Part shown: positions 1-64,000 of the stretch, one piece after another
Numbering within the stretch: the stretch's first letter is position 1
Layout of the letters: each line of letters begins with the position of its first letter
Origin: Vicugna vicugna
Taxonomy: Eukaryota
NCBI GenBank assembly: GCA_013265495.1
Contig: MU059259.1
Span: 558,001-622,000 of the forward strand
Direction of reading: 5' to 3'
DNA length: 64,000 bases
The notes under the pieces: generated by a model
Told to the model about the DNA's origin: nothing
Database searches by the model: none
What the model saw: only the letters and a program-made list of their open reading frames with translations
Position numbers and translations under genes: made by a program

Positions 1-329
1 CCCTCCAGGCCACAGCTGGCATCTGGCCAGAACACCCCTCCCTCCCCTTCACCCTCACCCCGAGCCCTGAGCTCTGCCATCCCTGCAGCCCACCTCCAGG
101 AGGGCTCAGTGAGGAGCCAACCTCACAGAGGAGGAAGGTCCGGGGTCCCACCAGGGCCACCAGCAGTGCAGTGGCCAAGCCAGGCCAGGGCCGGGGCTCT
201 CTGGAGGCTTCTCCTCTGGGCTCTGTGGTGTCTAGGGACGCACCTGCCCCTGAGTGGCCAAACCTCTGAGCCCCACTGTGGCAGAGCCGTGGCTCTGACT
301 GATGGACACCAGCGCCGGGGGAGGCCCAC

Positions 330-521
330 CAAGACGGACGTCTCCAGCTGCTGCCGCCTGAGCCTGCCCTCCGCGGCCAGCAGCTGGCCCTCGCGCTGGA
401 ACAGCTGCAGCTGCAGCTCGTCTGCCTTCTCGCTCAGCTCGCGGACCTGCTTCCGCAGCGCATCCTTCTCCTGCAGGTTGCGGGCGTGCTGCGCGTGCAG
501 CTCCTCCTGCCTCGCGATGGC
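330..521 (-). CDS. CARD9: CARD9 exon 8
   Basis: [29 protein letters not shown]...QQLETSVL. Confidence 0.95.
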
Positions 522-3500
522 CTGGGGGTGGGGTGCAGCTCAGGGACCCCTGCAGAGCGCAGCCTGGTCCCCTTTCCCCCGCCCCCAGCCCACATGGGGG
601 TACTTTCACTTCTCCCCCCCTCCCCAGCACTCTCACTTCTCTGCACAGCCCGCCCGATTTCTAGCAATGTTCCCTGAAGAACTTCCAGCAACGAGTGGGG
701 CAGGGGGGCAGGTGACACATGCGCCCACCTCTTCCTCTTTCTTCTCTGTGGACGTCATTCGTGTTTAGGGGGTTTTAAACATAATACAGGCTCACGATGG
801 AAAGGGTGGACCATTAAGAAAATACAAAGAAGACAATAACCCTCAGCCTAGTCCCTGCTGACCTGCGTGACTGGTCTCCAAGTCCTGCTCCCTGTGCAGA
901 CATCCCGCACGGGTTTACGCCACACGTGCGTTTTACACATTTTGGGTGTGGCTTGATATCAAAAAGGAGATTGTTGACAGCACTGTAAGATTCTTTAAAA
1001 AGAACGCCCCTTGCTTTATCATGCCCACTCTCCACCGGGGGGCATCGAGGTGTGAGAATGAACTTGCAGAGGCACAACGGCCAGACCAGGAGGCTGGCCC
1101 ACGACCTACAGTGACCGGCCCAGGAGGGAGCGACTGCAAGTCAGACTTGTAGGAAGCCAGCCTGTGTCTCCAGCAACAATCCAGGAAGCTAAACCATATC
1201 CCTGTGTCGGTTGACGCCAAACGACCAGGGCTTGATTAATAACAGAACTGCCCTAATTTCTGTGCCTGCTTCCAATGTAGGACCAACCAGAGAAAACCCT
1301 CCTGCTCACCTGCGGGGCCCGCCCCCCAGCTTCCCAAGGCAGATGGCACACCTGTGGCTGCCCTCCTCCGCCTGCCCTGAGGCGGTGCAGGGCCCCTGCT
1401 CCGGCAGCTCTGGCGCATGGCTGCACCCATTTACAGGTGCTGCCCCAGACCTCACCATTGTCCATGGCCCTTAGATAACACCCACACACCAGGCTTTTCC
1501 TGAGTTACTGTTATTCCCACCAGAGAGGTTTCCGGAAGTGGAATCGCTGGGTTAAAGGGGTCTGCATCTAAGGCTGCGGATCGCCCTGCAGATCTCTGCC
1601 GCACCAGCTGTAACTGATTAGAAACGAGCCTAGCAATGGGATGGCAAAATGACGGGAAACAGTAGAGCAGATGCAGCCCTCCCCACGCTAGGATGCTGCC
1701 TCCTACCCATGCCCACGAGAATGCCGCCAGCCAAGGTGCCACTGCTAAAAATGTATTTGCGAGACAAGTCAGGAAGCTTCTATTTTTGTAAAAACAAAAA
1801 TGAAACTACCCAGATACTGAAGAGAGTCTGGTACGTCCAGCAGGAGAAGGTGGACCATGGATTTTGGGGCAGTGGGGTGGGGTGCAGCTGGCAGAGGGAT
1901 AGCCACTTCCTGGGGTTCTCATCTGTCATTGACATCTTGACGGCGGCCTCCCCTTGAGAAGTCATTGCATGGGTGGTGGGGCTGGGAGGCCCTACCTGGT
2001 CCCGCTCGATGGCGACCTCCTCCATCTGCTGCAGGATGGCCTCGATGCGATCCTTGTACATCTTGGAGTCCTTCCGCAGGGCCAAGCACTGCAGCTCGAA
2101 CATTTCCTTCTCCTCCATGCACTGTGGGAGATGGTAGCTAGTCCCCTGCCCTCGGCCCCCATCCTGGCCCGGGTCAGGCCAGTTGGGATGGGATGGGGGA
2201 GGGGGGAAGGGGGAGGAGAGAGGGGGAGGAATTGCTTGAGCCCCGAGGTCCCCACCAGGCCTGAGCTTCACCAAAGGTTGGCCGTGAGCCTGCTGGGTGA
2301 GGAGGCTGGGCCCCTACCTCCAGGAAGCGGGAGTAGGGGGCCGTCGAGCTGAGAGGCCGCCCCACTTCCAGGCATGTGCAGCCCAGTTCCCTCTCTACCT
2401 GCCTGCCCGTTGCGTACCCGGGCACGCAAGGCCTCGGCCTGGCGCAGATCCTTGCGCAGGGAGAAGATGGTGCTGGTCTGCTCCTGGTGGTCCCGCAGCG
2501 CCTGCCGCCAGTCCTCCTCCAGCACCTGGATGTAGGGGCTGCTCTTGTCCGGCTTCCCTTCCTGTGGGCAATGAAGGGAGATGGCGGAGGGGACGCCTGG
2601 CTGGGAGACCCAGGCCTGGCTGCCCTGTGCCCGCCCCACGCCGCCCCGGCTGGGCCCCCACCTGCACGGAGGCCTCCAGCCCCTGCACCCGCGCCTGCAG
2701 CAGCGCCTTCTCCTGCTGCAGCTCCCACAGCAGCTCCTGGCTGGGCCGCTGCTCCATGGCATGCCTGAGCTTCAGCGTGTGCTTGCGCTCCACCGAGCAG
2801 TCGTCCTCTGCCTTCATGAGGCTGTGCTTGAGCCGGTCGATCTGCGGGACCAGCTGTCAGCCAGGACCGCGGGACCCGCCGCCTGGCCCCCACCCCGAGC
2901 AGCCCGGCCGTGAGCAGGGGCGGGCAGGCACCTCCAGCTGCAGGTCACGGTTCCGCATGAGCGCGGCGCCCCTCTCCTCGCTCTGGCGGGCCAGGCGCAT
3001 GGCCAGGTCATAGTTGTCCTCCTTGCAGCGCTGGAGCTCGCGGCTGCCCGCCTCGCAAGCCTCCTTGAGCCGCTGCACGCGCTCCTGGTGCTTGCGCAGC
3101 AGGCTGTCCTTCACCCGCAGCTCCTTGATCAGGTCATCCTTGGAGCTCAGCAGCACTGTCAGGTCCTGCACCTTCTTCTGCAGCTTCATCACCTCGCTCA
3201 TCAGCAGCTGCGTCAGGCCCGACTCCCCGGACGCATCTGTGGACCAGACAGGCATCAGTCGGGGTGCCCCTCGCCTCCCGAGCCTCCACTCGAAGGGTCA
3301 AATCCAGGATGCTGCAGCTCCCCATCGAGGAAAGGAACTGAGCTCTGACTCACTGCTCGGACCTGTTCCCACCCCCTCCCAGGACAGGGCTTCCCTCTTT
3401 GTCTAATTTTGTTATCTTGATTGAGAGGCAACTCAGGGCCAGGAGGGCCTTGCTCCACCAGCTGCTGGGGCCAGCAGGCCCCATCTTGCCAGGGGCAGAT

Positions 3501-4234
3501 GGTCTTCTGGGCCACGAATCAGCCTGTGCACCCCACCTCCCACCTGTTAACCCTCCGGGATGGGAGTGAGGCCAGACAGGGCCCCATGGTGGCACCCTTT
3601 CCCGCGAGGCTCACCTGTTTCCTTTTCATCTGCAATGTATCCGTCAGGGGGCCAGGTGGGAAGGGGCCCACCAGCCCCACCCCTAGGCCGGCCCCACCCC
3701 GTCCCCTTGAGGCTCCCATGCCGCCCCGCCTCCAGTGTCCCCAGGCCAGGTCCCATTCCTCACCGATGATCATGGAGAAGACGCGGGTGGGCTCCTTGCC
3801 TGTGACCCTCTTGTAGAGCTGTGGGTAGTACAGTTCCAGGCTCTCAAGGAAGGCCACGTAGCCCTTGTGGCCAGTCCGCTGCAGGATGTCCAGGAGCACA
3901 CCTGCAAACCAGAGAGGCCCAGCTGAGCCTGAGCGGGTTAGGCAGACAGAGGGACAGGGCTCGGGGGCCGGGAAGTCCCCATTGCCACCCTGCAGTTGGG
4001 GTTGCAGTGCGCTCCAGGGCAGGTGCAGGGCCGGGACCGCCAGCACTGACCCACTTTCCGCTTGCGGATGACCAGGTTGGGGTCGCTGAGCACCTGCTCC
4101 TCATCGTCAGGGTTCAGGACCTTGCACTGCCGCAGGTAGGGGGTGATGCGGGCGGGGTCGATGACCGCGATGAGCTTTACGCGGAAGCCTTCCAGGGCAC
4201 TCCAACACTCGTCCTCGTTCTCGTAGTCGGACAT
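330..4234 (-). CDS. CARD9: CARD9, partial (coding exons 2-8; 3' exons lie beyond the left edge)
   Basis: join(complement 4051-4234, 3764-3901, 2932-3236, 2662-2841, 2418-2561, 1996-2121, 330-521) = 1269 nt, 423 codons, all GT-AG. Starts [37 protein letters not shown] (CARD domain; C10/H73 zinc ligands, K125 and T231 kept), followed by coiled coil. Confidence 0.98.
1996..2121 (-). CDS. CARD9: CARD9 exon 7
   Basis: [12 protein letters not shown]...AIERDQ. Confidence 0.96.
2418..2561 (-). CDS. CARD9: CARD9 exon 6
   Basis: [18 protein letters not shown]...AEALRAR. Confidence 0.96.
2662..2841 (-). CDS. CARD9: CARD9 exon 5
   Basis: [14 protein letters not shown]...GLEASVQ. Confidence 0.96.
2932..3236 (-). 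CDS. CARD9: CARD9 exon 4
   Basis: [13 protein letters not shown]...RNRDLQLE. Confidence 0.97.
3764..3901 (-). CDS. CARD9: CARD9 exon 3
   Basis: [13 protein letters not shown]...VFSMII; tttgcag acceptor, GTGAG donor. Confidence 0.97.
4051..4234 (-). CDS. CARD9: CARD9 exon 2 (ATG at 4234)
   Basis: [10 protein letters not shown]...IRKRKVG; donor GTCAGT at 4050. Confidence 0.97.
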
Positions 4235-5655
4235 GGCTGCCGGGGGTGGTCGGGGGATGCTTGCCACAGTCCTAGTCCTGACCCAGGCCTGCCACCTCGA
4301 TGCCTGCCAGGGCTCTGGACACAGCCAGACAGGAACTCAGCCCAGGGGACTCCAGGAGAGGTGTCGTCAAGAGAGGAAGCACCCCGCTCCCATCAGCTCA
4401 CCCGGTCCTGGGCTTTCTTTCTTCCCAGTCACCCCAGTAAGCGTGGAGGAGGATGTGGGGATGCTCCAGGGACAGGTGGCATCTAAGAGAGCACTCTTCC
4501 CTGCACTGTGGCCCTCCTCTGGCCTCTGCCCCCCCGAACCCCCTGAAGTGTTGTGGGGCTCCCTTCCACCCATGGAGGTGAGGGGTCGGGAGGAGCGGGT
4601 ACAGCCACCCTGGCAGGTGTGGGTGGGACCCCGGCTCCAGCCCCCAGCTGGCCAGTGCCCCAGCTGGGGCCAGAAGCTGGTTGACCTGGGACCCTGCCAC
4701 CTGCCAGGCACCAGGCTGTGCTGCTGGGGACTTCCTCATTCCCCGACAGTGCCTGCTCACATCCAGTCCCGTCCCCTCCTCTCCTTCCGGCGGCTGCTGG
4801 TGATGCAACGGTCATCCAGCTGCTGCGGGGGCCAGCCTGCTCCAGGTCAGGCTCAGCGACACGGTGCCCTTTGGGACAGCTGACTGTGGACGGCCCACAG
4901 GAGTGCCAGGGCCCCAGCACACTGGAGGGCGGACTGTGTCGCCCATGGCTGGCCCGGGATGCGGCTCCATGCCGCATCCAGGCTCTCAGGTCCTGGCCAC
5001 CAGCCATCCCTGGGATCCTCTCCACCTCCCAGGTGAGGCCTGCTCTTGGCCACACTCTGGGGGACTGTCATGCCAGCTCTCTGCCTGGGAACCCTCTACA
5101 TAGGAAGCACCCACGGCTGTTCTCTTCCACCAGTGGGCAGGAAGCCACTTTCTCCAGGGCCGGGCTGAGCTGGGAGCAGCCACGTGGTCGTGCCTTGTCC
5201 CGGCAGTGGGGATAGAGACCCTGACTGGCGACCTCAAACTGAGCCTTCAACCTGCACAGGAGTGGTTTCCAGCCCAGAGGACCTAGACCGCGCTCCTAGA
5301 GATGCGGGTGGCAGCGGGCCTGGTTTGCTGCGGGGTCTAACTTCCCGCTGCTCTCAGCCAGCCGGCCTGCTGGGTGACAGACACGGTGTTGAATGAGAAC
5401 AGCAGCAACTTGCTGCACAGTCTTTGGAGCATTTGGCCTGTTCCCTGCCTTTCTGGCCTAAAGTCCACAGGTCCCACACCTGACGCCCTGCTGCTAATTC
5501 CACTGAAATGACAGCAGGTACAGATGGCTGTGAAGGGGGGCAGGGCATCCCTCTGGGGTATTTGCTCCAGACCCCGCTCCCTGCCCCCAGGAGTCCTGAG
5601 CTGAGCCACTGAGGATTCCTAGCCACCCTTCAGAAAGGGCAACAGACCAGCCTAC

Positions 5656-5760
5656 CTCAGGGTCCTCCCGGGGCACCCGCGTAGCTGGTCGCAAGTCAGC
5701 CTGGAGTGGTAGGAGGCGCCGCTGGCTGCTGGGAGGTGAGGGAGGGCGGGGCCGTGGAGC
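5656..5760 (-). other. CARD9: CARD9 non-coding exon 1 (5' boundary approximate)
   Basis: Donor CTGAG|GTAGGC at 5655 about 1.4 kb upstream of the ATG exon; a non-coding first exon is the known architecture. Confidence 0.65.
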
Positions 5761-5769
5761 CGGGATGGG

Positions 5770-5930
5770 GGCCTGTGCACTTCCTGATGGTTCTGGTTAA
5801 CCCCAGGCCGGCCAGTCCTCCCGTGGGGGACGACCCTGCGGCTGCCTTCTGAGTCGCCCTGGGCGGCCCCAGGAGAAGGCGGCAAGAGGGAAGTGGAAGT
5901 CGCCTGCTCTCCGAGGAAAGTGTCTGGTCA
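5770..5930 (-). promoter_or_regulatory. Putative CARD9 myeloid promoter with ETS/PU.1-type GGAA sites
   Basis: CACTTCCTG 5778-5786; GAGGGAAGTGGAAGT 5886-5900; immediately upstream of exon 1. Confidence 0.5.
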
Positions 5931-6809
5931 GAGCCCTCCCCGGGGCGTGGGGGTCCTGGGACCTGCCCTGGAGGCCCAGCCCTGACCCTAAGAAGTTCCA
6001 TCAAGGCTCTCCCAGGGCTGGATGAGACCAAGCCACCTTCCAGTCCACTTGGGCCCCTAAGGACTGCAGTGTGGTGTCCAAGAGGTCATGGGCCCGGCCA
6101 CGCTTGCCCCACACCACCACCAGCCCCCACTGCAGCTGGTACCCTGTCCCTTCCTGAGAGCATCCCCACTCTGCAGCCCCCTCCCCCAGGATACAGGTGA
6201 CACAGGAGGCAGGACCCGGACTCTGAGGCCACTCCCTATGGCCCCCAAGCCAGTTTCTCAAGGACTGTAGACAGCTGGGCAAAGCTTGGGCCAACAACCA
6301 TAGCACCAGTCCTCTGTGGAGGGTACTCCCCAGGCCCCCACCCCTGGCTGCGAGCTGTGTCCTGACAAGCAGGACTGCCCAGGCCCCACCTCACCAGGGC
6401 AGCCTTACTGGTTGGACTGAGTTGCCACCTGCCAGGCTGAGGCAACAGCTCCGGGAAGGGGCTGAGGGTGGGCGGGCAAGGAGGCAGCCTGACGGGTGCT
6501 CCTGGCTCCACCATCCTGAGGCGGCTCCCTTTTGCATAGCCAGCCCTTCCAGTGGGGTCCTGTACCTCAGCCTCGGGGTTCTCTGCCTCCTGGCCCACGG
6601 CGGTCAGTCCAGGCGCTGCTGACCTACAGTGGCAGCATGGTGGCCTGGCCTTCCTGCAGGCCTCCCAGAGGCCCGACACACCCTCCAAACGCAGTCCCCT
6701 GGCCCCTGGTGGGGGGGGGGCACAGTCTGGGGGCTCGTGCCTGGGCCCTCAATGACCCAGCACTTCCCCACTTTGCGAACGGAGACTGATGAAGGGAGCT
6801 GCCTCAGGG

Positions 6810-6945
6810 TGTGTTCAAGAATTGAAAATGCTGTTTTCTGACCACACTGGAATCAAGCTGGAAATCAGTAACAGAAAGACATCTGGAAAATCACTACGGA
6901 CTTGGAAATTAAACAGCAAACCTTTGAAACAACCCACAGAGTGTG
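6810..6945 (+). mobile_element. LINE-1 ORF2 fragment
   Basis: Translates as FSDHTGIKLEISNRKTSGKSLRTWKLN, matching the end of the L1 endonuclease region. Confidence 0.8.
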
Positions 6946-7289
6946 AGCACAGAGCTGGGGTAACGCTGGTGTCGCGGGGACGGGGACTGCTGTTTGGGGC
7001 CGGGGCGGGGGAGGGGTGTGTGTGATAAATCTGTGAAAACCAAGGGAAGCAGCTCGCAAAAGAGCCAAGCTCCTGGGAGAACCGAGTGCTGAGGAAGGTG
7101 TAAACCTGGGTGCGTGCTGGGCAGCCTGCTGGGAGCAGGCCCTCAGCCTGAGGGCCAGAGTGCCAGGCGCTCCTCGTGAAAGGGCAAACCCCTGCTCTTC
7201 CCACATGCCTCATGGAGGCCCAGGATGCCGGGGACGCCCCTCCCCTTTACGTGCCGCCAAGCACCTCAGGAAAGACCAACAAGACCCTG

Positions 7290-7657
7290 CATGGTTTGCT
7301 TTTAATTAAAAAAACCAGGACATTTCTTTATTTCTTCCAATATTCTGATCTGCACTTATGGACCAGCTGAGCCAGTCACAACATGGTCACTGTCGGCAGA
7401 GCCTCCATCATCCTCCTGCGGGGTAGGCACAGGCTCCCAGTCCTGCCGGCAGCAGCGGTGGATGTCTGGCCCGGGCAGTCCTGGAACACGACCACACTGA
7501 GGGCAGGGCACCCTGACCCTCCTTGGACCCCACGGTGCCACAGTGGAGGGACAGCACTCTGCTCCGTGGTCCATGGCGGGGTTGCAGCAAGGTCTCGCCG
7601 CCCACTTGTGGTCCATGGAGGGGGCTGTGCTGGCAGGCCCTGGAGCCGAAGCAGGCT
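7290..7657 (-). other. SNAPC4: SNAPC4 terminal non-coding exon / 3' UTR (acceptor uncertain, 7496 or 7657)
   Basis: A donor lies 8 nt after the stop in exon 23; poly(A) signals at 7301-7332; candidate acceptors cccatttag (7658) and ctgccctcag (7497). Confidence 0.5.
7301..7332 (-). terminator. SNAPC4 polyadenylation signals
   Basis: AATAAA (tttatt 7327-7332) and ATTAAA (tttaat 7301-7306), with a GU-rich element downstream on the - strand. Confidence 0.7.
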
Positions 7658-8292
7658 CTAAATGGGCTCACCCCAGAGACCCCCTCTGTGGCCCCCCCAG
7701 CCCAGGGCTCACCGCTCCCTCTCCACCTACTCCAAGATGCAGAGCTCTCAGCACAACCCCCTCAACGCTCAGAGGACCCAACTCCTGCCTCTAGGAATGT
7801 CCTCCCGGGGCCTATTCGGTGCCTGCTACCCAGGCACTGTGCACCCAGCAGCCGAGAGCCAAGGGCCTGCCCTTAGAGGCTCACATTCATGGGGAAGACA
7901 GTGAACAAATTCACCATAGACCATGCAGGGGGTCAGGGTGGGGCAAGTGCCGTGGGAACAGATGGGCCCTAGGACAGCGATGCTACCTCAGGGCGGTCGG
8001 GGAGGGCGTGTCTGAGGAGCCGACCACTGAGCAGACCAGAATGGAGAGATGGACAAGCCTTGGAGACAGACAGGAAGGAGAGTGCGAGGCAGAGGGACAG
8101 CAGTGCAAAGGCCCTGAGGCACACGTCACCGACAGGAAGGAAGCACTAGTGGCTGGGGAGTGGAGCCAGTGGGGTGTGGGTCCCATCTATGCCCACACCC
8201 ACCCTGTGACACTGCCACACTGAGGTGAGCCCTGAGGCTCCCACATGCCCAGGGCAGAGCCGAAGGAAGACCCCTGGCACTCACCCCGCCAC

Positions 8293-8409
8293 TCATACCA
8301 GCTTCCTCCGCTTTCGGGCGTGCCGGGCATGCCGGGTCCTGAGTACGTCAAGGTCGTCAGAGCTGTCCAGACAGGAGGGGGCAGAGCCCTGGCCCTGGTC
8401 TGGGACTCC
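8293..8409 (-). CDS. SNAPC4: SNAPC4 exon 23 coding part (TGA at 8293-8295)
   Basis: [38 protein letters not shown]. Confidence 0.94.
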   Translation of the reverse strand, partial: GVPDQGQGSAPSCLDSSDDLDVLRTRHARHARKRRKLV

Positions 8410-11400
8410 CTGAAACAAAGTCCAGGCAGAGGGGGACAAAAGTGACCCTCTAGCCAGTACAGGCAGGGGCCAGGGTGGCAGTGGGGAGCAGGGAGGAGCC
8501 TTTGGAACCAGGACAGGCAGCTCCTCAGACTCATCCTGGCTGGGAACGAGCAGCTCTTCAGGTGAGCCAAGGCCCCAGCAGCGGGAGCCACTCCAGGCTG
8601 GGCCTGGTGACAGCGACACACCCAAGGGTGTGACAGAGAAGGATGGGAGAAGCGCTGCCTTACGGAGCCACAAGTGGGCTCTGGCTTTCTGCTGACCCCT
8701 CCCTGACTTGGGGGCTCCAATCCCCTCTGAGCAACCCCCCAATAGCTAGCCTGTCACGGTTCCCCTGAGCAGGGCCAGCAGGGCTTGGGCCAAGGTGGGT
8801 AGGTGCTGGAGGCTGCCCAGGCCGTGGGGCACAGGGAGCCTCTTCCCCTCGGGACCTGGGCTCCTGTTGTGCTTCCACTTTGCTCCAGCCCAGAAGGCAG
8901 CCCTGGGGCTCCTGAGGCAATGGTCTTGGGGAGGGCAGTATGGCCCCTGCCTCCCTATCCTCCTGGTAACACATAGAGGGGAGCCCCAGGCTCAACAGGT
9001 CCAGTGCCACAGACACCCCAAGTGAACAGGAGGGACAGCTCCTGGGGGTTCTCCAGGAGGGTCACTACATACTCCCCAGACAACACTGGCCAAGTCCTGG
9101 GCGACCTCCCTGATTTGGTAGTCGCGAGGTGACCCGGCCGTCCTGCTTGGCCCAGACAACAGGGGCCAGGGGTTCCCTGGTGCACACAGCCCCAGGGGGC
9201 TAGAGGACACCTTCCCATGCATCTGTTATCAGGTTTCTTGTCAGTCAACAGGGACACAATCCCCCTTCTGTAGCTTAGAAGACTTGGCAGACAGAGCCAG
9301 GTTCGGCACCTGGAAGGACTGTGGTGTCTGTGAAGTGCAGGTATCCCTGTGGCCCCCACAGGAGTGTGTGTGTGTATGTGTGTGGGCACAACGCATGTAT
9401 GCATGGCAGGGCGCAGAAACCCACGGCGGCTCCCCAGCTCAAGACGGGGCCGGCGGCCCCAGGCGGGCAGAAGCAATGTCCCTGCTGCAGAGAATCCGCC
9501 CGCCACTGGGCACCTTGGAGCAGCCTCTTCCTCTTCAGAAACCAGCTAGCCAGCCCTCCTGGCCGCGACTTCCACCTGCTCCCACCCGCAGGTGCTTGGG
9601 GTGGCAAGACAGCCACAGGTGGGTGGGGTGCTGTGGGGGCTGCAGCTGCTGCAGGGAGGTGGGGTGAGGGCTCCGCACCCAGGACCACCTACCTGGGCGG
9701 GGCTGGCGTGGACACTGCTCGCCCAGCCCCTCTGCTGCCCACTGTCGTCCTTGTGGACGTCATCGTCGTCACTCTCAGGCTCAGCCCTCATGGCTGCTGA
9801 CAAGGTGGTGGGGACACTGGGCGGGGACAGGGTGGCCAGGAGCGCAGGGAGGGTGAAGGCCGCCAGGAACCGCGCCTTCAGCAGCAGGTGGGCCGGGCTA
9901 TCCTGGAGCCGCTCCCGCGCCTGCTGCAGCGAGGCCTGCAGGGCTCCGGCTGCCCTGCCGGGCACAAGGGCAGCGGCTCGCTGTTCTAGGTCCTTCTTGC
10001 GGAGCAGGAGGCCAGACAGCACCCGCAAGCTGCACAGGGTTGGGGGCTGGTAGGGCAGCCTGCTCCCCAGTGGGGGCACACACACCCCACACCGTCCCCT
10101 CAGCCACTCCCTCACGGCTGCCTCGCTCTCCTGGGAGAGAAGGCCCAGGTCCAGGGCACCCTTCTCAGGCCCAGGCTGAGGCCTCCTGGGCTCCCCGGGC
10201 CCTGGTGTCTCTCCTGGGCCACTGCCACCTGACAGAGGCAGCTGGCTAGACTGGAAGGGCTCTGCTTCAGGGTGGTGAGCCAGCAGCATGGCCTGGGAGA
10301 ATGTCCTGGGCACAGCTGTCTCCCCGGCTACCTGGACCTCTGCGGGGGAGGAGAGTCCCTCGGGGTCCTGGGCCCTGGTGCCGTCCACCTCTGTAGGGCT
10401 TTGGGATGTGGAGGGCCTCCGAAGGGTCAAGAGGTCTGTCCCTGAGGGAGGGTCTGACGCTGTGTCCATGTTGGCTGGGGGCTGCCCAGGGAGTCCAGGG
10501 CCCTGGGCTGCAGGAGGCTCAGTTAGGGAGGGCGGCGGAGTCACCGACAGCCCTCTGGGGTCAGGGGTCCCTGCTGACGTCGGAAGGCCTACCACAGCTG
10601 GCACAGGCACAGGGAGCAGCCCCTGGGCTGTGAGCACCCAGGTGACAGGCAGAGGGGTGCTGGCCCCGTGTGTGCCCAGAGCCGGAATCAGGCTGAGAGG
10701 CTGGGCAGGCAGCTGAGCAGGGCTGGGGGCTGCAGGGAGAAAGGGAGGTGCCTCGGGCAGGCCCTGCTTCCGGGACGTGGCAGGCACCTGAGACTGTCCG
10801 AGGAGGCTCAGGTGGTGGCTCACAGGGCCCTGGCTGGGGCCCAGAACTGGGGCCCTGGATGCAGCTGGGGTCGTTCTGGCTCCCGTGGAGGCTGGGGTGA
10901 GGGCAAAGGCTTGCAGAGACAGGGGTCTCTCATCCGAGGCTGAGGCCCAGGAGCCTGGAGCACTCAGACTGGCCACTGCAGGGCTCCCGGGCCCAGAGAG
11001 CACTGCATTTGACACAGGGGGGCCTTGAGGGGCCAGCGGCTGGAGGACCACGGGTGAGGAGACCAGCACCTGGGGCGGGAGAACCACCCGGCTCTGGGCA
11101 GCCTTCCTGGCTCGGGCCTCCCGCAGCCGCTTCTCCCGAAGCAGCTCAGACACAGTTTTGGGCTTGGGCCGGGGTCCGCTCAGAGCTGGCGGGGGCACCC
11201 GTGGAGTGGGCTTGGCGTGGTGAGGCTGCAGCACTGCACCCTCTTCATGGCTGGCACTCTTCTTTGCAGCTCCGCGAGCTGGCACATTCTGCAAGAGGCA
11301 GCCTGCAGGGAGGATGGAACACATGCTGACAAACCCCAGGTGACTGGCCCAGAAACAGGACTTGCCTCGTGTCCTGGTGGAAGGACCCTCATGGTGGGCA

Positions 11401-14400
11401 GCTGCTGGGAGCGTGGAAGCAGAAGCCTGGCATCTGGGCCAACAGGGGCACATCAGTCTGGCTGCACATTTCCAAATCTCCCGTCCCACAGCACCCCAAG
11501 CTCACAGTGGGCACTGGGCAGCCCAGCCGGGGGCGTTCGGCCAAGGCAGGCACTGAGCAAGGCCCTGTATGTCAGCCCCACTTCTGGAGAATCTTCTAAA
11601 CAAGGTCTGTTGGCCCCACTGCTCTCCCCTCTAGCATCACCTCTCAGACCCCAGACCCTGAGCCTGCCGGTGGGGAGACTGGTGGCCACCAGCAGGAGAG
11701 GCCCCTTGGCAAGAGGGCAGCCCTTCCCCTCCTGGGCCATGGCTGGGGCAGGCGGACTTGCTGTGCTAGGAGTGCCCCCCCAACCCCCGCCAGCCAGGCC
11801 CTCCAGGCGGCCCTCCCTGGCGTGGGATCCAAACAGACCCACCACGAGGGGCCACAGTTGTGCTGCTCAGAGCCAAAATTCAGAGCCTGTGACAGGTATG
11901 GCCTTTTTCCCACTGGACACAAACAACCAAGATAAACGGAGAGACAGACAGACAGTACCTTGGGTGTTCTGGGCACTCGAGGGCATCTGGAAAAGAAGGG
12001 TTAGCACCTCAGGACAGTCCCCAGAGGCCCAGATCCACTTCTCTACCCTCAGAAGACCATCTCTCACTTCTTGCCTGCAGTGAGCACAAGGCTCCAGGTG
12101 CTAGGGCCAGCCTGCCCCCTCCTGATGCAACTCCACCCAAAGGCACCCTCAGGAGAGCTCATCTCAGTGGGGTCAGGGCTGTGTGGACTTCGCAGGGACA
12201 GACAGGGGGCCTGGCTGTTGAGGCAAGAGGGCATGGACTCTGTGGACTAGATGGGGCACCATAGGCTTGTATATTTGGTCCTCTGACTGATCACACCATC
12301 TTGTCATTTTCTCTAGCGCTGACCAGGCTCCCCCTAGCAGAGCCAGGGCCCAACGCAGCAGGTGCTCAGCAGCTCCCGCCCTCTGCCCAGGGGTGGTACA
12401 GCGGGTGGGAGGAACATGCTGTGGGCCAGGTGGGTCTGAGTGCCACTCAGGCCCCGCACCCCTTGGACTTGCAGCATAGCCACTCAGGGCTCCAGGCCCT
12501 CACTGTGAGATGGACAGACACCTCCCAGGAGGGCTGCTGTGGGAGGAGGGGACAGCCTTGGAGCAGGAATGGGCAACAGCTGCTCGCAGGGCCAGCCCCA
12601 GCCTCCATGGGACCCGGAAAGGCCTCCCATCTCCAGAGAGCTGGCCAGCACCTGCTACCCGGCACTAGCTGTGCAGCAGGACGGGGAAGGGTGGCTGGAG
12701 CCCAGTGAGCCCGCGTCCGGCTCCCACGCCCACTTCTCACCTGCAGAAGCTGTGGCGGCAGGCCCCGGGCACCAGCCTGGAGCGGGGTGGGGGCCTGGGC
12801 CTTCCTCTCTCGAACGACCTCCATGCAGCCGGCAGTGTCGATCTGGAACAGCTGAGGATGTGTGTGACACGCTTGATGCCATGTGACAGGAGGCCCTTCG
12901 CCGCCCGTCCTGAGGCCCCCTCCACCCCAACAAGGACCGAGCCGATGAGGCGCTCGTGGTGGGAGCCGCTCTCATGGAGAAGACCCAAAGCCCCTAAGGG
13001 AGTGACCATGCCTGCATGGGTCACGCCCTAACCTGGACGCGGGGACTCAAGGCTGCCACAGTGCTGGCTGCCTTTCCTGCCCTGATTCAGACCATGGGAC
13101 GTCCAGTGCACCTGTCGTGACAGCCTCTTGTCCCCTGAGCTTCCACTTCCACACTGGGGCTCCCCTCCCAGCCCTTCCCCACGGGGTTTAGCTGACATCC
13201 GCAGGAGCACTGCACCGTGGCTGCTCCTCCACCTTAACTCGCCCACTGAGTCACAGGCCACTGAAGAACTTTAGAAAGTTGGGCTTTGATAAGGAAGTGC
13301 CACACCAGGTGGCATCTTACCTGAATAAAGAGGGTAAACACTGGGGTGCTGGCCAGGTGGGCGCCCCGCAGCCGCTGCCTGATGCCATCAGCTAAAGGGA
13401 CAAGGACACATGTGCCAAGTGGCCTCAACTACCAGCCTCCTCTCCCCCACGCCCGAGAGCCCCAGACTGGGTACCAGGCAAGGGGCCCCGAAGAACCCCA
13501 AATCCAGCTGCCGCTACACTCAATCAGAAAACAGGGCAAGGGTCCAGGGGGCAGGCTGGCCCTGACTGGCCCTCAGCACAAATTCGGGGAAAAGCACTCC
13601 TGAGCCCCAAGAGCCCCATCCCCTGGAGAACGTGACCAGCTCTCTGGAACCTGCACGCAGGCGCCCACACATTTCAGATCCCGAGAAGATGCTCGTGTTC
13701 AGGCCTGAATGTGCGGTCAATTCCTGGGCTGACCACGTGTGCTAAGGGGGTCGGGAGAGGCAAATTCCAGACACCCCACAGGTCAACACTGGGCGGGTGG
13801 CCCCTCCTGTTTCTGCCTCGCCCCAACAGAACAGGTGTGACCAGCTGTGTCTGTGGGTGCCCCCCTCCCCCTTCCTCTCCCCTGGCCCTGGGCCCCACAG
13901 GAGGCTCCCGAGGGGAAGGAGCCCTGAGGTAGTACCTTGACTGTGCACTACAGCAGGCCTCAGGGGAGCGCACGGCAGGACGACATCGCCTACCCACGGG
14001 CTCACAGCCATCAGAAGCTGGCGCTCTAGGAGCCTCCTCTGCAGGGCGTGTCTCTGGCGCCGCCGCCTGCTCCCCATGGTCCCCTGCCACAGCGGCTGCA
14101 CCCGGGGCCTGGCCACGCCACTGCCATTGGGGCTGGGCTGCCTCCGCTTCTCCTTCTGCGGGGAGAGAAAGGGACCTGGGCGTTTTGGCCAGGCTCAGCT
14201 CCGGGGCTGCCCAAGCCCCACCCTTACTGTCCCCCCTCCCGCCATGTGCTGGTGGGGTGGGACACTCAGGCTGGGAGCAGGGGATGGGGGACAAGGTGGT
14301 TTGTAGGGACTGGGGTGATCCTGGCGGCCTGGAGTGGTGTGAGCGGCCTCGGGCAGGCCCTTACCAGCACCCGGCAGTGGGCAGCCGTGTTGGTCCTGAG

Positions 14401-15627
14401 CACCTGCAGCACTGTCTCCAAGGGCACTGTGAGCGGATGTCTCCCCACCTGGCGAGAGACCGTGTGAGGCTGGCTGCCCCCTGGGCTGCACACGCAGCTC
14501 CTCACCCCAAAGCGCACCGCATCCACACTCCAGGTTAGTGGAAATGCTCACTGGAGTGTGGTGGCCTCAGGCAGGGCCACCCCCTCAGGAGGGTAGTGGG
14601 TCCCTAAGGCCTGGCCCCGTGATGCTGCTGGGCCGGAACATACCCAGGACTGACCGAGTCCCCATTCCCCCAGGCAGCTCCCTGAGCTGACGGTATCATA
14701 TGCTGCAGACAAAGTTGGAACCGGGGCTTCAGGCCCGTAGTTACAGGAGCTGTGGGTATCCGCTGTCCCCTTGGGCGTCACAGAGTGGACTTCGAGCCTC
14801 ACCCAGGACAGACCAGCCAGTCTGAACGTGGCCAGAGCCGAGTCTGCGCCCGGAGCCTCAGCACCTCTGAGACCAGCCAGGATACGCCTCAACTTGACTA
14901 GCCAAGCTGGGCCTGAGCTGGTGGACAGTGAGACCCTCCATGGGGAGCTCCTCGGACTTGGGGAGACTAGGAGGAAACAGCTCCTCCCTGCTTCCCCCAC
15001 CTTCCTCCCTGTAGCTTTCCCACAGGGCTTTTCAAGCCAAACAGTTGTGGGAAATGGAGGTGGCCGGCCTCAATGGGGAGAGCTGCCACCCTGGGTGCAG
15101 CTGCCCTGGAGTGGCCAGGAGTGAGCACCTTGATGAGTGAGGAGGGGCTGTCTGCCCCGCACACACGGGGCCCAGTGGGCATGCGACAGTGCAGCCCGCC
15201 ACCCCCCACGTCATCCAGACTCGGTGACAACCGCGCAGGGCCATGCCCACTTGCCTGCTGCCTACCTCGTCTGCCTCTGAGCTCGAGGGGTGAGCATCTG
15301 CTGAGCGCAGACATCCGACACCTCTCTGGCCAGGGCTCTGGGTCCCAGCAACGACCTGCGGCCGGCTGGCCTCCTCTGTGGGGGCTGAGACTGTGGTGCA
15401 AGCTCTTCTGCCCCCACCCTGGGCTGTGCTGGAGCCACCAGGAGGGCTGGGGGAGGCAGCGCAGCGGCCCGGCCGGCCCCCTGCTCCTCCTCCCCACAGC
15501 TCCTTGGCGCTCTGCCTGGCGGGAACCCACAGGTCCAAGTCCGGCACAGTGTGCGGGGTTGGCGGCAGCGCCGGGCCATCCTCCAGGGCCTCCTCCGGCT
15601 CTGGCTCCGAGTCCTCGCTGCTGTCGC

Positions 15628-15670
<43 letters not shown>

Positions 15671-18600
15671 GCCAGGCCCATGGCTGCTGTCCTCACTGCT
15701 GGAGCTCCACTGCACTCTGCGAAGGGGCCGCCGCCGCCGCCGGCCCCCCCGCCGCTGCTTCTGCTGTGGGGGAAGGGCTGGCTGGAGGTTCTGGCCGCCC
15801 AGGGCTCACCGATAGGGACAACGGGCAGGCCAGCCAGCCCTTTGGGGAGAGGCCTCGAGTGGGCACGCCTCCAGGGGGCAGGGGGCTTGGCTGGGCGGTG
15901 CTGGAAGCAACCCTTCCACCCGTTTTGAAGCCAGAGGGTCCCGACCAGGCCAGGTCTCTCTCTGCCCTTGGCCCCATGGAAGAAAACACCCCTTCTCCCT
16001 CTGCCAGCCGCTCTGCCCTCATCCCCCAGTGTGACGCCAGCCCCGCAGGCGACGGGCCTGCTGGCCTGCTTTCAGCGAAGCCTCACCCTGACCATGATCT
16101 TCCACTTGCTCAGGCACTGCGAGCCCGTCCGATGGGGTAGTTCAGAGGCTATTTTTGCCCAGTGACCTACAAGAGCAAACGACACAGAAATCACTTCTTA
16201 CAAACAGGTTTCCTCAGCACAAGTTTATCAGCTTGGAAAAAAGGACTCTTTCCTAAGACGCATTTGTGTTTCCCGTCAGAACGGATCGGTGAGAAGTTGG
16301 GCACCTGGTTCCCGGTGGATACACAGCCCCTCAGGGAGCTCCAGCAACGCACAACCACAAGGAGGAGCCTTGTGAAGTGGCCCGTGTGCGCCTCCTGTGG
16401 CCAGGCGTCTAATCAGGCGTTTCTTTCTTTAAAAAATATTTTATTATTGTGTTATTTTTATTTTGGTGGGAGGGGGAGTTTTATTTAATTAGCTTTACTT
16501 ATTTTTAAAGAAGGTACCAGGGATTGAACCCAGGACCTCATGCATGCTAAGGCACTCTACCACTTGAGCTGTGCCCTCCCCCCACTTGAGCTGTGCCCTC
16601 CCCCCATTGAGCTGTGCCCTCCCCCACTTGAGCTGTGCCCTCCCCCACTTGAGCTGTGCCCTCCCCCCACTTGAGCTGTGCCCTTGCCCCCAGACATTTC
16701 AAATTATTTGGTGTTTCCTTCCAGACAGTTGCTGGTGGGATGGAAACGGGCGCACTGCTTCTACAGGGCAGTCTGATCACCTGTGACAGAAGCCTTACGA
16801 CTCCACATACCCTTGAACCCAGCAATGCCATATCTGGGATTTTTTTGGGGGGGAGATATTGCGAATATAAGCACAGATTTAGCTCTTAAACCCTCAGCTC
16901 ATTCCAGCCCTGTAACCAACAATGCCAACAACTTAAATGTCCATCGATAGAATACTGGCTGAGTAGCCTACAATACTATCACTCAGAGGAATATACCACA
17001 GTTATGGAAAATAACGCTGGAACACAGAATGTGTAAAGACACGGAAAAATACTCGTAGCAGACAACATAACGACAGAATGAAGTAGAAACAGCCGGCTCA
17101 ATTAAACTAAATGGAATGACTCAATCTAGTGAGCTGCCTTTTCCTGGGAAAGCACCAAGCACAGAGAAGGACTGGGCGAGCGCACACCAGCCAGCGGGGC
17201 CGCCTCTGGCGACGAGAGAGGAACTACGTCACTCTCCTTTCCATACATCTCTGCTTCTAAATGTCCTACAATGAATGTGAACTAGCCTGTAAAAGGGAAA
17301 AACGCCACCACGTGCTGAGATGATGAAAAACGAGGCGGAAGAGTTGGTGGCCAGGAAGGCAGCCTGGGATCGGCGCAAACTGCCAACCTCCAGGGGTGTG
17401 TGCAAACCTCCACTGTGAACTCAAAGCTGTCAGGAACCCCCAGAGAGCAAATGTACCAAGAACTTGCTGGAGGTGCCAAGATGGTGGAGAAGGAAGACCC
17501 TAAACTTCCCTCCTCCCACAACACCCCAGAATTACAATTGCTTACAGAGCAATCCTACATGAGAATGATCTTGAGACCTACAGGTTTCCCACGACAGAAG
17601 GCGTGGACAGGGCACCACAGTGAGATGGGGGGGCGGGGGCGTGGTGCAGGCAGGACCCACGCCCCCGGGTCAGCGACCCACAAAGGGAGCGGTGTCACAG
17701 CTGCAGAAGGCTTTCTCCAGGAGCGAGGGCTCTGAGCCCCACATCGGGCTCCCCAGCCCAGCGGGCCCTGCACCAGGAAGATGAGCTCCCAGAACGTCTG
17801 GGTTTGAAAGCCACAAGGTTTACATACATTCGGGAGAGCCAGGGGCCATGGGAAACAGACTCCGCTCTTGGACGGCACACATAATCTCATGTGCTCTAAG
17901 AGGCCAGCACAGAGGCATCAGCTTGGAAGGAGCCTGGGTCAGAAATGCTTGCCAATCACAGAGAGCCTCCCAGGAGGATGGAGATGTGGAGCCTCTGGGG
18001 ATGGAGATGCGGCGGCAGCCGTCTGGAGCTCAGTCCACTGCAGTAACACCAGAGCTGGCGGCCCTATCAGCCCGGGAACGCGGCCGCCCACCAGCTGCAG
18101 GCAGCAGCCCGCACCAACCCTCCTCCAACCCCGGGTGTGCAGCCAACCATGGGGGAAGCCTACCCTGCCCTCCAGCAGGTCCACGGCCACTGCACGAGGC
18201 ATGGCCTTGCAGCCAACTGGACCAAGGCCCAGCCCCACCTGCTGCCACCCCTACAGTTGATCCCACCACAGCAGAAGGGCCCACACAGCCCACACTGGGG
18301 GCACCCCCAGAACATATAGCTCTTGTGACCAGAGGAGATTATGCTGCTGGCCTCACTGGCCACCTTCTGCCTAAGGCCACTTCTTCATGATCGGGAAATG
18401 TAACTGACCTGCCTGACAGTAAACACACAGAATTAGGCAAAGTGAAACTGACAGTAACGTGTTGATAGCGGGGACTTTAACAGCCAACTTACAACAATGG
18501 ACAGATCATCCGGACAAAAAGTCAGTAAGGAAGCACTGACCTTAAATGACATACAAGACCATACAGAATTCATAGACATTCACAGAACATTTCATCCCCA

Positions 18601-21600
18601 AACAGAATATACATTCTTCTCAGGTGCACATGGAACATTCGCCAGGATAGATCACATGCGAGGCTACGAAACAAGTCTTGATAAATTTAAGATTGAAATA
18701 GTATCAAGTGCCTTTTCTAGAAATGAACGAGAAAAACTTGAAAAACACAAACATGAGAAAGCTAAACCATCTGCTGCCTAACGACCAATGGGCCACTGAA
18801 AAGTCAAAAAGGAAACAAGTAACTGGAGACAAAAGCAGGACGCAGCAAAAGCAGTTCTAAGAGGGAAGGTTAACAACGCACGCCTGCCTCAGGAAGCAAG
18901 AAAGGCCCAAGGCAACAACCTCGCCTCGTGCCTAAGGGACCAGGAAACGCAGCGCAAAGCCCAGCGTAAGCAGGAGGAGGAAAACAATAAAAACCAGAGT
19001 AGAAACAAGTAAGGGCTTAAACAATAATAGGAAAGATGAATGAAATTAAGAGCTGCTTATTTGAAAAGATAAAATTGATAAACCTTAGCCAGACTCATCA
19101 AGAGAGAGAGCCCAACTCAGTAAAATCAGAAATGGGAAGAAGTTGCAACCAACACCACAGAAATACAAAGGATCATATAAGATTACTATGAAAAATTATC
19201 CACCAATAAACTGGAAAATCTGCACGAAATGGATCAAATCCTAAAAAGTACACTCACCTGAGACTGAGTCAGAAAGAAACAGAAAAGATGAACCAAACGA
19301 TTACCGGCAATAAAACTGAATCCACATAAAGAGAATTCCCAACAAACAGAAGTGCAGGACCAGACGGCCGCACAGGTGAAGTCTCCGAAAACTCACGGGC
19401 TGTTTGAGCACCACCCCATGTTCACTGCAGTGCTGTTTACAGCAGCCGACACACGGAAGCCACCCAAGTGCCCACTGACACGACTGGATAAAGAAGAATG
19501 AACAAGATGTAGTTACTCTACAGTGGGCTATGACTCAGCCCTAAAAGAAAAGAAAAGAAGAAGAAAGGAATCTTGCCACTTGCGACAACAGGGCAGGACC
19601 TAGAGGGTATAATGCCAAGTGAAGTAAGTCAGACAGAGAAAGACAAATACTGTGTGATCTCACTCACACATGGAATCTGAAAAATGAAACGAAACGAAAA
19701 GAAAGACTTACAGATACAGAGAACAAACGGACGGCTGCCAGGGGTGGGGTGGGGGGCGCAAAACCAGCGAAGGGGACTACGAAGCACAAACTTCCAGTCA
19801 TAAATTAAGCAAGTCACAGAGACGCAGTGCACGGCATAACACGGTCAACAGTATCACAGATACTTTGCACAGGGACAGACGGTCACTGACTTTGTTGTGA
19901 CTGTTCCGTAACACATGCAAATGTTCAGTCACCAGTAAGTGTGAAACTAAAAACACAGAAACAAAAAGTAAGAACTTACCAACACCGTATTTCTCTATTA
20001 ATTCAATTAACTTTTCTTCTTCTTTGGAATTCCATCGTCCCTTTTTCAGGCTAAAATGTAACCTTCTGAGATACCTGAAAGTGACATGAAGACAAAGGGA
20101 CATTTCAGAAGCTAAGATGGCCTCCCACCTGTCCTGGCGTCTGCAATCGCTTCCGAGCTATGACACCAAAAAATACAGCAACAAAAGAGAAATACAAATA
20201 AACTGGACTTCAGCAAAACTGAAAACTTCTGTGCGTCAAGGGCCACCATCAAGAAAGTAGAAAGACAAGCCACAGACTGGGAGAGACTGCCTGCAAACCA
20301 CGTACCTGGTGAGAGACCTGTGTCTGGAATACAGAAAGCGCTTTTCTAACTCAATTTTAAACATGGGCAAAGGGTAAGGACAGCTATTTCTTCAGATACA
20401 CAAACAGCCAATCAACACACAAAGGGATGCCCAACATCATCAGCTGTCAGGGGAACGTGAACCAGAAACACAACGAGGTACCACTTCACACCCACTACGA
20501 TGGCTGGACTCGAAAAGATAGTAAGTGTTGGCGAGGATGCAAAAACCGGAACCCTCCCACACGGCTGGTGGGAGTGTGAAATGGTCATCCCTCAGAAGTC
20601 AAGTCAACATGTGACCGACTCCACTCCCAGGCAGAGCTGAGAGAAGTGAATACACATCTGCACAAGAACGTGCACACAAACGCCGTTTTCACAGCTCGTC
20701 CATGACGCCAAGGTACCAGACTCTTGCTTATTTCTAAGGCTCAGTGACAGTCGATCGTCCACACGACATTAGGACCACCTTGTATTTATCCACTTAACTG
20801 CTGACGGACACTTCGGTTGCTTCCACCTTTGGGCTGCTCTAAGTGTTGCTATGAACGGGGGTGTAAAATATGTTTGAGTCCCTGATTTCAGCTCTCTTGG
20901 GTATGGGCTGGAATTGCTACATAATGTGGTAATTCCAAGTTTAACTTTTTTCCACGGTGGCTGCACCAATTTACATTCCCACCAGCAGTGTGCGAGGATT
21001 CCAACTTCTCCACATCCCCTCCAGCACTTGTTATTTCCGGTTTCTTAAAACCAATTGCCATCCTAGTGTGTGAAGTGGTATCTTTCTGTGGTTTCCATTT
21101 GTATTTCTATAATGACTAATCATGTTCGCATTTTTTCACATGCTTAATGGCCATTTGTATGTCTTCTTTGGAGAAATGTCTGTTCAAGTCCTCTGCCCAT
21201 TTTTGAATTGTTTTTTGTTAGGGAACAGCATTTGAGGGGTGATCAAAATGTTCTAAAATTGACTGTGATGATGGCTGCACATTTCAATGAATACACTCAA
21301 AATCACAGAACTGTAGTACGCTTTGAATAAATGAATTACATGTGAATTACATAATAAAGCTGTTACTAATCATTACGATAAAGCTGTTTTTTAAAAAAGC
21401 AAGCCAAGAGAAGGGGGAAGTGGAAGCTGCCCACCAGAGACCTGGGAGAGGGCTTTGGGCAGCAGGGCTCAGGGAAGCGGCCAGCCAGGGGATCTCAAAG
21501 GACACCAAGGGAGCTGTTTAGAAGCCACCTGCTTCCTGACTAGGTTAGCCCTGGCCCTCCACGCCCCTACAGTCACATCCTCCTCCTGCGCCAGCAGATC

Positions 21601-24600
21601 GCCCTGGGCCACAGCCTCCCAGCCCACCGGCGGCCCACACAGAAGCAACACCCGCAAGGCCCCCCTGCTCGGCGCCGTCCGACTCACCGATCTCGGCACT
21701 GGGCATCGCTCCTACCTGGCACCTCTTCCCGGATTTTAAACCAATCCTGCTCCCCGTATTTGGCAACTGCTTGAAGCAACTTCTGCAGGGAGAGACAAGC
21801 AGACAGGTGAGTGACCTCTGCTGGCTCAGTCACAACTTCCCCACCTTTAATTCAGTTTAACAAGGAGACATCAGGGGCCCAGTAGCCACTCAAGGCGTCT
21901 GGTTCTCCTCGTCTCCCACAGACTTACGGCATCTTCTTCTGGCGTCCAGAATCCTTTCTTCAGCCTGGGATCCAAGCTCTTGGTCCACCGGTAGATAAGC
22001 TGCATGGAGTCCCTCCCTTCCATGTAGTAGACGACTGGGGACAAAGAGGCCTTGTGGGCTGCACTTCCGGGCTCGCCTAGAAAGGCGTCACTGGCCGCAG
22101 GGAATTAAACTGTGGGTGCCCAGGACTGTATGACCGGTCTCCCGCCACCCCTCACAGCCTTGACTAGTGAGCCGCCTTGGCCTGGGGCCCCAGGACCTCC
22201 CAGTAGCCCAGCGACCCCGACCACGGTGCTGGAGCCAGGCAGCAGGGCGGACTCACTCCTCCGGTAGGGGATGTGGCTGCCGACACGCATCTCCTGCACG
22301 AGCTGGGTGAGCATGTGGTCCTCCTCCTCCGTCCACTCCTTGCGCTTCAGGGCCTTGTTGTGCTGCTGATACTTCTGCAGGCACTGGAAGGCGCTGCGGC
22401 AGGTCTGCCGAGGCCGAACCAGAGCAGAGTGGGGGTTACTAGGCGCTCATGTGCACAGGGAACGTCCAGGCGCCAAGCAGGTAATGTACTTCTGGGAAAC
22501 AATGACCTACTTACTCCTACCAGGCCCCTGGGGACAGTGGAAAGCACCCCCATGGGGGAAAACACGGGGTCCACTAAAGAAGAGCACAAACACCAGTGCA
22601 CGAGGGAAAATACATCCACAAAAAGTCATGACCCCACATTCATGTGACCCTAAACCATACTGCAAACTCAAATACCCAATGGAAACCTCAGCTCGGCCAG
22701 GTCTGCGGGAGGAGGGCCAGCCTGCACAGCACGGCTGGCACTGTGACTCTTATTTCGGAGCCCTGAGTTGGTCTCTCTGAAGTTTATGCCAGGGGGCAGC
22801 TGGCGGTGCACGCGGTGGGGGATACTGGACAGTCCTTGGTGTGGTGCCTGCGTCTGGGAACAGCTCACAGCAAGCTCCAAGTGCCTGTCAGCCTGCTTCC
22901 GCACCTTATAGCTGTGCACACCCCTGGGCTGCAGAGCAGGCGTTTTTGCCTGTATCTGTCCCCTCACTCATGTCCTCGTGGGCAAGTGGTTGTCTGTGGG
23001 CTGGCTAATGCTATCTGACTCTCTTTTCTCAAGTAAGCTTTCTCACAGGGAACAGGTGTGGTTGGACGTGTATGATCTGCTCGGCTATGAGCTCTGAATG
23101 TGGTGATGTCTCTTTAGATTCAACACCAAAAGCACAAACCATCGGAGAAATAATTTTCATAAGTGAGGTTTCATTACAATCAAAAACCTCTGCTCAATGA
23201 AAAACAATGTCAAGAAAATTAGAAGACAGGCCACAGACCAGGAGAAAATATTTGCAAAAGATGCATCTGACAAGGAACTGTTACCTAAAGTACCCAAAGA
23301 ACTCTTCAAAGTCAACAATGAGGAAATGAACCACCTGATTAAAAAATGGACCAAAGAGCTTAACACACACCTCACCAAAGAAGATACACGGACAGCAAGT
23401 AAGCGCACGAGAAGCAGCTCCACGCCACACGTCGTCAGGGAAAAGCAAGCTAAGCTGAGACACCCCCACACGTATATCAGGACGGCCAAAATGCCGCACG
23501 CTGGCAACGCCGGACGTGGTCGGGGCGGGGCTGCACGCCGCAGGAGCGCTCACCACCGCTGGCGTCCACACTACGCAGGGCGGGCACCCCGGAAGACGGC
23601 GTGGGGCTTCCTACAAAGCTAAATGTGTTTCTGCTGTATAAGCTGGCCAATGGTGCTCCTTTGTATTTGCCCAAAGGAGCTGAAAACTTCTGTCTACCCA
23701 GAAACCTGCACGCAGATGTTTACAGCAGTTTGATTCATAACTGATAAATTTTGGAGGCCCCCAAGATGCCCTTCAGTAGGTGAATGGATAAACATATTTT
23801 GGTCCATCCAAACAGTGATAGTATTCAGCATGAACAGGAAGTTACCAAGACACGACAAGATAAGGAAGAACCTTAAGATGCTTATGATCAAGCAAAAGAA
23901 GCCAACCTGAGAGGCTGCAGACTGTGTGAGTCCAGCTACAGGATGGCCCGAAAAGGCCAAACGATGGCGCTCGTCTTCCTAAATGATCACTGACTGCTGG
24001 GGGCGGGGCTGAGGGGGTGGCCGGGCAGAGCCCAGAGGACCCTTAGGACAGTGAAATCACTTTGTACGAGACCGTAACGGCGGGGACATGTCATCACACT
24101 TCTGCTGAAGCCCACAGAGTACACACCACCAGGAGCGAACCCACGGTCAACTACGGGCTTTGGGCGATGGCGACTTGTCAGCGCAGATCCACCCTCTGCA
24201 AGGACGCACCGTCAGGTGAGCGACGTTGCTGATGTGTGTGTGGAGGCGAAGGGTACGCGGGAAACAGCGGTACTTTCAGTTTTGCTGTGAACCTAAGCCC
24301 TAAAACCAGTCTTGATGAGCACTAAAAACATGAGGACATAAAACAGTTTTTTAAAAGCAGAATTTATCAAGTAAGTAAAAGCACGTGTACCAAATTACAG
24401 AGCCGCTAAGCATATAAAGAAAAACTGTTAAAGACGAGAGGACAAAAAAACTTTTTAACGTTTCCTCAGGTTCTAACCAAATTACATCAATGCAATTCTT
24501 TCAGAAACGAATGGCCCTAAAGAGTGAAATTTAGTAATATAATGAGCTCTATTTAACAGGCTTAGATGGCATCCTAGACTCTCAGAGCAGAGAACACGCT

Positions 24601-27600
24601 TTTCTTTTTAAACAGCTTGGCAAGTTTAGTTTGGTTTTCTGCAACCATGTGCTTAGCCAAAAAAAGTGAGATTAAAACCGGAAATTTTTCAGATCACACT
24701 CTCATGTCACAAGCCAACAAAATTCAAACTAAGAATAACAAAAGGGATTCCAAGAAACCCCACCATCCGAAAACGAGAAACACATTCCTACACGGGCTAA
24801 ATCCAAAAAGGCAACACAAACGGGAGTCACAGCCATCCCAAAACTTGCAAAAGGAAGGCATTTCACACCAGGCTGTCCTCAAAACAGGAGGCCTTAACGC
24901 CTCTACTGTTAGGGAGCGGGGCCAGTGGAGAACTGAGTCCTCGCCTTAGATGGGAAAGACAAGAAACCCAAAAGACACCAGGAAAAGCGTCCTTCTCAAA
25001 CACCCCGCGGACTCCTCCTGAGCCTAACGGGGGGGGGGGGCCGAGGAGGGGAAGGGATTCAGACGGACTCAGAGACTGGGCTTTCCGGACAGATGGAGCA
25101 TGAATGCGCTCTCAGGGAGGCAGCGGGGTCTGAGAGCAGGAAGCGTCTGAAGCATCAGCCCGGGGGCAGGGAGGGCTTACCCTCTCCGAGGGCCACAGCC
25201 TTGAGAGCGGCAAGAGGAGGAAACCCGTTGCTCTAAGGGAAAAGCCTGGGCCATGGTGTGACACGCGGCCCATGGAGACCCCAGACCCACCCAGCCTCCC
25301 AGCTGTGGAGCCGACGCTGCCCGTGGGGTCCGGGCCTCACCCCCAGCTCCTCAGCGATCTTCTGCCAGTCCAGGTGGCCGTGCCTGGCCGCGATGGCTTT
25401 CAGCTGCTCGACCTCCTGCCCCGTCCACTCCTGCTTGTTGATGCTCGGGTGCTCACAGTTCTGCCAGAACTTGCGGATCTCTTCTGCACTGCGACCTCCT
25501 TCAAACTGCACCAACACAGAGACCCGGGCTGCAGGGGGTGTCGCTCTGGCAGCCGCGGAGAGGTGGGATCTCTAGTCAGGATGCCTGGATTCGCGCAGCC
25601 GAAATGCAGAGGGGGCTCCAACCTCAAAGCCAAAGCCTCCACAGCCATCCACCTCAGAAGAGGCGCCTTGTTCCAGCAGGGAAGGCCCTGCAGGGCCACT
25701 CCATGTTGCTGGATGAGCACTCAACCAGGGAGGGTCACGGCAGGCCCGGTGGCCACACAGGTCTACGACCTTACCGCCTGCAGCTGACCCTGCCGACGCT
25801 GACCCGCCCCTCAGCTACCAGGACAGGCCACCCCCAACTTACGTTAACGTTGGAGATTTTCTCCCAGTCGTGGCTGTCCAGCCTGCTCCCCAGCAAGGCC
25901 TCCTCTGGGAGCTGACTGGAAAGGGCGGCAAGGGCACAGGGTCACGCCTGGCCTCCTGCCGCCCTCCCCGGCTGACACCCGCTGGCGACCTGGCTTACTT
26001 GATGTCCTGGATCTCCTTCTCGGCCTCCCTGGCCTGCTTTTCCAGGACCTGCCTCTCGGTCTCACTTGTGACCCTGCTCTGCTTCTGGTGCAAGTACTCG
26101 AGCCTGAAAGGCAGAGCAGAGGCACCACGGTCACTGATGATGCTGGTTTGCTCTGCGGGAGTCCCCACGGCTGGCTCGGCTTTCACTCGGACCCAGGGTG
26201 CGCCCCCTGGGGCCCGGCTCGATGCTGGCGCTGCCTCTGCAGACACACCGCTCAGTCTCTCCGAACCACCCCCAGAGAAAGCAGCAGCACCCCTCTGGTG
26301 TCGGGACGGCAAGGGCAGCAACGTGTGTGCTGATACAGATGTTGTATCACTGCTGCCCCACATCTCAGAGCTCGGTGTCCCACTGCCGGCCCCGCACCCC
26401 ACATATAGGGAGGTGCTTCGCAGGCATCCTGGCCCTAATGCCCAGCGACAAGGCCGGAAACCGTCTCTTAGGACTGCAGTCACCCACGTGAGCACGTAAT
26501 CGCTTCCAGGACAGCCCAAGGAGCGTCCCAGCCATCACCGCGACAAACCCCGGCGCCACGCGGAGCCCCGGCCTGACTACAGGTGCTGAGACGTGGTTCC
26601 AAGACATCATCCTGTCAGCCCATACGTGCTGCAGATCTTGTGAGCGGTCCTCCTTTCCCGAGGTGGAAACGGAGGCCCAGGCCAGAGACACTGCCAGGTC
26701 ACACAGCCAACGTGGCCACTCAGCCTGAGTGGTGCCGGAGTATGTGCGCCAGTTTCCTTAGCTGCGGCCAGAACCGGGAGCAGCAGGTAGGATGCGGTCT
26801 GGCTCCCAGAGCCCCCGCACGCTTGACCTCAGGGTTCGGCGGCCTCCTCTGGGAGAGAGTTCAGAAACCAGAGCCTCTCCCGTGGCAGCAGAGGGACCCG
26901 GCAGAGAAGGGGGCACGGCTGAACGGGGCCTCTGCCCGTCACGAGCTGCCAGCCTGGGCGCCCTGCTCACCGGGCAGCCGTGTGTCCAGGCCCTGCTCTC
27001 AGACTTACTTCAGTAACTTGGGCTGAAGCAGACGCTGCAGGCGGTCGCTCACCACTGACTTTCGGAGCAGGGCCTTTTCCCAGTTTTTCCCTGAGGAGAC
27101 ACAAGGATGTCAAAGCAGCCCCTGGCCCCGCACTCAGGCCCCGTGCACTTCAGCTGAATCCTCTTGGGACCCTCGAGGTCTATCCAGGCTGCAGTGAGGA
27201 AGTGGCTGAGTGGCTGGCACCTGGGGATGCGGGCTGAGCGGTGAGCCAGGCCACAGGCACTGGGCCCTCCATCCAGCGAGCACAGCCCCACCCGGGCCTG
27301 GCACCAGCTACAAGCTCACACGGCAGGGCCTCCTGGGGCCTCAAGTTCAGGAGTTGGGAGGGAGACCAGAGAGGGCGCCGTAGTGGGTGGTCCGAGCCTG
27401 TCCCTCATGACAGCATCCTGAGGATCCCACCCAGCATGGGAAAGCAAGGCTCCAAGTAACCAGTTCTGGTGCTCGAGACCGAAGGTGCCTGTGACGCTGC
27501 TGGAGTCTCTCGTCACGCCCGGGGAGAGGCAGGGCACGGTGAAGGCCCCCCGCGTCCGAGTGTGGCAGGCACTGAGGACTGGGCGGGGCTCTTACACTTG

Positions 27601-30600
27601 GTCACTAGGAGCTGCTCGAAAGCCTTGATGCCCTGGGCAGCCTTCTCCCGCGTGTCTTTGTTGGCAGGAGGTCCCTGTCAGAGAACGGAGTGCCACAGTG
27701 TGGACAGAACCCAAGGGTGCTCCCCTGAAGGGCCCAGCATGTCCCTCTGGGGTCCCTCCTAAGACCCCTTCCCCACAGCCTCCTCCAGCAACCCAGCCAC
27801 GTGTGAGGCCAGGCCCTGGACGCCTGGACCTAGAACCGTGCCTTGTGAGTAGCTCTGGGATACAACCCAGTGGGCGTAGGATGGGTTCAGTGACCCCACG
27901 AGGGTGGACAAGGAGGAGAGGAATGCTGTTAGCAACATCAAGACCCCCACTACCAGAACTCAGCAGGCCCACCACGCTGCCCCGCCCACGGCACCACGTC
28001 TCAAGGAGCTGCCCCAGCGGGTTTATCAGAGAAGGGAGATCAACTGCCACCTTTGGGGGCGGGTTGGAGGGCACACCCTGACTTTCACCACTGGACCCAG
28101 GGGAGGCTTTTAATTTAGAAAGGTTGGGAAACACTGTCCTGAAGAATCCAAGGGAATTCACAACAGCCACAGAAGGCTGTGGGGACAAGAGCCCCTTCCC
28201 ACAGAGCCTGGCTGAAACCTCACCGAAGGGCAGGGCCCCGGCCACTCACCACGCCGGTCACCTTGTCCTTGAAGTAGGGCTTCATAAAGTGCCCAATGTA
28301 CAGATTTGGGGGCAGGCTCCTGCCGTCCTTCACCTTGGGGCCTTTGGACCCCGCCAGGTCCCACATGACCTCCTCCTGTGGCAGACACAAGGGCCCATCT
28401 GTGGGCCAGGCAGCAGCAACTCTCCCGGCAGAGAAGGGAGTAGACCTGACCCAGAGCCCAGCCCTGGTCCTGGGAGGCCCAGCTGCGGGGGCTCTGGGAG
28501 CCAGACCGCATCCTACCTGCTGCTCCCGGTTCTGGGCCAGCAGCAGGCTGACCTCTGCCAGCTTCTCCTGGATGACCTCCTGGTAGACCATGTTCAGCTG
28601 CAGACAGGTCTCCGGGTCCTCAGGGAGAGCTTTCTCTTTGGGGTCGTCTTCATCATTGCTGGCTTCACCCCACCTCTCTTCTTCCTGGTTACAAACAGGA
28701 AACCGCAGCTAAGGAAACTGGCGCACATACTCCGGCACCCTCGTGGCCCCAGGGGTGTGAAGGGCCCTGAGCAGGCTCTGGCTGTGGCCCGGCGTGGTCC
28801 ACAGAGTGCGTGCACACTCCCAGCTGAAGACAACTCTACTTAAATTTAACTTCTAGGAGTGTACTTCAGGTGTGGAAGCGTGAGAAAGTGAGCAGTTTTC
28901 ATTCTCCACAATAAAACCGTCTGTAAGGCTTGGACTTTAGAGCAGGCTCGTGCCATGTTCCTCGCTGGCAAATGCAGTGAACAAGAACATGTGCAAAGGC
29001 CACTGCAGCACCAGTGACACTAAAGACGGAGACAAACGCCCACCACAAGGCGATGCAGCTAAAACCCTGGAACTATAGTGAACCTGCGTCAGGGGACCAC
29101 CCAGCTAGTAAGAACAGGGAGCAATTCTATACCTACTGACTTGATAGAAAAACAAAAAGCCAACTGTAACAGTTTTCTGGAAGAACATAAAACTACAAAA
29201 CAAACAAGCAATAGTTAAACAGTATGTAGCGCGACCCAGAGCTGACTTGCCAGGCGCTGCCCTAGGCGCTGGCATGTGTGAACTGGCTTGTGCTGTAACT
29301 GCCCCTCCTGTTCAGGCTGGGAACCAGAGGCACAGAGAGGTGGACTACCAGGGGCAGGACCCAGGCAGCCCAGCAGCCCAGCAGCCCTTCCACGTCACAT
29401 GTCACACAAGACACAGCAGCCAGCAGCTCAGACAAGAACAGAGGCCAAACAACAAGCTGCCACCAGTGGCGGTTCTGGGGACCACCTTATTTTTGATGAT
29501 ACCTGGTGACGTCTCATCTTTACTAACAGGTGGGCAATATTTTTACAATGCGAAACACCCAGCTGGCTTCAAAGCACCCCCTTCCCAGACCCACCGGGAG
29601 GGTGGTGTGTCTGCCACAGCAGAAGTTACCGAGATCAGTGGAGCAGCAGCATCCGAGTCCTCATCAGGCAGTGAATCTGTAGGAACACAAGCAGACCATG
29701 TTGGTGACTGGCGATGGGGCGCCATGGGGGCCGGGGAGACCAAGCAGCTGCAGCTTCAAGGGGCTGGAGCCAGGCGGGGCGGGTGGGTGAGCGGGATGAA
29801 AGACCACAGGGAGACTTGTTTTGTGGGCCCCCCCGCCCCCCCAAGTGCCAGTGGCTGATCGCTGCTCACTGGCTGTGTGGAGCAGGTACTGCACCACGGG
29901 CAGGGTCAGCCAGAAGGAGAAGACACCAGCCTGACAAAAGTGCTCTCAGGCCTGCAGGGAACAGTGACCACTGGGACAATCAGTAGGAGACAGTTCTGTC
30001 CTGGGGGAACTGGAGCTTGTTATGGGGGAGAGCGGACAGACAGAGGCCCTGATATCAGGTGGAAAAAAGGCCTTGGTGTATTGGGAACTATGAGAAGTTC
30101 AGCCTCAGAGCTACCCCTGGAACCTGCAGAGAGGTGAACAGGTTGGGGGACCCTGGACAGCTCAGCCACTGCAGGCTGGCCTCCAGTCAGAGATGTGGTG
30201 CAGGTCACTCAGGGCCTGGGGAGCACTGGCAGGCGGGGGGCAGAATATGAGCCTTGGCACCAGGGGTCTCAGCTGTGACGCCTGTTCAACGAGGGGTGGA
30301 GGACAGAGCTGAACCCCGGGACCTTCCAATTCCTGTGGCAAGCAGTGTGGCCCTCCTCCCAGGACAGCCTGATGCAGATGGCCACTCTGGGGCAGGAAGC
30401 CCACGCATGGCTGGCAGGTCCAGGGGCTAACACGGGAGGAATGGTAACAAGCTGTCCAGTGGAGTAAAGGCAGAGGCTGGTTTTGCGGAGAGAGCAGCAC
30501 GGTGGCCTACTGGGCTGACAGGGCCCATGGCAGACACAGCTGTTCTAATTGTAGTGCGCGGGAGCTCACCTGCATCAGAGTCTGAATCAAGACTCGACTC

Positions 30601-30699
30601 TGAGACGTCCACACTGATACTTGAAGACTGAGGGTCCAAAATCCTTTCCAGCTCCTTGATCTCTTTTGATATTTTTTCTCTTTCAGCATCTATATCCAT
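8293..30699 (-). CDS. SNAPC4: snRNA-activating protein complex subunit 4 (SNAP190), 22 coding exons, 4239 nt, 1412 aa
   Basis: Hand-spliced join closes in frame. N-terminus [23 protein letters not shown]; Myb repeats ([36 protein letters not shown]); C-terminus [18 protein letters not shown]. Confidence 0.97.
9693..11302 (-). CDS. SNAPC4: SNAPC4 exon 22 (large, Pro-rich)
   Basis: CLLQNVPAR...[18 protein letters not shown]...[14 protein letters not shown]...[18 protein letters not shown]...SPAQ. Confidence 0.95.
11959..11986 (-). CDS. SNAPC4: SNAPC4 exon 21 (28-nt microexon)
   Basis: cttcttttccag|MPSSAQNTQ(G)|GTACTG; phase 0 to 1 fits the neighbouring exons. Confidence 0.85.
12741..12851 (-). 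CDS. SNAPC4: SNAPC4 exon 20
   Basis: [18 protein letters not shown]...PQLLQ. Confidence 0.94.
13321..13391 (-). CDS. SNAPC4: SNAPC4 exon 19
   Basis: [24 protein letters not shown]. Confidence 0.94.
13936..14155 (-). CDS. SNAPC4: SNAPC4 exon 18
   Basis: KEKRRQP...[28 protein letters not shown]...HSQ. Confidence 0.93.
14365..14448 (-). CDS. SNAPC4: SNAPC4 exon 17
   Basis: [28 protein letters not shown]. Confidence 0.92.
15266..15763 (-). CDS. SNAPC4: SNAPC4 exon 16 (Arg-rich, poly-Ser)
   Basis: [12 protein letters not shown]...[13 protein letters not shown]...SEADE; NAGNAG acceptor, so the start could be 15760. Confidence 0.9.
15635..15667 (-). repeat. (AGC)11 trinucleotide repeat encoding poly-serine
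   Basis: 11 uninterrupted GCT units on the + strand, inside SNAPC4 exon 16. Confidence 0.95.
16087..16166 (-). CDS. SNAPC4: SNAPC4 exon 15
   Basis: [27 protein letters not shown]. Confidence 0.97.
16430..16690 (-). mobile_element. tRNA-Ala-derived SINE (camelid Vic-1-like) with a tandemly amplified head
   Basis: - strand reads AGCTCAAGTGGTAGAG (A box)...GGGTTCAATCCC (B box), then an A-rich tail; degenerate TSD CAGGCGTTTC 16414-16423 / CAGACATTTC 16691-16700. Confidence 0.85.
16561..16690. repeat. Six tandem copies of a 20-23 bp unit CACTTGAGCTGTGCCCTCCCC
   Basis: Units start at 16561, 16583, 16605, 16625, 16646 and 16668. Confidence 0.95.
16770..17110 (+). mobile_element. Old LINE-1 3' fragment
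   Basis: Degenerate 'cccttgaacccagcaatgcc...aaatgtccatcgatag' L1 3' motifs. Confidence 0.55.
17466..19969 (+). mobile_element. LINE-1 with 5' UTR, partial ORF2 and 3' end, internally deleted; antisense to SNAPC4
   Basis: 5' CAAGATGG head at about 17477; endonuclease residues (GDFN..LT.MDRSS.QK) from about 18460; 'GPDG.TGE' near 19360; L1 3' end 19400-19940; A-rich tail; TSD AAGAACTT 17458-17465 / 19970-19977. Confidence 0.85.
19980..20074 (-). CDS. SNAPC4: SNAPC4 exon 14
   Basis: [31 protein letters not shown]. Confidence 0.97.
20120..20710 (+). mobile_element. LINE-1 ORF2 3' fragment
   Basis: 'atgacaccaaa...aaacttctgtgcgtcaag...gtaccacttcacacccact...tgctggtggga' L1 motifs. Confidence 0.8.
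20765..21215 (-). mobile_element. LINE-1 ORF2 3' fragment (inverted)
   Basis: 'tggccatttgtatgtcttctttggagaaatgtctgttcaagtcc' is reverse-strand L1. Confidence 0.85.
21220..21400 (+). mobile_element. LINE-1 (L1M) 3' terminus
   Basis: 'gatcaaaatgttctaaaattgactgtgatgatggctgcac...aataaagctgtt'. Confidence 0.7.
21688..21782 (-). CDS. SNAPC4: SNAPC4 exon 13
   Basis: [32 protein letters not shown]. Confidence 0.97.
21928..22034 (-). CDS. SNAPC4: SNAPC4 exon 12
   Basis: [17 protein letters not shown]...WTPEEDA. Confidence 0.97.
22257..22404 (-). CDS. SNAPC4: SNAPC4 exon 11
   Basis: [17 protein letters not shown]...SHIPYRR. Confidence 0.96.
23095..24950 (+). mobile_element. LINE-1 (L1MB-like) ORF2 3' half and 3' UTR, plus older L1 debris
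   Basis: ORF 23197-23622 gives [26 protein letters not shown]...KKWTKELN (degenerate ORF2 C-terminus); L1 3' UTR motifs run to about 24310. Confidence 0.8.
25341..25505 (-). CDS. SNAPC4: SNAPC4 exon 10
   Basis: [16 protein letters not shown]...WQKIAEELG (Myb). Confidence 0.97.
25843..25915 (-). CDS. SNAPC4: SNAPC4 exon 9
   Basis: [24 protein letters not shown]. Confidence 0.96.
25999..26103 (-). CDS. SNAPC4: SNAPC4 exon 8
   Basis: [11 protein letters not shown]...EKEIQDI. Confidence 0.96.
26640..26730 (+). mobile_element. MIR remnant
   Basis: 'gaggtggaaacggaggcccag...ccaggtcacacagc' resembles the MIR core. Confidence 0.5.
26731..26819 (+). repeat. Inverted composite local duplication of the SNAPC4 exon 4 flanks
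   Basis: 26731-26767 = reverse complement of 28703-28739 (37/37); 26768-26819 = reverse complement of 28484-28535 (52/52). Confidence 0.95.
27009..27090 (-). CDS. SNAPC4: SNAPC4 exon 7
   Basis: [28 protein letters not shown]. Confidence 0.96.
27596..27674 (-). CDS. SNAPC4: SNAPC4 exon 6
   Basis: [26 protein letters not shown]. Confidence 0.96.
28250..28375 (-). CDS. SNAPC4: SNAPC4 exon 5
   Basis: [12 protein letters not shown]...YFKDKVTGV. Confidence 0.96.
28517..28684 (-). CDS. SNAPC4: SNAPC4 exon 4
   Basis: [14 protein letters not shown]...AQNREQQ. Confidence 0.96.
29630..29676 (-). CDS. SNAPC4: SNAPC4 exon 3
   Basis: [16 protein letters not shown]; phases fit both neighbours. Confidence 0.9.
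30570..30699 (-). CDS. SNAPC4: SNAPC4 exon 2 (ATG)
   Basis: MDIDAEREK...DSDSDA; GTGAG donor. Confidence 0.96.
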
Positions 30700-31379
30700 G
30701 GCTCCTACCTGCCTCCAAAATACAACACAAGATGCTAGAAACCAAAGGGTATGCGGGAATCTCATTGTCCCTCAGATGCACAGGCCTGCAAGGGGTGGCA
30801 GAGCACTGACCAAAGCAGGTCCTGGGCTCCTAGAGGCCCAGCCCGGGGAGCCCTATGAACCCCAGCTCTTTACTGTCGGCTGCTCCAAGGTTGCAACCAG
30901 CACGGGGGGAAGAATGATGGTCACCAACATGGTCCAACATGCCTGGTCTGTCTACCCACAACCAAGCCGAGAATGAGCCGGTCACGTGGAGCATTAAGAG
31001 GAGAATGTGGTGGCAAAACTGTCAGAGGATGAGGACAAGGCCCGCAGACCACGCGAAACCTGAACTTGGGACCACAGGTGCAGCCTGCTCTCCCTCGGCA
31101 CAGAGGTGGACACAGAGGGCATCTGGCCGGCGTCCGCTGAAATACAGACGGACCAGGTGGCATGCGCCAACAGCTCTGGGAAGGAAGCCCCAAGGGCAAG
31201 GCCCACGACTGCCCAGCAGCTAGTCCAGCACCTGGCCCTGGGTAGTGTCTGACACTGAACAAACTCTGCTAAAGAAACAGGGACTTCTTTTCTTAGGATT
31301 GAGGGTCTGGAAAATCTCAAATAGTCCGAGAGAGGGAGAATAAGTCACTGGTAAGGGAAACAGAACGGAACACAAGCAC

Positions 31380-32120
31380 AGACCAGAAACCCAAAACACG
31401 CACGAGAAACATCCTCCTCGCCCCCGGCCGGCCCCTCCCTGCTGCAGACCCACAGAGGCCCGCCCTGCGACAACCGGGGCGCCCCCAGCTCGCACAGCAG
31501 CACAAAGCTGAGATTTCAAAGGTTTATAAACCCAACTACGGCCAAACGCCAGCCAGTCTGCAGAACCGGCACAGCTCCTGGCAGGCGCCGAGCGGCCCCT
31601 CCGCGGGCGGCCGGGAGGGAAGCCTCAAGGAGCCGCAGCGCGGTCTGCGGGCGCCCCCGGCCGGCTCGGCCCCGGGCCCAGAGACCCGCGGGCGTCAGGC
31701 AGCCCTGCACGCTCTGCCTCCGACGGCGACCGCCGGGGACTGGGTGCGGAGAGCCTCTGGGGCGGACCCCGCCTCCTCCCGCTGCCCCTCGCCGCCGCTC
31801 CGGGCCCGTCGACCCCCACGGCTCCTCACCGGCAGCAGCCCTGGCGCCAGGCCTCTGCACCCCACGCTTCCGGCAGCTGCGCGACTCCCGAGCCGCGGAC
31901 CGGAAGTCCCGCCTCCACGGTCGCGACGGAGGCACGCCGGGTTGAGGCCCACAGGCGGGCCGGTGCTGCCCCCGCGCGGCCACCCTCGGGACTGCCCGCG
32001 TCCGCAGGAGGCCTGGCTGCGGCCCCCATTGGGCGGGGTCACCCAGTAGCCGGGAGCTCGCCTGGCAGCGTTCTCTCCCCCGCGGTGGGACCTCCCGCAG
32101 CGCCCGAGCCTCACTGTGCT
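31380..32120 (-). promoter_or_regulatory. SNAPC4: SNAPC4 CpG-island promoter and non-coding exon 1 (donor at 31829)
   Basis: High CpG density; CCGGAAGT ETS site 31900-31907; CCG|GTGAGG donor. Confidence 0.75.
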
Positions 32121-33436
32121 GTTTCTCCGTTAGCTGTATGCAGGGTTTTGGTTGAGGAACCGAGGAGAATCCTGCCCAGCACTCGATACTGTCCTGGCCA
32201 GGCCATCTCCAGACCACCCTCCTGGCCCGGTGCAGCGCTCTGCGAGGAGCGGGCGGAGCCGGCCAGGAGGGGCCCCTGACCCCCAGAGGGGCATCTTCCC
32301 GAGGGTGATGGTGGCTGGGTCCCAGCGGATGAGTAGGTCCCCTCTAGTGAACCAAGTGGAGCTGGAGGCCGGTGGGCGCAGGGGAAGCTGGGATTGGCGC
32401 TGAAGCGAGGACGACGACGGTGGAAACTGCGGGCTGCCTGTTCTCCAGGGCTCACCGAGTGCCCCTGGAGTAGCCCAGGACGTGCCTGCCGGAAACCCGG
32501 GGGCAGACACGCGGGTTCGTTAAGTCGCCGAGAATGGCGAACCCAAGTTTTGCTGTCGAACACTTAAAAAGTAGAGGGAGAGACGAGAGTGTAATAAAAG
32601 CCTGTGTCCGCCCGCCTTACCTCGTGGAGACCCTCTCTGCCCGCCCCGCCCCCAGCAGGCTCTCCGCCCACAGCTGCAGCAGCTGGAGCCCACTCACGTC
32701 CAGGGCCAGGGGTGGGTGGCCCATCTGAGGGTTGCTGCTCTAGGAGCCACCCTGCTTTGGGCCCACCCTGGCCTGTGGGCCGGTGGGTGAAGGAGGTGCC
32801 AGGCTGGTGATCTGCCTGCACGGGCCCAACCCCTGTAAAATGCTGTGCCCTCCATGCAGGGCTGTGGCCCGAGGCATCCTCCCTGGCAGTCCCATCCCTG
32901 TTTTTACAGGTTTCCCAGAGCTGCTATGTGTACACCCAGAAGAGAACCTCTCTCTTACACTGTCCTGCTAGACCATCCTGTCTGAAGTCTGCTCTGACAA
33001 TAGAACCCAGAGCCCACTTTTCACCAATGGGCAGGAGCACGAGGCATTGGTGGGGGGTAAGATGAAAGACGTGGTCCACGGTGCTTCTGGGAGGCTCTTA
33101 CCCATAGCTAAGGGCAGTGGGCCTAGCAGTTTAAACGTCCTGAAAATTCAGCCGCATGATCTCAACTGCTCCAATACTAGAATCCAACCTGTCCTACTCA
33201 ACAGGCTGCTCTGACTCGACTCGCAAGTCTACAGCGTGCTGTCACCGCAGCCGGGCCCACACAGCAGTGGCCCGAGTCCACCCCTAACGGGCAGGGCCCG
33301 ATGCTTCATTCGTCAGCATAAACCACCTGTTAGGACAGGACAGGACACATACCTTGAAATCAGGGGACAGCCGCATGCTTCTCAGACATAACAGGCCAAG
33401 TCACAAAAACAGGGACAGTGCATATGAATTTTAGAA

Positions 33437-33491
33437 TTTATTGAACAAAAAAAGCTGTTGACTTGAAAAGGAGAGGAAAAGGAAGTTTATT
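33437..33491 (-). terminator. ENTR1 polyadenylation signals
   Basis: AATAAA on the - strand at 33437-33442 and 33486-33491, about 0.85 kb after the stop. Confidence 0.7.
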
Positions 33492-34315
33492 TTAAAAAAT
33501 AACATCCACGGGAACACAGCCAGAAAGGCGTCTAGTGCACGAGGCCTCACTGCAGACAGGAAGGGGTGGGAGAGGCACTGTGGGGCACGGCGCACTGCCC
33601 CGGGAAGGCTCTGCCCACGCTCCATGCTCCTGGTATAAGGTGCCACCTGAAATGTGTACCAAAACCCTTCAGCCAAGAGCAGTTTTCTGAATCTGAAGGC
33701 CCACGGAGAGATGCACTTAGATGGCCCCCCACCGTGGAATGCCCGTGCTGACTTTGGTCCCCGTGGGGGTCCGGGCTTAGGCCACCAGCCACAGAGCCAC
33801 CCTGTGAAGGCCAACAGAGTGGACACGAGCCAGAGGGGGCGCGGAGCGAGGGCGGGAAGGCACAAGTCCCCTCTGACTAGGTGTTTAGTTACAGCTCATT
33901 TAGTGTTGTTCTCGCCTCGTGAAGTCAAGGACGAGCAACTGGACTTCTCTGACAATTATTCTGGAATGACAACGGAAAACGCTTATAAAACAGAACTACT
34001 GCTTTTGTGTTTAGTACGTTAAAAAAAAAACCAGCTCTTATAGAAGTGCCTCCCAGTAGCAGATTGGCAGCTGGAAACCAGTGGGAGCCCCCGGAGGGGC
34101 TGCGTCCAAGGCAGGGGCGGCCTCCTAGCCAGGAACAGCTCCTCCCCGTGCGTGGCTGGTAACACTGTGACCGGTCGTGACGTCAGTCTCGCATGATAAA
34201 GATTTCTATCACGGGTGAGGACTGTATATGTAAAGACACAGTGGTGCTTTGGAATCTTTGGGTAGTTATTTCAGGATGTAAACAGAGCTGTGAGCTGGAA
34301 GCCCCTCAGTGGTTC

Positions 34316-34412
34316 TCAGGACTCCTTCTCATCTTTAATTTCAGAAATTCTGTCTATAGATTTAAGGATTTCAGCAACGAGATTCAACGTTTCAGCTCCA
34401 GAAACCAGCTGC
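34316..34412 (-). CDS. ENTR1: ENTR1 exon 10 coding part (TGA at 34316-34318)
   Basis: QLVSGAETLNLVAEILKSIDRISEIKDEKES*. Confidence 0.96.
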
Positions 34413-37400
34413 CTGAAACGAGAACACAGACAGGACGGACCGCTACCACAGTTGCTCAAAGGCGCCAACAGAAGCTCACGTCCCAGAGTGAAAAAGTGCA
34501 GGTTTGTTAAATCTTGGATTTACTCTGAAGAGACTCTTCATGCTCCACTTAAGCGAAATGGGCTTTGTCACTCACTGCTGCCCTGGCTGGGGTCAGCCCG
34601 GGGACAGAGCATGAGGGTGGCCACTAATGACAGCAGCCGACACCTCCCACAGTCTTACCGCACTGAGCGTGGTCCTAGGTCCTTCTTCCAATTTATTTGC
34701 TTTTTACAAGAGGGAAAGTATTATTATTTTTTTTCACTCAAAATATTGGTGTTTTGTAGGCGAAGGAGCCGGGATTCAGGCCTCTAGGGTGAGAACGGTC
34801 ATCACCACACGGGCCGTAGGGGGCCGGCTGGCTGGTGCACACGCTGTGACCCCGGGGTGAACAGGGTCACCCAGCCCCCCTCACCCCGAGGGAGCCGTCG
34901 GTCTGCCGTGCGTGGGGTGGTTGTGGTTTGAAATCCCTCGCTGAGGGAGGCCCCACCCCGCCCCCGGCCAGCCGAGGGCGCAGCCCGTGCTCACTTGATT
35001 GAAGCGTGTGCGTTGTTCATGACGACACGGAGGTTCTGCAGGGCCACGTCCGTGTTCTGCTTCACCACAGTCAGGCTGGCGCCCTGGCCCGCCCGTAGGG
35101 CTTCATTCTCCCGCTTGAAGTTAGAGACCTGCGCCTGTGTGTGTGTGTGTGTGGGGGGGGGTACTTTGAACCTCCCTGGCCAAACCTGGCGTCAATGGTG
35201 GTCTTTCCTAGTGGGGGTGGAGGGCTCCTAATGGACGCGGGCCTGACGCCGTCCCCAGCCCTCCTCAGCAGTGACCCACAGAAATGAGACTAGCGCGCGA
35301 GCACGTGCCACCCTGCCCTACAGTCCCCCACTCTGCGCAGCATGCAGGCCCGGGGCCCAGGACCGAGCGGCTTCCTTCTTTCAAGGCCTGAGAGGAAAGC
35401 TCACACTGTCCTGAGTTTGGATGCTTTGTCAGTTAGGGATGGGAAGAACCCCAGCAGAGGCTCTGGCGTGTTTTTGGGGATTTGTGTGCACGTGAGGCAT
35501 CTGCCACCTTCCCTCTAGTTACCTGCAGCAAGCTTATTTCCTGTTTCAGTTTCATGACGTGATTTTCTGCCTTGACCGCCCGTTTCTGTGATTCCCCCCA
35601 CAAAAAAAAGAAAGAAGAAAGGCATCACTGATGTTGTAATGTGGACACAGGCGTCCCCTCCTTCCTGGCCCTGCCGCCCTCACCCAGAGCCAGGCGGGCC
35701 CACCCCACCTTCAGGGTGCCCACTGTGAGGGACACCTCCTCACGGAATCCGTGCCCCTGCTCACTCTGCCTGCCTGCAGGGCCCACCCAGACCTCTGGTC
35801 CCCCAGGGCAGGGCTCAGCAACAACAATGCCTGGGACTTGGGTCCCCTGCAGGGAGTGACACACCCAACACTTCACAATGTCCTTGCTGGCTCCGCCCAG
35901 CAGACAAAGGCTCTGCCCACCTCCCTCCTGTAAACAAGGAAACCGGCTCATACAGTCATGAGCTCCAGATTCTGCTCCACCTGCTGGACCACCGACTCCA
36001 GATCGTGATAGTCACTCTCCTCCTTTATCATCTTGGCTTCTAATTTCCGCTCCAGTGTCCTCACCCTTGTTAAAGGAAAGCCCCGAGATGTTAATAACTC
36101 CCATGAGTAACGCTAACAGTATTAGAACAGAAGGAATTTTAATTGGGTTGATTGGATAAAAAACGTTAAGAGCCTGCTGCTTCAGAATGAACCTCAAGGA
36201 GGCCCAGCGGGGGAGGCAACAACCCCGAGCCAGATGCAGAGTCAGCTCACGGTCAGGGCCACGAGGTCAGGGGCACCGGGAGCCGACTGACCGCTCTGCT
36301 GCCCTTTCACCAGATTTGGTTGATTTCAGCCGCATGTTCAATATAAACTTTGACATGGGACGTAAGAAACGTGTTTGATGCTGAGGATTTAATACAGCAA
36401 AACCTGGGCTTGGTTCAACTTGGATACTTCGTCATTATTTTCAAATTGCTCTCTTTGGGTCAGAAGACGTTTTGAACTGTGATCCTAACTAAAGGCTTAC
36501 ATACATTTCTGTTTGAGTTTCAGAGAAGCTCTGAACCTCAGTCAGCTTTCTTCTTAGCTTAGAATTTTCATCTTTGAGCTGCAGAAAAAGAAAATCCTCA
36601 TTAGCAACTCAGCGTGTCTCACTCCCAGGAGTCTGGACTTCTGCCATTTGGCTCTGGAACACAGAATGTTCCAGAGTCACCCCACAGTCCACTTACAGAG
36701 AAAGACCAAGAATAAAGCTGTCTGCTTTCCCAAGGCCTATAGTCACAACTTCAATTGTATTCATACCTTGTAACGCTTTTCTAGGTAATTACTACTTTTT
36801 AAAATGCCTTCAGAATACTGGGCAGGCTGTCCCTAAGCCACCGGTTGGAGTGGACCCTGTTCTAAGGGGCAGCTCTGAGGGTCTCAACCTTGCTGCAGCT
36901 CATGCCTACGGGGGGCCAGACCTTGCAGCCCCCGCAGTGCTTTCCAGTGGGTTACGGGCAGACTGGGCAAGGGCCCCGCACAGAGACCCTGGCGTGGACT
37001 GCTGTCTTTGGAGCCAAAACCCCAGGCCATCAAGGCCTTCAGAGCTCTCCAGGTTTTTCTCCAAGAATGCTGCTCAGATCTGAGCTGTTACTGGGGACCT
37101 GACACACAGTCCCCCCTCACTTACTGCTTCATAACTTATCTGCAGCGTCCGAAGGTGCCTGTCCCCCAGTGACTCTCCGTGGGCTGCAAAGTCTGCGCTG
37201 GGACTCCCCGCTGGGGAGACGCGAGAGTCGGAATCACTCAACGTCCATGCGGGCAGAGACTCAGGCCCCGCCAGCTCCGATGGGTTGGAAAAAAAGGAGA
37301 CGTAGGTGCTGCAAGGTGATGTGCTGGCGGCGACCCTGGACGAGTGGGTCTGCTCCACAGCAGACGGCAGGTAGGCCCCATTCCACCTGTCGTCCTCATC

Positions 37401-38742
37401 CTCGTCCTCGTCCAGGAGGTCACCAGCCCCTGTTGGGTCTTCGAAAAATGGCTGCTGGTATTCCAGGCCATACCCCACAGTTTGGGAGGTTGGGGAGTTA
37501 TGGTCGAGTCCCAGAGAGTGCCTCGTGGCTTCCTAAAAAAAAAATAGGGGGGCAAAGCTCAGACTCAGAAGACACTGCAGGCCTTTCTTCCTGGACATTC
37601 AATGCTGGAACTACTGGGAAGGTGGGAGGCAGGAGGGACCCACGCAGCTTCCCCACCAGGATTAGCAGTTGCTTCGATGTGCCCCACAACTCCTGCAAAA
37701 CCTCCTCGGAAGGAACGCTGCCAATCAGAGGAGAGACGTCCTCTGGAGGGTTTTTCTGAAAGCACTGCAAACAGCGCCTTCGAGCTACCTTTGAATAGAT
37801 CCTGCTGTTGGTCGTGTCCTCTTTTGACAGGCCAAGGTTCTTGGTTTTCAAAAACTCTTTAAAGGAGAATGGATTTGCCTCTTCAAGATCTTCAAGTTTA
37901 TCATCTGAAATGATAACGCATGTCACACATGCAAAGAGTCTCCGGAAGGTCATTAAAAGGGGGCTTTCCCATGCACTGCTCTTTCCCGAACTCGGCCCCA
38001 GCACAAACTGGGAAGGCTGCCCTTGTCTTTCCACCAGACCCCGGTGACACTAGGAAATGAGCGCGGGCCAATGAAACAGACCTACTCCTCTCCATCCTGA
38101 GCCTCTTGGTTCCCACACCTTGGGGCCCATGGAGTCCACCTCAGAATCTTTATGACCATGATGCACCTCTGCTCCCACACAGACTGAGTTTTAGTTGGCC
38201 TGGGGGCAAAGTGCGCCCGCGGGCCACGCTGAGAATCACTGCTCCGCCTCTATTTCCCTTTCCCGCTGCCAGTACCCAGCCAGCCACACGGCTGCCCTTC
38301 CGGCCCACCAACTACCCAAGCCCAGGTGCCAACCCTGCATAAAGTTAGTTCCTGTAACCCCAGCCCCGGCTGTATCCTCAGACCCTCAGGTAGGGTTTCC
38401 CCCTCACCTCCACTCGCCACGTCCCAGTTCTCTGGCCCCGTGCCTTTTCCCTTGGCCCTAGGATCAAGACTGAATCTGTGGGATTCTACCCCCACCTGCT
38501 CTTTTGGGCTCCAGGTACACTAACTCTATGCTGTCAAACCAACAACCCCACTACCAGGCACATGCCTGGCACTGTGTGTTTGACGAAGAGAAAAAGAAAG
38601 GATTACTGAACTACTCTACCTCCAAAATGTGTGTTCTGGGCTCCTGATGGACCTTGCTTAGTACATTTCCCCTTTCCATAGCCAAAATCTGCAAAGAGAC
38701 ATCGTCACCCCACCATGATCACAGGAATCCTTTATGACCTCA

Positions 38743-38774
<32 letters not shown>

Positions 38775-39877
38775 NNNNNNNNNNNNNNNNNNNNNNNNNN
38801 NNNNNNNNNNNNNNNNNNNNNNNNNNNNNNNNNNNNNNNNNNNNNNTTTTTTTTTTTTTTTTTTTACATGGGCTCTCTATTGCAGTGGTTCTCATAGCCT
38901 GGGGAACTTTCAAAGCACAAGCACCTGGATTCCTGCCCCTAGAGATGGTCTGACTTTCATGGGCCCTAGCATGTGTATTTCTGGCAAAGCTCTCAATAGG
39001 TCTGATGCCCAGTGGGGCAGGTGCATATATCCTCCTGCATCTTGTGGTACCTCCTGAATGCCCTTGTGGGTTGCCATGGCCTCTCAGACCCTCACATAAC
39101 TACTTGAACACTCCCTGGACACCCTGGACACGAGGCGGTGTAGCTGCTTGGGGAGAATCAGGATGAACTAAGGCTGCCCACTGCCCAGCTGCAGTGACCA
39201 GAGGATCGCTGCAGCTGGTTTCCAAGCCTTGCCTACTGGATGAAGGCTCCCTTGCCCTGAAAGAACGAGGTGGTTTCCCTTGCTCCCACTGCGCATACCT
39301 CCACTCCAGTATTTACCATCCTGTACTAGAGCTGTCTGGCTGAGGGGGATCCAAGATCAGACTGTGAGCTCCTGGGGGCAGGACCCCTACCACTTGCGTC
39401 CTGTACTCCCAGCGCCCGGCACACGGTGGTGCTAGTGCTTATCACTAGGTCAAGGGGTGAGTTCAGGCTGCAGCACAGGTACCTACAGGTACTGCCGGCA
39501 CCGGGGGTCCCTGAGGCTGGTCTCTCACCTGTGTCTCCCACGGAAGCTAGCACCGGACTGGGCACATAGCACATAAACGTCGGCCGAATGCCGAAGAAGT
39601 GGGACTCCAGGTCCCTGCCTTGGGGGCGCTCACAGTCTAGCTGGGGGAGACAAGACCGGCGCTCATAGAACGCTGGAGCTGTAACAACAACAAGAGCGAC
39701 TTCACCGCGCGCCGGCGCTGCGCGGGCGCTCTGCGTGCCCGCCTCACCTGGACCTCAGCACGGCCACCGGGCCGCGGACCCCGGCCCTTGCCCGCTCCGC
39801 CGCTCACCGTCCGAAATGACGAGGCTCCGGGCCCGGGATAGCGGGGTGACGCCCGGGCGGCGCGCGTAGCCCGCCAT
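34316..39877 (-). CDS. ENTR1: Endosome-associated trafficking regulator 1 (SDCCAG3), 10 exons, 1299 nt, 432 aa
   Basis: Join closes in frame; MAGYARRPGVTPLSRARSL..., LEEANPFSFKEFLK motif, C-terminal coiled coil, ends LKSIDRISEIKDEKES*. Confidence 0.96.
34995..35134 (-). CDS. ENTR1: ENTR1 exon 9
   Basis: AQVSNFKRENEALR...NNAHASIK. Confidence 0.96.
35136..35161. repeat. (TG)8 microsatellite plus G9 run at the ENTR1 exon 9 acceptor
   Basis: tgtgtgtgtgtgtgtgtggggggggg read directly from the sequence. Confidence 0.9.
35523..35585 (-). CDS. ENTR1: ENTR1 exon 8
   Basis: KRAVKAENHVMKLKQEISLLQ. Confidence 0.96.
35954..36065 (-). CDS. ENTR1: ENTR1 exon 7
   Basis: VRTLERKLEAKMIKEESDYHDLE...LELMT; AAG acceptor. 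Confidence 0.95.
36505..36578 (-). CDS. ENTR1: ENTR1 exon 6
   Basis: LKDENSKLRRKLTEVQSFSETQTEM. Confidence 0.96.
37125..37532 (-). CDS. ENTR1: ENTR1 exon 5
   Basis: EATRHSLGLDH...YQQPFFEDP...LQISYEA. Confidence 0.96.
37789..37904 (-). CDS. ENTR1: ENTR1 exon 4
   Basis: DDKLEDLEEANPFSFKEFLKTKNL...IYSK. Confidence 0.96.
38620..38688 (-). CDS. ENTR1: ENTR1 exon 3
   Basis: DFGYGKGKCTKQGPSGAQNTHFG. Confidence 0.92.
38745..38865. other. Assembly gap (72 N, 38775-38846) flanked by poly-T
   Basis: T30, N72, T19 in ENTR1 intron 2. Confidence 0.95.
38881..39025. mobile_element. hAT-Charlie DNA transposon fossil (MER5A-like)
   Basis: Begins CAGTGGTTCTC, with 'tctgact...gggccc...gcatgtgtattt...ctgatgc' as in MER5. 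Confidence 0.6.
39529..39678 (-). CDS. ENTR1: ENTR1 exon 2 (150-nt frame-neutral cassette)
   Basis: APAFYERRSCLPQLDCERP...VLASVGDT. Confidence 0.9.
39808..39877 (-). CDS. ENTR1: ENTR1 exon 1
   Basis: MAGYARRPGVTPLSRARSLVISD. Confidence 0.95.
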
Positions 39878-40130
39878 CGCCGCGGGCCCGGCGGCGCCAG
39901 CCCTCCCTAGCCCGGCAGCGGCGGCTCCATGGCCCCGGCTCCGCCCCGGCCGCGGCCCGAGTTGCCCGCCCCAGTCGCCCGCCGCTCGGCCGCCGCTCCG
40001 AGGTTCTGGCCTCTGCTTCCGCTCCGCGCACCGGAAGCGCGAGCCCGAACGCCGCGGGCCGGTGCCGGGGGGGCGGGGCGTCAGTGGCGGAACAGGAAGT
40101 GACGACAGAACCGGTGGGCGGAGACACAAG

Positions 40131-49435
<9,305 letters not shown>

Positions 49436-49613
49436 AGGCCCTGGGACCCGCAGACCCAGAGCTGTTAGCACCTTTTTATGTGCTTCTTGGGATGTGACTT
49501 TAGAGCAAACATTCATAAATGGTGCACTCTCGGGCTTTTTTCCCTAAACATCAGTGAACCTATTTAATGTCACCAGAGCACAACTCTTCAGAATTGAACG
49601 TGCCAATCAGTGG

Positions 49614-49619
49614 AATAAA
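49614..49619 (+). terminator. PMPCA polyadenylation signal
   Basis: AATAAA about 180 nt after the stop; a second AATAAA lies at 50325-50330. Confidence 0.75.
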
Positions 49620-51727
49620 GATTTCTCTCCACGACTGCAGCTGGACACCAGGTGAAGCACAGAGGTTACAGTCACCACTGTAGTCAGACCAGGTCGGTCT
49701 CCACACCTCCACAAGGAGCTTCGCTGGGAGGGGGCCTCCATGAGGTCTCCGGGACTGGCAGTCCCTGGGTGGGGGAGCACCCAGCCGTCTCCTCAGGCCA
49801 GCAGGCTGTCAACCCTGCCCGCTGCCGAGAGGCCTGTGCTGCCCACACTGAGTGCCATGGTGGGTCCCGGGGCAACGTGAGCACCCGCTTCTCTCCCTGA
49901 GGGTTGTCCAGCTTGACCCAGCACTGTGAACCCTCTTGCCCGACCTCCGAGGTGTGGATGTGCATGGGGTGGGGGAGGTGGGGTGCTTACAACTGACAGG
50001 TGGAAACAGCAAAGCCCGTGAACATGATGAAGGGTGGGGAGCTCAAAAGGTCTGGCGACCTTGGTGACCCAGGACACTTCGGGGGCCTCAGACACACACA
50101 GGCCCTGGGTTCCATGTGGGAGGCCGGGGCCTGGACACGTGCATTGGCTGCCTTGGGCTGTTCCCGTGCTGCCATGGTTCAGAAGGCGGCTTCCTGGTGG
50201 TCAGCAGCTTGCACTTGGACCGCACAGTTTTATAGAGGAGTCATCTCCAAATTGTATTTTTTGAAGTGTGAAGAGGTGCAGGCTCTGCAGTCCAGCTTGG
50301 AGGGGTGGGGGGGGTACAAGAAAAAATAAACACGTGAGCATCGCCTTTCTCGTCTGTTCACTCTGCCAGGGCCTGTTGTTCCATTTCCATCCCTTTCCAA
50401 CTCCTGGGTGGGAGGCGTCTGGGCCCGGCGCTGACTCCGCGCTCCCCTCGCAGTCCCGTCCACTGGGGTGGGAGCCTGAGAGTCAAAGGCGTGGTCCTGC
50501 AGTGCAGCCTTAAAGTCCTCACCGCGGGAGTCGGGGGAGGCGCGTGGCAGACAGGCCAGGAGTGGGCTGTGCCCCCGAGGTACGTTCAGATGGACTTGCC
50601 TGGGCTGCACTCGACTCCTAATGAGCCTCCTAGAAGCTGGTACTCACGCAGGGCTGGTTTCTCTGCCAGCCGCCACACCCCCCCAGGCCGGGCACTTCTG
50701 TGCCTTGGGTGCCGCGCCCCTCCCTCTCGCTGGGGGGAGGGGGGCTTTTCCTAGCCACCTTTCCAGCACACCCACGGTATAGGTTGTCCACTCCATTCCT
50801 GAGCACGAGTGCGCCTTTGTCATCCTCAGCGGCCTCCCTGTCAGCACCCCCACCTCTGGCGGCAGCCTGCGCTGGCCGTGCAGGACTCAAGGCACATTTC
50901 TGAGAAAAGAGCTGGGCTCTAAAAACCGCCCTCAAGCCTGGTTGTGTTCCACGCTTCTTTATGAAGCTCAGTTTCCAGACAGTCACCAGTTTCATTTGCA
51001 TTAATTTGGGCTTTAACCTCACTTTCCAAGTGAGACCCCATTCGTCTAAACTGATGGCTGGTACTAAGTAACTGCTTCACTTTGGACCCATCAGGTGTAT
51101 GTAATGGCCCCCCAGCCACATGAAGCTCAGTCTCAAAGCTAACACATGTCCGTGTCACATTAAATCTCTTTTCCGTGATTTTGGTCAGAGAAAACACCCA
51201 GAAAGAATCCATAAAATCTTACTCATTTCAAGCCCTGTGACCACAATTGATTCAAAACTCAAACGCACATTCTTCTGAGCACAATTTTACACATTCAGAC
51301 AATCTGAACAGTTTCTAAAGATTAGATGGGATTGACTGCCTTCTCAGTGGAATTTCTCCCACTTGTACCAAAAGATTGGGTGTGCATTGCTTTAAAATCT
51401 ACATTCCACGTTTTGGAAGCTGACGCTAATAAAAGTTTGATAGCCTACTTCTTGGAATTGACTTTCCATCATTCATCATGGTTCACTCAAGTCTGAAGTA
51501 CTCTGGTCTCCCCAGAAGCCCTTTTTCAGTGAACACTTACCTGGGGGCAGCAGACGAGGCTGTGGGTGCACAGGCAGCAGAGGTAGATCACGTGAGACCA
51601 AACATGCTGCCTTTGAATGTGACAGCCTCTCCTCATAAGAACATTGAAAGAACAGGGTGTGCATACAGACTGTTTCTTTCTAGGACTCAACCTTTAGCCA
51701 GAGAGAGTTTGAGAGTCAATATATGTA

Positions 51728-51733
51728 TTTATT
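51728..51733 (-). terminator. INPP5E polyadenylation signal
   Basis: AATAAA on the - strand about 850 nt after the stop, in AT-rich context. Confidence 0.7.
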
Positions 51734-52580
51734 TAAAAATATAAATACTGAAAAATAAATAATTTAAGAGACTAGATTGAATGCCCCTAGATTTTCCCAC
51801 ATTCAAAGCCTGCACTGTTTTTAAGAGATGGGCTAAGACACAAAGCAATGATGGGCTCTAAATCCTTTGAGGAAGAAGAAATCTGGAACGTGGTGGGGTG
51901 CTGGCCGAGGCGGGCCAGGTGGTGACATTAGAAGCTTCTAACGGTTTCTTTGACCGGGAAACTCACCTCTTATATGAATGCCATTCGCCTCTGAAAATGG
52001 TCTGAAATTACTGAGACCAAGAGAGGAGAGGGAGGTGGTTTTGTGGCCCTGAACCACCGGCCCCTCCTCATCCCAGCCTCAGCCGGGTCCTGTCTGTGGT
52101 CCCTGACGTGGGATCCGAGATCCCAGGGTCACCCAGCCCCGGGCAGCCTCCTCCCCAGCACTACTGGGCGCCCTGAGCTCAGACAAGACGGGCAGCTCCT
52201 GGCTGGTGTTTAGGGGCTGCAGGGAGGCTGTGGATCTGGACATGCAAACGGAGGTGAGGGCTCGGCAGCCAGGCCGGAGGAGGTGGCAGCTTGGCGGTGG
52301 GGTGGAGAGCCTGCGAGCCGCTTGAAGCCGCCCTGACGCCTAGGCCGACAGGGACCGTGGGCGGGCAGGCCAGCGTCGGGCTGTGCGCGGGCCGCCCTGT
52401 GAGGGGAGCTCCGGGGGTGGTGAGTCAGTACGCACGGGCTGGTCCCATTCCAGGAGTGGCTCATCCTGATCCAAAGACAGGGAGAGGTCCCAGATGGCAA
52501 CCTCCTCTCTCTTCCAGGGAGTCTGGGCCAAATACCCTCCCACGTTGCAGGTGGCGAATCCCCCTCCTTCGGCAAACTTC

Positions 52581-61740
<9,160 letters not shown>

Positions 61741-62179
61741 AGTCCAGGGGCCGGCCCTCACGGACAACAGCAGCCGAGCCGACTCAGAAGATGGCTCCTC
61801 CTGGGGCTACTGGCGACTCCCAGTGTTAGGGGTGCAAGGTCAGACGTCGCTGGGCGAGGCACGGAGGAGAGGACCGGCAGCGGCTCCCCTTCAGGCCTGG
61901 GGTGGTCCGGCACCACCAGGGCTGGCTGCTGCATGGCTGGAAGCCCTGAAGGTCTTAAGTCCCCGACTGGAACCTAAAGAAAGTGTGCTATCAGCCTGCC
62001 ACCACCGTGGCCCTGATGCCAATTTACTGTTCCTAAAGGTGACGGAGCGGACAGGTCAGCAACAGGCCAGCAAGAAGTAGCATCTAGACGTTCTGGCCTG
62101 CGGCTTCCTCCTGGGAGGTGGGTGAAAGCAGGAGCAACTTAGGATGGTGGAAGTCCACCCTCCTGAGGGGCCTGCTCTT

Positions 62180-62960
62180 CCCGTGGGGTGCGGGCGCATG
62201 ACCAAGTAAGCTCCCCGTCGGCGCAGCCTCCGATGGGGACCCTGCCGCGCCCCTTCCTCCCGCAGCCAGGCGGCCCCGCCCCGCTCACCTGCGCGCCTAC
62301 CACCATAGCTCGGCCCGCAGTGCCCGCCCCGAGAGCGGGCGACCCTGAGCAGGTCAGCGGCCCCGGCTGCGAAGGCCCCTGACTCAGGACCTGCGAGTCC
62401 AGCCTGGCCGGCTGTGGGGCTCCTCAGGGCAACGACCGGCCCGGAGCCCCGGGGGAGGGGCAGGGAGGGGAGACGAGCCCCGCGCCCAGGGGTTCCCCGC
62501 GCCTAAGACCCCGCGGTCCGCCCCGCGCCGAGGACCCCGTGCCCCGACGCGCGCCCGGCCCCGGATCCCTGCACCCCCGCCCAGGGGTGATCCCGCGCCT
62601 AGTACCCCTGGGCCCCGAGCCCCCGCCCCGGACCTCGTCCAGGACTCCCGCCGCGCCCCCGCCCGGGGGTCACTTCGCGCCGTACCCCGCGCCCCGTGTC
62701 CCCACCTCTCAGAGCCGCCCGCTCTCCAGCCCCGCGGGCCTCGGCGGCCGCTCCCCGGCAACCGGCAGGCAGGGCGGCCGGGACCCGGCGCCTGCAGCGG
62801 CCCCTGGCGGCCGGAGGACCCAGCCGCGCACAGCGAGGACGGGGGGCACCCTCTGGTGGGCGCCAGTGCACCTGCGGCCTCCTTGCCTCCGCCCCCCGCC
62901 CCGAAGCCCCGCCCCCATGCCCGTGCAGGTGTGCGGGCTGGGGGCCTTTCGGACAGAGGG
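62180..62960 (-). promoter_or_regulatory. INPP5E: INPP5E CpG-island promoter with a probable non-coding first exon (donor at 62288)
   Basis: Dense CpG and GC boxes; CAG|GTGAGC at 62288; strong acceptor ctttctttag|G at 61974 upstream of the ATG. Confidence 0.7.
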
Positions 62961-63156
62961 AATCCTAGAACACTTGGTGTTGCCCGGGGTCCCCAGGGAG
63001 CAGCACTGCCTCATCTCTCATTCCCACCAGGAAGGGTATTCCATGTCAAACCCACCACCCTTCAGAGGCGTCCTCCTTCCTCTGCCCATGAAGAGCAAGG
63101 ATCGCGAAAAGACTCAGGTGGCCCAGGAGCTTCTGTACAATAAAGTGCAGGTGAGC

Positions 63157-63284
63157 ACGAGGGTGTAGCTCAGTGGCAGAGCCCATGCTTAGCGTGCGCA
63201 AGGTCCTGGGTTCAATCCCCAGTACTTACACACACACAAATAAATAATTAAAAAATACGTAAATAAGCCTAATTTTCTCCAACC

Positions 63285-63313
<29 letters not shown>
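63157..63313 (+). mobile_element. tRNA-Ala-derived SINE (camelid Vic-1-like) with A29 tail
   Basis: GGGTGTAGCTCAGTGGCAGAG (A box), GGGTTCAATCCCC (B box), AT-rich body, poly(A) 63285-63313. Confidence 0.9.
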
Positions 63314-63316
<3 letters not shown>

Positions 63317-63374
63317 TTTGCAGAGGGAGACTCACTGGCTCCCAATAAACAAAAAGAGGCAGGGTGAAATGCTT

Positions 63375-64000
63375 GAGAGAGCAAAATATTTTATTTAACA
63401 ATTTGCATTTAGGAAAAATAGCAGCTCCCCGCCTCAGAGGAAGCTTCTTGAGTCAAAAGTCACTGGCAGTCGACAGAGAATGATGGGCAGGGCTGACGGG
63501 GGAGCTGACGGTGCCAGGAGGGTCTCAGGTCCCAGGAATGACACGGAGCACTGACCAAGGGACACGGCAGACTGCCCGTCAGCGAGGTGACAGGAATATG
63601 GATCAGTCACAGATCTGTGTCGCACTCTGGAAACCACTGTGGGTCTCTCCTAGGTGACAAGTGACCCTGGAAGACAGGCGGACCTTGCCGGGTCCACACA
63701 CAACCTCACACTTGGGTCTAAAACTCCAACCAACCGTGTTCCCCCAGCGTTCTACAGAAATTACTTCCTAATGATTTTTATAAATATTTAAATCTTTTCT
63801 TTAGTCCCTTTAGACTTAACAAGAATGTGAAGTTTTAGGAACAGTCGGTGAAGCCTTAAAGCTCTGAGCCCACAGGAGGAGGTCTTCCTTGCGGCCTCCC
63901 GTGGCCGAGAGCTGACGCGTCAGCTCCCCCGGAGCTCGGTGTGGGAAAAGTTCAGGGGCAGAAAGATCAGATTCCAGAGCTTCCGTCAAGAAATTATTTT
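63375..64000 (-). other. SEC16A: Probable 3' UTR end of the neighbouring gene (SEC16A by synteny)
   Basis: AATAAA on the - strand at 63390-63395 and AU-rich tracts; identity rests only on conserved gene order, no coding sequence is seen. Confidence 0.5.

Follow-up and report, generated by a model that had tools for sequence, protein, structure and literature searches.

A probable two-part templated insertion in intron 7 of SNAPC4 in the llama lineage, complementary to the splice signals of an upstream exon

Intron 7 of the SNAPC4 gene of the vicugna contains an 89-nt element that consists of two perfect inverted copies, fused end to end, of sequences lying on either side of an exon located upstream in the same gene. 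Comparison with related genomes and inspection of the junctions give good support to the reading that this is a genuine, derived, bipartite and locally templated insertion of a known mutational kind. Our preferred explanation, to which we attach a probability of about three in four, is that the insertion occurred in the germline on the Lamini branch by template switching or break repair, that it has a small net effect at the level of RNA, and that it is not a selected regulatory device.

The element occupies positions 26731-26819 of the window, i.e. the whole 64,000-nt stretch of DNA that was analyzed. Its parts and the corresponding sources are as follows.

26731..26767, plus strand: copy of arm A, the reverse complement of 28703-28739, corresponding to intron 3 positions −55 to −19 on the opposite strand
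26768..26819, plus strand: copy of arm B, the reverse complement of 28484-28535
26729..26730, plus strand: left-junction bases GT, which match neither the ancestral sequence nor, exactly, the source in a three-way comparison of Camelus, derived and source sequences
28703..28739, minus strand: source arm A, within intron 3 and upstream of the acceptor by 19-55 nt
28484..28535, minus strand: source arm B, comprising the exon end CCAGAACCGGGAGCAGCAG (coding for AQNREQQ), the 5' splice site and the opening 33 nt of intron 4
28536..28702, minus strand: omitted source, 167 nt made up of 18 intron 3 and 149 exon nucleotides, bulged out if both arms pair
28481..28488, no strand assigned: first half of an 8-bp inverted repeat, AGCTGCGG, with its partner CCGCAGCT at 28703-28710

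Both copies are without mismatch, 37/37 nucleotides being identical to the reverse complement of the source for arm A and 52/52 for arm B. They are joined without a gap, while the 167 nt that separate their sources are omitted, and ungapped homology to the source ends at each outer border of the element. A preliminary description of this DNA had reported two perfect, fused inverted copies with 167 nt missing, and its coordinates hold to the nucleotide; the 8-bp inverted repeat that it placed at 28481 (AGCTGCGG) and 28703 (CCGCAGCT) is read directly from the sequence. In a scan of the 64-kb window for direct and inverted repeats, arms A and B were the sole perfect repeats of at least 20 nt once low-complexity sequence (homopolymer, a GCT microsatellite and a 21-22-nt tandem repeat) had been set aside. 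We estimate the chance expectation of a 37-mer inverted match in 64 kb as ~1e-13.

SNAPC4 lies on the minus strand. Pfam Myb domains match its exons, a 647-amino acid open reading frame at 9546-11489 retrieves SNAPC4 proteins in a protein search, and the spliced translation of the mapped exons is identical to the annotated alpaca SNAPC4 protein from residue 60 onward, all of which bears out the gene identity given at the outset. The segments that matter here are these.

28517..28684, minus strand: third coding exon of SNAPC4, called exon 4 in the preliminary description; 168 nt, in frame, residues 60-115
28375-28250, minus strand: exon 5, 126 nt, between source and copy
27674-27596, minus strand: exon 6, 79 nt, between source and copy
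27090-27009, minus strand: exon 7, 82 nt, between source and copy
26104..27008, minus strand: intron 7, 905 nt, host of the element

The 168-nt exon flanked by the two source arms is identical to that of the alpaca SNAPC4 isoforms. The exon itself is thus as first described, whereas the name exon 4 presumes a single 5'-UTR exon ahead of the coding exons; we retain the numbering on that understanding. The remaining geometry also stands, with the 168-nt exon in frame, the element in intron 7 and the arms in the positions given. Exons 5-7 span 27009..28375 on the minus strand and sum to 126 + 79 + 82 = 287 nt, or 455 nt for exons 4-7. The element begins 189 nt from the exon 7 donor and ends 627 nt from the exon 8 acceptor; intron 3 measures 945 nt and intron 4 measures 141 nt.

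Read from 28684 to 28517, the flanked exon is preceded by an acceptor ending in AACCAG and followed by the donor GTAGGA, which is non-consensus, and it has a short polypyrimidine tract. Measured against the yUnAy consensus, the sequence most like a branch point is CCUUAGC in arm A, where the putative branch-point A stands at −26. In the pre-mRNA copy A is antisense to the branch-point zone of this exon, and copy B to the last 19 nt of the exon, the GTAGGA donor and 33 intron nt overall. Arm A (37 nt) belongs to intron 3 and pairs with intron 7; arm B (52 nt) straddles the boundary between the exon and intron 4.

The annotated proteins of four camelids, in their longest isoforms, served to retrieve the respective SNAPC4 loci. 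In Vicugna pacos (GCA_048564905.1) the same 89 nt are found at the same site with the same source arms and identical junctions. This sequence is 99.70% identical to the window, and because the 24.3 kb compared contain 72 substitutions and 12 indels the element is carried by two independent haplotypes; these could belong to one animal. The window thus represents a Lamini genome distinct from that alpaca assembly. Identity to the three Camelus species at the SNAPC4 locus is ~96.3%, and the 89-nt element is absent from the orthologous site in C. bactrianus, C. dromedarius and C. ferus, as well as in Orcinus orca. The comparison of orthologous intron 7 proposed in the preliminary description therefore separates alpaca, with the element, from dromedary and Bactrian camel, without it. 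In all three Camelus species the site reads CTCAGCCTGA-CCCAGCTCTCAC-ACGCTTGACC, with ~12 ancestral bases where the insert stands. Since the orca has a related, CCCAGCTCTCAC-like sequence and no insert, the camel state is the ancestral one.

The calculated stability of the pairing between element and sources is high. Duplex energies for the element with arms A and B are −82.8 and −127.7 kcal/mol respectively, against background medians of −27 and −40 kcal/mol when the same arms are matched to 278 other 89-nt windows of the downstream pre-mRNA. The orthologous camel arms give −28.5 and −45.3 kcal/mol with the camel site, which is the background level, and the predicted duplexes are therefore new to Lamini. 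In the minimum-energy fold of a 2151-nt stretch running from intron 3 to the element, 89/89 nt of the element pair with their sources, and forbidding this pairing costs 152 kcal/mol (ddG −152). The fold supports the idea, already put forward, that both arms pair simultaneously and bulge the exon; as modeled, the geometry of such a clamp is sound, with a nearly continuous 89-bp helix and 167 nt bulged on one strand. Neither conservation nor compensatory change of the pairing was found, the two haplotypes being identical and the element confined to Lamini.

The duplex should form in a fraction of transcripts and so give rise to some dsRNA, with exon skipping, back-splicing and A-to-I editing as possible low-level outcomes. 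A perfect 52-bp duplex across the end of a coding exon would be a substrate for A-to-I editing, and editing would provide a direct in vivo read-out of the pairing. At the Q/R site of GRIA2 the ADAR editing-site complementary sequence is located in an intron, and the SNAPC4 element resembles it in being intronic and perfectly complementary to a coding exon's end together with the intron that follows. It differs in its position, three exons further downstream and not in the neighboring intron.

A stronger proposal is that the element functions as an antisense clamp, causing in-frame skipping of the 168-nt exon and/or formation of circRNAs of exons 4-7 or 5-7. This is compatible with an origin by template switching, and only the size of the effect differs. 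The predicted duplexes that would drive it are very strong, new to the lineage and dominant in the fold, and the non-consensus donor and short polypyrimidine tract are features of the very exon that would be affected. Long-range RNA structures and pairings affect splicing elsewhere, as described in two reports (PMC8052449, PMC7797038), and complementary stretches of 30-40 nt have been reported sufficient for back-splicing (in work cited in PMC7371899). Residues 1-143 of SNAP190 form, with SNAP43 and SNAP19, a rod module that mini-SNAPc requires to be stable (PMC9652321), and residues 60-115 encoded by the exon fall within it. The assembly role that the preliminary description had assigned to this segment is thereby supported, and skipping would plausibly weaken the SNAPc complex.

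Several observations count against a sizeable effect. The exon is present in 4/4 annotated alpaca SNAPC4 isoforms, the annotation covering well-supported isoforms only. Intron 4 is short, and transcription reaches the element only ~1.7 kb beyond the exon, by which time splicing may already be committed. A masked branch point would impede back-splicing to the same acceptor as well as linear splicing. There is no signal of constraint, as the zero substitutions are what neutrality predicts over the time since the two haplotypes separated. Finally, SNAPC4 is an essential gene, coding for a transcription factor of snRNA genes, so that strong skipping would be harmful. Because the gene is essential and its annotated transcripts keep the exon, the net effect on SNAPC4 is most likely small, and we do not expect the element to be a selected regulatory device. 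We thus regard a functional clamp as doubtful, and similarly consider it possible, with the odds clearly against, that antisense to both splice signals acquired in one event measurably changes SNAPC4 RNA processing in vivo. Should it do so, the outcome could be some exon-skipped SNAP190 in which the rod for SNAP43 and SNAP19 binding is incomplete, new circRNAs containing exons 4-7 or 5-7, or recoding by ADAR where the exon ends with AQNREQQ, and the locus would offer a dated natural before-and-after experiment on the rewiring of splicing by a new long-range RNA structure.

The manner in which the element arose can be examined at its three junctions, taking the camel sequence as the ancestral state. 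The left junction reads CCTGA/GT/GGTGCC, where the source has CACGAG/GGTGCC. It can be interpreted either as two untemplated bases (GT), or as a GA microhomology followed by one templated G and one untemplated T. At the right junction the source, CCCCCGCA/GCTGG, has CA in common with the ancestral site, CTCTCACA/CGCTT, and the last 2 nt of the element are equally attributable to the latter. The internal junction is blunt. Here the end of arm A, GCTGCGG, is only imperfectly like the GCTGCTGGC that precedes arm B (a GCTGC..GG match), and exact microhomology is absent. Overall, 11-13 ancestral bases were lost and replaced by a patch of 89-91 nt, giving a net gain of 78 nt. Neither a target-site duplication nor poly(A) was found at the insertion junctions, and given the microhomology and untemplated bases this excludes retrotransposition. 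The 2-nt microhomologies, the 1-2 untemplated bases, the loss of 11-13 nt and the lack of target-site duplication and poly(A) together point to template switching or break repair. The event of template-switch type envisaged in the preliminary description is in agreement with the ancestral site, the donor and the junction features. When the ancestral site was compared with the donor region for longer homology, the best local alignment was marginal, being equaled by 8/300 shuffles and lying ~20-40 nt from the junction, and no weight is placed on it.

The halves of the 8-bp inverted repeat AGCTGCGG/CCGCAGCT, which is kept in Camelus, fall on the internal switch point and on the position where copying left the donor. 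We put the probability of such a coincidence at ~1e-4; the switches may have been steered by a hairpin, formed in either the template or the nascent strand. On the reading we favor, a polymerase at a fork or engaged in break repair would have quit its template and copied, in inverted orientation, from two stretches 1.7 and 1.9 kb away. Copying would have proceeded through the 37 nt beside the upstream exon, jumped 167 nt, continued through the 52 nt and then returned to the original template, with the inverted repeat probably assisting at the switch and exit points. The process would be a template switch mediated by microhomology, as in FoSTeS/MMBIR or in end joining by polymerase theta. The pre-mRNA with its perfect 37 + 52-bp antisense to a branch-point zone and a 5' splice site would be a by-product.

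The template might instead have been RNA, with nascent SNAPC4 pre-mRNA reverse-transcribed into the patch at a double-strand break associated with transcription, either as a class 2 templated insertion or by a repair polymerase capable of reverse transcription; the 167-nt skip would then be a jump over an RNA structure. The strand that would have been synthesized is indeed complementary to the pre-mRNA, and one transcription unit contains both donor and copy. In addition an RNA stem closed by the 8-bp inverted repeat could have formed at the switch points, and class 2 insertions, regarded as RNA-derived, show equal junction features (PMC5110952). The orientation does not discriminate, however, since the synthesized strand is complementary to both the pre-mRNA and the coding DNA strand, so that DNA- and RNA-templated synthesis are inseparable by it; the sequence is compatible with a replication fork, break repair and RNA-templated synthesis alike. 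The donor takes in unspliced intron at either side and is only 1.7-1.9 kb away, which local switching on DNA fits equally well, and no feature specific to RNA is present. The 167-nt skip was also considered as a splice-like event and rejected, as its ends are not GT-AG on either strand. Weighing these points, we consider an RNA template unlikely.

The divergence of the two haplotypes that bear the element amounts to ~8% of that between camel and llama. The insertion is younger than the camel-llama split and older than the common ancestor of the two haplotypes. A further constraint comes from a single position in arm A, where the copy has A and Camelus, orca and banteng have T. As the copy carries the derived base, it was made after this substitution on the llama branch. 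A rough Poisson estimate based on local divergence would place the insertion in the most recent two-thirds of the llama branch. The preliminary description called the event very recent on the strength of the zero mismatches. The element is derived and is absent from Camelus and orca, but it is shared by two haplotypes 0.30% apart, and perfect identity does not establish its age. By our estimate only about 0.3-0.5 differences between copy and source are expected since the haplotypes separated, so that their identity is unremarkable; it is no proof of extreme youth, of gene conversion or of selection.

The same calculation bears on the possibility of an old copy kept identical to its source through gene conversion or selection for pairing. 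That neither haplotype shows a difference in the 89 nt would be in keeping with this, yet with so few expected since the haplotype split no maintenance is needed. For gene conversion in mammals, arms of 37 and 52 bp are short, and the derived llama-branch substitution in the copy shows that it is not ancient. We judge a maintained old copy to be very improbable. An artefact of assembly or sequencing (a polishing error or, as the preliminary description had allowed, a chimeric read absent from other assemblies), which the perfection of the copy might suggest, can be rejected with hardly any reservation, as the independent alpaca assembly has the identical element and junctions on a haplotype with 72 differences in 24 kb, and the clean indel structure relative to Camelus, with microhomology, is typical of real mutations.

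The insertion shares features with several known classes of event. Short-range template switches in great apes reportedly involve tens to hundreds of bases, with sequence replaced in place. As presented in PMC7954356, copying of the opposite strand yields in a single event a reverse complement and new RNA or DNA pairing, as in SNAPC4; the SNAPC4 event differs from these short-range switches in spanning almost 2 kb and in joining two donor stretches. FoSTeS/MMBIR insertions, as covered in PMC8421209, likewise have an identifiable template close by that is copied in inverted orientation with multiple switches, and they show short microhomologies and a minor loss of sequence at the recipient site. 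Unlike those cases, the SNAPC4 element is in the germline, on two haplotypes of a lineage, and is not a tumor event; it is also bipartite, 89 nt in length and templated 1.7-1.9 kb away, and its internal microhomology is imperfect. With class 2 templated insertions (PMC5110952) it shares the lack of target-site duplication and poly(A), the microdeletion, microhomology and untemplated bases, and a transcribed donor. Insertions of that class have NHEJ-like junctions and donors that are usually distant loci, whereas the SNAPC4 donor is within the same gene.

At the level of RNA, the element resembles the Alu and MIR pairs that promote back-splicing (PMC7371899) in placing complementary sequences longer than 30-40 nt in introns flanking a set of exons, the arm A pair bracketing exons 4-7. 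The repeats in SNAPC4 are not a transposon pair, however, and because its arms fall on the branch-point zone and on the exon end plus donor they may block splicing rather than aid it. It is also similar to PCCRs and to ATE1 (PMC8052449, PMC7797038), where an intronic element pairs with distant splice-site regions, in that it could loop out an exon. Those pairings are conserved and have support from covariation or mutagenesis, whereas the SNAPC4 element is young and lineage-specific and its pairing is predicted.

The locus is an unusually clean example of a two-piece inverted, locally templated insertion, with a legible ancestral site, donor and set of three junctions, and it should be useful for the study of how template switching shapes mammalian germlines. 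One mutational step can create 89 bp of antisense against the splice signals of an exon. Comparison of camels, which lack the element, with llamas and alpacas, which have it, provides a natural test of the influence of young RNA duplexes on exon inclusion, back-splicing and editing.

A protein search with a 147-amino acid open reading frame spanning the element returned no match, and the internal junction had no exact counterpart in the metagenome contigs that were scanned. Rfam gave no RNA family at or near the element, and two sub-threshold chance matches elsewhere. Other members of a repeat family represented by the ancestral site were not found in the sequence searched by pattern search, blastn or nhmmer, the last giving only orthologues. 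The insertion site may lie in a MIR remnant, as the preliminary description supposed, with a possible resemblance to the MIR core, and the flank of the element is conserved as far as the orca, with 72% identity over 319 nt.

The copied 89-nt element carries a sequence resembling a splice site in its own right. Positions 26768-26800 are antisense to the end of exon 4 and its donor; read on the minus strand, that is in the sense of the gene, they form a pyrimidine-rich run with CAG at its end, CCUACCUGCUGCUCCCGGUUCUGGCCGCAG. This 3'-splice-site-like sequence is a new arrival in intron 7 of SNAPC4. No good donor was seen downstream of the run, and the formation of a pseudoexon there therefore seems unlikely.

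The polypyrimidine tract of intron 3 differs by a nucleotide within the 18 nt that separate exon 4 from arm A, the intronic source of one end of the element. At 28697 (minus strand, intron position −13) the window reads tttccTgttt; the base in capitals is T here but C in the alpaca assembly and in each of the three camels. The T would be expected to strengthen the tract slightly.

Among the SNAPC4 isoforms annotated in camels are some truncated at the N terminus (P0247 and P0254, from the Camelus loci L001 and L003). These start at methionine residues in exon 5 (MWDLAG... and MKPYFK...), and forms without the exon 4 region are therefore modeled in species that do not have the element.

A mir-483-like Rfam match lies just downstream of SNAPC4 exon 8 (25914-25972, minus strand). 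It is weak, at 26.5 bits (E = 0.14) where the gathering score is 60, and most likely arises by chance. Open reading frames at 1700-4100 on the minus strand look like putative exons of CARD9, the neighbor expected downstream of SNAPC4. The window also contains the following simple sequences.

16560-16684 and 15635-15669 (both features together): a 21-22-nt tandem repeat, CCACTTGAGCTGTGCCCTCCCC-like, in a SNAPC4 intron, and a (GCT)n run in the SNAPC4 coding sequence, in its serine-rich region
Within 38745-38846: a poly-T run of 30 nt, immediately adjoining the N stretch at 38775-38846

That N stretch is the sole one in the window.
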